Source: Planctomycetota bacterium
Lineage (GTDB): Bacteria; Planctomycetota; UBA1135; UBA2386
Reading direction: 5' to 3'
Assembly: GCA_965228735.1 (NCBI GenBank)
Contig: OZ245838.1
Coordinates: forward strand, 1,760,001-1,824,000
DNA: 64,000 nt
Numbering within the stretch: the stretch's first letter is position 1; each line of letters opens with the position of its first letter. Below the pieces are notes generated by a model, which was not told the origin of the DNA, did no database searches, and saw only the letters and a list, made by a program, of their open reading frames with translations. Positions 1 through 64,000 of the stretch are shown one piece after another. A program made the position numbers and the translations under genes.

Positions 1-323
1 CGCGCACGGACAGCGAAGGCGCGCTGCACATCAACCCGGCCGACTTCAACTCGGCGGGCCTGCTGCACCAGTACGGCGGCATCTGGCGCAGCGACCTCGA
101 CACCAACCAGCTGAGCGCGCAGTTCACGCCGGGCGGCGACTACGACTGCACGGCCACCGTGCTGACGCTCGACCGCGACGGCGGCGCGACCCAGCTCGGC
201 GAGACCGAGTTCGACTTCCTCGTCGGCAAGATGTTCCGCGAGGGCCTGCACGTCGGCGCGGGCTACGCCGTCGACGACGACGCCCGTCAGGTCGGCTACG
301 CTCAAATCACGCTCTACTTCTGA
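1..323 (+). CDS. 3' part of an outer-membrane beta-barrel protein (porin/alginate-export-like), partial
   Basis: Frame starting at nt 3 is open to TGA 321-323; amphipathic strands ending ...QVGYAQITLYF (beta-signal with terminal Phe). Absent from the ORF track because its start is outside the window. Confidence 0.65.
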   Translation, partial: RTDSEGALHINPADFNSAGLLHQYGGIWRSDLDTNQLSAQFTPGGDYDCTATVLTLDRDGGATQLGETEFDFLVGKMFREGLHVGAGYAVDDDARQVGYAQITLYF

Positions 324-353
324 TCCACCCCTGCACCCCCCTTGGAGAACCCC

Positions 354-719
354 ATGAGCAACTCGTTCTGCGTCACGATCACCGAGTGCAAGAGCAACCC
401 CGACAAGGCGACCGTCGGCTTCGTCGTCGCCAACGCTGCGCTCGGCAGCGAGAAGGACACGATGGTCTTCCTCAGCGCGGACGGCGTGTGGGCCGCCGTG
501 ACGACCGAGATGGAGAAGGTCGAGGCCGGTGAGCCGTTCCTGCCGCTGCGCGAGCTCGTCCAGAAGTTCATCGGCGCCGGCGGCAAGGTCCTCGTCTGCA
601 CGCCGTGCATGAAGAAGCGGCAGATCACCGAGGACATGCTCGTCGACGGCGCGACGCCGGCCGGCGGCGCCGCGCTCGTCGAGTGGCTCTCGAACGGCTC
701 GCCGAGCGTCGGCTACTGA
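354..719 (+). CDS. DsrE/DsrF-like sulfur relay protein
   Basis: GGAG SD at 344-347 before ATG 354; motifs VFLSADGV, GGKVLVCTPCMKKR, GGAALVEW. Confidence 0.85.
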   Translation: MSNSFCVTITECKSNPDKATVGFVVANAALGSEKDTMVFLSADGVWAAVTTEMEKVEAGEPFLPLRELVQKFIGAGGKVLVCTPCMKKRQITEDMLVDGATPAGGAALVEWLSNGSPSVGY

Positions 720-729
720 GAGGCCGACC

Positions 730-1485
730 ATGCTGAGCCCCGACGAACTCCGGGCAATCGAGCCTGCCACCGTCTTCGACGGCGGCGCGCTCGATTGCGG
801 CTCCGGCCTCGTGCTGCTCATTCGCGAACGGATGACGGAGGTGCCGCCCGGCGCCGTCCTCGAGATGAAGAGCTTCGAGCCGACCGTCCGCGACGACCTG
901 CCGCCGTGGTGCCGCATGGTCGGGCACGAGTTCCTCGGGGAGCTGCCCGGCGACGCGGCGCGGCAGGCGCGCTACTTCGTCCGCCGCGGCAGCGGCGAGG
1001 CAGCGCAGGAGGAGACCGCGGCGCTGCAGACCGACAAGGACCGCGCCCGGACCTACGAGTGGCGGCTGCGCGCCCGTTCGTCGGCGCCGCTCGTGACCAC
1101 CGTCTACTGCCGCAACTTCCAGTGGCAGGTCGGCCAACCCGCGAGCTTCGAAGAACGCGACGAGCATCCGTCGGCGGTCGAATCCGCGCTCGGGGCGCTC
1201 GCCGCCGATCTCGTGACGGGCTTCGCGGTCACGTGCTCGCGCGAGGGCCTCGAGGTCGACGACATCGAGCTCACCGCGAAGGGGCGGCTGCACGACGTGA
1301 CCGCGCACCTCGGGATCGGCGACGGCGACCCGGCGTTCGCGGCGATCCAGATCAAGCTGTTCGCGTCGACGTTCGCGGACGAAACCCGCGTGCGAGCGGC
1401 CTGGGACGCGACCGTCCGCCGCTCGCCACTCGCGTGCACGCTGCGGCGCGCCACCGAACTCACCACCGGCATCGCCATCGTCTGA
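730..1485 (+). CDS. TusA/SirA-like sulfur carrier fused to an OsmC-like domain
   Basis: N-terminal FDGGALDCGSG...DLPPWCRMVGH (TusA-like); C-terminal PSAVESALGALAAD...VDDIEL...RRSPL (OsmC-like fold). Confidence 0.8.
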   Translation: MLSPDELRAIEPATVFDGGALDCGSGLVLLIRERMTEVPPGAVLEMKSFEPTVRDDLPPWCRMVGHEFLGELPGDAARQARYFVRRGSGEAAQEETAALQTDKDRARTYEWRLRARSSAPLVTTVYCRNFQWQVGQPASFEERDEHPSAVESALGALAADLVTGFAVTCSREGLEVDDIELTAKGRLHDVTAHLGIGDGDPAFAAIQIKLFASTFADETRVRAAWDATVRRSPLACTLRRATELTTGIAIV

Positions 1486-1497
1486 GGAGAAGAGAAC

Positions 1498-2649
1498 ATG
1501 TTCGACGTGACCCAGGTCGGCAGCTGGCCGCGCTCCCGTGACCTGCTGCGCGCGCTGCGCGACAAGCAGCAAGGTCGCATGACCGCCAGGGAGTTCGATG
1601 CCGTCGCCGACGGTGAGGTTCGGCGCTGTGTCGCCCATCAGGTCGACGCTGGCGTCGACGTCGTCGTCGACGGCGAGCAGCGGCGTGACAACTTCTACTC
1701 CTTCGTGACCGACAAGCTCGACGGCACGCGGCTCATGTCGCTCGCCGAGATGCTCGACACGGTCGAGGACAAGGCCGCGTTCGAAGAGATGCTGTCCACG
1801 CTCGACGTGCCGGCGTCCGCGATCCGCAACCCCACCTGCGTCGGCAAGCTGCGCCGCCGCGAACCGCTGGCCGTCGACGAGCTCAGGTTCGTGCAGCAGC
1901 TCACGGACAAGCCGGTGAAGATCTCGTTGCCCGGGCCCTACCTGCTGACGCGGGCGATGTGGGTCACGGCGCACTCGCGCGACGCCTACGACGACAAGAC
2001 CGCGATGGGCGACGACGTCGTCGACATCCTGCGCGCCGAGCTCACGGAGCTGCGCGACGCGGGTGCGGCGTTCGTTCAGTTCGACGAGCCGGTCCTCACC
2101 GAGATCGTCATGAGCGAGGAAGCCGACCGACGAACGTTCATGTGAGCCACCCTTGCTACCCGCCGTGATGCGGGTGCCGAACTCGAATACGCCGCGGAGC
2201 TGCTCAACCGGGTCGTCGACGGCATCGACGGGGTCCGGACCGGGCTCCACGTCTGCCGCGGCAACTGGAGCCGCCAGGAGGACGTTCTGCTCACCGGTGA
2301 CTACCGCGCCCTGCTGCCCGCGTTCACTGCGATGCACGTCGATCAGTTCGTGCTCGAGTACGCGACGCCGCGCGCCGGCGAGCTGGCCGTCGTGGGGCAG
2401 GCGCTGGCCGACCGCGAGCTCGGCCTCGGCTGCGTCAACCCGCGCACGGACGAAGCCGAGGACCCGGCGACGATCGTCGCGCGGGCCGAGGAGGCGCTCG
2501 CGTTCTTCCGACCCGAGCAGATCTTCCTCAATCCCGACTGCGGGTTCGGATGCTTCGCGAACCGATGCGTGAACGAGGAGGACCACGCGGCCGCCAAGCT
2601 GCGCTCGATGGTCGCGGCCGCGCGCGAGCTGCGGGACAGACACGGCTGA
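1498..2649 (+). CDS. Cobalamin-independent methionine synthase family (single-barrel MetE-like) protein, 383 aa, with in-frame UGA at codon 216; probable selenoprotein
   Basis: ORFs 1498-2145 and 2332-2649 share one frame. Reading through TGA 2143-2145 gives ...RRTFM-U-ATLATRRDAGAELEY...GLHVCRGNW... Motifs VGSWPR, DGEQRR, QFDEP, H251-x-C253, E287, PDC348GF. Confidence 0.9.
2146..2185 (+). promoter_or_regulatory. Putative bacterial SECIS element
   Basis: Stem ACCCGC(2158-2163)/GCGGGT(2170-2175), loop CGTGAT, extended by GC/GC pairs with a bulged T2157; the loop begins after an 18-nt spacer from the UGA. Confidence 0.75.
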
Positions 2650-3251
2650 TGAGCGAGACCGACGAACCACAGGATCCACGCACGGTGCGTGCGCTGGCCG
2701 ACGCCGAGAGGCTCACGGGAACGCCGTGCGGCGGCTGCAGCGCCACGCTCTGCGGTCACGACGCCGTGTTCTCGCTCGTGCTGGGCTACAAGAACGCGGC
2801 CCGGTGCCTCCGCTGCATCGCGGCTCACATGCGCGAGCCGCTCGCGGATCTGCGCGAGCGCACGCTCGACTACGTCCGCCACCACGAGTGCTTCCTCGCG
2901 GCCTGGCATCGCGCCGGCGAACGCGAAGGCTTCGGGCCGGTCGAGCGCCCGGCGTGTCTGTGGGGTATCGCAGCCGCAGACCGGTCCGCGCTCCCCGCGC
3001 CCGCCGACGACCCGCCGGCGGCCGCGCCGCTTCGCGACGACGTCGCGAGCTGGGACGCCGGCGACATGGGCTGTGGCGACCTCGTGCTCGAACTGCGACT
3101 GCGCCTGCGCGAGCTGCCCCCCGGCGGCCTGTTCGATCTGATCGCGACCGACCCCGGCGCACCCGTCGACATTCCGGCGTGGTGCAACCTGACCGGTCAC
3201 ACGCTCGTGGCGCAGCAGCACCCGAGCTATCGCATCCGGCGGAAGAGCTGA
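2649..3251 (+). CDS. Cys/His-rich N-terminal domain fused to a C-terminal TusA-like domain
   Basis: TGATG overlap with the upstream stop; CGGC-x4-CGH, CLRC, HHEC; C-terminal WDAGDMGCGDLVLELR...DPGAPVDIPAWCNLTGH. Confidence 0.8.
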   Translation: MSETDEPQDPRTVRALADAERLTGTPCGGCSATLCGHDAVFSLVLGYKNAARCLRCIAAHMREPLADLRERTLDYVRHHECFLAAWHRAGEREGFGPVERPACLWGIAAADRSALPAPADDPPAAAPLRDDVASWDAGDMGCGDLVLELRLRLRELPPGGLFDLIATDPGAPVDIPAWCNLTGHTLVAQQHPSYRIRRKS

Positions 3252-3254
3252 GGG

Positions 3255-4157
3255 CTACTTGTCCGGCTTCTTGCCCGCCGTGCTGCCCGCGCTCCCGGGC
3301 TTCCGGCCAGGCACGCTGCCCTGCCGGCGCAGGTACTGCTCGAGGGCCTGCAGGCGTTGGAACAACTGCGCGTTGTCCTGCTCGAGTTTCTGCAGCCGCT
3401 GCTGCACCTCGCCGGACGGCGGCGGCGGCTCGCGCGGCGGCAGGTCCGCCGCCTCCAGAAGCTGCAATGCGGCGGCAACCATGTTCTGAGGCCCGGACAA
3501 CAGCAATGAATTCTCGTTGCCGACGTTCCCGATGATCAGGTTGCCCGCGCCCTGGCCACCGGATTGCGCGAAGAACGGCCGCAACGCGTTGTTCGCGATC
3601 GCGGCGTTGATGTGTTTCGTGGCGCACGCGACCGTAACGTGCAACCGCAGGGTCGGCCGCGCCAGGACCTCCGCCGGTGACCGCTGCACCGCCCGGGTGA
3701 CGATCTCGCGACTCCGCGGCCCGTTCATCGACAGGACCTCGTAGACGCCCTTCGGCTCGTCGATCGGCACGAGCGCGAACCCGTACGACCACAGCACCCC
3801 GGTCAGCAGCTCCTCGCACCCATCGGCATCCGTGACGACCGGGATCTCCAGGTTCACGACCGGCCCCATCGGGCCCTGGGCCGCCGGCGCTGCCGGTCGA
3901 GCCCGCCCACGCCGCACGACCGCCCCGCCACCCTGCGCGAGCGCCATCTGACCGCCGTCGAACAGGATGTTACGCTGCAGGTACGCCGCACACCGGTCCA
4001 CGAGCTCGACGAGCTCGATCTCGCCCGCTTCGAACACGAACGGCGCGCGGTCCGCCGGCCCCTTCGCCGACTGGACGGCAGGATCCTGAGCGACGCCGGC
4101 GCACGGCGTCAGCAGCGCGCAGAGCACAATCCGGTGCACGATGGTGATCGGGTTCAT
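3255..4157 (-). CDS. Exported protein with secretin N-terminal-like (N0/N1) domains and no barrel
   Basis: Signal peptide; ELVELVDRCAAYLQRNILFD; KHINAAIANNALRPFF...NSLLLSGPQNMVAAALQLLEAAD resembles Secretin_N; C-terminal coiled coil. Confidence 0.6.
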   Translation of the reverse strand: MNPITIVHRIVLCALLTPCAGVAQDPAVQSAKGPADRAPFVFEAGEIELVELVDRCAAYLQRNILFDGGQMALAQGGGAVVRRGRARPAAPAAQGPMGPVVNLEIPVVTDADGCEELLTGVLWSYGFALVPIDEPKGVYEVLSMNGPRSREIVTRAVQRSPAEVLARPTLRLHVTVACATKHINAAIANNALRPFFAQSGGQGAGNLIIGNVGNENSLLLSGPQNMVAAALQLLEAADLPPREPPPPSGEVQQRLQKLEQDNAQLFQRLQALEQYLRRQGSVPGRKPGSAGSTAGKKPDK

Positions 4158-4524
4158 TGCTACCTCTGGTCAGGACGGTGAGACGCTACACCGGCCGGCT
4201 CCTTCCATCGATTCTCGTTCTGTGCCCCCGCAGCGCGGCGTCTGGACCGGAATCTGCCCGTCCCATGACCGTTCGGATCCCGGGGTGTCGCTCTCACTTC
4301 CGAAACCCTCGAAAAGCGAACCTGTCCGCTGGCGGCGCTGGCGTTGGCTTCGTGCCCGGGACGCCCTGGTGGGATAGCGGTCGCGAGCGCGAAGCGTCGC
4401 TGGCCAACGGCGCCAGCCGCGCCCGGAACGAGGTCGCGTCGACGCTCACGCCCATGAACAGACCGTCCGGCGATAGCATGATCCCGGTAGCAAGAACTCG
4501 TCAGCCACCGATACCCCTCGAACG

Positions 4525-5640
4525 ATGCGACGACTCCTCCTCGCCCTGGCTTGCTGCGCCGCACCACCAGCGCAAGTCTTCATCGTGGACTCCGCCAACG
4601 GACCGGGGGCGAACTTCACCTCGATCGCCGGGGCGATCGCAGGTGTGCCTGACGGCGCCATCCTGCAGGTCCGTGCCGGCACCTACTCCGAGTTCGTGGT
4701 CACGGACAAGAGTCTGACGATTCTGGGCGAGCCCGGCGTCGTCGTGCACTCACTGGGCATGCCACCGGTCACGATCGAGAATCTCGCTGCCGACAAAGCC
4801 GTGACGTTGCGTGGCGTGACATGGACCACGGCCCTCGGACAACCAACCACGTTGTGCCGGAACTGCATCGGCACGGTGCTCATCGAGGAGTGCAACGTCG
4901 ACTTCGCCACGACGCCGAGAGGCGGACACATCGACGTCCAGATGTGCGAGCGGGTATTCGTCCGCCACTCGCGCATCGAGACGGGGGGACCAACGCAGTC
5001 ATGCGTCACGTCTTGGCTGAGCAGCGTCGTGCTCGAGCGTTGCTGGCTGCGCGCAGCGAGCCGAGCAGTCGAGATCATTGACGGCCGGGTCCACCTCGCC
5101 GACTGCCACCTCGAGAGCACCGGCAACAGCTTCTGGGGCTCGACGTTGGTCGTCATGAACCAGGGGCATCTGGTCGTGAATGCGGACACGACATTCGTCG
5201 GCTCGCCCGCGACTCCGACACCTGCTGCGGGCGGGTCGGGCCAGGTCATCTACGATCCGTCGACGGTCTTTCAGGCAATCACCGTTCCCGCGTTCTCGGG
5301 CGGCGCCTCCGCCGCCGCCCGTTCCGTTCCGCGAGTGTATGCGTCGACCGAGCCGCTCGGTGGCACCGCGACCGCGCAGTTCGATCTGCCGCTTTGGTCG
5401 GCCGGCTTGCTCGCGGCAGGCTTCCCCGAGTCACCTCTCACCGTCCCGTGGGCGGACCGCCCGCTCTGGATCGGCGGCGACGCGGTGGTCCGCGCGGCGG
5501 GCAGCGTGTCGCCGTTGCGCCACACCTACCGGGTGCCGAACGCTCCCTCGATCCTGGGCACTCAGATCGCCTGGCAGGGCGCGGCGCTCGGCTTCGGCAA
5601 CGTCACGCTGAGCAACCCGTCCGTCTACGCTCACTTCTGA
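4525..5640 (+). CDS. Secreted protein, probable right-handed beta-helix (pectin lyase-like)
   Basis: Signal peptide; FTSIAGAI...DGAILQVRAGTYSEFVVTDKSLTILG N-cap typical of parallel beta-helices. Confidence 0.65.
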   Translation: MRRLLLALACCAAPPAQVFIVDSANGPGANFTSIAGAIAGVPDGAILQVRAGTYSEFVVTDKSLTILGEPGVVVHSLGMPPVTIENLAADKAVTLRGVTWTTALGQPTTLCRNCIGTVLIEECNVDFATTPRGGHIDVQMCERVFVRHSRIETGGPTQSCVTSWLSSVVLERCWLRAASRAVEIIDGRVHLADCHLESTGNSFWGSTLVVMNQGHLVVNADTTFVGSPATPTPAAGGSGQVIYDPSTVFQAITVPAFSGGASAAARSVPRVYASTEPLGGTATAQFDLPLWSAGLLAAGFPESPLTVPWADRPLWIGGDAVVRAAGSVSPLRHTYRVPNAPSILGTQIAWQGAALGFGNVTLSNPSVYAHF

Positions 5641-5732
5641 GACCGGGGAGGCGGCCCCGAGCCGATCCCATGGGGCCGCGGGTCGACCGCCACTTGGTGG
5701 CCGCCTACGATGCACCCATGAGGAGAGCTTCG

Positions 5733-6737
5733 ATGATTCGTTACGCGACCGCCTGGGGCATCGCGTGGACCATGACGACGTCGCTTCTCGCTCAAACCGT
5801 GTCGGCCACGGCGACCGCCGGCAACCTGCCCGTGTCCGCGACGTACGCACCCGCTCGTTCGATACCGGCCGGCACCGACTTGACCGCCGGCGGCAGCGTC
5901 TCGACGACCGGCGCCGGCCCGCTGGGAACGACGATGGCAACGACGACGTTGCATCCGCTCGTCACCGACGAGTACGAGGTCGCCGCCACGCTCATTGCCG
6001 ATGTCGCGGCCAACGCCAACGCTCCCTTGTCGCAACTCCAGGCGACGTGCGGAACGCTGTGGGCGACGCCCGTCGGGCGCAACGACGTCCTCCTGCGGCT
6101 GTCCGCGACAACGACCGTGTTCGGCCGATTCGAGGTCACGTTCATCGGCAGCGCGAATTGGCAGGCTTCCACCCTCCACTTCGTCGACGTCATGGACGAC
6201 GGCACCTACGAGGCCAGCGCGCATCTGCCGACGCAGCCGCTGACGCCGGTGAGCTTCGGCCCCGGCACGCTGCCCGTGCGCCTGAGCAGCTACGCCGGCG
6301 GCCAGCTCAGCGCCGAGCACTGGAGCTTCGCGGAGACGGGAACGCTCGAGGTCAAGTTCGTCCCCGACTCGCGATGCGTGGCCACCATCACGTCGCCACC
6401 ATGCGGGGCGATCCGGCTCCGATGCCGCCAGAACTTCACGCTCGGAACGGACCAGCACGTCACCGGACTGCGCCCCCCCGGCCAGAGTCTGGCGGTGCTG
6501 GTGTACGGGTTCGCACCGGCGAGCTCGGCGCTGCCATTGCCGCCGGGTTGCCTCCTCACGAACGATGCCACCGCTCCGCGCCTGCTGCAGCAAGACCCCG
6601 GCGGCGAAGCCATGCACTCGATCCGCTCCGTCCCGCCAGCCCTACGCCCGATGCAGATCTTCGCGCAAGCGATCGAGCTCGACGCGTCGCAGGGCACTGC
6701 GACGACCAGCGAAAGCGTTCGAATCGACTGCCACTGA
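5733..6737 (+). CDS. Secreted hypothetical protein
   Basis: AGGAG at 5721-5725 before ATG 5733 (alternative ATG 5718); signal peptide ending LLA-Q; Cys-containing C-terminal domain. Confidence 0.65.
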   Translation: MIRYATAWGIAWTMTTSLLAQTVSATATAGNLPVSATYAPARSIPAGTDLTAGGSVSTTGAGPLGTTMATTTLHPLVTDEYEVAATLIADVAANANAPLSQLQATCGTLWATPVGRNDVLLRLSATTTVFGRFEVTFIGSANWQASTLHFVDVMDDGTYEASAHLPTQPLTPVSFGPGTLPVRLSSYAGGQLSAEHWSFAETGTLEVKFVPDSRCVATITSPPCGAIRLRCRQNFTLGTDQHVTGLRPPGQSLAVLVYGFAPASSALPLPPGCLLTNDATAPRLLQQDPGGEAMHSIRSVPPALRPMQIFAQAIELDASQGTATTSESVRIDCH

Positions 6738-6856
6738 CGCCGTCGACTCTCGGGGCCGACCGTTCCCCGCAGTTTGTTGTCCGCTCCACGCGCGACCCGA
6801 CGCCTCCACGGGTGTGCCAGCCGGCACTGTCACCCAACTACTCGAGAGGCCCGTCC

Positions 6857-7426
6857 ATGAAGTCGCTTCGTTCCCGTCTGCTGTCCCGCTCTGCCCTTTG
6901 CGCCATGATCGCCGCGCCGGCGCTCGTCACCGGCCTGACCACGCTCCATGACGCTTCGACGAGCGTCAACGAGACCGCGATCGAGGCGGGCCTCGAAACG
7001 CCCCCGGCGATGTTCGACCTCGCCACGGCGCAGGAGACCACGACCGTCCTGACCAACGCGCTCGTAGCGGCGGTCGCCAGCATCTCGGACACGACGCCGC
7101 CCGGCGCGACGCTCATGGAGATCGAGGCCGGCTCGAAGGCCGTCTCGGCGCTCGTCCCGGGGCACGGCTGGAACTACCGGCTGATCGACGCGACCGGGTC
7201 GCCGCTCGACCACAAGAACCAGCCGTTCGGCAACTTCGAGGTCCAGAGCCTCGCGCAGCTCGTGCTCGGCAGCCCGACGATCCAGGAGGTGCGCTTCGGC
7301 AAGCTGCGCACGCTCGTGCCGCTGACGAACGACATGCACCCCAACTGCAAGACGTGCCACGTCAACTACGACGCGCTGCCGGCCGGCACGGTCGTCGGCG
7401 CGGCGTCGATCCGCGTCAAGCTGTAG
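6857..7426 (+). CDS. c-type heme protein, DUF3365/Tll0287-like
   Basis: C-terminal CKTCH followed by GTVVGAASIRV; N-terminal hydrophobic segment. Confidence 0.7.
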   Translation: MKSLRSRLLSRSALCAMIAAPALVTGLTTLHDASTSVNETAIEAGLETPPAMFDLATAQETTTVLTNALVAAVASISDTTPPGATLMEIEAGSKAVSALVPGHGWNYRLIDATGSPLDHKNQPFGNFEVQSLAQLVLGSPTIQEVRFGKLRTLVPLTNDMHPNCKTCHVNYDALPAGTVVGAASIRVKL

Positions 7427-7458
7427 CTCGACGCGAACCGCCGCGGGCGCTGCGGCGC

Positions 7459-8034
7459 TCAGTTCTTCTTGCGCCCGCTCGCCTCCGCCGCCTTGCCCTG
7501 CTTGGCGGCGCGGCGCGTGTACTTGATCGTCAGCGTCTTCATCATCTCGCCGTTGGCCTTCATGTACATCTCGAAGAGGTGCTCATCCTTGCTCTTGGTC
7601 GTGGTGACGTAGCGGTAGTCGGTCATGTTGCCGTCCATCCCGATGGCCTTGCCGGTCATCGTGAGGACCTTGCCCGAGTCGTCGAAGGTGCCCTTCATCA
7701 CGGAGAGGAACGGGCTCATCGAGTCCGTCCACGTCGCGATGTGCTTCTTCTCGAGCGGGTCGTAGCCGTTCATGCCGTGACCGACGAACTTCTGCCCCAT
7801 GACCTCGCTCTGGAAGTCGTCGATGAGCCAGAAGCCGCCGGGCAGCATCTTCTTCTTGGAGACGCCCTTGGACTTCTCCCAACCGGTCGGGCCCATCACC
7901 GACATCTCGGCGTCCCAGGTGCCGACCATCGCCGCGAGCGCCTTGTGCTCGGGACCGGGCGTCGGCATTTCTTCCTGCGCGGCGAGGGGAAGGGTGAGGC
8001 AGAGAGCAAGAGCGGAGAGCGAGAGGTTCTTCAT
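7459..8034 (-). CDS. DUF1579 family exported protein
   Basis: PGPEHKAL...VGTWD...GGFWL...FVGHGMNGYD...TWTDSM pattern; signal peptide. Confidence 0.8.
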   Translation of the reverse strand: MKNLSLSALALCLTLPLAAQEEMPTPGPEHKALAAMVGTWDAEMSVMGPTGWEKSKGVSKKKMLPGGFWLIDDFQSEVMGQKFVGHGMNGYDPLEKKHIATWTDSMSPFLSVMKGTFDDSGKVLTMTGKAIGMDGNMTDYRYVTTTKSKDEHLFEMYMKANGEMMKTLTIKYTRRAAKQGKAAEASGRKKN

Positions 8035-8174
8035 GAGTGGATCGCGAGCTTCGGTTCGGGAGTAGCCGGGCCATCGCGCCGGCTGGGCGCAGTGTAGCGG
8101 CACGCGCCCGCCATACGTCGCAGGAAGCCCGGGGGGCTGGCGAACTGCCCGAATCGGTGATCCGATTCACCGTC

Positions 8175-10418
8175 ATGGGATCTGCCACGGCCCTCTCGCG
8201 AGCGCTGCTCGCGCTCGGCGTCTCGCTGGCGGCCGGCTGTGCGATCGTCGGGCCCTGGGAGCGGGAGCTCGAACGGGCCGCGCTGGCGCAGGACCTCGGC
8301 CAGGATCCGGCCGAACTGCTCGCGGCCATCGCCCGAGCCCCCGCGGAGGAGCGCCGCCTGCGAGTGCTCGACATCCAGGCGGACATGCCGGCGGACGACC
8401 GACTTCGTCTGCTGCGGTTCGGACTCGGCCACGATCGCGAGATGGTCGTGTTCGGTGCCGTTCTCTTGATGCCGATGCGCCTGGCGGTGCCGGAGCTCGC
8501 GAACGCGGCCCGCATCGTGCTCCCCCGCATCGGCCAGGCGGACTGCCCGGTGTCCGCGGAGCAGGCCCGGCCCTTGATCGGCAGCGCCGACTTCGGCGCC
8601 TTGGCGAAGGTGCTTCCGCGGCTGGATCCGGAAATCGCCACGCGCTTCGTGCACGACCTTCACCGTATGGCACGACCGAGCGCGATCCCGACGATGTGCC
8701 GACTCGCGAATGAATCCGACGGCGCACTGCGTGACGCGTGGCTCAGCAACTTGCGTCTCGTCGTGAACTACGACGGACGGCACGCCGAACGCGTGTTTCG
8801 CGCATGGCTCGCGGGCCGCGACCTCGAGCCCCATCCCGACGCGTCAGGCCGACTGCCTGGCGTGCTGCGGGCCATGCTGCGCGCCGCGCCGGAGCACGGT
8901 TTTCCCGGCACTCGATGGCTCTATCGCTCCACGCCGGGCGCCGCCGACCTGCCGCTGCTCCAGGGACTGCTCGCGACCGACTGCTGGGCAACCGGCTGTT
9001 CGGCGGCGTGGGCGCTCGGCGCGATGTCGGATCCCGAATCCCTCGCGATCCTACGCGGCGATCCGCCGGCCAACGTGCACTCGCTGGTCTGGGTCGCGGC
9101 GCGCGCGCGGCGCGGTGACGCTGCGGCTCTCGACGCGTTGTTCGCCGGCGACACCGCGCACCTGATGTTCGCGCTGTCGATCGCGGAGCCCGAACGTCGG
9201 CGACGCTACTTCGCGGAGCTGCTCTCGCGACCGGCCGCGGAGGCGGCGCAGACCGCCTACCATCTCGGCTGGTGGCCTCGCGCCAGCGTCGTCGAGACCC
9301 CGGTCGATCCGCCATACGACGATCTGTGGTTCGACGGCCTCGAGCCGATGCTCGCCGCGCGCGACGACGTGCACCCCGTCGTGCTGCGCGCGTTCGTCGA
9401 CGCGCTGCCCGCCTGCGAGACGATCCGCCTCGCGGATCGGCTGCTCGATGCCCCGACGAACGAGCTGTTCGGCAGACTCGACGACGAGGACTGGCTCAAC
9501 TATCGGTGCGTCGGTCACGGCGGGGTGTGGGCCTTTCTCGAGGTCACGCGACCGGAACGGTTTCGTCGCCTCCTGCGCGCCGGCGTGACCGGCGACGACG
9601 AGGCGGTACGGGCTCGCTGCGCCGCGCTGCTGGCGCGACTGGGCAGCCACACGGAAGCCGAGCCGCTCGCGGCGATCGCGGAGTGGCTGGTGGCCGAGGG
9701 CGACGACATCGACTGGCAGCTGTTCGCCAGAGGCGGCGACCGCGCGGTCGTCCAGGTGCTGGAGAAGAAGCTCGACACCGTCCCCGCAGTTCTCCGCGGC
9801 ACCGTGCTCGCTGCCATCGCCGTCGCGCACGGCATGCCGGTCGGCGTCGGCTGGGATCCCGAACGCTCCGCGGGCGACCCCGCCGGCGTGCGCCGAGCCG
9901 TCCTCGCCGGCGATCCAGCGCGGGCGTACGTCCTCAGCAAACCAGAACTGCCGACCTTCCGCGCCCTGCCGGTCGTGCAGTGGCGACAGCCAGGCGTGAC
10001 GACGTACCTGGCCGAACGCCGCGCCAACCCGGACGAGTCCCACGATCCCCAGTCGCTGTACGGGTTCGACCTCGCGTGGAACCTCGCCCACGGCACAACA
10101 GTGGATCGCGAGCGCCTGATGCAACCGATCATCGACGGACGCTATGCGACCCACGACACGTTCCCGGCCGACGTCGCGGCCGCGGCCTGGGACCTCGACG
10201 GTCTGCCGTTCTGGATCGACGAACTCGGCACCAACTGCTGCAAGGTCGGGTTGATCGACGAGGTTCTTGAGCAGTTCTTCGGCTGCGACAGCGAAGCGTT
10301 CGACCGCAGCGAGTACCTCGAACCAGCCGCAGCGTTCCTCCGTCGCACGCTGCTGCCCGTGCGGGACCGCCTGCGCTGGAGCCGCATCGCGAACGGCTAC
10401 GTCGTCGCTGGCCGCTGA
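8175..10418 (+). CDS. Large helical (HEAT-like) lipoprotein, hypothetical
   Basis: Lipobox LAAGC; AAWALG and VRARCAALLARLG helical repeats. Confidence 0.6.
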   Translation: MGSATALSRALLALGVSLAAGCAIVGPWERELERAALAQDLGQDPAELLAAIARAPAEERRLRVLDIQADMPADDRLRLLRFGLGHDREMVVFGAVLLMPMRLAVPELANAARIVLPRIGQADCPVSAEQARPLIGSADFGALAKVLPRLDPEIATRFVHDLHRMARPSAIPTMCRLANESDGALRDAWLSNLRLVVNYDGRHAERVFRAWLAGRDLEPHPDASGRLPGVLRAMLRAAPEHGFPGTRWLYRSTPGAADLPLLQGLLATDCWATGCSAAWALGAMSDPESLAILRGDPPANVHSLVWVAARARRGDAAALDALFAGDTAHLMFALSIAEPERRRRYFAELLSRPAAEAAQTAYHLGWWPRASVVETPVDPPYDDLWFDGLEPMLAARDDVHPVVLRAFVDALPACETIRLADRLLDAPTNELFGRLDDEDWLNYRCVGHGGVWAFLEVTRPERFRRLLRAGVTGDDEAVRARCAALLARLGSHTEAEPLAAIAEWLVAEGDDIDWQLFARGGDRAVVQVLEKKLDTVPAVLRGTVLAAIAVAHGMPVGVGWDPERSAGDPAGVRRAVLAGDPARAYVLSKPELPTFRALPVVQWRQPGVTTYLAERRANPDESHDPQSLYGFDLAWNLAHGTTVDRERLMQPIIDGRYATHDTFPADVAAAAWDLDGLPFWIDELGTNCCKVGLIDEVLEQFFGCDSEAFDRSEYLEPAAAFLRRTLLPVRDRLRWSRIANGYVVAGR

Positions 10419-10533
10419 GCCGACAGCACTTGCGCTGTCGGGCAACGTCGCGCCCGGCCGTCGCCACACTACCTCTCGGCGGACGCTATCCTGAACGACG
10501 CACCCGATCCGGCAACGCGTACCCGTCCACCGC

Positions 10534-10552
10534 TATTGCGACTGGGTCTCAA
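10534..10552. promoter_or_regulatory. Fur-family-like operator, copy 1
   Basis: TTGCGAC-TGG-GTCTCAA imperfect palindrome about 55 nt upstream of ATG 10606; 17/18 identical to 20281-20298. Confidence 0.6.
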
Positions 10553-10605
10553 ATTGCTTTAGCGTCCGCACCCCAGGCCCCCACCCCACAGACGACCCCA
10601 CACCG

Positions 10606-12039
10606 ATGAAGCACCCGTCCATCCTCTCGCTGCTCACGCTGGCGCTCACGTCCCCCGCGCTCGCCCAGATCCCACAGCTCGTGCCGTTCGACGGGACGCT
10701 CGATCTCATGGTCGTCGACTCCTCGTTCGACGGCATCTGGCGGCTCGCCGATCTCAACCAGGACGGTGACTACCTCGACGGCGGCGAGATCACGACGTTC
10801 TACAGCGACACGATCGGGTCGATCGCACTGACCAACCCCAACTGCATCGCGGTTTCGCCGCTCGGCTCGACCTACATCGGCGACTCGACGGCCGACGTGA
10901 TCGTCGCGCTCGTCGACCTCGACGCGGACGGCAGCGCGAACGGTGCCGGTGAACACACCGTGTTCTTCGACAGCGCGACCAACGCGAGCGGCATCGTCAT
11001 GCCGTCGATCCAGGGGCTCACAGTGGCGGCCAGCAGCGAGGTGTTCGCCGCGGTGTCCAACACGAGCTCCAGCGGCGTCGACATGATCGTGCGGCTCTTC
11101 GACAGCAACGCCGACGGCGACGCCAACGACCTCGGCGAGGCCACGATCTACTGTCAGATTCCCAACGCGTCGACGGGCGTCGGGGACTCGATCCCGACCA
11201 TGGTCGTCGCCGGCCCCGACACCAGGCTGTACTACACCGACGTCGGCGCGACCGGCGCGGTCACGAAGGGCGTCTGGCGGCTCGACGACCTCAACTTCGA
11301 CGGCGACTGCAACGACCCGGGCGAGGTCAACCTGTTCTGGACGCCGCCCGCCCCGGGCAATGCGTTCTACTGGTCGCTCGCCGTCGACCGCGACGGCTAC
11401 TTCTACGTCACCGACCACGGCAACGAGACGATCTGGCGCGGCCGTGACGGCAATGGCGACAACGTCATCGACACGACCGAGGAGCAGCTGTTCTACCAGA
11501 CTGCGAGTTCGACCTGGTGGGACATCGTGCTGCGCGACGACGGCGTCGTGCTCGTCTGCGAGGACCAGAGCCCCGACCGCATCACCGCGCTCGTCGACCT
11601 CAACAACGACGGCGACGCGCTCGATCCCGGCGAGTCATCCGACGTCTACGCCGATGGCCTCACCGCCGTCGACCTGCGCCCGCGCGGCGCGGCCTTCCTG
11701 CGGGCGCCCGAGCTCGCGGTCGTGCCGAACACCGTCATGATCGGCAACGCGAGCACGGTCTTCGTCACCGCGGGCAAGCCCGGCGACCTCGTGATCCTCG
11801 GTGCGTCGTTCGGCCTGCAACCGCCGAGCCCGCTCGCGCCGTTCGGCGAAGCCGAGCTGAACCCGGCGCTCGTGGTGTCGTTCGGCCTGAGCTTCGCGAA
11901 CCCGTCGGCGCAGACCTCGACGCCGATCAACATCCCGAACAACCCGAGCGTGGTCGGCAACTACGGCTTCCAGGCCCTCGCCGGCGATCTGTTCCGGCCG
12001 TTCCTGAGCAACGGCGGCCTCCTGACCGTCACGCCGTAG
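10606..12039 (+). CDS. Secreted protein with repeated DxNxDGD Ca-binding loops (beta-propeller-like)
   Basis: Signal peptide; six D-x-[ND]-x-D-[GN]-x-x-[ND]-type repeats, e.g. DLNQDGDYLD, DSNADGDAND, DLNNDGDALD. Confidence 0.75.
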   Translation: MKHPSILSLLTLALTSPALAQIPQLVPFDGTLDLMVVDSSFDGIWRLADLNQDGDYLDGGEITTFYSDTIGSIALTNPNCIAVSPLGSTYIGDSTADVIVALVDLDADGSANGAGEHTVFFDSATNASGIVMPSIQGLTVAASSEVFAAVSNTSSSGVDMIVRLFDSNADGDANDLGEATIYCQIPNASTGVGDSIPTMVVAGPDTRLYYTDVGATGAVTKGVWRLDDLNFDGDCNDPGEVNLFWTPPAPGNAFYWSLAVDRDGYFYVTDHGNETIWRGRDGNGDNVIDTTEEQLFYQTASSTWWDIVLRDDGVVLVCEDQSPDRITALVDLNNDGDALDPGESSDVYADGLTAVDLRPRGAAFLRAPELAVVPNTVMIGNASTVFVTAGKPGDLVILGASFGLQPPSPLAPFGEAELNPALVVSFGLSFANPSAQTSTPINIPNNPSVVGNYGFQALAGDLFRPFLSNGGLLTVTP

Positions 12040-12116
12040 CTCCGTCCCTGCCCGCGGCGTCGGAGCGGTGCGGGATTGCATAGCGCCCGCGGCCGCACCA
12101 CACTCCCGGTCCGCTC

Positions 12117-13484
12117 ATGGCGTTCCACGGTCTCGCCTTCCGGGTCGGCCTGCCGATCCTGCTGCTCGTCCTCGTCGAGACCATCGCGCTCGCCGTCTAC
12201 ATGACGATGCAGGTCGCGGCCGAGGCGCGATCGCAGCTCGAACGACTCGCGGCCGCCGACGCCGCGTTCATCGCGCAGGCCAGCCTGCCGCTCACCGAAG
12301 GGCTCGCGCGCGACCTGCAGCGGGTCACCGGGTTCGAGGTGTTCTTCCGCGGCCCGCGCGACGTGATGCCGGCCGTCAGCGACCCCCTGAAAGCGGCTGC
12401 GATCGAACGCATCCCGGCCGACGGCAGCGCCCACGCGGACGGCGCCTTCGAGTTCGTCGCCGTGCCGCTCGCGGCGAGCATCGACTCCGCCTCGGGTCGC
12501 GCGCTCGTGCTCGCGCGCGCGCGCGGCGGCGAGGCGTTCGACCCGCGCATCCTGCAGGTCCTCGGGGCGTTCTGGCTGCTCGCCATCGTGGCCGCCTGGC
12601 TCGGTGTGCGCAGTCTCGTGCGTCCGCTCCGCCGACTGACGGCCCACCTGCCGGCGATCGAGAGCACGGCACCGATCGACGTGCCCGAAGCCACCCGCCC
12701 GGACGAGATCGGCGACCTCGCGCGCGCGTTCATCGGCACCCGCCGGGCGCTGCACGAAGAACGCGAATTGCGGGCACGCATGGAGAAGACCGCGATGCTC
12801 GGGCGCATGACTGCCTCCCTCGCCCACGAGGTGCAGAACCCGGTCGCGGCGATCCAGCTGCACGCCCAGCTGCTGCGGGACGGTGACCCCGAGAGTTCGC
12901 GCGCAGCCGCCGACGTCATCGAGCGCGAGGCCGCGCGGATCGACGGACTGATCAGCCAGTGGCTGTTCCTCACCCGCCCCGAGCCGCCGGCGCTGCTGTC
13001 GCACGACCTCGGCGAGATCGCCGCCAAGGCGCTCGCGACGCACCGGGCCCAGCTAGAGCACAGCGACGTCGAGGCCGCGCTGCACCGCGACGGTGACGCG
13101 ACGCTCCTGTGCGACGCGCGTCGCCTCGGCCAGGTCGTCGACAACCTCGTCGTGAACGCCATCCAGGCGATGCCGAACGGCGGCGCGCTCGACATCCGCG
13201 TCGCCACTGCAGGCGCCGACGACGTCCACCTCAGCGTCGCCGACCGCGGCACGGGCTTCTCCGAATCCGCGCTCAGCAAGAGCGCCGAGTTCTTCTACAG
13301 CGAGAAGGAGGGCGGCATGGGCATCGGCCTCGGCGTCGCGACGGAGATCGTGCGCGCGCACGGCGGCACGCTCGCGGTTGCGAACCGGGACGGCGGCGGC
13401 GCCGTTGTCACCGTGACCCTGCCGCGGCACGGACCCGAGAATCCCCCCACCCCCGCCGCTCCCGAGGAGTCGGCCCAGCGATGA
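12117..13484 (+). CDS. Membrane sensor histidine kinase with HAMP domain
   Basis: Two TM segments, RPDEIGDLARAF, LAHEVQNP H-box, NLVVNAIQAM, DRGTG, GMGIGL. Confidence 0.95.
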   Translation: MAFHGLAFRVGLPILLLVLVETIALAVYMTMQVAAEARSQLERLAAADAAFIAQASLPLTEGLARDLQRVTGFEVFFRGPRDVMPAVSDPLKAAAIERIPADGSAHADGAFEFVAVPLAASIDSASGRALVLARARGGEAFDPRILQVLGAFWLLAIVAAWLGVRSLVRPLRRLTAHLPAIESTAPIDVPEATRPDEIGDLARAFIGTRRALHEERELRARMEKTAMLGRMTASLAHEVQNPVAAIQLHAQLLRDGDPESSRAAADVIEREAARIDGLISQWLFLTRPEPPALLSHDLGEIAAKALATHRAQLEHSDVEAALHRDGDATLLCDARRLGQVVDNLVVNAIQAMPNGGALDIRVATAGADDVHLSVADRGTGFSESALSKSAEFFYSEKEGGMGIGLGVATEIVRAHGGTLAVANRDGGGAVVTVTLPRHGPENPPTPAAPEESAQR

Positions 13485-14866
13485 AGTCGATCGTCATCAT
13501 CGAGGACGAAGCCGCGCTCGCCTCCGCGCTCGCGATCAGCGTTCGGCGCATGGGCTTTCTGCCGTACACCGCGGCGTCGGCGATGCGCGGCCTGCAGGTC
13601 GTCGGGCGGGAGCGGCCGGTGCTCGTGGTGCTCGACATCGGCCTGCCGGACGCGAGCGGGATCGAGGTGCTCGCCGAGATCCGCAAGCGGGCACCGGAGC
13701 TGCCCGTGCTCGTCATCACGGCCCACGGCAACCTGCAGAACGCGGTCGACGCGCGCCAGCGCGGGGCATCCGGATACCTCGTCAAACCGCTCGACGTGGC
13801 CGAGTTCGAGACCACGATCCGCTCGCTGCTGCGCACCGACGTCGCGATCACCGCCGCCCCCACGGCGGTCGAGGACCCGACGCCGCTGCTCATCGGGTCG
13901 GCGCCCGCGATGCAGCCGGCGTTCGCGGCGATCGCCCACGCCTGCGCCGCCGATGTGCCGGTCCTGCTCTCCGGGCCGATCGGCGTCGGCAAGTCACTCG
14001 CGGCGCGCATCGTGCACCGGAGCAGCGCCCGGCAAAGCGGCCCGTTCGTCACGATGCGCTGCGCCGGCCTGCCAGGGGATCGACTCGAGGCCGAGCTCTT
14101 CGGCAGCGGCGCGAACGCCGGCCAAGTCGAACGCGCCGCGTCGGGCACGTTGTTCCTCGACGAAGTCGGCGAACTGCCGCCGAGTGCGCAGATCGGGCTG
14201 CTGCGGCTCATCGAGGACGGGACCTTCGCACGGGTGGGTGACCCGGAGGACCGACGCGCCGACGTTCGCGTCCTCGCTGCCTCGACCGCGGACCTGCTGA
14301 CCGCCTCGCAGGAGAAGCACTTCCGCGAGGACCTGCTCTACCGGCTGCGCGTGCTCGAGGTGCAACTGCCCGCACTCGCCGAACGCGCGAGTGACGTGCC
14401 GGCGCTCTGCGCCTACCTGCTCGCGCGGATCCGGAAGGGCGATGCGAACGAGCTGGCCCTGTCGGAGGAAGCGCTCGCGGTCCTGCAACGCCACAGCTGG
14501 CCGGGCAACGTGCGTGAACTCCGCAGCGCGCTCGAGCACGCGGCCACCGTGAGCAACGGTTCGATCATCCTCGAACGGAACCTGCCCGCCGATCTGCTCG
14601 CGGCCGCCGGCGACGCGCCGGCGGCAACCGCGTTGCTCGACCGCGTGCTCCCCGAGTGGATCGAGCGCCGGCTGCCGGTGGCCAAGACCTACGACGCGCT
14701 CCACGGCGAGCTCGAGGCGCGCCTGCTCGCGACCCTGCTGCCGCGCTACGAGGGCAAGCCGACCCTGCTCGCCCGCGCGCTGTCGATGAACCGCGCGACG
14801 TTGCGAAAGCGGCTGCGCGAGTACGGGCTCGCGAAGGCCGGCGACGGCGATGACACCGACGCTTGA
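13481..14866 (+). CDS. NtrC-family response regulator (REC-AAA+-HTH) lacking GAFTGA
   Basis: ATGA overlap with the kinase; LDIGLPD receiver; GPIGVGKS, GTLFLDEVGEL, FREDLLYRL, WPGNVREL; C-terminal HTH NRATLRKRL. Confidence 0.92.
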   Translation: MKSIVIIEDEAALASALAISVRRMGFLPYTAASAMRGLQVVGRERPVLVVLDIGLPDASGIEVLAEIRKRAPELPVLVITAHGNLQNAVDARQRGASGYLVKPLDVAEFETTIRSLLRTDVAITAAPTAVEDPTPLLIGSAPAMQPAFAAIAHACAADVPVLLSGPIGVGKSLAARIVHRSSARQSGPFVTMRCAGLPGDRLEAELFGSGANAGQVERAASGTLFLDEVGELPPSAQIGLLRLIEDGTFARVGDPEDRRADVRVLAASTADLLTASQEKHFREDLLYRLRVLEVQLPALAERASDVPALCAYLLARIRKGDANELALSEEALAVLQRHSWPGNVRELRSALEHAATVSNGSIILERNLPADLLAAAGDAPAATALLDRVLPEWIERRLPVAKTYDALHGELEARLLATLLPRYEGKPTLLARALSMNRATLRKRLREYGLAKAGDGDDTDA

Positions 14867-15033
14867 GCGACGCGCGCGAGGGCCGGGAGGGACAGAAGTT
14901 GCCCAGCCGGCGTTCGTTCGTGGTCACGCCCCATCCATCTGTCAGCAACGAGGATAGAAACAGGGCCGAAGGTGGACTCCCGGCGGGTCGGGGCTGAACT
15001 TCGACGGCTCGACGCCCGTTCCGCGACCCGACG

Positions 15034-17226
15034 ATGGCAGCCCCCCGCTCTCCCCGATCCATCCTGTGCGCCGCCGCCGCAGCGCTCTCCCTCTCCGCCA
15101 CCACCCCGCTCTTCGCTCAAGGGGAAACAACCCCGCCGCCGACCGGCCCGGAGCCTGAAGGATCGACCGAAGCGACGGAGCAGAATCCCCGCACCCGCCC
15201 CGTCGTCGTCACGGCGACACGCTCGGCAGAAGACCCGTTCCGCGTGCCGTTCTCGACGGCCACGATCACGCGCGAGCAGTTCCGTCGCCGCTCCTACCGC
15301 ACGACCCCGCAGGCGCTGCGCGACACGCCCGGGGTGATGGTCCAGGAGACCGCGCACGGCCACGGCTCGCCCTACATCCGCGGCGTCACGAGCTTCCGCA
15401 ACCTGTTCCTCATCGACGGGATCCGACTCAACAACTCGGTGTTCCGCCCCGGTCCGAACCAGTACTGGAACACGGTCGATCCCTACTCGCTCGATCGCCT
15501 CGAACTCGTCAAGGGCCCGAGCTCCGTGCTCTACGGCTCGGACGCCGTCGGCGGCACGGTCAACGCGATCACCAAGGACCCGTACACCTACGGCAGCGGC
15601 ACTGATGGCGTGACGTACGGCGGCAACAGCTACGTGCGCTACGCGACCGCCGAGAACTCGCTGCACGGCCGCGGCGAGATCAGCGTCGGCTACACGCACG
15701 AGGACGGCAGCCGCACCGGTGTCCTGTTCGGTGGCACCGCGAAGAACTTCGGCGACCTCGAAGGCGGCAAGGCCGTCGGCACGCAGCCCGCGACGGGCTA
15801 CGAGGAGTATGCGTTCGATCTCAAGGTCGAGCACTGGTTCGACGAGAACACGCGCCTCGTCTTCCTGCACCAGAACCTCGCCCAGGACGACGTGCCGCGC
15901 ACCCACCGCACCGTGAACGGCATCACGTGGCGCGGCCTGACGAGCGACAGCGACCTGCAGCGCAACTTCGACCAGGACCGCCACCTCAGCTACGTGCAGT
16001 TCCACAAGGAACGCATGGGCGGGATCATCGACGAGGTCCACGCGAGCGTGTCGTTCCACCGGCAGGAAGAGGTGCGCAACCGCGTGCGGGGCAGCGGCGC
16101 GGCCGAGGCCCAGGGTTTCGACGTCGACACCTACGGCGCGTTCGTCCAGCTCGCCAGCGATTCGCCGATCGGCCGGCTGACCTACGGCATCGAGCTCTAC
16201 CACGACGAGGTCGACACGTTCTTCCGGGACGGCACGCCGACGGCCGCGGAGATGATCCAGGGCCCGGTCGGCGATGACGCGACCTACGACCTGCTCGGCG
16301 TCTACGTGCAGGACGAGATCCAGGTCTCCGACTGCTTCAGCCTGAACCTCGGCGTGCGCTTCAACTACGTGGCCGCCGACGCCGACAGCGTGCGCGACCC
16401 CGTGACGTCGACGCAGATCGCGCTCGACGACGACTGGAACGCGTTCGTCGGCAGCGCCCGCTTCCTCTACGAGGCCGTCGAGGACACCGTGAACGTGTTC
16501 GGCGGCGTCTCGCAGGGCTTCCGCGCCCCCAACCTGTCGGACCTCAGCCGGTTCGACAGCGCGCGCTCCGGCGAGCAGGAGATCCCGGCCCCTGGCCTCG
16601 ATCCGGAGAACTACATCCAGTACGAGATCGGCACGAAGGTGGAGAGCGAGAACCTGTCGCTGCAGGCGGCCTACTTCTACACGGACATCGAGGACCAGAT
16701 CCTGCGATTCCCGACGGGCAACCTCAACGGCGGCAACGTCGAGGTCACGAAGGACAACGTCGGCGAGGGGCACATCCAGGGCGTCGAGTTCGGCGCCGCG
16801 TGGCGCGTCTACGACTGCACGACGCTGTTCGGCAACACGACGTGGCTCGACGGCGAGATCAGCAACTTCGACAACACGGGTTCGACGTTCGCGGAAACCT
16901 ATCCGACGCGCCTGATGCCGATCACGACGCAGATCGGCCTGCGCTGGGAAGAGGCCGCAGGCAACTGCTGGGCCGAGACCGTCGTCGTGCGCGCCGAAGA
17001 CGCGGACAAGCTGTCGTTCGGCGACCTGCGTGACACCAGCCGCATCCCGCCCGGCGGGACGCCGAGCTACACCGTGTGGCACATCCGTTCGGGCTGGCAG
17101 GTCTCGGACCAGACGTCGGTCGAGTTCCTGCTCGAGAACATCACCGACGAGGACTACCGCGTGCACGGCTCGGGCCTCAACCGGCCGGGCCGCAACTTCA
17201 TCTTCGGAGTCGCGACCACCTTCTAG
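15034..17226 (+). CDS. TonB-dependent receptor
   Basis: VVVTATR TonB box, plug motif LELVKGPSSVLYGSDAVGG, ENITD...PGRNF, terminal Phe. Confidence 0.95.
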   Translation: MAAPRSPRSILCAAAAALSLSATTPLFAQGETTPPPTGPEPEGSTEATEQNPRTRPVVVTATRSAEDPFRVPFSTATITREQFRRRSYRTTPQALRDTPGVMVQETAHGHGSPYIRGVTSFRNLFLIDGIRLNNSVFRPGPNQYWNTVDPYSLDRLELVKGPSSVLYGSDAVGGTVNAITKDPYTYGSGTDGVTYGGNSYVRYATAENSLHGRGEISVGYTHEDGSRTGVLFGGTAKNFGDLEGGKAVGTQPATGYEEYAFDLKVEHWFDENTRLVFLHQNLAQDDVPRTHRTVNGITWRGLTSDSDLQRNFDQDRHLSYVQFHKERMGGIIDEVHASVSFHRQEEVRNRVRGSGAAEAQGFDVDTYGAFVQLASDSPIGRLTYGIELYHDEVDTFFRDGTPTAAEMIQGPVGDDATYDLLGVYVQDEIQVSDCFSLNLGVRFNYVAADADSVRDPVTSTQIALDDDWNAFVGSARFLYEAVEDTVNVFGGVSQGFRAPNLSDLSRFDSARSGEQEIPAPGLDPENYIQYEIGTKVESENLSLQAAYFYTDIEDQILRFPTGNLNGGNVEVTKDNVGEGHIQGVEFGAAWRVYDCTTLFGNTTWLDGEISNFDNTGSTFAETYPTRLMPITTQIGLRWEEAAGNCWAETVVVRAEDADKLSFGDLRDTSRIPPGGTPSYTVWHIRSGWQVSDQTSVEFLLENITDEDYRVHGSGLNRPGRNFIFGVATTF

Positions 17227-17355
17227 AACTTCTCGATCACGACACACGCGCGAAGGGGCAACCGAGCGCGACGGCAGGTTCAGGGACGTGTCTGCCGGTG
17301 CCGGGGTCGATGCGCCCCGCTGCGGATGGATCACCGCGGCGGGGCGCTGCTTTGT

Positions 17356-18336
17356 TCACAGCGCGGCGAGCGCCTGGCGTGTCATGGCGCGGGTGTAGCG
17401 GTGGATCTTCCAGTGATCCGGGGCCCAGCCGACGAGGAAGCGGTGGAAGTCGGCCCACGCCGCCGGATAGAGGGCGCGCCACTCGCGCTCGACGGCCACA
17501 CCGTCGACCGCCGGATCCAGCCGTTCTCGCAGATGGCCGAAGTAGTCGTCGAGCAGCGCCGGCGCGCGCACCTCGCACTGGGCGTCGTCGAGGCAGCTGC
17601 TGAGGAAGTAGGCGACGTCCTTGATGCCGGGACCACCGCCCACGTACTGGAAGTCGACGGCCGCGACCGGTTCGGTCCCGCCATCCGCGAAACAGAAGTT
17701 GGCCGCCTTGCAGTCGCCGTGCACGAGCGTCTGGAACCGGCACGACTCGAGCTTCTCGGCCAGCACTGGCGCTGCCGCGCGCAGCTCGTCGTCGCGCATC
17801 GCAGCGAGCTCGTCCTGCCGCGTCGCGAGGTGCCAGTAGGTGCCACACGGCCACAGCCCGCGCGGCTTCACACCGAGATTGCGCGCGTGGAAGGCCGCGA
17901 GCCAGCGCAGGCACGCTTCGATTCGCTCCGGCGGGAGCTCGATGCCACGGCCCCCGTAGCCCGCCGCGTCGAGATCTTCGAGCAGGAAACGCCAGCCGGT
18001 GCCGTGGCGTTCGGCCACGGCGCACGCCGCTGTGCGTGATCCCGGCTGCGGCTGCGGCACCCAGTCGCGATACCACGCGCACTCGACCTCGTAGGACCGC
18101 AGCTTGCGGCCGTGCGCCGTGGCGCCGCTCCAACCGCGCGGATGCGCGTTCTCCGGCGCGGGCTCGACCCACTTCACGATCACGCTCGCAGCAGGTCCGC
18201 CGTCGAGGTGAACGCGGACGATCTCGCCGTAGCCGCTCCAGAGCGACTGCACGGTCTCCGCGTCGACGGGGCGGCCGCCGGTGTGGCGCAGCAGCCACTC
18301 GGCGACGTCGGGGTCGGTCAGCAGCCGGTCACGCAC
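17356..18336 (-). CDS. Phosphotransferase (APH/choline/ecdysteroid kinase-like)
   Basis: QSLWSGYG, LLEDL, HGDCKAANF, VDFQYVG. Confidence 0.88.
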   Translation of the reverse strand: MRDRLLTDPDVAEWLLRHTGGRPVDAETVQSLWSGYGEIVRVHLDGGPAASVIVKWVEPAPENAHPRGWSGATAHGRKLRSYEVECAWYRDWVPQPQPGSRTAACAVAERHGTGWRFLLEDLDAAGYGGRGIELPPERIEACLRWLAAFHARNLGVKPRGLWPCGTYWHLATRQDELAAMRDDELRAAAPVLAEKLESCRFQTLVHGDCKAANFCFADGGTEPVAAVDFQYVGGGPGIKDVAYFLSSCLDDAQCEVRAPALLDDYFGHLRERLDPAVDGVAVEREWRALYPAAWADFHRFLVGWAPDHWKIHRYTRAMTRQALAAL

Positions 18337-18411
18337 GGAGCGGAGGCCACATCCGGTTGCTGGGCGATCGTCGCGCGGCCGCGATCGCGGCCGCGGCGAC
18401 GGAATGCGAAC

Positions 18412-18948
18412 TCAGCCCTTCTTGTCGGCCTTCTTGGCCGTGACCGGCACGACGACCTGCTTGTCGCCGAACACGATCGCGAGCGAGCACGCGTCGTTCT
18501 CGGCCGACGGCTCGAGCGACATCTTGAGGCACTTCGACTTCTTCGGCGCGTCGGTCATCACCATGCGCCAGCGCACGGGCTCGCCTTCCTCGGGCGCGAG
18601 GTTGAGGATCCAGCCGGCCTGCTCGTGAACGGTGAAGTACATCTTGTACTTGCCGGCCGGGACCATCTTGCCCGCAGTCTCGAGATCGCAGGAGGTCTCG
18701 ACCATGCCGATCGGACGCTTCGCGGCGAACTCGTTGAAGCGCTCGTGACGGTCGGCGTTGTCCTTGATGCCCTGCCACGCGCCGTCGCCGAAGCGGATCG
18801 ACGTGTACTGCAGCTTCAGCTTGTTGTCGCCCATCTCGATCGCGTTGGTGATCTTCGGGGCGCCGCGGTTGATGCTGCCGCTGATCTGGGCCTGCAGCCC
18901 GACGGACAGGGTCGCCGCGCAGGCGAGGGAGAGAACGAACTTCATCAT
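18412..18948 (-). CDS. Exported DUF2911-like protein
   Basis: Signal peptide; GKMVPAGKYKMYF motif; start could be any of three nearby ATGs. Confidence 0.65.
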   Translation of the reverse strand: MMKFVLSLACAATLSVGLQAQISGSINRGAPKITNAIEMGDNKLKLQYTSIRFGDGAWQGIKDNADRHERFNEFAAKRPIGMVETSCDLETAGKMVPAGKYKMYFTVHEQAGWILNLAPEEGEPVRWRMVMTDAPKKSKCLKMSLEPSAENDACSLAIVFGDKQVVVPVTAKKADKKG

Positions 18949-19190
18949 GGTCATCCTTGAGGGTTGGCGAGGCGAGAGCGTCGCCGTCTTGGGTTTTGGG
19001 CCCTTCGTCGTAACACGGCGGGACGCCAGCGGGAGCAAGATTGGTCGCATTTTCGTGCCGATCCCGCCGCTGGCATCGGAGCCAGGAAGAACGCCCCGCG
19101 CCCACCCATCGGGCGCCGGCCCGTCGCCCGAACCGAGGCCCGGCCGGTCGCCGCTGCTCCTTGCCGGACGGTCACCGACTCGACGCCGGG

Positions 19191-20219
19191 CTACCAGATC
19201 GCGGTGATCCCGGCATTGCTGAACGCCGCCTGCACGCTCGACGCGGCCTGCGGGTCGAGCACGGCGAACTGGCTGTAGACGCACAGACCGCGGACCGCCG
19301 ACGAGCCGGGGATCGCGAGCCCGACCGCCGCGCTGCCGACGTTGTCGACCGTGACACCGGCGAACGCATCCGACGCAACGCGCAGCTCGCAGCCGCCGCC
19401 GAACGCGATCGGCAGCGGCGCGCCAGCCCAGTCGTTGCGGGAGAACCCGAGCGCGAACCCACCGAACGCCCCCGGCAGGGCATCGGTCGCGAGCAGCAGA
19501 TACTGCGCATTGCCTACAGCCGGCGCGCCGAGCCCCGTGTGCACCGGCGTCCGACCGGCGGTGCCCGCACAACCCGCACCGTAGGTCACGAGCTCGTGCG
19601 GCCCGAACACGAGGCGCACGGACACGCCGCCCGAGTTGAACGAGGTCGCCGGCTGGCCCGGCGTGTAGACGAAGTTGTACGCGCGTTCGACGCCGCCGAC
19701 CGTGGTGCCGAGCAGCACGCCGGGCAGTTCGAGGCGGCTCGTGACATCCACGACGACGCTCTCGCCCGGCGTGTAGAAGAACGGGTGATCGAGTTCGAAC
19801 TCGACCCACCGGTTCAGCGGGTTGCCAGCGGTGCCGCCGCCCGCGATCGTCGTGCCCGACAGATCGTTCTGCACGCGCTGGTCCGGGAGGTTGACCGCCC
19901 AATCGGGTCCGAGGCTCGGGACCGCGGTCACGCCGGCGCGCAGGACGAACGTGTCGTAGGGCGCGACGCCGCCGAGGGAGAACCCGACGCGCGTGACCAG
20001 ACCGGCCGCGACGTTCTGCTGCTGCAGGAACGCGGCCGGCACGCGCAACTGCAGACGGACGGCGTCCCCCGTCGAACCGGAACCCGTCGTGTAGAACGGG
20101 AACGAGAACGCCGGCGGGTGCGCGTGGCTGGAGTCGGGGAAGTCGACGGCCTGAGCCGCGACGGAGGCTGCGAGCAGGCTCGCGAGGAACGAACAACGGA
20201 GTGGACTGACGTGAGTCAT
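19191..20219 (-). CDS. Secreted hypothetical protein with conserved C-terminal domain
   Basis: AGGAG SD; signal peptide VAA-Q; C-terminal YGAGC...GCELRV...IP...YSQFAVLD...FSNA. Confidence 0.75.
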   Translation of the reverse strand: MTHVSPLRCSFLASLLAASVAAQAVDFPDSSHAHPPAFSFPFYTTGSGSTGDAVRLQLRVPAAFLQQQNVAAGLVTRVGFSLGGVAPYDTFVLRAGVTAVPSLGPDWAVNLPDQRVQNDLSGTTIAGGGTAGNPLNRWVEFELDHPFFYTPGESVVVDVTSRLELPGVLLGTTVGGVERAYNFVYTPGQPATSFNSGGVSVRLVFGPHELVTYGAGCAGTAGRTPVHTGLGAPAVGNAQYLLLATDALPGAFGGFALGFSRNDWAGAPLPIAFGGGCELRVASDAFAGVTVDNVGSAAVGLAIPGSSAVRGLCVYSQFAVLDPQAASSVQAAFSNAGITAIW

Positions 20220-20280
20220 GCGCACTCCTGTAGCTCGGCCCCGATGCGCGCATGTCACCACGCCGTCATTCTGGAATCTT

Positions 20281-20298
20281 TATTGCGACTGCGTCTCA
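20281..20298. promoter_or_regulatory. Fur-family-like operator, copy 2
   Basis: TATTGCGACTGCGTCTCA, 20 nt upstream of ATG 20319, in a divergent intergenic region. Confidence 0.6.
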
Positions 20299-20318
20299 GT
20301 CTCGATACCACAACGGAC

Positions 20319-22403
20319 ATGACGCTCGCTTCCTCCCCCGACCACGCCACCCCGATACTCGCAGCCGGACTGGCCCTCACAGCCGGACTGGCCCTCACAG
20401 CGCTCGCCCCGGCGCAAGCTGCCGCAACCGAAGCGGCCGCGACCAGGATCACGTCCGACGAGCACCGCTCCGCTGCGACGATCGTGCGCCCGCCCGTGAT
20501 GCCGAACGCGATCACGAGCTTCGGCGCGGCCAGGGTCGGCGGCTGGCTCTACGTCTACGGCGGCCATGTCGGCCGCGCCCACGCGCATTCGCGTGACAAC
20601 GTGCTCGGCACGTTCCAGCGCCTCAACCTCGCGGACGGATCGTCGTGGCAGGCGTTGCCCCCGGGGCCGGCGCTGCAGGGCACGGCGCTCGCTGCAGCGC
20701 CGGACGGCCGCCTCTACCGCGTCGGCGGCACCGATGCGCGCAACGAACGCGGCGCGGACGCGGACATGCACTCGACGGCGTCGGTCGCGCGCTTCGACCC
20801 GGTGACGGGCCGCTGGGAGGCCGTCACGCCGCTGCCCGAGCCGCGCTCGTCGCACGACGCGATCGTCCACGACAACAAGCTCTACGTCGTCGGCGGCTGG
20901 CACCTCGCTGGCGCGGGCGACGGCGATTGGCACGACACGGCGTGGGTCGCCGACCTCGCGGGCGAACCCCTCGTGTGGCAGCCCCTGCCGTCACCCGGCA
21001 AGCACCGCCGCGCCTGCGCCGTCGCCGCGTTCGGCGGTCGCATCGCCGTTCTCGGCGGCATCGATCCGGACCGGACGATCGCGACGGTGCAGGTCTTCGA
21101 CCCCGCGACGGACACGTGGAGCGACGGCCCCGAGCTGCCGGGCTTCGCGTTCGGCACGGCCGCACTGGGGGTCGGTGACACGCTCTACGCCACCGTGCTC
21201 GACGGTCGCGTCCTCGCGTGGGACGGCCAGGCCGAATCGTCATGGCGCGCGATCGCGCAGCTCGAGATGCCGCGATTCTTCCACCGCATGGTGCCGCTCG
21301 ACGGGCGGCGCATGCTGGCGTTCGGCGGCGCGGGCCGCGGCGGGCACATGCGGACGATGGAGACCGTCCGCCTCGACCGCACCAGTTCGGGTGCCGAGCA
21401 GCTGCCGCGGCAGAGCCCGGAGATCAGGGAGTGGGTCATCCCCGCCCCCGGCGAGGTCGCCTACCGCCAGGCCCTGTTGCTCAGCGACAACGTGATCTAC
21501 GCCTTCGGCGGCAACCGCGGCCGGCCCGGTGAACGCTTCGCGGCCACCCAGTTCGCGGACGATGTCTGGCGCGTCGAACTCACGACGATGTCGGCGAAGC
21601 TCGCGGGTCGCCTCCCCGCGGGCCGGCAATCGGCCGCCGTTGCCAACTGGGGTGGCCGACGCGAGAACGTGATCCTCGGCGGACTCGGCGTCGCGAACGC
21701 GGAAGGCGCGGTGCAGAGCCTCGCGAGCGGGTTCCGTTGGGATGCGCGCCGCAACCGGCTGCTGCCGTTCGAGGCGACGCTGCCCGCGCCGCGCACGCAG
21801 TTCCGGGTCGTGGCGCACGACGGCAGTCTGTTCGTCCTCGGCGGCGTCGATTTCCGTCCGGACCCGACCGGCGGCTCGACCGGCGACGACACGAGATCGG
21901 TTCTCACGTGTGACCCCGACAGCGAAGAACCGACGTTCGCCGCCAGCGGCATCGAGCTGCCCCGCGCTCGCCGCTCGTTCGGCGCGGCGATCCTCGGCAA
22001 CGAGTTGATCCTCGTCGGCGGGCTCGGCAAGGGCTTCGAGCATGCGGGCCCGTGCGACGTGCTCGACTTCGAGACCCGAGCGTGGCGCGAACTCGAGGCG
22101 CCGGAGCCGTGGGTGTCGCCGCAGGTGGCGACGATCGGCGATCGGCTCTACGTCGCGTGCGGCGGGACCATGCGCGGCATGAGGTTCACGAGCGACCGCT
22201 CGGTGTGGAGCTACGACCGCACGAACGGTTGGCAACGCATCGTCAGCGAGCTGCCGTTCGCCGTGCGCCACGTGCAGATGCTCGGCAGCCGCAACCAGCT
22301 GCTCTTCTACTCCGCGAACGAGCCGACCCGCGACCGCATCGTCATCCGGACGCTGGTGCCCGATCCCGATGTGCGGGTCCTCGAGGCCGGCTTCCACCGG
22401 TAG
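20319..22403 (+). CDS. Secreted Kelch-repeat protein (probably two propellers)
   Basis: Repeated LYVxGG/W motifs (WLYVYGG, KLYVVGG, IYAFGG, LFVLGG); signal peptide with an 18-bp tandem duplication at 20362-20397. Confidence 0.88.
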   Translation: MTLASSPDHATPILAAGLALTAGLALTALAPAQAAATEAAATRITSDEHRSAATIVRPPVMPNAITSFGAARVGGWLYVYGGHVGRAHAHSRDNVLGTFQRLNLADGSSWQALPPGPALQGTALAAAPDGRLYRVGGTDARNERGADADMHSTASVARFDPVTGRWEAVTPLPEPRSSHDAIVHDNKLYVVGGWHLAGAGDGDWHDTAWVADLAGEPLVWQPLPSPGKHRRACAVAAFGGRIAVLGGIDPDRTIATVQVFDPATDTWSDGPELPGFAFGTAALGVGDTLYATVLDGRVLAWDGQAESSWRAIAQLEMPRFFHRMVPLDGRRMLAFGGAGRGGHMRTMETVRLDRTSSGAEQLPRQSPEIREWVIPAPGEVAYRQALLLSDNVIYAFGGNRGRPGERFAATQFADDVWRVELTTMSAKLAGRLPAGRQSAAVANWGGRRENVILGGLGVANAEGAVQSLASGFRWDARRNRLLPFEATLPAPRTQFRVVAHDGSLFVLGGVDFRPDPTGGSTGDDTRSVLTCDPDSEEPTFAASGIELPRARRSFGAAILGNELILVGGLGKGFEHAGPCDVLDFETRAWRELEAPEPWVSPQVATIGDRLYVACGGTMRGMRFTSDRSVWSYDRTNGWQRIVSELPFAVRHVQMLGSRNQLLFYSANEPTRDRIVIRTLVPDPDVRVLEAGFHR

Positions 22404-22457
22404 CCGGGCCGTGCCGTTTCGGCTTCCGCCCCCGGCCGGCGACCGACGAAGCGGCCC

Positions 22458-22874
22458 CTACTCCGCCGCTCGATCCGCCACGAGGAACCGCAGCACGGCG
22501 GGGACCATCGGCCGCCAGTCCGTCCAGCGGTGGCTGCCGTCGTGCCAGTTCTCCCAGAACCCGCGCTCGCCGTCGGGCACGCAGATCACGCAGCGCGGCG
22601 CGCGGCCCGCCGTGATCTCCGCATCGAGGAACGGACCGAACCCCGCGCGATCGAAGCAGTCCTCGTCGTCGCCACCGCCGTGCAGGAACAGTACGAGCGG
22701 GAGCTGTTCGTCGGGCCGCCAACCCGGCGGCGTGTAGACGGCGTAGGTCATCTCGCGCGCCATCGCCGCGCTCGGGAGCGAACCGTAGGTGAGATGACGT
22801 TCGAAACTGGCGCAGGCCGCGAGCGGCAGGAGCGCTGCGGCGGCGAGAACGCACGATGGCCGGAGAACACGCAC
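22458..22874 (-). pseudogene. Esterase-family lipoprotein with apparent in-frame internal deletion
   Basis: Lipobox LAAC; YAVYTPPG...LPLVLFLHGGG N-half joined directly to a C-terminal H-x-W-x-x-W...LRFL segment; no GxSxG; only 138 aa. Confidence 0.55.
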
Positions 22875-23042
22875 TGCCGGGCGACGTTAACTGCGCACCC
22901 GACGTTGCAGAAGCGGCCGACGACACCGAGCACGCGCAGGTCGAAGCGCTGGGGCGCGAAGGCGACGAACCCCGAGTACCACCGGGTCCGGGCGCGGTAA
23001 CGGAACTGCGTTGCGCCCGCGTTTTCGCTACGCTCCGCGACG

Positions 23043-24182
23043 ATGAAACCGTCGCTGCTCGTCCTCTCCCTCGCCGCGGTCACCCTCGCCGCCTGCTCCA
23101 CGATGACCGACTCCAGCCCCGCTTCGGCGAACCACGAACCCGTCTCGATCCGCCCCTTCGGCGTCGCCCGGAGCGGGCAGCCCGCCACGCTGTGGACGCT
23201 GCGCACCAAGGGCCTCGAGATCGACGTCACCGACCACGGCGCGACGCTCGTCGCGGTGCGCGCGCCGGACGCCGCGGGCACCCTCGGCGACGTGATCCTC
23301 GGCTTCGACGACGTGGCGGGCTACGAGTCCGAGGACAACCAGTACTTCGGCTGCACGACCGGGCGCGTCTGCAACCGGATCTGCAAGGGCAGGTTCTCGC
23401 TCGACGGCAACGACTACACGCTCGCCGTCAACAACGGTCCCAACCATCTGCACGGCGGCGTGCGCCGCAGCTTCGACAAGGTGCACTGGGAGTCCGAGAT
23501 CCTCGCGCGTGGCGATGCGCCCGCGATCCGATTCACGTATCGCAGCCCCGAGGGTGAAGAGGGTTACCCCGGCACCGTCGACGCCGTCGCGATCTACCGC
23601 CTCGACGCCGAGGGCCTGCATATCACCTACGAGGCGATGACCGACGCGCGCACGCCGATCAACATCACCAACCACGCGTACTGGAACCTCGCCGGCGCCG
23701 GTTCGGACACGGTGCTCGATCACACGCTGCGGCTGAACTGCGAGTCCTACACGCCGACCGACGACACGCTGATCCCGACCGGTGAGCTCGCGCCGGCGCG
23801 CGGCCCGCTCGACTTTCGCGAACCCAGGCGCATCGGCGACGCGATCCACCAGCTCGACGACACGCCCGCCGCGGGCTACGACCACAATTACGTGATCACC
23901 GAGTCGCCGAACGAGATGCGTCACGCGGCGACGCTGCGGGCGCCGAGCACGGGGCGGGCGATCGAGATCTGGACGGATCAGCCCGGGATCCAGTTCTACT
24001 CCGGCAACTACCTCGCCGGGCAGCGCGGCAAGGGCGGCATGAGCTACGCGCACCGCAGCGCGTGCTGCCTCGAGACGCAGTTCTTCCCCGACAGCGTCAA
24101 CCACCCGAACTTTCCCGACACGATCGTCGAGCCCGGCGCCACCTACCGCTCCCGCACGACGATCAAGTTCGCGTATCGTTAG
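23043..24182 (+). CDS. galM: Aldose 1-epimerase (mutarotase), lipoprotein
   Basis: GRVCNRI, NHLHGG, EEGYPG, NITNHAYWNL, GYDHNY, CLETQ; lipobox LAAC. Confidence 0.95.
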   Translation: MKPSLLVLSLAAVTLAACSTMTDSSPASANHEPVSIRPFGVARSGQPATLWTLRTKGLEIDVTDHGATLVAVRAPDAAGTLGDVILGFDDVAGYESEDNQYFGCTTGRVCNRICKGRFSLDGNDYTLAVNNGPNHLHGGVRRSFDKVHWESEILARGDAPAIRFTYRSPEGEEGYPGTVDAVAIYRLDAEGLHITYEAMTDARTPINITNHAYWNLAGAGSDTVLDHTLRLNCESYTPTDDTLIPTGELAPARGPLDFREPRRIGDAIHQLDDTPAAGYDHNYVITESPNEMRHAATLRAPSTGRAIEIWTDQPGIQFYSGNYLAGQRGKGGMSYAHRSACCLETQFFPDSVNHPNFPDTIVEPGATYRSRTTIKFAYR

Positions 24183-24196
24183 GCCCGGACCGAATC

Positions 24197-25180
24197 ATGC
24201 TTCGCCGCTGCCCCATCGCACGAACCGTCGCCGCCACGCTCACAGCGCTGCTCACCGGCGGTGACGCGGTCGCGCAGACGCCGTCGTTCGACGTGCTGCG
24301 CACACCGCCGCGCGGGCTCCCGCCGATGCCCGCCCCGGTCGGCTACGAACCGACCCGGGCGATGTTCGATCTCGGGCAGCTGCTCTTTCACGACGCGGTG
24401 CTCAGCAGCGACCGCACGGTCTCGTGCGCGTCGTGCCACCCGGCGGCGGGCTTCGCCCACGCCGATCCGCGGCCAGCCGGCGTCGGTGGCCGGCGCGCGA
24501 AGCGCCACGCCCCGACGCTGTTCAACCGCGGCTACGGCACGCTGCAGCGTTGGGACGGTCGCAGCCCGACCCTGGAAGCCTTCGTGCTCGAGCCGATCGA
24601 GGATCCGGACGAGATGGCGCTGCCGCTCGACGACGCGCTCGGGCGACTGGCCGGGGATGCGACCTACAGCGATGCGTTCCAGGCCGCGTTCGGCGGTCCA
24701 CCCGATCGCGTCGGCCTGCAGCGCGCGCTCGCAACGTTCGTGCGCGGCATCACCCGCGGCGATGCGCCCTACGACCGCTTCATCTCGGGCGACCGCGCCG
24801 CGATGACGGCGGCCGAACGCACGGGGTTCTGGCTGTTCGAGAGCAAGGCCAAGTGCTGGCAATGCCACACCCCCGGCCTGTTCACCGACGAGGCGTTCCA
24901 CAACACGGGCGTCGGATACACGCCGACGGCAGCGCCCGCCGGCCGCGCCGCGGTGACGGGCGACGCGACGGACACCGGCGCGTTCAAGACGCCGACGCTC
25001 CGCGGCGTCCGCCTCACCGCGCCCTACATGCACGACGGCTCCGTGCGGACCCTCGAGGAGGTCGTCGATTTCTACGCGCGCGGCGGCAACGCGAACCCAC
25101 ATCTCGACGCGCGCATGCGACCGCTCGAACTCAACGCCGCGGAACGCACGGCGCTCGTCGCGTTCCTCCGCTCCCTCTGA
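24197..25180 (+). CDS. Di-heme cytochrome c peroxidase/MauG family protein
   Basis: CASCH and CWQCH; FKTPTLR, TAPYMHDG. Confidence 0.92.
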   Translation: MLRRCPIARTVAATLTALLTGGDAVAQTPSFDVLRTPPRGLPPMPAPVGYEPTRAMFDLGQLLFHDAVLSSDRTVSCASCHPAAGFAHADPRPAGVGGRRAKRHAPTLFNRGYGTLQRWDGRSPTLEAFVLEPIEDPDEMALPLDDALGRLAGDATYSDAFQAAFGGPPDRVGLQRALATFVRGITRGDAPYDRFISGDRAAMTAAERTGFWLFESKAKCWQCHTPGLFTDEAFHNTGVGYTPTAAPAGRAAVTGDATDTGAFKTPTLRGVRLTAPYMHDGSVRTLEEVVDFYARGGNANPHLDARMRPLELNAAERTALVAFLRSL

Positions 25181-25202
25181 CGGCCGGCGAGCGGCCGGGC
25201 GC

Positions 25203-27056
25203 TCACTGCGAACCCAGCTCCGGGCAGTCGAGCAGGCCGTCCTCACCGACGGTGCCGTCCTCGAACACGAGCGTGCGGTCGCCCGGCCGGCCTTCCATCG
25301 TGAGTCGCAACATCGTTCCGGCCGGTGAGGTCGCAGTGGCGGCGTCCGGCCCCACGATCGTCAGCGCGACGGCGAACGGCGGCGGCTCGGCACTCGGGCG
25401 GCAGGACGTGAACTTCCGGCTGCCGCGCCAGCGGACCTGCAGGATCGGTGCGTGATCCTCGAAGTCGAGCGCAAACCAGCTCTCGACCCGCCCGCGCTCC
25501 GCGATCGAACCGACGTACCGCACTCTCGCGAGGGCGCCGTGGTCCGCCAGCAGTCCGGCGACCGTCGTGCTCGCCGCGGTCGCCGCCGTTCCGCTCACGA
25601 AGCCGTCGTCGACGACCGTCGCATCACCGTCGGCGAGCCGCTCGAGGATGGCGATCCCGCGGTCCGCGTACTGCCCGGCCGCGGCACCGGTGCGGCCGGG
25701 CCAGACGCCTTCGAGCAGCCGCGTGGACGGTTCGACGCCGGCCGCGACGAGCTGCAGGGAGCCGCCGTCGTCGCGGATCTCGAAGCGGCCGCCGTTCGGC
25801 ACGGTGAACGTGCCGACGAAGCGCGCCGCCACCTCGGCGTCGATCGCACCGCCCGCCGTCGGACTGCCGGCCTTCGAACTGCCAGCCTTCGAAGTGGCCG
25901 TCGGCGGCGGCGTTGTTGTCGGCGCCGGCGGCTCCGAGGCACCCGCGCCGTCCCCCACACCGGGGCCGCCGCTCCGGAACGCCGGCGCGAGCACCCCGAC
26001 CAACGCGACCTCGACCGCGTCGAGATCGCACGTATCGCCGGCGCAGAGCACGACCCAGCTGCGGGATTCCGGGTGAATCGTCCACCGCGTGCGGTAGCCC
26101 TCACACCGACCGTCGATCCGCCGCAGACGCGTGCCGAGGAGATCCGCCTGCTCCACCCGCAACCGACCAGCCGGCACGGGCCGCCACCAGAGATCGCGTT
26201 CGCGCGCGTCGAGCAACTTGCCGCCGGTCACGCCGGCGAGCAGCGCGTGGACATCGAGCGCAGTCGCGAGCACGCCGCTGACCCCGCGTTGATGCCAGTT
26301 GAAGAACAGCTTGTCGGCGCGCTCGTCGCCCTTCAGGCTGCGGCGGGTCGTCAGGTACTTGCTCGAGAAGCTGCCACCGAGCACGTCCGCGTCCTTCATG
26401 CCGAACGGCTTCAGCACGTGCCGTCGCAGCGCGCGCTCGAAACCGCCGGCCGCGCTCTCGACGAGCAGCGCGAGCAGGATCGGGTTGAGGTCCGTGTAGC
26501 GCCGATCGACGCCCGGCTGCCCCACGACCGGCGCGTTCGCCACGGCAGCGAGGGCGAGCCGCGCGGACATGCCGCTGCCGCGCGGCCACTTGCCCTTCAC
26601 GGACATCCCGGACGAGTGGCGCAGCAGCTGGTCGATCGTCAGCTCCCGATCGGCCGGCCAGTCCGCCAAGTGGCGGCGAACCGGATCCTCGAGGGCCAGC
26701 GTGCCGTCGCTCGCGAGCCGCAGAACGAGCAGCGCCGTCAGCATCTGCCCGGCGGCGCCGAGGTCGAACAGCGATCGCGTGGACATGTCGCGCCGGCGGC
26801 GTCCGGACGTGCTGCGATCGGCCGGCCCGAACCCGCGCGCGAACACGACCTCGGCATCGCTCGCGGCGAGCATCACGCCCCAGAACGGGGACTCTTTCTC
26901 GATCTGAGAAACGGTCTCGAGCGCGGCCCGCTCGAGCTGTTCGCCGAGATCACCGCGAACCACGGTCCCAGGGGGCCGCGACTGCGCGTTCGCCGCCAGC
27001 GCCAGCACGACGGCGGTGAGTCCCGGAGCGAACACCAGAGTCCGAAGGTTGCGCAC
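25203..27056 (-). CDS. Serine hydrolase (beta-lactamase fold) domain protein with degenerate active site
   Basis: TIDQLLRHSSG, LKPFGMKD; SxxK position reads AAGQ; start GTG 27056 inferred from the signal peptide. Confidence 0.75.
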   Translation of the reverse strand: MRNLRTLVFAPGLTAVVLALAANAQSRPPGTVVRGDLGEQLERAALETVSQIEKESPFWGVMLAASDAEVVFARGFGPADRSTSGRRRRDMSTRSLFDLGAAGQMLTALLVLRLASDGTLALEDPVRRHLADWPADRELTIDQLLRHSSGMSVKGKWPRGSGMSARLALAAVANAPVVGQPGVDRRYTDLNPILLALLVESAAGGFERALRRHVLKPFGMKDADVLGGSFSSKYLTTRRSLKGDERADKLFFNWHQRGVSGVLATALDVHALLAGVTGGKLLDARERDLWWRPVPAGRLRVEQADLLGTRLRRIDGRCEGYRTRWTIHPESRSWVVLCAGDTCDLDAVEVALVGVLAPAFRSGGPGVGDGAGASEPPAPTTTPPPTATSKAGSSKAGSPTAGGAIDAEVAARFVGTFTVPNGGRFEIRDDGGSLQLVAAGVEPSTRLLEGVWPGRTGAAAGQYADRGIAILERLADGDATVVDDGFVSGTAATAASTTVAGLLADHGALARVRYVGSIAERGRVESWFALDFEDHAPILQVRWRGSRKFTSCRPSAEPPPFAVALTIVGPDAATATSPAGTMLRLTMEGRPGDRTLVFEDGTVGEDGLLDCPELGSQ

Positions 27057-27092
27057 GCGCGCAGCATAGACGGCTATGCTGCTACTGTCCTC

Positions 27093-27752
27093 ATGCGCCC
27101 CCCCTCCGCAGCACCCGTCCCCGCCGCCGCTCCCGTCGTTCGTCGCGGGCTGCACCGGTCCACGCGTTCGCCGCTCAGCGTGTTGCTCGTCGTGGTCGCG
27201 GCGTGTTGCGGACAGCGCGCCGTCGAGCCACTGCCGACCGCGGGCGGCGACCCGACCGCCGCCGTCTCACCGACCGAGGAAGCCGCGCGACCGACGGTGC
27301 GGGTCGACCGCCTGCATCCGCTCGCCCATCGGCTGCTCGACGACACGGCGACGGACCAGGATCTGCGCGCCGCCCGCGCCGAGCCCGATCCGGTCGTCAA
27401 CGACCTCCTCACCCTGGCGCTCACGAGCGACGCGAGCGCGGTCAGCCGCGCGACCGCGGCGCTCGAACGGGTCGGCCCGGAAGCGGTCTCGGCACTGACG
27501 ACCGCGCTCGGCTCGGGTGACGTCCGTCGTCGCCGCATCGCGGCGCTCGCGTTGCTGCAGCTCGCGGCCGAGTTGCACAGTCGCCCCGACGCGAGTCAGC
27601 CCGACCTCGCAGCCGCGCTCGCCGCGGCCCGCGCGGACAGCGACCCGGCCGTCGCCGCCGCCGCCAAGCACGCGCACCGCCGCCTCACCGGCGAGATGAC
27701 GCTCGTGCAGTCGACGCGCACGCCGCCGAGCGCGCCGGCGAACGAACGCTGA
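27093..27752 (+). CDS. HEAT-repeat putative lipoprotein
   Basis: VAAC; ALERVGPEAVSALTTALGSGDVRRRRIAALAL; DSDPAVAAAA. Start uncertain. Confidence 0.6.
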   Translation: MRPPSAAPVPAAAPVVRRGLHRSTRSPLSVLLVVVAACCGQRAVEPLPTAGGDPTAAVSPTEEAARPTVRVDRLHPLAHRLLDDTATDQDLRAARAEPDPVVNDLLTLALTSDASAVSRATAALERVGPEAVSALTTALGSGDVRRRRIAALALLQLAAELHSRPDASQPDLAAALAAARADSDPAVAAAAKHAHRRLTGEMTLVQSTRTPPSAPANER

Positions 27753-27771
27753 GGCGCACCTCGACCTCGGC

Positions 27772-29565
27772 TCATTCCGGCTCGGGTTCGCGGATCGAGG
27801 CGACCATCGCCTGGACCTTCGCGGACGGCTTCGGGAACAGCGGCGTGAGGCCGAGCGCCACCCCGAAGTTGATGACCATGCCGACGATGCCGATGCCCTG
27901 CGGATTGATGCCGAAGCACCAGTGGGAGTGACCGAGGTAGACCGTGCCGAGGATGTAGTAGCCGGTGAACCCGATGCCCGCGAGCATGCCGGCGACCGCG
28001 GGGACCGCGCTCGTGCGCGCACCGAAGATGCCGAGCACGAGGATCGGGAAGAACGACGACGCGGCCAGCCCGAACGCGAACGCGACGACCTGCGACACGA
28101 AGCCCGGCGGATAGATGCCGAAGACGCCGGCGACGACGACCGCGAGCCCGATCGTGATGCGTGACACGCGCAGGCGTTGCGCCTCCGTCGCATCGGGACG
28201 CAGCATCCGATAGTAGAGATCGTGCGCGATGCTGCTGCTGATCACGAGCAGCAGACCCGACGCCGTCGACAGCGCCGCCGCGAGCCCGCCGGCCGCGACG
28301 AGCGCGATGATCCACGCCGCGAGCTGCGCCATCTCGGGCGTCGCGAGCACCATGATGTCCGGATCGGGCCCGCTGAGGCCGGCGGCCGTCATCGTGACCC
28401 GGCCATCGGTGCCGCGCGCACCGTCGCTCTCGAGCCACGTCGCGTGCTCGGCGCGGATGTCCGCGAACTCGATCGCGGACAGCTTGCCCATGCGGAAGAG
28501 CTCGTTCTGCGCCTGCTGCTCCGGCCCGTGATACTCGAGCCTGCCATCGCCGTCGTCGAGCCAGACGACGAGGCCGATCTCCTCCCACGTGCGATACCAC
28601 GTCGGCAGTTCGGCCGCGGTCTTGTGCTGCAGGCTCTCGAACACGTAGTAGCGCGCGAACGCGCCGGTCGCGGGCGCCGTGAGGTAGAGCAGCCCGATGA
28701 AGAACAGCGCGAAGAAGCCCGACCAGCGCGCCGCCCCGACGCTCTTCACGGTGTAGAAGCGCACGATCACGTGCGGCAATCCCGCGGTGCCGACCATGAG
28801 CGCCGCGGCGGTGCAGAACACGTTGAGCTGATCCCAGCGCCCGGTGAACGCGGTCGTGTAGTCGGCGAAGCCGAGGTCGCGGTGGATCTCGTCGAGCTTC
28901 TGCAGCACGGGCACGCCGCTCTCGAGCGTGCCGCCGAGGCCGACCTGCGGCACCGGGTCGCCCGTGAGCCGCCAGCTGATCGCCACGGCGGGGATCACGA
29001 ACGCGGCGATGAGCACCCAGTACTGCGCGACCTGCGTCCACGTGATGCCCTTCATCCCGCCGAGCGTCGCGTAGACGAACACGAGCGCCATGCCGATCAT
29101 CACGCCGACGTCGACATCGACCTCGAGGAAGCGCGCGAACACGATGCCGACGCCGCGCATCTGACCGGCGACGTAGGTGAAGCTCACGAACAGAGCACAG
29201 AGCAGCGCAGCGAGGCGCGCGGCCGACGACTCGTAACGATCACCGACGAAGTCCGGCACCGTGAAGTGGCCGAACTTGCGCAGGTACGGCGCGAGCAACA
29301 CCGCGAGCAACACGAAGCCACCCGTCCACCCGATGAGGTAGACGCCGCCCGCGTAGCCGAGGACCGAGATGAGCCCGGCCATCGACAGGAACGACGCGGC
29401 CGACATCCAGTCCGCCGCGGTCGCCATGCCGTTGGCGAGCGCGGGCACGCCCTGGCCCGCGACGTAGAACCCCTTGGTGTCGCGCACCCGCGCGCGCCAC
29501 GCGAGGAACAGGTAGAGACCGAAGGTCAGCCCGACGAACAGGAACGTCCAGGTCTGGACCGTCAC
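27772..29565 (-). CDS. Sodium:solute symporter, ActP-like
   Basis: NGMATAADWMSAASF, GGMKGITWTQVAQY, GTAGLPHVIVRFYT, AAALSTASGLL. Confidence 0.95.
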   Translation of the reverse strand: MTVQTWTFLFVGLTFGLYLFLAWRARVRDTKGFYVAGQGVPALANGMATAADWMSAASFLSMAGLISVLGYAGGVYLIGWTGGFVLLAVLLAPYLRKFGHFTVPDFVGDRYESSAARLAALLCALFVSFTYVAGQMRGVGIVFARFLEVDVDVGVMIGMALVFVYATLGGMKGITWTQVAQYWVLIAAFVIPAVAISWRLTGDPVPQVGLGGTLESGVPVLQKLDEIHRDLGFADYTTAFTGRWDQLNVFCTAAALMVGTAGLPHVIVRFYTVKSVGAARWSGFFALFFIGLLYLTAPATGAFARYYVFESLQHKTAAELPTWYRTWEEIGLVVWLDDGDGRLEYHGPEQQAQNELFRMGKLSAIEFADIRAEHATWLESDGARGTDGRVTMTAAGLSGPDPDIMVLATPEMAQLAAWIIALVAAGGLAAALSTASGLLLVISSSIAHDLYYRMLRPDATEAQRLRVSRITIGLAVVVAGVFGIYPPGFVSQVVAFAFGLAASSFFPILVLGIFGARTSAVPAVAGMLAGIGFTGYYILGTVYLGHSHWCFGINPQGIGIVGMVINFGVALGLTPLFPKPSAKVQAMVASIREPEPE

Positions 29566-29912
29566 AGCTCGCCTCCGGCGGCAGCGGCGCGCAGCTGCGC
29601 GAGCACGCGGCGATAGCGGCGGTCGAGCAAGGCCATGCCCACGGCATACACGAAGATCAGCGCGACGAACGCGATGATCGCGCCCTGCTGCGCGAACCAG
29701 AACCCGAGCGGGAAGCCGCCGAGGCGGTGCTCGTTCAACGGCTCGGCGAAAAGCACGCCGCAGCCGAGACCGGCAACGAACCAGCCGACGAGCAGCACCA
29801 GGGTGAAGATCACGTTGCGGCGCCAGTAACCGGCGTTCGCGGCCGCGATCACGGCTGGATCGACGTTCTGGTTCGCGATCGGCGCGCTGGCCGGGTCCGA
29901 GTCCGAGGGCAT
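29562..29912 (-). CDS. DUF4212 symporter small subunit
   Basis: YWRRN...GFPLGFWFAQQG; 4-nt overlap with the symporter. Confidence 0.9.
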   Translation of the reverse strand: MPSDSDPASAPIANQNVDPAVIAAANAGYWRRNVIFTLVLLVGWFVAGLGCGVLFAEPLNEHRLGGFPLGFWFAQQGAIIAFVALIFVYAVGMALLDRRYRRVLAQLRAAAAGGEL

Positions 29913-29955
29913 CCGAGGATGGTAGTAGCGCGCCCGGACCGCTTCACCTGTCGGC

Positions 29956-32370
29956 TCAGGCGACGCGACCGCGCAGCACGGCGACCCGTTCGACGACAGC
30001 CAGCAACAGCACGAGGGCGAGCGCGCCGAGCGCCCAGTCGGGCAGCCGCGACGTCGTCCGCCGAACGAGCGCCGGCGCGGGCGCGGTCGCTGCCGCGGTG
30101 ACGCGGTCGCCGCCGAGGCGTTCGAACGCGGCGATCCCGGCCGGCAACGGCGCGGGTTCGTCGAGCTCCCACGACAGCGCGACCGGCGTCGGCTCCGCAT
30201 CGCGCTCCGCCCGCATCACGTGCTGCACCCAGAGCGTGAGCCGGGCGGGGAACGCCGACTCGCCGCGCATCTCCGCCCCCGCCCCACCGAACAGATCGGC
30301 GGCGAACGCGCCGATGCGCCCGAGCCCGCGATTGCCGAAACAAAGCAGCGGCCAGCCGTCGTCGCCCGCGACGAGCAGCACCGCGGCGTCGAGCGGCGCG
30401 GTCGTCGGCACCGCCGCGCCGAGCGTCGGCCAGGTCGTGCCCGCCGCGGGCCGCGGCAAGAGCAACGGTGAGCGCGCGACCGCGCGCACGGGCACCCGCT
30501 GCGGCGGCTCCGGCTCCGGCTTCTCCGCCTCCTCCGGCTCGGGATCATCGGGCGGATCGTCCACCGGGTCATCCGGTGGCTCGGTCATCGAGTCGGGGGC
30601 CGGCTCGCCATCGCCCTCGCCGTCCCCTTCCCCTGGCCCACCACCGCCACTTCGCCCCGCGCGATCGAGCGACCGCGCGACCTCGGCGCTCACGAACACC
30701 GGCACCTGGTCCGCCGCCGGGATCTCGAAGAACTGCCCGCCGCCGTCGTTCGTGATGCTCAGCGCGTCTTTCGCGAACTCGGTGTTCGTCGTCTCGTCGA
30801 CGATCGACAGGATCGAACACGAGATGCCCTGCTCGCGGAACAGCCGGTGGGCCAGCGCGCGCAGCGCGAACGTCTCTTCCATCCGGAACTCGCCGTCCGT
30901 GACGACGACGATGTGTTTCACCGCGACCTGTGCCGGCGCGAGCAGCTCGCCCGCCCGCTGCAGGCCCGCGAGCAGGAACGTGTTGTCGAGCCCGTGGGCG
31001 AGCCGCGCGACCCCGGCCCGGATCGCCGCGCCGTCCTCGGCATTCGTGAGCGGCAGCTCGACGCGCGCCGCGTTCTTGTTGCCGAACGTCACGATGCCGA
31101 CCTGATCGTCCGCGGTCAGTGCGCGCGCGCTCTCGAGCGCGCTCGTCTTCGCGTAGCTCATCTTGGAGCGCCGCTCCGGGCCGACGACGATGCCCATGCT
31201 GCCCGAGCGATCGACGACGAGGACCATCGCGATCGAGCGCTTGTCGACCTCGATCGGGTCCTCGCTCACGGGCGTCGGGTCCTCGATCTCGCCGGTCGGC
31301 GGCGGGCGGTCGGCCGGCGTGGGCTGCGGCGGCGTCGGGTCGGCCGGGACTGGGTCCGCCGTCGGGTCGGGCTGGGTCGGGTCGGGCTGAGTCAGCGAAT
31401 CCGGCGTCGACGACGGTGCGGTTGCGCCCCCGCCCGCGCCGGCGGTGCCGCCACCCTCGATGCGAGCACCGGCAGCCCCGCGCGGCTCGGGCAGGAGCGG
31501 CAGCGCATCGAAGAGCGGCTCGCCCGGAGAGCCGAAGCCCGGCGCGAGAACGAAGACACCGAGGCCGTCGGTCATCGCGTCCGCGATCACCCGCTGCGCG
31601 TTGGCCGGCAGCTCCGCGCCGACCACGACTGCCGCGAGGCCTTCGAGTTCGGCAGCCCCGATCGCTCGACGGGCAGCCGGAACGTCGACCGCGACCCCCT
31701 GCGCCGCGAGCGCCGCCGCCGCGTTGCCGCTCGGCTCGAGCACGAGAACACGGGGTGCCGGCCGGGCATCGAACGCGCCCGTGTACGTCAGCTGCCGATC
31801 CGGCACCTGCACCGCGAGCGTCACGCGATGGCGACCCGCCCGCGTCGGCACGAACGATGCCTTTGCGGGCCGGTCCGCGCGCAGCACGGCGGTCTTCTCG
31901 AGCACGCGACCGACCGCGTCGAGCACCGTGAGCGTGACCGGGTAGTCGCCGGCGATCGGCGTGCCCCCAACCCGCGGCGACCGGACCTCGCGCGGCAACC
32001 GCACCTCGAGTTCGACGGGTCGGCCGACCGCCGGCGGGCGCGGCAGGACGACGCGCAGGGCGCCCGGTTCGAACGACAGCGGCGCGGTCTCCGTCACGAG
32101 CTCCGCGCCGAGCGGCCCGCGCGGCAACTCGGCCACCGGTCGCGCGGCCCGCAGCGTGAGTTCTTCGGCACGCGGACCGGCGCGCCCGGCCGCGACGAGG
32201 ATCGCGGTCGTCGCGCGCTCGACCGCGCCCGCGACGTCGCCGCCGTCGATGAGTTCGACGCTGCGATGGTCGGCCTCGGCTTCGACGAACGTGACCGCGA
32301 CCGGGTCCGCGAGCCCGACGACGAACGCGAGCAGCGCGGCGAGCGTCAGGAAGCGCAGGAGTCCGATCAT
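29956..32370 (-). CDS. Membrane-anchored VWA domain protein
   Basis: MIDAS DRSGSM, VVVTDGE; N- and C-terminal TM segments; Pro/acidic linkers. Confidence 0.85.
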   Translation of the reverse strand: MIGLLRFLTLAALLAFVVGLADPVAVTFVEAEADHRSVELIDGGDVAGAVERATTAILVAAGRAGPRAEELTLRAARPVAELPRGPLGAELVTETAPLSFEPGALRVVLPRPPAVGRPVELEVRLPREVRSPRVGGTPIAGDYPVTLTVLDAVGRVLEKTAVLRADRPAKASFVPTRAGRHRVTLAVQVPDRQLTYTGAFDARPAPRVLVLEPSGNAAAALAAQGVAVDVPAARRAIGAAELEGLAAVVVGAELPANAQRVIADAMTDGLGVFVLAPGFGSPGEPLFDALPLLPEPRGAAGARIEGGGTAGAGGGATAPSSTPDSLTQPDPTQPDPTADPVPADPTPPQPTPADRPPPTGEIEDPTPVSEDPIEVDKRSIAMVLVVDRSGSMGIVVGPERRSKMSYAKTSALESARALTADDQVGIVTFGNKNAARVELPLTNAEDGAAIRAGVARLAHGLDNTFLLAGLQRAGELLAPAQVAVKHIVVVTDGEFRMEETFALRALAHRLFREQGISCSILSIVDETTNTEFAKDALSITNDGGGQFFEIPAADQVPVFVSAEVARSLDRAGRSGGGGPGEGDGEGDGEPAPDSMTEPPDDPVDDPPDDPEPEEAEKPEPEPPQRVPVRAVARSPLLLPRPAAGTTWPTLGAAVPTTAPLDAAVLLVAGDDGWPLLCFGNRGLGRIGAFAADLFGGAGAEMRGESAFPARLTLWVQHVMRAERDAEPTPVALSWELDEPAPLPAGIAAFERLGGDRVTAAATAPAPALVRRTTSRLPDWALGALALVLLLAVVERVAVLRGRVA

Positions 32371-32401
32371 CGGATGGCCAGATCGTGGCGGGCGGCGCGG
32401 T

Positions 32402-33670
32402 TCAACGCGACGGCGCGGGCAGGAAGACCGGCGTCAGCCAGTCGACGCGGTCACCCAGGTCGCGCCCCTTGCCGAAGTCGACCTCGAGCACGAGGTCCAT
32501 CCCGGGCGTCACGGCGATCAGCCCGGTGTCGCGCGGCCGGTCGCCGGTCTCGAGGCCGCGCTGCTCGAAGACCGTGATCCCGTTGTGCAGCACGCGCACA
32601 TCGACGTTCGCGCGCAGCGGCAGCGCCGCCGCGCTGTCGTCGAGCGCGACGCGGGTCCAGAACGCCTCGCAGTCGGGCGGCACGGTGAACGTGAGCCGAC
32701 TCTTGCTGTGCACCCCGAGCCCCATCGCGTGGGTCCGATCCGACGCGACGAGCGGCCCGCCGAGCGCGGTTGCGTTGCGGCGATAGGGATGCACGACAGG
32801 CCCATCGAAGCCGTTCTCGACCGCGGCCGACGGCTGCAGCTCCGACAGGTGGCGGCAGTTGCCGTGCAACGTGAGGCAGCCGAGATCGCCGTAGCGCACG
32901 TCGACGGTGCGCCCGGTCTCGAGCTCGATCCGCACCGACGCAGCGCCGAACGTGACCGCGTCGCAACCGAGGCGATCACCCGTGCGCGTCACGAGCGTCG
33001 CGATCGGCGCCCGTTCCCGCGGCGCGGGGTCGCCGATGCGCAGCGCGACGAACGCCTTCTCACGATAGAGCTGTGGGTCGTCGCTGTCGTCGAGCGCGAA
33101 CCGCAACCCCTGCGGGTCGAAGCGATGCAGGCGGCCGACGCGCAGGTCGTAGCCGATGCGCGCGCGAACGAAGAGCGCCTCGTCGACGCCGTCGGGCAAC
33201 TCCAGGCGCGCGGGCGTGAGATCGCTGCCGCCACCACGCGGCACGTAGGCGGCGATGCGATCGACCTCGAGCTCGATCGGACCGAGCACGGGCGACAGCA
33301 GTCGCACCACGTTGCCCGCCGCGTCGCCGCCGGTCAGCGTGCCGCGCACGACGTCGCCGCCCTGCAGCCAGACCGCGGCGAGCTCGACCGGCCGCGCCGC
33401 GACGCCGTGCACCGCGATGAGGTCGGCACCCGCGATCGGCAGTCGGCCGTTCGGCAGGCTCGCCGTGAAGCCGTCCTGCACGCTGCCATCGAGCGCGGTC
33501 GCGCGCACGACCTCACCCTGCCGCAGCGCCAGCTCGAGCGGCGGCGAGGCCTCCGACTGCGGCGCCGCCGCGCCCGGCGCCTGCGGCATCGCGACCGCCG
33601 CGACCAGCACGCCCACCGCCAGAACGCGGGCGACCGGCAGCCCGCGGACCGCGGATCGCGCCCGCGTCAC
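32402..33670 (-). CDS. Exported protein with C-terminal NPCBM/NEW2 domain
   Basis: GLGVHSKSRLTF...LVLEVDFG...DLGDRVDW; start GTG 33670 uncertain. Confidence 0.75.
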   Translation of the reverse strand: MTRARSAVRGLPVARVLAVGVLVAAVAMPQAPGAAAPQSEASPPLELALRQGEVVRATALDGSVQDGFTASLPNGRLPIAGADLIAVHGVAARPVELAAVWLQGGDVVRGTLTGGDAAGNVVRLLSPVLGPIELEVDRIAAYVPRGGGSDLTPARLELPDGVDEALFVRARIGYDLRVGRLHRFDPQGLRFALDDSDDPQLYREKAFVALRIGDPAPRERAPIATLVTRTGDRLGCDAVTFGAASVRIELETGRTVDVRYGDLGCLTLHGNCRHLSELQPSAAVENGFDGPVVHPYRRNATALGGPLVASDRTHAMGLGVHSKSRLTFTVPPDCEAFWTRVALDDSAAALPLRANVDVRVLHNGITVFEQRGLETGDRPRDTGLIAVTPGMDLVLEVDFGKGRDLGDRVDWLTPVFLPAPSR

Positions 33671-33681
33671 GAAGGCACGGA

Positions 33682-33736
33682 TGCCATTCTGACACCTCGG
33701 CCAGCGGGCCAGCCCCGGCCAGCTGTCAGATTGGCG
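33682..33736. promoter_or_regulatory. Pair of putative upstream activator sites
   Basis: TGCCATTCTGACA (33682-33694) and TGTCAGATTGGCG (33724-33736): inverted copies, 11/13 match, 42 bp apart. Confidence 0.55.
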
Positions 33737-33846
33737 GTCGCACGTTCTCCCCACACTCTCCCCAGCACTCGGAAGTGGCGCCATAAGCTGTTTTTCAGGT
33801 ACCAGTTGCATACGAATCGTCGAAGCGCGGGCCGACCGGCCGAGGC

Positions 33847-33863
33847 CCGGCACCCGGTTTGCT
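33847..33863 (+). promoter_or_regulatory. sigma54 (-24/-12) promoter of the chaperone operon
   Basis: CCGGCACCCGGTTTGCT: GG-N10-GC, close to the consensus YTGGCACG-N4-TTGCW. Confidence 0.7.
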
Positions 33864-34082
33864 ATACGCCGCCCTTCCGGACCGGACGAGCCCGTCTTGT
33901 TCGGTTCCGAACTCGTTCGGTTCAGCATCGATGTCCTCGGTCGGTCCCTGGCGCCTGCAGCAGCCGCTGCGCCCGCGCGAGGTCGGCCCACCGCGGACCT
34001 ACCCCCAGAATTCCGGTCGCGCGGCGCCAGCTGACGCCCACGGCCATGACAGTAACTATCGAGATTCCCCTCCGAGGTTGTG

Positions 34083-35699
<1,617 letters not shown>

Positions 35700-35763
35700 C
35701 TCGGCCAGAAAACGCCACCCCTACACCCCCCACACAGCATTCACTTCAGGAGCAAGAACTATC

Positions 35764-36057
35764 ATGGCATCCCTTCGTCCCCTCGATGACCGCGTCGTGC
35801 TGCAGGTGCTCGACGCCGAAGAAACGACCGCCGGCGGCATCGTCCTGCCGGATTCCGCCAAGGAGAAGCCGCAGCGCGGCAAGGTGACCGCGGTCGGCAA
35901 CGGCCGCCTCGGCAAGGACGGCAAGCGCCTCGCCCTCGACGTCAAGAAGGGCGACGTGGTCCTGTTCGGCAAGTACGCCGGCAGCGACGTCGTCGTCGGC
36001 GGCAAGGACCTCAAGATCCTGCGCGAGAACGAGATCCTCGCCAAGGTGGAGGGCTAA
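35764..36057 (+). CDS. groES: Co-chaperonin GroES
   Basis: [30 protein letters not shown]. Confidence 0.98.
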
Positions 36058-36062
36058 CTCCG

Positions 36063-37673
<1,611 letters not shown>

Positions 37674-37708
37674 TCCTGGAGCCGATCTCCAATTGGATCC
37701 GGCGCGTT

Positions 37709-37755
37709 GCCCGTCGCCGGTCGGCCGCCTCGATGGCGGTCCGCCGGTGACGGGC
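37709..37755 (+). terminator. Long GC-rich hairpin between groEL2 and dnaJ (mRNA stabiliser or partial terminator)
   Basis: GCCCGTCGCCGGTCGGCCGCC-TCGAT-GGCGGTCCGCCGGTGACGGGC; no clear U-tract. Confidence 0.45.
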
Positions 37756-37803
37756 TTCGCGCATAGTTGAATCGACACCGACGCCCGCCGCCCCAACCAC
37801 CTG

Positions 37804-38949
37804 ATGGCTCAGAAGCGCGACTACTACGAGATCCTCGGTGTCGACCGGGGCGCGGATGACGAGACCATCAAGAAGGCGTACCGCAAACTCGCGCTCGCCA
37901 ACCACCCGGACCGCAACCCCGGGGACGAAGCGGCCGAACGCCGCTTCAAGGAAGCGGCCGAGGCCTATGCCGCGCTCGGCGATGCCCAGAAGCGGCAGCG
38001 CTACGACCAGTTCGGTCATGCCGGCGTCGACGGCGCCCAGGGCGGCGGCGGCTTCCAGTCCGCCGAGGACATCTTCGCCGCGTTCGGCGACCTGTTCGGC
38101 GGCGGCGGTGGCGGCGGCGGGTTCTTCGAACAGTTCTTCGGTGGCGGCGGTCGGCGCGGTCGCGGGCGCCGCGGCGCGAGCCTCAAGGTCGACCTCGAGC
38201 TGACGCTCGAAGAGGTCGCCACGGGCGTCAAGAAGACCATCCAGCTGAAACGCCACGAGGCCTGCGGCAACTGCAGCGGCAGCGGCAGTAAGCCCGGCAC
38301 CGAGAAGTCGACGTGCTCGACGTGCAACGGCCACGGTCAGGTCGTGCGCTCGCAGGGCTTCTTCCAGCTGCGACAAGTCTGCCCGAGCTGCCACGGCCAG
38401 GGCGAGACGATCGATGACCCGTGCCCGAAGTGCCGCGGTCGCGGCGTGGTCGGCAAGGAGGCGCCGGTCAACATCAGCATCCCGGCCGGCATCGAGTCCG
38501 GCCACACGGAGCGCATTCCGGGGCAGGGCGAACCCGGCGAGGCCGGCGGTCAGCCGGGCGATCTCGTCGTCGTGCTGCACGTCATCGAGCACGAGGTCTT
38601 CACGCGCTATCGCGACGACCTGCTCATGCAGACGCGGGTCAGCTTCCGCCAGGCCGCGGTCGGCGACGAGATCGAGATCCCGACGATCACGCGCGAGACC
38701 GTCAGCCTCAAGATCCCCGCGGGCACGCAGCCCGGCGAACGGCTGCGCATCAAAGGACACGGGTTGCCCCGCGCCGACGGTTACGGCCGCGGCAACCTCG
38801 TCGTACAGATCCAGGTCGACGTGCCGAAGAAGCTCACGGCGGAGCAGCGCGAGCTGCTCGAGAAGTTCGACGAGCTCGAGAACGGCAAGAAAGGCAAGAA
38901 GAACGCCAAGAAGACGATCTTCGAGAAAGTGAAGGACATCTTCTCGTGA
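37804..38949 (+). CDS. dnaJ: Chaperone DnaJ
   Basis: J domain with HPD, G/F region, four CxxCxGxG repeats. Confidence 0.98.
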   Translation: MAQKRDYYEILGVDRGADDETIKKAYRKLALANHPDRNPGDEAAERRFKEAAEAYAALGDAQKRQRYDQFGHAGVDGAQGGGGFQSAEDIFAAFGDLFGGGGGGGGFFEQFFGGGGRRGRGRRGASLKVDLELTLEEVATGVKKTIQLKRHEACGNCSGSGSKPGTEKSTCSTCNGHGQVVRSQGFFQLRQVCPSCHGQGETIDDPCPKCRGRGVVGKEAPVNISIPAGIESGHTERIPGQGEPGEAGGQPGDLVVVLHVIEHEVFTRYRDDLLMQTRVSFRQAAVGDEIEIPTITRETVSLKIPAGTQPGERLRIKGHGLPRADGYGRGNLVVQIQVDVPKKLTAEQRELLEKFDELENGKKGKKNAKKTIFEKVKDIFS

Positions 38950-39560
38950 AGGACACCGACAAGAACAAGACAGAGGACGAGGTCGAGACCGACGCGGCGA
39001 CCGAGCCGACGAGCGAGATCCCGAGTCACGATCAGGAGTTCAAGCGCCTCCAGCAGGAGCGCGACGAGCTCGAGACCAAGCTGCAGCACGCGATGGCCGA
39101 CCTGGCCAACGTGCGCCGGCGGCAGCGGCAGGAGATCGACGACAACCGCCATCGCGTGCTCGAAGGGCTGACGCAGGAACTGCTGCCGGTGCTCGACACG
39201 TTCTCGATGGCGGTGCAGGCCTACGACGCCCAGCAGGCCCAGGACGCCCGAGGTGAGCAGGCCGGGGCCGCGCAGGATCCGAAGGCGCTCGTCGAGGGCG
39301 TGCGCATGGTTCGCACCATGCTGTCGTCCGTGCTCGAGCGGCATGGCCTACAGGAGATCGCGGGCAGCGGTCCGTTCGACCCGAATCGACACGAGGCCAT
39401 GGCCATGGAACCCTCCGAGGACGTTCCCGACGGCCACATCGTGCGCGTCATGCTCACGGGCTACCAGCTCGGCGACAAGGTCGTGCGCCACAGTCGCGTC
39501 GTCGTGGCCGGCTCCGACCAGGCTGCCGGCGACCCGACCGACGAGCCGACGGAGGACTGA
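38946..39560 (+). CDS. grpE: Nucleotide exchange factor GrpE
   Basis: GTGA overlap with dnaJ; ADLANVRRR, ELLPVLD, FDPNRHEAM, GYQLGDKVVR. Confidence 0.93.
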   Translation: MKDTDKNKTEDEVETDAATEPTSEIPSHDQEFKRLQQERDELETKLQHAMADLANVRRRQRQEIDDNRHRVLEGLTQELLPVLDTFSMAVQAYDAQQAQDARGEQAGAAQDPKALVEGVRMVRTMLSSVLERHGLQEIAGSGPFDPNRHEAMAMEPSEDVPDGHIVRVMLTGYQLGDKVVRHSRVVVAGSDQAAGDPTDEPTED

Positions 39561-39562
39561 CG

Positions 39563-39913
39563 GTGCCGACCTACGACTACGTGTGCAACGCGTGCGGTCA
39601 CCGGTTCGAGGAGTTTCAGACCATGACCGCGAAGGAACTCCGCAAGTGCCCCGCGTGCGGGGCGAACAAGCTCGAGCGCCTCATCGGCACGGGCGCGGGC
39701 GTGATCTTCAAGGGCTCCGGCTTCTACGAGACCGACTACCGCGGCGAGTCGTACAGCAGCGACGCCAAGAAGGACTCGAGCTCGGGCGACAAGCCTGACA
39801 GCGAATCGTCGAGCAGCAAGTCCGACACGAAGAAGGCCAGTCCGAAGAGCACCGGCGCCAAGAACGACTCGTCTGGCCAGAGCACGAAGTCGAAGTCGAA
39901 GTCGAACGACTGA
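39563..39913 (+). CDS. FmdB family zinc-ribbon protein
   Basis: MPTYDYVCNACGHRFE...CPACG...IFKGSGFYETDY; Ser/Lys-rich tail. Confidence 0.92.
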   Translation: MPTYDYVCNACGHRFEEFQTMTAKELRKCPACGANKLERLIGTGAGVIFKGSGFYETDYRGESYSSDAKKDSSSGDKPDSESSSSKSDTKKASPKSTGAKNDSSGQSTKSKSKSND

Positions 39914-39982
39914 CCTGCTCGGCCGTCACGCCTGACCGCGACATCCCGCGCCTTCGCGTGTGATTTTCGCTACGCTTCTGCC

Positions 39983-40732
39983 ATGGGCCGAACGTTGCGA
40001 CTGTTCACCGTGATCATCGGATCCGCGCTGCTCTCCGGCTGCGTCGGCTGGTTCTTCAGCGGCGAGTCCTACGCGGAGCGCTCGCGCCCGGTCGCGCTGA
40101 TCGAGACGACGGGCGGCGTCGAACTGGCCGCGACCACGGAGTACGGGATCCTGCTGCTCGGTCGAACCGCGACGTCGGGAGCGTGCCGCGTGCACTACTT
40201 CATCGGTCCGACCCCGGACATCGAGGACGGCCGGCTCGAGCCCACGGGCGCCGTGTTCACGCGGGCGGAGATGCCCCTGAAGCACCAGGCCGTGCGCGTT
40301 CTCGACCGCAGCCCCACCGGCGCGGATCAGCTCCTCGCGATGTGGACGCCGGACGGCACGAACGTGCGGGCCCTCGATGTCACGCTCGCGACCGACGACC
40401 GCGTCCGCGGCGAAGCGGTGCTCGACGATCCGGGCGAAGAACTCCCCGCCGGCGCCGCGGTGTTCCGGATCGACCACAAGGACCGCCTCTACTTCGTCGG
40501 ACTCGTCGCGGGCAAGGCGACGTTCGAGAACTCGGACCCGGGCAGCGGCTCGAGCGGACGCGGCTTCTACGTGCTCGCCGGCGTCGATCGCGTGCGCGAG
40601 ATGCTCGCGGTTCCGGAGCGCTACCCGGTCGACTACGAGCCGGTGTACCGCCCGGACGGGATCCGCGTGCTGCGCCCGGTCGGCAAGGGCGCCAGCAGCA
40701 GCAGCAGCAGCGGGAACGACCCGCAGCGCTGA
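39983..40732 (+). CDS. Hypothetical lipoprotein
   Basis: Lipobox LSGC; GC3-rich codon pattern. Confidence 0.7.
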   Translation: MGRTLRLFTVIIGSALLSGCVGWFFSGESYAERSRPVALIETTGGVELAATTEYGILLLGRTATSGACRVHYFIGPTPDIEDGRLEPTGAVFTRAEMPLKHQAVRVLDRSPTGADQLLAMWTPDGTNVRALDVTLATDDRVRGEAVLDDPGEELPAGAAVFRIDHKDRLYFVGLVAGKATFENSDPGSGSSGRGFYVLAGVDRVREMLAVPERYPVDYEPVYRPDGIRVLRPVGKGASSSSSSGNDPQR

Positions 40733-40739
40733 CCCGTGC

Positions 40740-42092
40740 CTACTCGCGACGAATGCCGGCGAGCCCGAGCACGTCGTCGACGACCTTCGCGAGCACGAAC
40801 AAGACGGCCTGTTCGCCGGCGACGAGTTCGTCCTCGCCGCCCGGGATCACGACCGAGCCATCCTCGCGGGTGATCGCCGCGACGACGCAGCCGCGCGGGA
40901 AGCCGGCGTCCTTGACCTTGCGCCCCGCGACCTTGCTGCCCGGCTGGATCTCGATCTCGAGGACCTCGGCCTTGCCCTCCTCGATCGTCGCGATCGTCGA
41001 GATGCTGCGGCTGCGCACGAACGCGAGGATGCGGTTGGCGCAGAGCAATCGCGGTGACACGGCGACGTCGATGCCGAGGTGCTGGTAGAGCGACACGTAG
41101 TCCGGCTTGGTCACGAGCGCGACGGTGCGCTGAGAGCCGAGCGTGCGCGCCAGCTGGCACGACATCAGGTTGCGCTCGTCCTCGACCGAGATGCCGAGGA
41201 ACGCATCCGCGTCGCCGACGTGCTCTTCCTGCAGCAGGTTGATGTCCGTCGCGCTGCCGTGCAGCACGACGACGTCCTCGAGCACCTCGGACATGCGCTC
41301 GGCGTCCTTGCGGCTCTCGACGATGATCTTGACGTTGACGTGCTCGCGCTGCAGCGCCTGGCAGACCTGCTGACTGATCCGCGCACCGCCGAACACGACG
41401 ACGTTGCGCGCCTTGCCGCGCCGCGCCCCGCCGATCTTCTTCTCGAAGCCGGAGATCGCCTTGGGTTCGCCGAGCACGAAGATCTCGTCGTTCGCCAGCA
41501 GCTCGTCGGAGCCGCCCGGCACGATGACCTCGTGGTCGCGGTCGATCGCCGTGATGAGCGTGCCGGCCGGCATCTTGAGGTCCTTGAGCAGCTTGCCCGT
41601 GAACGGGCCGGACTCCGGGATGCGGAACCGCCGCATCTGCACGCGCCCCTCCGCGAAGTTCTCGACCCCGAGCGCCTTGCTCTGCCGCACCGTCTTGACG
41701 ATCTCCTCCGCCGCGAGGTCGTCGAGCGACAGCAGCAGATCGTGCATCAGGTTCTTCCGGAAGAACGTCTTGCTGCGGCGCACGGCCGACGTGTCACGCA
41801 GCCGCAGCACGGTCTTCTTCGCGCCCATGCGCTTGCCGAACAGACACGTCAGCATGTTGACCTTGTCGTCGCTCGACACCGCGAGCAGGAGGTCCGCGCT
41901 GTGCGCTTCGGCCTTGTCGAGCACGTCGGGGCGTGAGCCGTCCCCGCGCACGGCCTGGACGTCGAGCAGGTCCGCGACCTGCTGCATCCGGCCCAGGTCC
42001 GGGTCGATGACGGTGATCGCGTGCCCCTCGGTGGACAGCACCTTGGCGAGGTAGGATCCCACTTCGCCGAGGCCAACGATGAGGATGTTCAT
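40740..42092 (-). CDS. trkA: Trk system potassium uptake protein TrkA
   Basis: Two RCK (TrkA-N/TrkA-C) pairs; IVGLGEVG; 450 aa. Confidence 0.93.
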   Translation of the reverse strand: MNILIVGLGEVGSYLAKVLSTEGHAITVIDPDLGRMQQVADLLDVQAVRGDGSRPDVLDKAEAHSADLLLAVSSDDKVNMLTCLFGKRMGAKKTVLRLRDTSAVRRSKTFFRKNLMHDLLLSLDDLAAEEIVKTVRQSKALGVENFAEGRVQMRRFRIPESGPFTGKLLKDLKMPAGTLITAIDRDHEVIVPGGSDELLANDEIFVLGEPKAISGFEKKIGGARRGKARNVVVFGGARISQQVCQALQREHVNVKIIVESRKDAERMSEVLEDVVVLHGSATDINLLQEEHVGDADAFLGISVEDERNLMSCQLARTLGSQRTVALVTKPDYVSLYQHLGIDVAVSPRLLCANRILAFVRSRSISTIATIEEGKAEVLEIEIQPGSKVAGRKVKDAGFPRGCVVAAITREDGSVVIPGGEDELVAGEQAVLFVLAKVVDDVLGLAGIRRE

Positions 42093-42124
42093 CAGTGCGC
42101 AGGACGATACTGTCTGGGCCGGCG

Positions 42125-42715
42125 TTGATCCTCATCCTGGACAACAAGGACTCGTTCGTCTGGAACCTCGCGCAGGCCTTGCGCGGCCTCGGCGCGACCG
42201 CGGAAGTCGCCCGCAGTGACCGACTCGCGCTGTCCGATCTGGCCGGCGCCAACGCGCTCGTGATCTCCCCCGGCCCCGGCCGCCCCGAGGACGCGGGGAT
42301 CTCGATCGCCGCGGTACGGCAGTGTTCGGGCCGCATCCCGATCCTCGGCGTCTGCCTCGGTCACCAGGCGATCGCCGCCGCGTTCGGCGCCACGATCCGA
42401 CGCGGTGAACCGGTGCACGGCCGGACGACCGCCGTGCGGCACGATGACCCCGTGCTCTTCGCCGATCTGCCGAACCCGGTCGAGGTCTGCCGCTACCACG
42501 CGCTCTACGTCGATGACGATCTGCCCGCCCCGCTGCGAGCGATCGCGTGGACGCCCACCGGCGACCTCATGGGCCTGCGGCACGCGGACCACGCGACGTT
42601 CGGCGTGCAATTCCACCCCGAGTCCTTTCGTTCTTCGCACGGCCCGCGTCTGCTGGCGAACTTCCTGACTGCCGTGCACACCGCCGGCAATCCCGACGAG
42701 CAACCATGGCCGTGA
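42125..42715 (+). CDS. Anthranilate/aminodeoxychorismate synthase glutamine amidotransferase (TrpG/PabA-like)
   Basis: ILILDNKDSF, ISPGPG, LGVCLGHQ, QFHPES; TTG start inferred. Confidence 0.92.
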   Translation: MILILDNKDSFVWNLAQALRGLGATAEVARSDRLALSDLAGANALVISPGPGRPEDAGISIAAVRQCSGRIPILGVCLGHQAIAAAFGATIRRGEPVHGRTTAVRHDDPVLFADLPNPVEVCRYHALYVDDDLPAPLRAIAWTPTGDLMGLRHADHATFGVQFHPESFRSSHGPRLLANFLTAVHTAGNPDEQPWP

Positions 42716-43617
42716 TCGCGACGCAGCGCCTGAGCAAACGGTTCGGCGATCGGGCAGTGCTGCGTGACGTCGAGTTCGTCGTCGGAGCGGGAGAATTGCT
42801 CGGGCTCGTCGGCCCGAACGGCGCCGGCAAGTCGACCCTGCTCCGCACGCTCATCGGCCTCGTCCGGCGGGACAGCGGTGACGTGAAGGTCCTCGACCGC
42901 GACCCCGGCACCGCCGATCTGTCGATCCGCGCCGACACCTGCTACCTGCCCGGGGAGACCGGCGTCTACCACGGCATGACGGGCAGGGGTTTCCTCGACT
43001 TCGCGTTCGGCTTCTATCCGCGCCACCAGAACGAGCTGCGGGACCGGTTGCTCGCCGAGTTCGACCTGCCGCTGCACCGCAGCATCCGGACCTACAGCGC
43101 GGGCATGAAGCAGAAGCTCGCGATCACGGCGACGCTCGTCCCGGACGTGGCGCTCTACCTGCTCGACGAACCGGATCGCGCGCTCGACGCGCAGGTCCGC
43201 TTCTTCCTGCGGGACGTGCTCCGCGATCTCAAGGCCGCGGGCAAGACGATCGTGCTCAGTTCCCACCACCTCAGCGAGGTGGAGACGCTCGCGGATCGGC
43301 TCGAGTTCCTCATCGACGGCGCGCTGATTCCGGCCGCGCGGTTGGCGCAGGCGCGCGAGCGGCTGCGGCGGCGACCGCGACTCCGGTTGCGGGACGCCGC
43401 GGTGTCCGACCTGCCCGCCGGAGCGGCGCTGGTGCGCACGGAGGCCGACGGCACGCACGTGGTGCAGACGGACGGCGATCCGTTCGCGTACCTGCAGACG
43501 GTCGACCCGGCCGTGATCGAGAGCGCCGAGGTCGGCGTCGTTCGCCTCGAGGACCTCTACCAGGAGCTGTTGCGGGCCGACGACGCACCGCAGGAGAGCT
43601 CGGAGGCCGGCGCATGA
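42706..43617 (+). CDS. ABC transporter ATP-binding protein
   Basis: GPNGAGKST, YSAGMKQK, LLDEP, SSH. Confidence 0.93.
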   Translation: MAVIATQRLSKRFGDRAVLRDVEFVVGAGELLGLVGPNGAGKSTLLRTLIGLVRRDSGDVKVLDRDPGTADLSIRADTCYLPGETGVYHGMTGRGFLDFAFGFYPRHQNELRDRLLAEFDLPLHRSIRTYSAGMKQKLAITATLVPDVALYLLDEPDRALDAQVRFFLRDVLRDLKAAGKTIVLSSHHLSEVETLADRLEFLIDGALIPAARLAQARERLRRRPRLRLRDAAVSDLPAGAALVRTEADGTHVVQTDGDPFAYLQTVDPAVIESAEVGVVRLEDLYQELLRADDAPQESSEAGA

Positions 43618-44426
43618 TCGCGGGCAAGACGTGGCGCGAGATCCGGTGGATGACGCTGGTCTACATCGTGATCTTCGAGGCGCTCGCGATCCCGGTGCTG
43701 CTCCTGTGGCCCGACCTCTACGACGAGTTCCAGCGGACCGACCTTTCGGGAATCGTTCCGATCCACTTCGTCAAGAACATCATCAAGGGAGTGTCCGACC
43801 GCAGCGAGGAAGCGGCCTTCATCAATTGGTGCGCCGTGATGCTCTTCTTCCGCAGCGTCAACCTCGTCGGCATCGCCGGCGCCGTGCTGTTCGGCACCGC
43901 CCTGTTCGCGCGCGAACGTGAGACCCAGACGCTCGAGTTCCTGCTCGCCCGCCCCGTCTCGCGCCGGACCATCCTGTGGCAGAAGAGCTGGCCGACGGCG
44001 CTCGCCGTGCTCGTGCCGATCTTCCTCGTGAACTGGTCGGCGATCCTGTGGAGTCGGACGATCGGCTACGACCTGCCGTTCTGGGAGGTCACGCTCGCCA
44101 GCATGCACGGGGCGTCGTTCGTGCTCATGTTCCTCGCGTTCACGACCTGGATGTCGGTCCGCTGCCGGACCCAGGCGCACGTCGCGTTCTGGGTCGGCGG
44201 GATCACGATCGTGATGCTCGGCGCCTACATGACCCAGAAGGTCCGACCCTACAGCCTGTTTCGGTTGTCGGACTTCGAGTGGTACTCGCCGATCCTCGCG
44301 GGGAACATGAAGCTCTGGCAGATGTTCGACCCGATCCGGGCGCCCGGCTTCACGACCTACGTGCTCGCGGCGGCCGCATTGTTCTACGTCCTCGCCTGGC
44401 GCGCGCTGCGCCGACTGGAGCTCTGA
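43614..44426 (+). CDS. ABC-2 type permease
   Basis: About six TM segments; ERETQTLEFLLARPVSR. Confidence 0.88.
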   Translation: MIAGKTWREIRWMTLVYIVIFEALAIPVLLLWPDLYDEFQRTDLSGIVPIHFVKNIIKGVSDRSEEAAFINWCAVMLFFRSVNLVGIAGAVLFGTALFARERETQTLEFLLARPVSRRTILWQKSWPTALAVLVPIFLVNWSAILWSRTIGYDLPFWEVTLASMHGASFVLMFLAFTTWMSVRCRTQAHVAFWVGGITIVMLGAYMTQKVRPYSLFRLSDFEWYSPILAGNMKLWQMFDPIRAPGFTTYVLAAAALFYVLAWRALRRLEL

Positions 44427-44439
44427 CGGAAGCGCTGCC

Positions 44440-45825
44440 GTGGTCTGGTTCGAGCTCTTCCTGACTCTGCTGCGCGAGCTCGTGCGCGCGCTCGTCGTGC
44501 CGGTGCGGCTGCTGCTGTATCTGCCGCGCCGCCACCACTGGCGGCGCGTCGCGCGCGACGTCCTCGACGACGTCGCCCAGCAGGACGCCGGCGCGCCCAC
44601 CGACCCGACCGCGGACCTCGAGTCGTTCTTCGCCCGCAGCCGACCCTGGCGTGGGGACCGGCCGCACGTGTTCTTGTCCGCGGGCGAAGCCAGCGGCGAG
44701 GGGCACGCCGAGCGTTTGCTGCGCGCGCTCCCTGCCGACGTGCGATGCACCGCGTTCGGCGGCGAACGGCTGCAACGGGCGGGCGCCGAGCTTCGATTCG
44801 GCCTCAGCGAGCACGCGGTCATGGGCATCGCCGGCGTGCTGCGGCAGATGCCGTTGATCCTGCGCGCGGTCGCGAGCTACCTGCGACTGCTGCGGGACGA
44901 CCCACCCGATCTGATCGTCCTCGTTGACTTCCCGGGCCTGCACCTCGTCATGGCGAAGCTCAGCAAGCGCCACCGCATTCCGGTGCTGCACTACGTCGCG
45001 CCACAGTACTGGGCGTGGGGCCCATGGCGGATGCGGCGCTACCGCCGGGCCGTCGATGCGACGCTGACGATCCTGCCGTTCGAGACCGCGTTCTTCCGGC
45101 GCTTCAACGTGCCGGCCCACTACATCGGCCACCCGCTGCTCGATGCGGTCCCGAAAGCTGGCGCCGACGAGGACACCGCGCGCACCGAACCGCTCCTCGT
45201 TCTCTTGCCCGGCAGTCGCCGCGCCGAGATCGACAAGAACCTGCCGGGGATGTTGCAGATCGCCGGGCGCATGCGGGCCGAGCACCCGGACATGCGGGTC
45301 GTCGTCCCGCACGAGAACCCGCGTCGCACGGCCCTGCTGCGCGACCTCATGCAGCAGCACGACGCCGACTTCGCCGAACACCACGAAGGCCCCCTCGCGC
45401 CGTGGCTGCAGCGGGCGCGCCTCGTCATCGCCAAGTCCGGAACCGGCTCCCTCGCGGCGTGCCTGCACGGCGCCCCGACGGTCGTCGTCTACCAACTCGG
45501 CGGGGCTTTGAGCTCCTGGGGCTACCACAACATCCTCAGCGTGCCGTGGATCGCGGCGGCCAACCTCATCGCCGGGCGCCGGGTCGTGCCCGAGCACTGC
45601 TTCAACGGCGACGACGGCTGGCAGAAGGTCGAACGCGACGCGGCCGAGCTGTGGCCGGACGGGGAGCCGCGGCGAGCCGTCCTGGCCGGCCTCGCCGAGG
45701 TGCGACAGCGACTCGGCGCCGGCGGTGCGAGCGAACGCGCCGCCGCAATCGTCGCCCGGTTCCTCGGCCTCGGCGACACCGCATCCGCGAGCCCCGCGCC
45801 ACCGAACCGGGAAGTGCCGGCATGA
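44440..45825 (+). CDS. lpxB: Lipid-A-disaccharide synthase
   Basis: AGEASG, VDFPG, YVAPQYWAW, ILPFE, GHPLLD, LPGSRRAE, SGT; N-terminal extension of about 75 aa. Confidence 0.9.
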   Translation: MVWFELFLTLLRELVRALVVPVRLLLYLPRRHHWRRVARDVLDDVAQQDAGAPTDPTADLESFFARSRPWRGDRPHVFLSAGEASGEGHAERLLRALPADVRCTAFGGERLQRAGAELRFGLSEHAVMGIAGVLRQMPLILRAVASYLRLLRDDPPDLIVLVDFPGLHLVMAKLSKRHRIPVLHYVAPQYWAWGPWRMRRYRRAVDATLTILPFETAFFRRFNVPAHYIGHPLLDAVPKAGADEDTARTEPLLVLLPGSRRAEIDKNLPGMLQIAGRMRAEHPDMRVVVPHENPRRTALLRDLMQQHDADFAEHHEGPLAPWLQRARLVIAKSGTGSLAACLHGAPTVVVYQLGGALSSWGYHNILSVPWIAAANLIAGRRVVPEHCFNGDDGWQKVERDAAELWPDGEPRRAVLAGLAEVRQRLGAGGASERAAAIVARFLGLGDTASASPAPPNREVPA

Positions 45826-47621
45826 GGCTCACCGATCTGCGCACGTTCCTCGACGTTCTTCGGCGCGAGGGTGAGCTCGTCGAGGTCGACGCCGAAGTGG
45901 ATCCCGACCTCGAGGCGGCGGAGGTCCACCGCCGCGTCATCGCGGGATCGGGCCCGGCACTGCTCTTCAAGAACGTGAAGGGCTGCGCGTGGCCTTGCGT
46001 GACCAACCTGTTCGGCACCGCGCGCCGCGTCGAGCTCGCGTTCGGCCCGCGACCCGAGCGACTCGTGCAGCAACTCGCGGACCTGCCGCACACGCTGCTG
46101 CCGCCGACGCTCGGCCGCGTCTGGGAGCAGCGCGGGCTCATCGGCTCCGTGCTGAAGGTCGGGCGCAAGAAGGTGCGCCGCGCACCGCTCCTCGAGGTGG
46201 AGGACCGCCCCGCCGGACTGACCCGCCTGCCGCTGCTGCGCACCTGGCGCGACGACGGCGGCCCGTTCGTCACGCTGCCGCTCGTCTACACGGAGCACCC
46301 GGAAGGCCTCGGCAGCAACCTCGGGATGTATCGCATCCAGCGCTACGACGACGACACGACCGGTCTGCACATGCAGATCGGCAAGGGCGGCGGGTTCCAC
46401 CTCGAGGCCGCCGAACGGCGCGGCGAGGCGCTGCCCGTCGCCGTGCACGTCGGCGGGCCGCCCGCCATGATCCTCGCCGCGATCGCGCCGTTGCCCGAGA
46501 ACGTGCCCGAAGTGCTGCTCGGGTCACTCGTGCTGGGCCAGCGTCTGCGCACGACGACGAGCGCGCACTCGCCGCTGCCGCTGATGGCCGACGCCGAGTT
46601 CTGCCTGCTCGGCGAGGTGCGCCCGGGCGAGACCCGACCCGAGGGACCGTTCGGCGATCACTACGGCTACTACTCGCTCGTCCACGACTACCCGCTGCTG
46701 CGCGTCCACACGCTCGCCCGCCGCCGCGATCCGATCCTCTGCGCCACCGTCGTCGGCAAGCCGCGGCAGGAGGACTTCTTCCTCGGCGACTACCTGCAGG
46801 AGCTGCTGCTGCCGCTCGCGAAGGTCGCGATGCCGCAGGTGCGCGATCTGTGGTCGTACGGCGAAACGGGCTACCACTCGCTCGCGGGCGCCATCGTGCG
46901 CGAACGCTACGGCCGCGAGGCGATGCAGAGCGCGTTCCGCATCCTCGGCGAAGGGCAGCTGAGCCTGACCAAGTTCCTGCTGCTCACGGACCAGCCGGTC
47001 GACCTGCGTGACTTCCGCGCCACGCTGCAGCACGTGCTCGCGCGCTGTCGCTTCGCGACCGATCTCTACGTGTTCGGCAGCCTGTCGATGGATTCGCTCG
47101 ACTACGCCGGCCCCGAGATCAACAAGGGCAGCAAGGGCGTGCTGCTCGGCGTCGGCGAGCCGGTGCGCGAACTGCCGCGCGAGTTCTCGGGAGCACTGCC
47201 CCCGCCGTTCACGAAGGCCGTGCCGTTCTGCCCCGGCGCGCTCGTCGTCGAGGGTCCCGCGTTCGCGGCCGATCGGGAGTGCGTCGAGGCGCTGCCCGAC
47301 GTGCCGGCGCTGCGGCCGTGGCCGCTCGTCGTGCTCGTCGATGACGCGGAACGCGCCGCCAAGTCCGCGGTGAACTTCCTGTGGACGACGTTCACCCGCT
47401 TCGAACCCGCCGCCGACATCCACGCGCGCGACCTCGAACTCGTGCGCAGCCAACCGAGCTACACGCCCCCGATCGTGATCGATGCGCGCATGAAGCCGAG
47501 CTACCCCGACGAGCTGTTCTGCGATCCGGACACGGCCGCCACGGTCGATCGACGGTGGCGCGAGTACTTCCCGGCCGGCGGCGTCGAGATGGGCGACTCC
47601 GATCGCGGCCACCTCGACTGA
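45822..47621 (+). CDS. UbiD family decarboxylase
   Basis: NLGMYR, PEGPFGDHYGYYS, TVVGKPRQED; ATGA overlap with lpxB. Confidence 0.93.
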   Translation: MRLTDLRTFLDVLRREGELVEVDAEVDPDLEAAEVHRRVIAGSGPALLFKNVKGCAWPCVTNLFGTARRVELAFGPRPERLVQQLADLPHTLLPPTLGRVWEQRGLIGSVLKVGRKKVRRAPLLEVEDRPAGLTRLPLLRTWRDDGGPFVTLPLVYTEHPEGLGSNLGMYRIQRYDDDTTGLHMQIGKGGGFHLEAAERRGEALPVAVHVGGPPAMILAAIAPLPENVPEVLLGSLVLGQRLRTTTSAHSPLPLMADAEFCLLGEVRPGETRPEGPFGDHYGYYSLVHDYPLLRVHTLARRRDPILCATVVGKPRQEDFFLGDYLQELLLPLAKVAMPQVRDLWSYGETGYHSLAGAIVRERYGREAMQSAFRILGEGQLSLTKFLLLTDQPVDLRDFRATLQHVLARCRFATDLYVFGSLSMDSLDYAGPEINKGSKGVLLGVGEPVRELPREFSGALPPPFTKAVPFCPGALVVEGPAFAADRECVEALPDVPALRPWPLVVLVDDAERAAKSAVNFLWTTFTRFEPAADIHARDLELVRSQPSYTPPIVIDARMKPSYPDELFCDPDTAATVDRRWREYFPAGGVEMGDSDRGHLD

Positions 47622-47820
47622 TGTCAGAACCGCAGCGGTGCTCCGCAGGAGCACGGCGAGGCCCTGAGCACGAGCCAGCGCGACGGGTTCACCGGCCAGG
47701 CCGGCCGCGGCCGTTCGGCGACTCACAGCCGATGGTACCAGCCGGGCGCCATCGCACTGGCCGCGGGAGATCGCGCATCGCCTTGAACGAACGCCAGCCG
47801 TGGTCGTATGACGATCTGCC

Positions 47821-48900
47821 ATGCGCTCCGCAACACCGTCCGCGGCAGTCTTAACCACCTTGTTGGCTGGCCTTTCGGCGCAGGAGGCCGATTCGGGACC
47901 CGGCCCCGAGACGGAGCTGCGAGGCACGGTCGCCGGCTTCTCCGGCGAGCCCGGCGCGTTCGCGACCGTGCGCGTGTTCAGCCAGCGCGGTCACCGCCTC
48001 GGTGAGGTGGTCACGGCGGCCGACGGCCGGTTCTCGTATCGGTCACCGGAAGCGCCCGGGCAGGTGGAGGTTCAGCTCGAGGGTGTCGTGCGCAAGGTGC
48101 CGCTCGCCGGACTGGACCCGGCCGCGATCGCGATCACGTTCGAGGACGCCAGGCACTACACGCTGCGCGGCCGGCTGATCGACCCCGCCGGTCAGGGGCT
48201 GCAGGACACCGACATGCTCGTGCGCGACCACTTCGATCGCACGCTCGTGAACGTGACGACGACCGAGCGCGGCGAGTTCGCCGTGCGCCTCGACGCCCCG
48301 GTCCGGTCGATCGTCGTCGATCCGCTCGGGCTCGACTGGGTGCAGGAGTTCGAGACCGCCGCGAGCCGCGAACTGACCATCGACCTGCGCTACGTCGACG
48401 GCGCCGAGTTCTTCAGCATCGACGGCCGCGTGCTCGACGCGACCGGGTCACCGGTCCCGGGCGCGCTCGTGCGGGCCGGCTCGAGCAAGCGCGTGCGCGT
48501 GCAGCGCACCGCCCGCGCCGACGGCTCGTTCGTCCTCTGGTCGCGGCGGCCGCTCGAGTATCTGATCGCGCTGCACGGCAGTCGCGCCATCGCGTGCCAC
48601 TTCGCGACGCTCGATCGACCGACGAGCATCGAGCTCGACGCCGTGCGGCATGGCTATGTGACGATCGAGGGGCGCGTGACCGACAAGAACGGCGCTGCCG
48701 CCCCCGACGTCCGGATCTACGGCGCCGACCACGACGATCGCCCCCTGCTCGTCCTGCAGATGTTCGCGATCTCGGGTCCCGACGGCACGTTCACCGCCAG
48801 CGTGCCGCGCGAGCTGCCGCGACTCCTCGCGCTGTCGAACGACGGCACCGGCACCGCGGGCTGGCAGATCGACCACCCCGTCGAACTCGTCGTGCGCTGA
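47821..48900 (+). CDS. Secreted protein with repeated carboxypeptidase-regulatory-like beta domains
   Basis: Repeats of GRVxDxxGxPxxGA...TxADGxF. Confidence 0.7.
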   Translation: MRSATPSAAVLTTLLAGLSAQEADSGPGPETELRGTVAGFSGEPGAFATVRVFSQRGHRLGEVVTAADGRFSYRSPEAPGQVEVQLEGVVRKVPLAGLDPAAIAITFEDARHYTLRGRLIDPAGQGLQDTDMLVRDHFDRTLVNVTTTERGEFAVRLDAPVRSIVVDPLGLDWVQEFETAASRELTIDLRYVDGAEFFSIDGRVLDATGSPVPGALVRAGSSKRVRVQRTARADGSFVLWSRRPLEYLIALHGSRAIACHFATLDRPTSIELDAVRHGYVTIEGRVTDKNGAAAPDVRIYGADHDDRPLLVLQMFAISGPDGTFTASVPRELPRLLALSNDGTGTAGWQIDHPVELVVR

Positions 48901-48916
48901 CGTCCGAAGCCGCCTT

Positions 48917-49966
48917 TCAGGCCCCCATTCGCTGGGACCCCGATCTCCGGGCCCCCGATCGCTGGGTCCCCGCTCGCTGGGCGCCCGAACTCTGGGCGCC
49001 CGTCCGCCGCACCCGCCCCCGCAACTGCGGCACGAGCAACAGCGCCTCCCGCGCGACGCGGCCGTCCATCTTGGACCGGCCGACCTGACGATCGACGAAG
49101 TGGATCGGCAGCTCCGCGATGCGGCAGCCGGCGCGCCGCATCCGATACGCCATCTCGATCTGGAACGCGTACCCGTGCGCCGCGACCGACGTCAGATCGA
49201 GCTGCCGCAGCGCGTCGACGTGAAAGCAGCGATACCCGGCGGTGTTGTCGCGGATGCCGGTCCGCAGCCAGAAGCGGGCGTAGAGGTTGGCGCCGCGCGA
49301 GAGCAGCCGGCGGCGGAAGTTCCACCCGACCGTGCACCCACCGGGCACGTAGCGGCTGCCGATCACGAGCTCGGCGTCGGCGGACGCCGCGAGCAGGCGC
49401 GGCAGGTCCCACGGCGCGTGACTGAAGTCGGCATCCATCTCGCAGACCCGCTCGTAGCCGCGCTCGATCGCGAACCGAAAGCCCGCGAGGTAGGCGGTGC
49501 CGAGGCCCTGCTTGCCCGCGCGACGCAGGGCGTGGATCCGGTCGTCCCTCGCGGCGAGCCGTGCCGCGATCTCGCCCGTGCCATCCGGCGAGTTGTCGTC
49601 GACGATCAGCACATCGCAATCGACGTAGCGGTGGATCGCGCGCACGATCGGCTCGAGGTTCTCCTGTTCGTTGAACGTCGGGATGATCACGAGCGTGCGC
49701 CACGGCACCTGATGCGGCTGCGGCGGCACCGGGCCGTGCCCGGCAAGCAGTCCCTCGGCCGCGGCATCGCGGGCGATGCCCTCGGCGTGGGCCCGACCGG
49801 CCGGATCGCCGAGCACGACGACCTGGCTGCTGTCCGAGCCGGCGCGAACGAGCGCCTCACAGGCCGCGAAATCGGCCGCTGTCCGGAGGTCCACCACCGC
49901 GGCCCCGAGTATCGCGCCGCGCGCGCCCCGGTCAATATTGACGCCAGAACGCCCGAACGCTCGCAT
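48917..49966 (-). CDS. Polyprenol monophosphomannose synthase-like GT2 with N-terminal extension
   Basis: IIPTFNE, VDDNSPDGT, EMDADFSH, GSRYVPGG, FQIEM; start uncertain. Confidence 0.88.
   Translation of the reverse strand: MRAFGRSGVNIDRGARGAILGAAVVDLRTAADFAACEALVRAGSDSSQVVVLGDPAGRAHAEGIARDAAAEGLLAGHGPVPPQPHQVPWRTLVIIPTFNEQENLEPIVRAIHRYVDCDVLIVDDNSPDGTGEIAARLAARDDRIHALRRAGKQGLGTAYLAGFRFAIERGYERVCEMDADFSHAPWDLPRLLAASADAELVIGSRYVPGGCTVGWNFRRRLLSRGANLYARFWLRTGIRDNTAGYRCFHVDALRQLDLTSVAAHGYAFQIEMAYRMRRAGCRIAELPIHFVDRQVGRSKMDGRVAREALLLVPQLRGRVRRTGAQSSGAQRAGTQRSGARRSGSQRMGA
48921..49010. repeat. Six degenerate 15-bp tandem repeats
   Basis: gcccccattcgctgg/gaccccgatctccgg/gcccccgatcgctgg/gtccccgctcgctgg/gcgcccgaactctgg/gcgcccgtccgccgc; encode the QRxGA-like tail of the GT2. 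Confidence 0.8.
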
Positions 49967-49977
49967 GCACCGGCACT

Positions 49978-50295
49978 ATGGAATTCCGCGACCTCGACCC
50001 CGCTACCGCCCAGGCCGAACTCGACGGCGACACCGACCTCCGGGTCCTCGACGTCCGCACGCCCGAGGAGCACGCGGCGCACCGGCTGCCGGACGCCGTT
50101 CTCGTGCCGATCCAGGAGCTCCAGCAGCGGGTCGGCGAACTCGACGCCGACGCCAACTGGCTCGTCGTCTGCGCCCACGGTCAGCGCAGCATGTTCGCCT
50201 GCCAGTTCCTCGAGCAGATGGGCTTCGAACGGGTCGCGAACCTGCGCGGCGGGCTCGCGCACTGGGCCAGCAGCGGGCTGCCGCTCGAGCGCTGA
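49978..50295 (+). CDS. Single-domain rhodanese (sulfurtransferase)
   Basis: LDVRTPEE, CAHGQRS active loop, NLRGGLAHW. Confidence 0.92.
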   Translation: MEFRDLDPATAQAELDGDTDLRVLDVRTPEEHAAHRLPDAVLVPIQELQQRVGELDADANWLVVCAHGQRSMFACQFLEQMGFERVANLRGGLAHWASSGLPLER

Positions 50296-50299
50296 GCCG

Positions 50300-50833
50300 C
50301 TACCCGTGGTTGCCAGCCCATACGAGCCAGTCGTGCAGCGCCCGCATCGCGCCCGTCGCGTGAACGCCCCAGTGCACGCGGAAGTGCAGCACCCACTCCT
50401 CGTGCGCCGCCGCTCGATGACCGGCCTCGTAGACCGCCAACCCGCGCACGACGTCGCTGTAGATGTCCGCGATGTCGTCCTGCAGGTCGCCCATCCCGAC
50501 GCTCGCGTCGCGCTCCGGCCGTAGCTCGAGCGTCTCCTGGTAGTAGCCAACGGGCAGCTTGGACGCGTTCTGCAGGATGCGCTCGAGTTCTTTCTTGTCG
50601 ACGACGAAGGGGGCCTCCCACGCGTCGAGATCGCAGTCGGAATCGCAATCGGACTTGGCGCCGGCCGCGGTCTCACCAGACCCAGCCACCGCCGGCAGCC
50701 GCAGACCCGCCGAGTAGAGCGCCGCCAGGCGAACGAGCGCCTCGCGCACCGCGGCTTCGTCACCCCCCATCTCGTTCCGGGCCCACGCCCGAAACCGCGC
50801 CGCCTCCCGTGCGAAATCGTCGACGGCAGTCAT
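50300..50833 (-). CDS. DUF5063-like protein
   Basis: GDLQDDIADIYSDV...W...F..HWG.HA..A.RALH. Confidence 0.7.
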   Translation of the reverse strand: MTAVDDFAREAARFRAWARNEMGGDEAAVREALVRLAALYSAGLRLPAVAGSGETAAGAKSDCDSDCDLDAWEAPFVVDKKELERILQNASKLPVGYYQETLELRPERDASVGMGDLQDDIADIYSDVVRGLAVYEAGHRAAAHEEWVLHFRVHWGVHATGAMRALHDWLVWAGNHG

Positions 50834-50852
50834 CGAGCGTGGCGAACCGCTG

Positions 50853-51464
50853 TCACGGTGCGGCCTCCCACGCGTAGCCGAAGTGATCGAAGATCGCGCG
50901 GTCCTTCGCCTGCACGATCGCGCGCAGCTCGTCGTCGTAGTACTGCGAGTAGTGCCCGTGTCGGCTCGTGTTCTGCGGCGGCAGCGCGGCGATCGCCTCG
51001 CGCATCGCGGCCGGCAACTCGCCGACCTGCTCGAGCAGCCGGAGCAGGTCCTCGCGCAGCGTCTCCATCTTGCCGACGCGCGCCCCTTCGAGTCCGGGAC
51101 CGAGCATGTCCCACAGGGTCTGCAGGAACGGGCCGTCGCCGTGTTCGAACTCCGGCGCCCACGTCAACGTGCGCCGCATCGTGTCGCCGAACCCGAGCGC
51201 GCCGTCCTTGCTGACCCGCAGGAAGAACTCATCGCGCGTCCTCTTCTGGAAGAAGAACCACGATACGTACCACGCGAACGGGTTCCGCACGAACGCGATC
51301 CGCGGCAGGTGCGCGTGGCTTGCCGGCACCTCGCGATACGTGAGGTGGGCGTCGAGCCGTTCGATCGCCCAGTCCGCCGGTGCGTGCTGCTCGAGGATCT
51401 CACGGACGAAGTTGCCGCCGGTCTTCGGGATGTGCACGAAGACGAAGTGCCGCGCCAGGATCAC
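50853..51464 (-). CDS. Sulfotransferase family protein
   Basis: FVFVHIPKTGG, FVRNPFAWYVS, YYDDEL...D..FGY. Confidence 0.85.
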   Translation of the reverse strand: MILARHFVFVHIPKTGGNFVREILEQHAPADWAIERLDAHLTYREVPASHAHLPRIAFVRNPFAWYVSWFFFQKRTRDEFFLRVSKDGALGFGDTMRRTLTWAPEFEHGDGPFLQTLWDMLGPGLEGARVGKMETLREDLLRLLEQVGELPAAMREAIAALPPQNTSRHGHYSQYYDDELRAIVQAKDRAIFDHFGYAWEAAP

Positions 51465-51474
51465 GACGGACTCG

Positions 51475-52614
51475 TCAGCTGCGCGGCCAGGTCGCCGCCA
51501 CCTTCTGGCACTCCTCGACGGTCGGCACGAGCGCGAGTCGCACGAAGCGCTCCTGTCCCTTGCCGAAGAACGACCCGGGGGCCGTGAGGATGCCGTCCTC
51601 GCGTAGTCGCGCCGCGTAGTCGAGGTCCGTCGTGCCCTCGGGCACCTCGACCCAGAGATAGAGCCCGGCAGCGCTGCCGTGGACCGTCAGGCCGCGCTCG
51701 CGCAGAGCGGCGAGCAGCACGGTGCGCTTCTCGGCGAACACCGCGCGCCGTTGCTCGACGTGCTCCGTGTCCGCCCACGCCTCGGCGGCTGCCGCCTGCA
51801 CGAACTCGGGCGGCGTCGTGCCCATGCTCGCGCGGAAGCGCCGGTACTGCGCGATGAGCTCGGGGTCGCCGGCGACGAAACCGGAGCGGTAGCCCGTCAT
51901 TCCGGATCGCTTGCTCAAGGAATGCAGGACCAGACAACCGGCCTTGCCGAACTCGAGCAACGACCGCGGCCGTTCGCCTTCGTAGTGCAGGTCGACGTAG
52001 CACTCGTCGTTCACGAGCACGAAGCCGTACTCGTCGCGCGCCGCGATCCACTTCTCGAACATGGCGTCCTCGAGCAGGAAGCCGGTCGGGTTGTGCGGGT
52101 AATTGAGGTAGACGACCGCCGCGCGGCTCAGCACCGACGCGGGCAGACGTTCGGGATCCATCGCGTAACCGTTCTCGATGCCGAGCGGCACGGCGTAGGT
52201 CCACGCCTCGGCGAACAGCGCGCCGATCTCGTAGACCGGGTAGGCCGGCTCGCCGTAGACGACGAGGTCCTTGTCGCTCGGGATCTGCACGAACGTCATC
52301 GGCAGGTGGAAGATCGCCTCCTTGCTGCCGAACGTCGGCAGCACCTCGGTGTCGGCGTCGACCGTGACGCCGAACCGCCGGTCGAGGTAGCCCGCGATCG
52401 CGGCGCGCAGCTCGGGCGTACCCTCGTTGCGCGGGTACTGGCTCACCTCGGGCACCGCGTCGATCATCGCCTGCCGCAATCGGGCCGGCGTCGGCTCCCG
52501 CGGATCCCCCGTGCCGAAGTCGTAGACCGTGATGCCGCGCTCGCCGAGCTGCTGCCGCCAGGCGGCCAGCTGGATCATCGGGTACGGCGGCTGACTCGTG
52601 AGCCGCTCGTTCAT
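51475..52614 (-). CDS. PLP-dependent class I/II aminotransferase (DapC-like)
   Basis: [36 protein letters not shown]. Confidence 0.92.
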
Positions 52615-53558
52615 CCCGCCAGCTCCATCTCGCTGCGCACGGTCTCGAGCAGCGCCTTGGTCGCGAGAATGCCGGCGTCCTCACCGAGCTTGCCGCCCTC
52701 GTACTCGATGCCGATGTGGCCGCGCCAGCCGTGCTTCTTCACGACGATGTCGAGCATGCGGCGGTAGTCGGTGTGCACCTCGTTGCCGGCTTCATCGAAG
52801 TCGTGCGACTTGGCGCTCACGCCGCGCGCGAACGGCATGAGCTCGTCCGTGCCCTGGTAGCGGTCGTACATCTCGCCGCGGCTCACGCGGAAGTTGCCGA
52901 AGTCGGGCAACGAACCGACGCGCGGGTGATCGGCCGCCTTCAGCGTCTCGCTCAGCCACTTGCCGTTGGACGACAGCCCGCCGTGATTCTCGACGATCAC
53001 GTCGATGTCGTGCTGGTCGCCGTACTCGGCGAGCCGATGCAGACCGTCGGCCGCCAGCTTGCGCTGTTCTTCCCAGCTGCCGCGACTCTGCGCGTTGACG
53101 CGGATCGAGTGACAGCCGAGCGACTTCGCGGCCTCGATCCACTTGTGGTGGTTCTCGACCGCCTGCTGCCGCTTCGTCGCGTCCGGGGCACCGAGGGCGC
53201 CCTCACCATCGCACATGATCAGCAGGCTCGTGACCCCCTCGCCATCGCAGCGCGTCGCGAGCTCCTTCAGGTACTTCGCGTCCCGCGCCTTGGCCTTGAA
53301 GAACTGGTTCACGTACTCGATGGCGTCGATGCCGAGCGACTTCGACTTTGCCGGGAAATCGAGGTTGGTCAGCTCACCCTTGCGCAGGGTCTTGTGCAGC
53401 GACCACTCGGCCAGGCTGATCCGGAAGAGCGGCTTCGTCGCCGGCCCCATGGCGCAGCCCGGCAGCGCTGCACTCGCGAGCGCCGGCGCGGCGAACGCGG
53501 CGGCCGACATGCCCAAGAAACGACGGCGATCGAGCGCCACTGGATCGGAAGTGCCCAT
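52611..53558 (-). CDS. Tat-exported sugar phosphate isomerase/epimerase (TIM barrel)
   Basis: DRRRFLG Tat motif; [28 protein letters not shown]. Confidence 0.9.
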
Positions 53559-53681
53559 GCAACGGGCATTGGAGGCCCGCACCGCTTCTCAGGCAACCCT
53601 CGCGATCGCCGGCGCCGCCCGCTATCCTGCTCGGCGAATTCTCAGGTCTCCACCCCCACTCCGAGTCCAACACTTTCCGAT

Positions 53682-54242
53682 ATGGCGATTCGCGTTACCG
53701 AAGCCAAGCGTGGCATGGTCATCCGCTACGACGGCGAGCTCTACCAGATCACGAAGTACGAGCACCTCACGCCGGGCAACCTGCGGGCCATCCACCACCT
53801 CAATCTCAAGAACCTGAAGAACGGTCGCCAGAAGGAGCTCCGCGCCAAGACGTCGGACCAGCTCGAGACGGTGTTCCTCGATTCGCGCGAGGCCCAGTAT
53901 CTGTTCAAGGACTCGCTCGGCTTCACGTTCATGGACAACGAGACCTACGACCAGTTCGTGCTCAACGAGGAGGTCTGCGGCGACGCGATGCTCTACATCT
54001 CGGAGAACGACACGGTCACGGTGGTGTTCGTCGAGGGCGAGGCGCTGACCGTGCAGCTGCCGGCGTCCGTCGAGCTCGAGGTCACCGAGACCGAGCCCGC
54101 GGCCAAGGGCGACACCGTGAGCAACGTGCAGAAGCCCGCGACGCTCACGACCGGCCTCGAGATCAAGGTGCCGTCGCACATCAAGATCGGCGACAAGCTC
54201 AAGATCAACACCGAGACCGGCGAGTTCATCAGCCGGGCGTGA
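53682..54242 (+). CDS. efp: Elongation factor P
   Basis: 186 aa; QYLFKD...FMDNETYDQ, KGDT, KPATLTTG, KINTETGEFISRA; loop TPGNLRA. Confidence 0.95.
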   Translation: MAIRVTEAKRGMVIRYDGELYQITKYEHLTPGNLRAIHHLNLKNLKNGRQKELRAKTSDQLETVFLDSREAQYLFKDSLGFTFMDNETYDQFVLNEEVCGDAMLYISENDTVTVVFVEGEALTVQLPASVELEVTETEPAAKGDTVSNVQKPATLTTGLEIKVPSHIKIGDKLKINTETGEFISRA

Positions 54243-55458
54243 GCCGGCGCAGGACCTCGGCGCGGCCCTGACCGGTTTCCCGGCACAGCCGCCGCACCTC
54301 GTCGTCCTCGGGGCGGGCGACGACCGCGCCGCTCGGCAGGCGCGCGCACTTGAACCGCACGCGGCCGAGCGCCGTGTCGCGTTCTTCGTTCCAGCGCTCG
54401 AGCACCGTGCGCTCCAGGCGCTGCGAACGCACGCCGAGCGTCGTCGACTCCTCGAGCAGCAGATCGCGCACGGCAGCGGCCCGCGCCTCGTCGCAGAGCG
54501 CGGTGACGAGCAGCCCGGGCCGCCCCTTCTTCATCTGGATCGGCGCGCAGAACGCGTCGAGGGCGCCGCGGGTCAGGAGTTCGTCGAGCAGCCAGCCGAC
54601 CTGCTCGCCGGTCGCGGTATCGAGGTGACAGGACAGCTCGACGACCGCCGTCGCGGACGTCGGTTCGCGGCTCGTGCCGACGGCCAGCCGCAGCAGGTTG
54701 GGAACGGCCGGATCATCGCGGGTGCCGGCGCCGTAGCCGATCGACTCGCAGGTGAACGCGACGGGTTCGTCGAACGCCGAGACCAGCGTCTTGAGCAATG
54801 CCGCGCCCGTCGGCGTCGTGCGTTCACCGCGCAGTCCGCCAGTGCGGACCGGGATGCCGCGCAGCAGCGCCGCGGTCGCGGGGGCCGGCACCGGCAGTTC
54901 GCCGTGCGCCGCCTTGACGGTGCCGGACCCGACCGCGATCCCGTTGGCGATCAGCCGTTCGATGCCGAGCAGGTGCGTCGCGAGGCACGCGCAGACGACG
55001 TCGACGATCGTGTCGACGGCCCCGACCTCGTGGAAGTGGACGTGCTCGATCGTCGTGCCGTGCGCCGCGGCCTCGACCTCGGCGATCGCGCGGTAGACCG
55101 CGAGGCAGTCGGCCCGCACGGGGTCCGGCAGGTCGGCGCGACCGAGGATCGCCTCGATCTCCCGCAGCCCACGGTGGGCGTGGCCGCCGGCCCCTGGCAG
55201 CAGAACCGCCGGCCCGGTTCGCAGAGGTTCGAACGTGAACCCGCCGGCGTCCGCGGGCACCTCGTCCTCGTAGACCTGGAAGTGGGTCCCGGCCAGGCTC
55301 GCCCGTAGCACGGGTGTGGCCTCGATCCGGACCCCGGGCAGACCGAGCGAGCGGACCGCGGTCCGCAGGACCTCGAGATCCGCCCCCGCGGCGATCGCGG
55401 CGCCGACCCACATGTCTCCGGCCACGCCGGACCAGCCATCCAGAACACCGATGCGCAT
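54229..55458 (-). CDS. larC: Nickel pincer cofactor biosynthesis protein LarC
   Basis: SGVAGDM, VHFHEVGAVD, HGELPVPAPAT, TTPTGAA, MKKGRPG, TTLGVR. Confidence 0.93.
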   Translation of the reverse strand: MRIGVLDGWSGVAGDMWVGAAIAAGADLEVLRTAVRSLGLPGVRIEATPVLRASLAGTHFQVYEDEVPADAGGFTFEPLRTGPAVLLPGAGGHAHRGLREIEAILGRADLPDPVRADCLAVYRAIAEVEAAAHGTTIEHVHFHEVGAVDTIVDVVCACLATHLLGIERLIANGIAVGSGTVKAAHGELPVPAPATAALLRGIPVRTGGLRGERTTPTGAALLKTLVSAFDEPVAFTCESIGYGAGTRDDPAVPNLLRLAVGTSREPTSATAVVELSCHLDTATGEQVGWLLDELLTRGALDAFCAPIQMKKGRPGLLVTALCDEARAAAVRDLLLEESTTLGVRSQRLERTVLERWNEERDTALGRVRFKCARLPSGAVVARPEDDEVRRLCRETGQGRAEVLRRLTPG

Positions 55459-55492
55459 CGTTCGCAGAACAGGAAACGGCGGGAATCGCCAG

Positions 55493-55509
55493 TTGGAACG
55501 GGCTTTGCA
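55493..55509 (+). promoter_or_regulatory. Putative sigma54 promoter
   Basis: TTGGAACGGGCTTTGCA: GG-N10-GC, one mismatch to the consensus. Confidence 0.6.
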
Positions 55510-55550
55510 ACATTGCACCCGGCGGTGCGTTGCTCCCGCGGCCGCCGATC

Positions 55551-57161
55551 ATGCCACAATTGCCGACGCCGGCCAAAACTGCCAGTAACGTGGACCTTCG
55601 AGCCAACACCGTGACGAACCGCACACCGGAAACGCCGCGCCCCGCCACCCCGGCCCGAGCCGGAGTGCGCGAGGTCGCACACCGCGGACAGCGATTCAGC
55701 GCGTTCGTGAGCGCGTGCGGGGCCCGCCTGGCAGCGCTCGCGGGCACGGTCGTGCTCGGAACGGCGGCACTCGGCACCGCGGCGTTCGGCAGCACTGCGC
55801 TCCCGGCCCAGGACGACGCGATCCGCCGACTCGTCGCCGCGGATGCCGCGCGCTGGACGAAGCACGGCGACCCGGTCGTGCGCGGGGAGGCCGCGCTCGT
55901 CGTCGCGAGCACGAGCGACCAACGCCACCACGCCGCGGTCGTTGCCGTCGCCAACGACCGTGACCAGGCCGCCCGCCTGCGCGGCATCCTGGCGCTCGGC
56001 ATCCAGGGCACGCCCGGCGTCGTCGAGGTGCTGACCGAGCAGCTCGAACGTTACGGCGACCGCACCCAACCCGAGGGCATCTGCGCGGCCTATGCGCTCG
56101 GTGCCCTGTCGCCCTCACACGCCCCGACGTTCACCTCGCGGATCCTCGCGAGCTTCGCCGAGGGCAACTGGAAGCGCCAACGCGACGCGATGGTCGCGCT
56201 CCTCGCCGGGCTCGCGCGTCACTCCGATCACGGCCAGACCGCGGCACTCGAACAGCTCTACGGCTACCGCGCGAACAAGGATCCGGCGGTGCGCGCGCGG
56301 CTGCTCGAGCTGCTGCTGCCACAAATCGGCACCGACCTCGACTCCGCGCTCGACCTGCTCGACAAGGCCGGCAGCCGCGAGCGCCTCGTGCTGCTCGACT
56401 GGCTCGCGGACAACGCGACGGACTTCGACAAGCAGCTCATCGGGCCGCTCGAGAAGATGTGCAAGGGCGCCCGCAGCGCCGAGCTCCGGGCCCGCGCGCT
56501 CGGCGTGCTCACGCGCCTCCGGCACCCGCCGGCCATCGAGTTCGCGGTCCAGGCGCTGCGCTCCTCGCACACGATCGAGGTCGAACAGGGCATGCGATCG
56601 GCGCAGTCCATCGGCGGCGCCGGCATGCGACTGACGCTCGATCGCCACATCCGCAGCACGGACGCGCCGCTGCAGAAGGCCGCGATGTTGCGATCGTGGG
56701 CGTCGCCGCCGACCGACGAGCTCGTCGATCACTGCGCCGACCTCACGGCCAACCGACGGACGCCGATGACGCTGCGGCTCGCCGCGGCCCGCACCCTCGC
56801 CCAGGCCGACCCGGACCGCGCGGCGCCACTGCTGCGCGACCTCGTCCGCGGCGGCATCGACTACGACGGGCTCTGCGACGCCGCGATGATCCTGCTGCAG
56901 GGCACGGAATCGCCGCCGATCGACCGGCTGCTGCCCGACCCGCCGCAGCTCGATCTGCACCCGGCCCACTGGACCGCGCTCGTCGCCGCGTCGCATCCGG
57001 GTGCCGTGCGGACGCTGCTCGAGACGCTCGGCGACACCGCGGCGACACCGAACCGGTTGCGGTCCGCGCTCGCCGCGTGGCGTCAGCCGATGGTCACGGG
57101 CAAGGTGAGCGGCGCGGCGGATCTGCCCGTCGTTCTACGCGAACTGCTGCAGCCCCGGTAG
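55551..57161 (+). CDS. Exported HEAT-repeat protein
   Basis: Helical repeats (DPVVRGEAAL, AAYALG, DPAVRARL); true start may be GTG 55611 or 55707. Confidence 0.65.
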   Translation: MPQLPTPAKTASNVDLRANTVTNRTPETPRPATPARAGVREVAHRGQRFSAFVSACGARLAALAGTVVLGTAALGTAAFGSTALPAQDDAIRRLVAADAARWTKHGDPVVRGEAALVVASTSDQRHHAAVVAVANDRDQAARLRGILALGIQGTPGVVEVLTEQLERYGDRTQPEGICAAYALGALSPSHAPTFTSRILASFAEGNWKRQRDAMVALLAGLARHSDHGQTAALEQLYGYRANKDPAVRARLLELLLPQIGTDLDSALDLLDKAGSRERLVLLDWLADNATDFDKQLIGPLEKMCKGARSAELRARALGVLTRLRHPPAIEFAVQALRSSHTIEVEQGMRSAQSIGGAGMRLTLDRHIRSTDAPLQKAAMLRSWASPPTDELVDHCADLTANRRTPMTLRLAAARTLAQADPDRAAPLLRDLVRGGIDYDGLCDAAMILLQGTESPPIDRLLPDPPQLDLHPAHWTALVAASHPGAVRTLLETLGDTAATPNRLRSALAAWRQPMVTGKVSGAADLPVVLRELLQPR

Positions 57162-57220
57162 CCGGCTGCTCCAGCCTCGACGCCAACGAAGGCGGCGAAC
57201 GGGCCGCAACCGCGTGCGCG

Positions 57221-57964
57221 TCAGCTCGAACCGCGGGGGGCCTTGTTGGTCGCCGACCGGGAGGAGGCCTTCTTCGCTGCCTTCCCTGTCCTCGTTCCGG
57301 GTGCGGCCTTCTTCGCGCCCTTCTTGGCGGCCTTCTTGGCGGTCGTCTTGGAGGCGGCCTTCATGGGGGCAGAACCCTTGCGGGCAGGCCGCTTCGTTCC
57401 CGCATCGCGCGCGGCGGCGGCCGCCCGCTTCGACGGCGCCGACGCGACGATGCTCGCCCCGTCGGCCGGCGTCGAATCGACCGCGACCGGCCCCCGCTCG
57501 ACCGTCGGGGTCGCATCGTCCGCCGCGCGCGGCGCACCGATCGTCGCGATCGTCCGCACGACCGCGGCCGGATCGACCGCCGCCGGGCGACCGTGCGCGG
57601 CGCGCACGATGTCGTTCGTCGAGACGATCCCGACGAGATGGCCGAGCGCGTCCACGACGGGCAGCCGGTGCACCTGGCTGTCCTGCATCCGGCGCATGAC
57701 CTCGGCGACGTCCTCGTCCGCACGGCACGTCACGAGCTCACGCGCCATCACGGCCTGCACCGGGATCTCGTTCAGCGCACGGCCCTGGAAGTAGGACGCC
57801 ATGCAGAGGTCGCGGTCGGTCACCACGCCGACGAGCCGGTCCTGGGCGTCGACCACGGGCACGAGGCCGCAGTCACGCTCCCAGAGTGCACGGGCGGCGG
57901 CGTCGAGCCGCTCGATGGCCCGGATCGCGCGCGGCGTCGAGCTCATGACTTCGATCGTTTTCAT
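57221..57964 (-). CDS. CBS-pair protein with Lys/Ala-rich C-terminal tail
   Basis: DCGLVPVVD...VGVVTDRDL, VHRLPVVD...VGIVS; tail KTTAKKAAKKGAKKAA. Confidence 0.88.
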   Translation of the reverse strand: MKTIEVMSSTPRAIRAIERLDAAARALWERDCGLVPVVDAQDRLVGVVTDRDLCMASYFQGRALNEIPVQAVMARELVTCRADEDVAEVMRRMQDSQVHRLPVVDALGHLVGIVSTNDIVRAAHGRPAAVDPAAVVRTIATIGAPRAADDATPTVERGPVAVDSTPADGASIVASAPSKRAAAAARDAGTKRPARKGSAPMKAASKTTAKKAAKKGAKKAAPGTRTGKAAKKASSRSATNKAPRGSS

Positions 57965-58040
57965 GGCGAGGGATCCTCGCGGCCCCGCCCCGCCCGAGCG
58001 AGCCAAAAACCGGACAAGGCGCGCCGCGGCGACGGCCGCG

Positions 58041-59027
58041 TCAGGCGAGGCGCCGGATCGCCTCCTCGACGTCGCCCTTGCTGCCGAGGAACAGCGGCGT
58101 GCGCTGGTGCAGCTCCGTCGGCACGATGTCGAGGATCGGCTGCGTGCCGTCGCTGCCGAGGCCGCCGGCCTTCTCGCAGAGGAACGCGAGCGGCCCGTTC
58201 TCGTAGAGCAGCCGCAGTTTGCCGTTCGGCCGCTTCACCTCGCCGGGATACATGTAGATCCCGCCCTTGAGCAGCGTGCGGTGGAAGTCGCCGACGAGCG
58301 CGCCGGAGTAGCGCGCCGACCGCTGGCCGGATTCGTTCTGCTGCTCGCGGAACGCCCGGACCAGCCCCTTCGTCTTGTCGTCCCACTTGGTCTCGTTCGC
58401 CTCGTTGACCGAGTAGGCGCCCTCGCCCTCCGGAATGCGGATGTCGGGGTGCGTGAGGAAGAACGTGCCGATCGAGCGGTCGAGCGTGAAGCCGTGCACC
58501 GGTCCGCCCGCGCTGTAGACGAGCATCGTGCTCGGCCCGTAGAGCACGTAGCCGGCCGCCACGAGGTTCTTCCCGGGCTGCAGGAAGTCCGCCATCGTCG
58601 GCTTGCCGCTCGTCGTCACGCGGCGATAGATGCCGAAGATCGTGCCCATCTGACCCGCGACGTCGACGTTGCCCGAACCGTCGAGCGGATCGGTCGCGAT
58701 GATGTACTTGCCCTGCTCGCAATCGGTCGGCAGATAGACGTCCTCGATCTCCTCGCTCGCGATGCCGGCGACCATCGGGATCGCGTCGAACACCTGGATC
58801 ACCGTGTCGTTGCTGATCACGTCGAGCGCGCGCACGTCCTCGTCCTGCACGTTCGTCGTGCCCGTGTAGCCGAGCTTGCCGACGAAGCCCGCGCGCATGA
58901 TCTCGCTCGCGAGCATGCGACCGATGAGGCTGAAACGGTTGAGAACGGTCGACAGCCCGCCGGTGGCCTGCGCGTCGGCCTGGTCGCGGAAGAACTGTTC
59001 GCTGAGGGTGAGGCGGCTGGTCGTCAT
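58041..59027 (-). CDS. fbp: Fructose-1,6-bisphosphatase class 1
   Basis: ASEE, DPLDGSGN, RYSGALVGDFHRTL, GKLRLLYE. Confidence 0.96.
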   Translation of the reverse strand: MTTSRLTLSEQFFRDQADAQATGGLSTVLNRFSLIGRMLASEIMRAGFVGKLGYTGTTNVQDEDVRALDVISNDTVIQVFDAIPMVAGIASEEIEDVYLPTDCEQGKYIIATDPLDGSGNVDVAGQMGTIFGIYRRVTTSGKPTMADFLQPGKNLVAAGYVLYGPSTMLVYSAGGPVHGFTLDRSIGTFFLTHPDIRIPEGEGAYSVNEANETKWDDKTKGLVRAFREQQNESGQRSARYSGALVGDFHRTLLKGGIYMYPGEVKRPNGKLRLLYENGPLAFLCEKAGGLGSDGTQPILDIVPTELHQRTPLFLGSKGDVEEAIRRLA

Positions 59028-59071
59028 GGGATTCGAGCGAGGAACCTGATTGGAACGCGGGCCGCAGTCGC

Positions 59072-60967
59072 TCACAACCGTGAGAGGCGAAGAAGCGGGT
59101 CGGAGTGGCCGCGAACGAAGAGTCGGCCGGTGCCGAGCTGCGCGCAAGGGATCCAGATCACCGCTGTCGTCGCGCGTTCCACCGTTGCCAGCTCGAGACG
59201 GGTGCCGTCCGCCACTTCGACCTCGAGGACCTCGCCGGCCTGCGCCGGCCACAGCGCGACGCGGCCAGCGCCGCACGGACCGAGGTCGCGGGCCACGGCG
59301 CTCGATGCCGGCGCGGCGCCGCGACCGACGCGCCAGAAGAGCACCATCGGCTCGTGACCGGGGACGACGAAACGCGCGACCTCGCGCAGGTCCGTGCTCG
59401 GGTCGAAGGCGCCGCCGAACCAGCGACCGCACGCGTGCGCGATCGCGGGGTCGCGCGCGAACTGCCGTTCATTGTCGAGCAGGAAGCGGACGCCCCAGTC
59501 GTCGAGCGCAGCGTCGAGCGCGCGCTCCTGCATCGCGGCGAGCGCCTCGGGATTCACGACCCCGTCGAGGTTGACGATGCCGTGGCGCTCGGCGTCGGTG
59601 CGCAGCACGTCGGCATGGAACGTCACGAGCCCGGAGTTGAAGCAACCGACGCGTTCACCGGCTGGCACGAACTCACCGACGAATCGCCCCGCGATCGTCA
59701 TCGCGCGCTGCCCCACGAGGGGCTCCGCTGTGATCTGCAGGATCGGGATCAGCTGCAGCGCAGCGACCAGCAGCACGAGTCCGGGACGAGCGCCACTGCG
59801 AACGATCGCGACGACGACGAGCAACGCCAGCGGCGCGGCGTAGTAATCGCGCGGATACCAGCGCACGGCCCAGTGCAGCGTGAGGATCGCGGCGGCGGCG
59901 GCCAGCAGACCGAGCCCTTCGAGCCTACCGGCGGCCGTCGTCGCACCCGCTCCTGCCCGCCGCCAGGACAGCAACCCGAGGAGCACGACACAGCTCGGTA
60001 CGACGAGGTCACCCGTGCCGGCGGCGGCGGTGCCGAGCACGGCGACCGCGAACCCGACGAACACCGCAGCGCGCCAGCGGGCTGCCCCCGGTCGCAGGAC
60101 CTGGACGATGAGCAACGCCGTTCCCGCGCCCGTCGCGAGCAGCCATGGCGCGCCGAGGAAGATCGGCCGTGAGAACCACCACTGGCGCGCGAGCCACTCG
60201 CTCGCGGTGGGATCCGTCGCTGCGAAGTTGGCGCTCCACAACCACGCCATCGGCGCGCCCGAGTCGGGCAGCAGACCGCCGCCGATCGCCGCGTTCACGG
60301 CGAAGAGCGGCGCGAGGGCGATGACGGGCAGCAGCAGAGCGCGATAGTCCCGCGGGCCGGCGCGAAAGCGCAGCGCCGCGATCGCCGCGACGAACGCGAC
60401 CAGATCGGTGCGCGCGAATACCGCGAGGATCGACAGGCCGATCACGCGTGGGAACGAGGCGTGCCGTTGCTGCCACAGCAGAACGAGGACGAGCACCGCG
60501 ACCGCCGTCTCCTGGCCGTTCTGGCACTCGCGCACGAGCAACGGGTTGCCGAGCCAGAGGAACGCGGCCGCGACGCCGGGCCACGCGAACGACCGGCCAC
60601 CGCCGGTCCCCCGCCAGGCGACGAGCAGCGCCGCCGCCAGATGGCAGGTCAGGCCGAGCCACGGCGCGATGACGGGCAAGGCGGCCGCCCCGAACAGGAA
60701 CGCGAACGGCACGAGCAGCGTGCTCCACAGCAGCTGCACGCCGCTCGTCGACACCCCGTCGCTGACGCCCGGTCCGTTGCCGGCCGCGACGTTGGCGGCC
60801 CACGCGAACTCGTAGAACGCGTCGTCACGCAGCCGGTCGATCTCGGTCGGCGACCACGACAGCCCGTGCAGCAGCCCGAACAGCCCGACCGCCACGGCGA
60901 CCACGAGCGCGGCGCGGGCCCACGCATCGGGCGCTGCCCGTTCGGCGTTCTCCGGAGCTCCGCTCAC
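59072..60967 (-). CDS. Polytopic membrane protein, GT-C glycosyltransferase-like
   Basis: DDAFY in the first periplasmic loop, NGQET, ART-D, many TM segments, NLDGVVN. Confidence 0.65.
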   Translation of the reverse strand: MSGAPENAERAAPDAWARAALVVAVAVGLFGLLHGLSWSPTEIDRLRDDAFYEFAWAANVAAGNGPGVSDGVSTSGVQLLWSTLLVPFAFLFGAAALPVIAPWLGLTCHLAAALLVAWRGTGGGRSFAWPGVAAAFLWLGNPLLVRECQNGQETAVAVLVLVLLWQQRHASFPRVIGLSILAVFARTDLVAFVAAIAALRFRAGPRDYRALLLPVIALAPLFAVNAAIGGGLLPDSGAPMAWLWSANFAATDPTASEWLARQWWFSRPIFLGAPWLLATGAGTALLIVQVLRPGAARWRAAVFVGFAVAVLGTAAAGTGDLVVPSCVVLLGLLSWRRAGAGATTAAGRLEGLGLLAAAAAILTLHWAVRWYPRDYYAAPLALLVVVAIVRSGARPGLVLLVAALQLIPILQITAEPLVGQRAMTIAGRFVGEFVPAGERVGCFNSGLVTFHADVLRTDAERHGIVNLDGVVNPEALAAMQERALDAALDDWGVRFLLDNERQFARDPAIAHACGRWFGGAFDPSTDLREVARFVVPGHEPMVLFWRVGRGAAPASSAVARDLGPCGAGRVALWPAQAGEVLEVEVADGTRLELATVERATTAVIWIPCAQLGTGRLFVRGHSDPLLRLSRL

Positions 60968-61785
60968 CGCCCTCGCAGGAACCGGCCGATGCGATCCCCG
61001 AGTTCGGTGCCGCGCTCGAACGCCAGGTTGTTGTGACCGGCGCCCGGCACGCGCACGAACTCGGTCGCGCCCCCGAGACGGTTCGCGAGCTGCTCGCCGA
61101 GCTCACACGGCACGATCGCATCGCGCTCGCCGTGCACGACGAGCGCGGGGCACGTCACGTCGGGCGCGGGCGTCATGCTGTCGAAGCGATGCCGCAGGAA
61201 GAGGCCGACCGGCACGAACCAGAAGCGCGCCCGCGCGGCGGCCAGCAGCGTCGACGGCGGCGCGGCGAGGAACAGACGCACGACCTTCGACTGCCGCTCG
61301 GAGCGCGCCGCGACGTGCACCGCGCAGAACGAGCCGAGGGAGATGCCACCGACGACGAACGGCACCCCGAGCCGCGACGCGAGCGCCTCGGCGTGCGCCG
61401 CCGCGCGTTCGGCCGCGTCGAGCAACGCCGGCACGCTCGGCGCCCCCGCGCTCGCGCCGTAGCCCGGATACTCGGGACAGACGACCGCGAGATCCTGCCG
61501 GGCGAACAACGCCGCGCGATAGCAGCCGCTGACGAGGTCCTCGCCGTTGCCGACGAAGAACAGCAGCACGGCGGCCGGCTCCTCCGGCACGGCCTCGGCG
61601 ATCCGGAACGGTCCCGCCGACCCCGCGATCTCGCGCACCCGCACGCCGGGCGGCGGCGCGATCGGCCGACTCCCGAACCGCGCCCCGGGGAACACCAACG
61701 CGTCCTGCGACAGCCAGAGCATCAGCACGAGCGCGACCCAGCCCGCGGCAACCAGTCCCAACAAGATCCACACGCGTCGCCGCAT
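60964..61785 (-). CDS. Alpha/beta hydrolase
   Basis: EYPGYGAS, GISLG, VHGERDAIVP, GAGHNN. Confidence 0.9.
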   Translation of the reverse strand: MRRRVWILLGLVAAGWVALVLMLWLSQDALVFPGARFGSRPIAPPPGVRVREIAGSAGPFRIAEAVPEEPAAVLLFFVGNGEDLVSGCYRAALFARQDLAVVCPEYPGYGASAGAPSVPALLDAAERAAAHAEALASRLGVPFVVGGISLGSFCAVHVAARSERQSKVVRLFLAAPPSTLLAAARARFWFVPVGLFLRHRFDSMTPAPDVTCPALVVHGERDAIVPCELGEQLANRLGGATEFVRVPGAGHNNLAFERGTELGDRIGRFLRGR

Positions 61786-61966
61786 CGTCCGCCAGAAGAC
61801 GTTAGCAGGCGAGCCTGACTTCCCGTCCGAAGCGTCCAGGGACGGGAAGAATGTCGGGTCCGAGGCGTCCCACGCGCTGCCCGGGATAGGCTGTCAGGAT
61901 CCCGTTCATGCTTCGGCTCGACGAAAATCGGAACGCATACACGCCACCGGCCAGGAGGGCCCGGCC

Positions 61967-64000
61967 GTGAGTCGCACTGCCCTCGCGATCGCGCTCGCGG
62001 CACTGGCGGCGCTGCTCGTCGCGGGCTGGCTCTGGTGGGCCGGCGCGACGAGCCCGACTCCGGTCGTGCCGCCGCCGGGACCGAACGACGACCCGAACGG
62101 CACGGCCGCTGCCGGAGCGGGCGAGGCCGTGGGCGCGGGCACCGGCTCGCCCGTCGTGCCCGAGCCGCCGCCCGCCGATCGCGCGCCGGACCGCGTGCGC
62201 ACCGAGCCGCAGATCGACCACCCCCAGGGGCTGCTCGGCCGGGTCGTCGATCGCAATCTGCAGCCGCTGCCCGACGTCGACGTCTTCCTCATCGAGAGCG
62301 CGCGCAACCAGCTGCTCGATCTCGCGACGCTGCGCGAGCAGGGCCTGCTGATGGGGCCGGTCGCGCAGACCAGGACGGCCGGCGACGGCAGCTTCGCGCT
62401 CGGACTCGCGCTCGCGACGGACAAGCTCTACGAGCTGCGATTCCTGCGCGGCGGCCTCGCCGATGCGCGCGTCGGTGACCTGCGCGTGCTCGCCGGTGAA
62501 TGGCACGACGTCGGCCGCGTGACGATGCTGCGCGGCACGACCGTCCGCGGCCGCGTGACCGCCGAAGGCACCAACTCCCCGGTGCCACGCGCGATCGTGA
62601 GCATCGCCGCGCGCAGCGTGTTCGAGGATGCCGCGCTGCAGGGCATCCCGGGCCGCGAGCACGGTCTGCACGCGATGACTGGCGCGGACGGCACGTTCCA
62701 GATCGAGAACGCGCCAGCTGCCGCCGTCGTCGCGGTCAGCGCGTCGGCGCCGGGCTTCGCGCGCGTGATCCAGCACGAGGTCGACCTCAGCAAGCAGGAC
62801 ACCGTCGCCGTCGACTTCGCGCTGCCGCCGGGCCTCACGATCACGGGCCGGGTGTCCGACGAACGTGGCGGCGCTCTGCATGGCGTGCGGGTCGAGGCCT
62901 GGCCCGAGACGGCCGCGTTGCCGCCGTGCGTCGCCCACACCCGCGCCGATGGCACGTTCGAGATCCCCGGCCTGCGCGCCGGCCCGCACCGGCTGCGCGC
63001 GATCAGCCGCACGCACCAGCAGCGCGACCTCGACGCGATCGCCGCCGGCGCGCGCGACGTCGCGATCGGCCTGCTCGCGCGCGCGAGCGTGACCGTGCGG
63101 GTCCTGGGCGACGACCGCCCCGTGCGTGATTTCCGGCTCGGCCTGCGGCGCTACTTCCCGCCGCCGACCGCGCCCGACGCGCCCGCCCCGAGCGGCCCGC
63201 AGGTCGGCGACCTCGGTTCGATCGGCCGCGTGCGCGCGGTGGCGGACCGCCGCGTGCGCCTCGGGCCGGCCGAACGCGAGTTCACGCGCAGCGGCCTGCC
63301 CGACGGCACGTTCGTCGCGCAGATCCACGCGCGCGGCTGGGCCAAGACGGTGTCGGAACCGTTCGTGATCGACCCCGCGAACCGAACCGCGACCGTCACC
63401 GTGACGCTGACGCGCGGCAGCACGCTGCGCGGTCGCGTCGTGCTCGAACGCTCCGGCCCGCTCGCGGGCGCGACGGTTCGCACGCGGCCGAACGGCGCGC
63501 GCCCGGACAACCCGTTCTGGCGCATGCTCGCGGCGGCCGCTCCCGACCGCATCACGGAGCGCAGTGTCACGACGGACGCGAACGGCCGCTTCGAGCTGCC
63601 GCAGCTCGCGTTCGGCGACTATCAGCTGCAGGTCGATCACCCCGACGCGTGCCGGGCGCGCGTCGAGGGCCTCACGCTGCGGCGCGCCGGCGTCATCGAG
63701 CTCGGCGACGTGACGCTCGCGACGGGCGCGCTCGTTTTCGGCCGCGCGACGGCGAACGGCCGGATCGCGGGCCAGGTCCGCGTCGTGTTGACGACCGCCG
63801 CAGCCGCGGCGGCGTCGGCCGGACAGCCCACGGCGGGCAACCCGCCCGGGCCGAACGAGCCCCCAGGCCAGAACGGCGCCCCCGAGGTCGGCGACGCGCT
63901 GCGGCTCGAGACGGTGACCGATCGCACGGGGGCGTACACCCTGCCGCGACGCGTGCCGCCCGGCGAGTACGAACTGCGCGCCGCGGTCATCGATGCGACC
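61967..64000 (+). CDS. Membrane-anchored protein with repeated carboxypeptidase-regulatory-like domains, 3' partial
   Basis: GTG 61967, N-terminal TM (ALAALLVAGWLWW); frame appears open to the window end with repeated GRV...TxADGxF units. Confidence 0.75.
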   Translation, partial: MSRTALAIALAALAALLVAGWLWWAGATSPTPVVPPPGPNDDPNGTAAAGAGEAVGAGTGSPVVPEPPPADRAPDRVRTEPQIDHPQGLLGRVVDRNLQPLPDVDVFLIESARNQLLDLATLREQGLLMGPVAQTRTAGDGSFALGLALATDKLYELRFLRGGLADARVGDLRVLAGEWHDVGRVTMLRGTTVRGRVTAEGTNSPVPRAIVSIAARSVFEDAALQGIPGREHGLHAMTGADGTFQIENAPAAAVVAVSASAPGFARVIQHEVDLSKQDTVAVDFALPPGLTITGRVSDERGGALHGVRVEAWPETAALPPCVAHTRADGTFEIPGLRAGPHRLRAISRTHQQRDLDAIAAGARDVAIGLLARASVTVRVLGDDRPVRDFRLGLRRYFPPPTAPDAPAPSGPQVGDLGSIGRVRAVADRRVRLGPAEREFTRSGLPDGTFVAQIHARGWAKTVSEPFVIDPANRTATVTVTLTRGSTLRGRVVLERSGPLAGATVRTRPNGARPDNPFWRMLAAAAPDRITERSVTTDANGRFELPQLAFGDYQLQVDHPDACRARVEGLTLRRAGVIELGDVTLATGALVFGRATANGRIAGQVRVVLTTAAAAAASAGQPTAGNPPGPNEPPGQNGAPEVGDALRLETVTDRTGAYTLPRRVPPGEYELRAAVIDAT

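What the first reader, a model, noticed from the sequence alone, without database searches (positions are those of the whole stretch)
354..3251. Four-gene sulfur/selenium relay operon built around the MetE-like protein
Seen: DsrE-like (CTPC), TusA-OsmC fusion, MetE-like with UGA, and Cys-rich-TusA fusion, with gaps of 10, 12 and -1 nt. Known: DsrE and TusA proteins are persulfide carriers; single-barrel MetE-fold enzymes use Zn to activate a thiol for alkyl transfer (core methionine synthases, epoxyalkane:CoM transferase). Inference: an uncharacterised pathway in which carrier-bound S or Se, or a methylated S/Se compound, is handed to or from the MetE-like enzyme. Possible roles are methylthio/methylseleno salvage, Se or metalloid methylation/detoxification, or a folate-independent route to methionine.
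Basis: partly seen in the sequence, partly recalled or inferred. Interest (0 to 1): 0.85.

Follow-up and report, generated by a model that had tools for sequence, protein, structure and literature searches.

The report
Selenium-scavenging operon with MetE-fold selenoenzyme
Four tightly packed genes encode a methionine-synthase-like protein, predicted to bind zinc, whose in-frame UGA codon is predicted to be read as selenocysteine, plus small cysteine-bearing proteins that are likely carriers; the set was found almost only in genomes with the selenocysteine synthase gene and likely recovers selenium from methylated compounds when selenium is scarce.

Summary
The operon is real and conserved. 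The UGA (2143-2145) is very likely selenocysteine (Sec): homologues have Cys there (119 of 120), 67 of 80 genome loci keep UGA with a fixed SECIS hairpin, and this genome has selABCD. The family is absent from a 2026 catalogue of 119 prokaryotic selenoprotein families. The evidence points to selenium, not sulfur. The enzyme subfamily, Cys forms included, was found in SelA-positive genomes (77 of 80; 38 of 38 in a phylum sample with background 187 of 251). An upstream porin gene and many sister operons are headed by UGA+SECIS leader reading frames. In 11 loci the leader UGA overlaps the first gene's start codon, which implies ON when Sec is scarce. Best model (about 0.5): corrinoid-free salvage of Se from methyl-selenium. 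Zn binds the methyl-selenol, Sec/Cys216 carries the methyl to homocysteine, and TusA/DsrE pass Se towards SelD. The chemistry is inferred; no activity or expression data. The scan found this operon, and such leaders, before on other DNA; the SelA profile and direction clue are tested here.

The parts
3..323 (+). 3' end of an outer-membrane porin-like gene (429 aa, starts at G000:C1:1759034, 966 nt before the window). It is headed by a Sec leader uORF at G000:C1:1758827-1758955 (UGA at 1758869), outside the window. Probable first gene of the operon.
   Evidence: a homologue (L014) hits Alginate_exp weakly, 2.8e-5; the leader model hit 9 places in 41 genomes, all directly upstream of this porin family
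354..719 (+). DsrE-family protein, invariant C82-x-x-C85; predicted S/Se carrier or redox partner
   Evidence: Pfam PF02635; C82 and C85 in 92 of 92 matched loci
730..1485 (+). TusA domain (invariant C23, C61) fused to an OsmC-like domain with no invariant Cys; this TusA domain is fused directly to the enzyme in other genomes
   Evidence: TusA::MetE fusion in 13 of 36 loci (Pfam check on L150)
1498..2649 (+). Single-barrel MetE-fold enzyme, 383 aa, predicted selenoprotein (U216). Zn-ligand positions H251, C253, E287, C348 and homocysteine-binding positions S9, E60, D196 are conserved.
2143..2145 (+). In-frame UGA, predicted Sec216, on a low-confidence (probably mobile) loop
   Evidence: Cys in 119 of 120 protein homologues; TGA in 67 of 80 genome loci; pLDDT about 51 for residues 211-220
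2158..2175 (+). Bacterial SECIS hairpin: 6-bp stem, 6-nt loop with G-U at loop positions 2-3, loop 18 nt after the UGA, -9.5 kcal/mol
   Evidence: stem of 5-6 bp in 67 of 67 UGA loci versus 1 of 13 Cys loci; meets the four criteria of PMC13188914 Fig. 2A
2649..3251 (+). Cys-rich domain of no known family (C27, C30, C35, H37, C53, C56, C81, C103) fused to a second TusA domain (C-G and P-x-W-C cysteines); start overlaps the enzyme's stop
   Evidence: a TusA domain of this type in 58 of 67 UGA loci, the Cys-rich domain in 13 of 67 and 17 of 36

Best explanation
The operon is likely a selenium-scavenging module, switched on when selenocysteine runs short, whose MetE-fold enzyme is predicted to strip the methyl group from methylated selenium so that the TusA and DsrE proteins would carry the freed selenium towards SelD. 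Steps: (1) shown: gene set, UGA/SECIS, conserved Zn and homocysteine-site residues, the extra invariant Cys/Sec216, restriction to SelA genomes, UGA leaders. (2) Inferred from the start-codon overlap in 11 sister loci: termination at the leader UGA (no Sec-tRNA) allows re-initiation and expression; Sec read-through runs out of frame and shuts it off. (3) Inferred: porin and accessory proteins bring in or release an organoselenium compound; methylselenol or selenomethionine binds the Zn site. (4) Speculative: ping-pong chemistry in which Sec/Cys216 takes the methyl group (the job a corrinoid does in SdmABC/Mlp systems) and then gives it to Zn-bound homocysteine, forming methionine. (5) Inferred: the selenide leaves on the TusA/DsrE cysteines.
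For: SelA profile: 77 of 80 genomes behind the scan loci, including 13 of 13 Cys forms. 38 of 38 genomes with a homologue at 42% identity or more in a 251-genome phylum sample, against a background of 187 of 251; none of the 64 SelA-negative genomes has it (tables matched by eye). All 10 loci titled Verrucomicrobiota are SelA-positive, while SelA background in the phylum of G006 is 13 of 221. Leaders: porin-type leader with covarying hairpin (87% of cells paired, 9 pairs changed on both sides, 0 of 500 shuffles as high) and an invariant GGUC-loop hairpin; 4 new model hits all sit before the porin with the UGA in frame. Leader-like uORFs also head Cys-form operons (L141, L146, L149, L151, L161, L167). 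In 11 loci (7 Sec-form, 4 Cys-form) the leader UGA overlaps the OsmC start as start-NN-TGA, the SECIS lies inside the OsmC gene, 10 of 11 lack a Shine-Dalgarno motif, and the T that creates the UGA is kept under five different amino acids although third-position T is 16% in these genes. Neighbours: Se-associated LysR above cut-off (L029), Sec-lyase-like desulfurases, a binding protein related to the putative selenate SBP (below cut-off). Hcy and Zn residues are invariant. Functional precedent: SdmABC and tus-type genes are induced by Se depletion in Methanococcus (PMC11097638, passages); type 1 mlp clusters are proposed to recycle methyl-selenide (PMC10418091, passages).
Against: No activity, substrate or expression data. 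A Sec-containing enzyme induced by Sec shortage is paradoxical (SelD here is itself a selenoprotein, which softens but does not remove this). For this window's own porin-type leader the direction could not be read: no intrinsic terminator and no consistent change in start-site accessibility. Two visible OsmC-headed operons (L077, L135) and many other operon heads show no leader (relaxed detector: 29 of 100 heads versus 90 of 2000 control windows). SelA was not found in 3 of 80 genomes, all UGA forms of unknown completeness. Related genomes are not independent. No selD or selA gene was noticed beside the operon in the loci examined. Methyl transfer from a selenoether or back from a methylated Cys216 without a corrinoid is chemically demanding (own knowledge). 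One Cys-form locus (L066) lies next to coenzyme M biosynthesis genes.
Confidence: 0.5

Rival explanations
1. Still a selenium-acquisition operon, but without methyl ping-pong: the carriers reduce or hold inorganic or other organic Se, and the enzyme uses its Zn/homocysteine site and residue 216 to capture Se on an amino-acid scaffold or to cleave another alkyl-Se bond.
For: All profile and leader evidence fixes the link to selenium but not the reaction. Accessory genes vary: ACAD-like plus SBP-like, transglutaminase-like in 23 of 36, porins in 18 of 36.
Against: The Ser/Glu/Asp triad and Zn ligands of methionine synthases are invariant, which fits homocysteine/methionine methyl chemistry.
Confidence: 0.22
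2. A selenium-independent folate-free methionine synthase or sulfur-relay enzyme (a fifth Mes family) in which the carriers supply the methyl group or sulfur, and Sec merely speeds catalysis.
For: All seven residues used by Price et al. for core synthases are conserved. It is the only PF01717 gene here, and in three near-complete genomes without a MetH-type domain.
Against: Cys forms are confined to SelA genomes and carry UGA leaders. 57 of 65 carriers have a MetH-type domain, and this genome has MetH. A 100% complete genome of the same genus as those three lacks both, so that genus makes Met another way (G076). No methionine riboswitch in 11 Cys-form loci.
Confidence: 0.12
3. Detoxification or storage of excess selenium: the operon is ON when Se is plentiful and methylates carrier-bound selenide.
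For: The Sec form can only be made when Sec is available; the direction of this window's leader is unresolved; an earlier scan note suggested this direction.
Against: The start-codon overlap in 11 loci predicts the opposite direction. An uptake-type porin shares the leader. No methyl donor partner was found in this genome.
Confidence: 0.08
4. Organometallic demethylation (methylmercury or methylarsenic), with Sec/Cys216 and the carriers binding the metal(loid).
For: Sec often serves as a soft-metal ligand (PMC13188914 section 7); the Cys-rich domain looks metal-binding; an AhpD/CMD-type gene follows in L038.
Against: Does not explain the SelA restriction of Cys forms, the UGA leaders, or the intact amino-acid site; no mer or ars genes recurred among clustered neighbours.
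Confidence: 0.05
5. The UGA is a true stop (pseudogene or split gene).
For: Table 11 ends the ORF at 215 aa.
Against: The same codon is TGA in 67 of 80 loci across several phyla with a fixed hairpin; all Zn ligands lie downstream; selA, selB, selC, selD are present.
Confidence: 0.01

Closest known systems
MetE C-terminal catalytic barrel and core methionine synthases MesA-D (Price et al. 2021, PMC7857596; PDB 4ZTX, 1XDJ, 3RPD)
   Same: Fold (Foldseek TM about 0.73-0.76 over the query); Zn ligands H-x-C, E, C; homocysteine triad S/E/D; no folate-binding half.
   Different: About 20% identity in the structural alignments and below every NCBIfam cut-off; extra invariant Cys/Sec216; TusA/DsrE partners and TusA fusions; tracks SelA; no MesX, CoFeSP or MetE N-half found in this genome.
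SdmABC of Methanococcus and type 1 mlp gene clusters (PMC11097638; PMC10418091)
   Same: Zn methyltransferases of the UroD/MetE superfamily, enriched in Sec genomes (87% for mlp), induced by Se depletion (Sdm), proposed to free Se from methyl-selenides and recycle the methyl to methionine.
   Different: Those are MtaA-like and use a corrinoid protein; this operon has no corrinoid protein, keeps the MetE amino-acid site, has a Cys/Sec loop and TusA/DsrE partners.
TusA/YedF- and DsrE-type sulfur/selenium carriers; LysR_Se (PMC9312934, passages)
   Same: TusA and DsrE domains with invariant cysteines; YedF and LysR_Se are listed as Se-metabolism candidates, and a LysR_Se precedes L029.
   Different: Here they are coupled or fused to a MetE-fold enzyme; none carries Sec.
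Leader-peptide attenuation and translational coupling (trp/his type; recalled)
   Same: A short uORF with a sensing codon heads the operon.
   Different: The sensing codon is UGA with a SECIS; in one class the output is re-initiation at an overlapping start codon. My one paper search for this listed nothing describing it.

Membership tests
Bacterial selenoprotein | In-frame UGA aligned to conserved Cys | tested here: met
   119 of 120 homologues Cys; 67 TGA and 13 TGY of 80 loci
Bacterial selenoprotein | SECIS: 3-9 nt loop with early G, 4-16 bp stem, 16-37 nt spacing, MFE <= -7.5 | tested here: met
   6-nt loop, 6 bp, 18 nt, -9.5 kcal/mol (criteria)
Bacterial selenoprotein | selA, selB, selC, selD in the genome | tested here: met
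Bacterial selenoprotein | Se incorporation shown in protein | not testable with these tools
   needs 75Se labelling or mass spectrometry
MetE (two-barrel) | N-terminal folate-binding barrel, at least 676 aa, TIGR01371 cut-off | tested here: not met
   383 aa; 97.8 bits versus 930
Split MetE | Separate PF08267 partner in the genome | tested here: not met
   none found in a 93% complete genome; control rang in 9 of 14; PRK04326 182.8 versus 406
Core methionine synthases (all) | Zn ligands H, C, E, C and homocysteine triad S, E, D | tested here: met
   H251, C253, E287, C348, E60, D196 in 121 of 121 rows; S9 in 118 of 121, rest gaps
MesA | Close similarity to METE_METTM; methanogen host | tested here: not met
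   bacterial host; PRK00957 (taken from memory as the MesA-type model) 99 versus 258 bits
MesB/MesC | CoFeSP (AcsC/AcsD) in the genome | tested here: not met
   PF03599 not found; control rang in 4 of 14
MesD | About 55% identity or more to MesD | tested here: not met
   54.5 bits to 3RPD; 19% identity in the structural alignment
MesD | MesX (PF08908) partner | tested here: inconclusive
   not found, but the control rang nowhere
Core methionine synthases (all) | Makes methionine from homocysteine in vivo or in vitro | not testable with these tools
   needs complementation or assay
SdmABC / type 1 mlp cluster | MtaA-like methyltransferases plus a corrinoid protein in the cluster | tested here: not met
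   best fold matches are MetE barrels, MtaA (4AY7) only TM 0.43; no corrinoid protein among the conserved neighbours
Epoxyalkane:CoM transferase | Family-level similarity and alkene/CoM gene context | tested here: inconclusive
   no such NCBIfam hit; CoM genes beside only L066 among neighbours scanned; no direct sequence comparison made
OsmC/Ohr peroxidase (second gene, C-terminal domain) | Two conserved catalytic cysteines (recalled) | tested here: not met
   no invariant Cys in the domain across 106 matched loci

The most novel reading that the evidence does not exclude
A widespread, cobalamin-free pathway for mining selenium from methylated compounds: a MetE-fold Zn enzyme uses a selenocysteine or cysteine loop as its own covalent methyl carrier, hands Se to TusA/DsrE proteins, and is controlled by a ribosome-based Sec sensor (UGA+SECIS leader, in one class acting through re-initiation at an overlapping start codon).
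Probability: 0.35. Interest if true: 0.9.

Novelty: new variant of a known kind. Interest (0 to 1): 0.8.

Why it matters
It adds a selenoprotein family on a fold not in the current catalogue. The review read here says no high-affinity Se transport system is known in prokaryotes and that the in vivo Se donor to SelD is unresolved (PMC13188914). This operon offers concrete candidates (porin, carriers, demethylase), and the subfamily was present in 38 of 251 genomes of one phylum. A corrinoid-free counterpart to Sdm/Mlp would bear on how methylated selenium is recycled in the environment. The leader gives a direct genetic test and a possible natural Sec-tRNA reporter. Standard table-11 translation ends the gene at 215 aa.

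Tried and rejected
1) I first read the carrier cassette as exclusive to the Sec form (0 of 13 Cys loci; 0 of 13 Cys genomes with a DsrE orthologue). Rejected: that scan was biased to close relatives, and 30 of 32 Cys-form loci in the phylum sample have DsrE beside the enzyme. 2) Single-sequence fold of a homologue failed (pLDDT 39); the alignment fold was used. 3) Complex prediction of TusA with the enzyme, on a natural Cys-form pair (L143): no verdict. 4) Sequencing runs: no RNA holder listed. 5) Folding the region after the enzyme's UGA against shuffles gave weak z-scores (-0.7, -1.9, +0.6); the SECIS case rests on conservation, not on energy. 6) A genome-wide regular-expression search for similar SECIS sites was too unspecific. 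7) A strict leader detector missed the leader classes ending in F/Y-T-UGA; a motif count found them in 14 of 100 heads versus 0.012 expected per 550 nt. 8) No sigma-70 promoter or intrinsic terminator at this leader; start-site accessibility was uninformative, though the spacer is C>G in 10 of 10 loci, which would suit Rho. 9) The Chloroflexota-centred sample was consistent but uninformative (4 of 4 against 151 of 201; three genomes in that background tally, G714, G579, G711, are unpublished). 10) The tree was the quick search only. It nests six Cys forms among Sec forms, suggesting reversion; no clade test was run. 11) The Atlas gave no family for the Cys-rich domain.
Full report
Observation. 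The four ORFs, their spacing (10, 12, -1 nt) and domains are as described. The enzyme matches PF01717 over residues 4-376 only when the UGA at 2143 is read through. A same-strand porin-like gene ends 30 nt before DsrE, so the unit probably has five genes; a convergent gene ends at 3255.

The UGA is very likely selenocysteine. Among the 120 best protein homologues listed (of 7992 found), 119 have Cys at this column and one has a gap. Of 80 genome loci kept from 86 confirmed, 67 have TGA, 9 TGC and 4 TGT. All 67 keep an 18-nt hairpin with fixed synonymous positions, against 1 of 13 Cys loci. It meets the four SECIS criteria given in PMC13188914. The genome has tRNA-Sec, SelA, SelB and a Sec-containing SelD. 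Three more distant loci have UGA at the same column with a different hairpin (L142, L144, L145), suggesting a second origin. No PF01717 family appears in Table 1 of the 2026 catalogue (119 families; I read section 7 parts 1-2 and sections 4 and 5), and NCBIfam gave no seleno model for this protein. Paper searches listed nothing on this family or operon. The library lacks most subscription papers, and I read no supplements, where large selenoprotein lists could hold it.

Enzyme anatomy. The alignment-based model is confident (pLDDT 88.4) and matches MetE catalytic barrels and MesD. The Zn ligands and homocysteine-binding residues defined in PMC7857596 (parts 1-4 of 7 read) are conserved. Residue 216 lies on a low-confidence loop 14 residues after E202, which aligns to the E-G-L-P stretch of MetE. 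From memory that stretch contacts the methyl-folate. So the loop probably faces the methyl-donor side of the active site; this is inference, as distances could not be measured. The protein fails membership of MetE, split MetE, MesA, MesB/C and MesD.

Partners. DsrE keeps CxxC in 92 of 92 matched loci and both TusA domains keep two cysteines; the OsmC-like domain has no invariant Cys. DsrE and TusA-OsmC are adjacent in 57 of 60 UGA loci with enough upstream DNA, and 5 of 6 UGA genomes lacking them nearby have a DsrE orthologue elsewhere, each beside the two TusA genes. In 36 loci fetched from the phylum sample (32 Cys, 4 UGA; two distant homologues, L168 and L169, left out of the count), DsrE is adjacent in 33, TusA is fused to the enzyme in 13, a transglutaminase-like gene is present in 23 and a porin in 18. 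A second arrangement uses stand-alone OsmC, an ACAD-like protein and an SBP-like protein (7 of 13 Cys loci, 5 to 7 of 67 UGA loci).

Selenium link. SelA was found in 77 of the 80 genomes, including all 13 Cys forms. In 251 genomes of the host's phylum, all 38 with a homologue at 42% identity or more have SelA, against 187 of 251 overall. G144, which has only distant homologues, is not among the SelA hits. In the phylum of G006 (unnamed by the tool; its enzyme groups with Verrucomicrobiota) SelA is in 13 of 221 and the enzyme only in G006 itself, yet all 10 Verrucomicrobiota-titled carriers have SelA. Kin are not independent, so I give no p-value.

Regulation. An earlier scan note (e1-9753814) mentioned a UGA leader, and I tested it. 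This genome has a 14-codon uORF ending Y-T-UGA, with 27 more codons to a second stop 78 nt before the porin start. Ten such leaders align with a covarying long hairpin and an invariant GGUC-loop hairpin. The model built from them hit 9 places in 41 genomes, all before the porin; 4 were new. Other leader classes head other operons, including Cys-form ones. The informative class precedes stand-alone OsmC. In 11 of 13 such heads that I could see, the leader UGA overlaps the start as start-NN-TGA, the SECIS lies in the OsmC coding sequence, read-through ends out of frame after 14-37 codons, and 10 of 11 lack a Shine-Dalgarno motif (two of these OsmC frames, L041 and L050, look degenerate). The simplest reading is re-initiation after termination, that is, ON when Sec-tRNA is short. 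For this window's leader class the direction is not shown and is assumed by analogy.

Mechanism. A Se-starvation operon with a porin, thiol carriers and a Zn homocysteine-site methyltransferase fold is best read as selenium salvage. Precedent: Se depletion in Methanococcus induces SdmABC and tus-type genes (PMC11097638, passages), and mlp clusters are proposed to recycle methyl-selenide into methionine (PMC10418091, passages). Those use a corrinoid as methyl carrier. Here I propose that Cys/Sec216 does that job in a ping-pong cycle, with TusA/DsrE taking the selenide. The Se-acquisition role (best plus first rival) is about 0.7 likely and this specific chemistry about 0.35. Against it: no biochemical data, the paradox of a Sec enzyme induced by Sec shortage, many operon heads without a detected leader, and difficult chemistry. 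An ordinary methionine role is weakened by a MetH-type domain in 57 of 65 carriers and by G076, which lacks both enzymes.

Verdict. Real, conserved and undescribed in the papers I could search. It works like the Sdm/Mlp methyl-selenide salvage systems but is not a member of them, nor of any Mes family. It is a new selenoprotein family within a Sec-sensing operon. The scan has reported the operon on other DNA several times and similar leaders before other selenium genes; those notes are unchecked and were not counted as evidence. Interest 0.8.

Noticed in passing
G000:C1, UGA at 3694905, - strand (outside the window): Candidate selenoprotein: a secreted or lipoprotein-like ORF with U-G-H-C in what looks like a heavy-metal-binding domain (my reading, no family scan), followed by a hairpin resembling the enzyme's SECIS.
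   Followed up: partly
L066:2954-4650: A Cys-form homologue with rhodanese and OsmC genes lies directly before XcbA and ComA (coenzyme M biosynthesis).
   Followed up: no
L015, L017, L026, downstream of the enzyme: TusE/DsrC, a DsrK/HmcF-like Fe-S protein and a cysteine desulfurase with a Sec-lyase-like score follow the operon.
   Followed up: partly
L145:1918 onward: A leader with two tandem in-frame UGA codons, each followed by a hairpin, heads a porin-transglutaminase-cassette operon.
   Followed up: partly
L021, L023, L029, upstream of the cassette: LysR regulators resembling the selenium-associated family (268 bits in L029, cut-off 250; 214 in L021) replace the leader at the operon head.
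   Followed up: partly
L135:3048-4406: A Cys/Met PLP enzyme (lyase family) directly precedes the OsmC-SBP-enzyme-ACAD operon; it could supply methylselenol from SeMet.
   Followed up: no
L150:3955-5052 and 22 other loci: A secreted-looking transglutaminase-like protein with conserved C211, H251 and D267 travels with the cassette; role unknown.
   Followed up: partly
window 3255-4157, - strand: A convergent gene with a weak Secretin_N match ends 3 nt from the operon's last stop; apparently unrelated.
   Followed up: no
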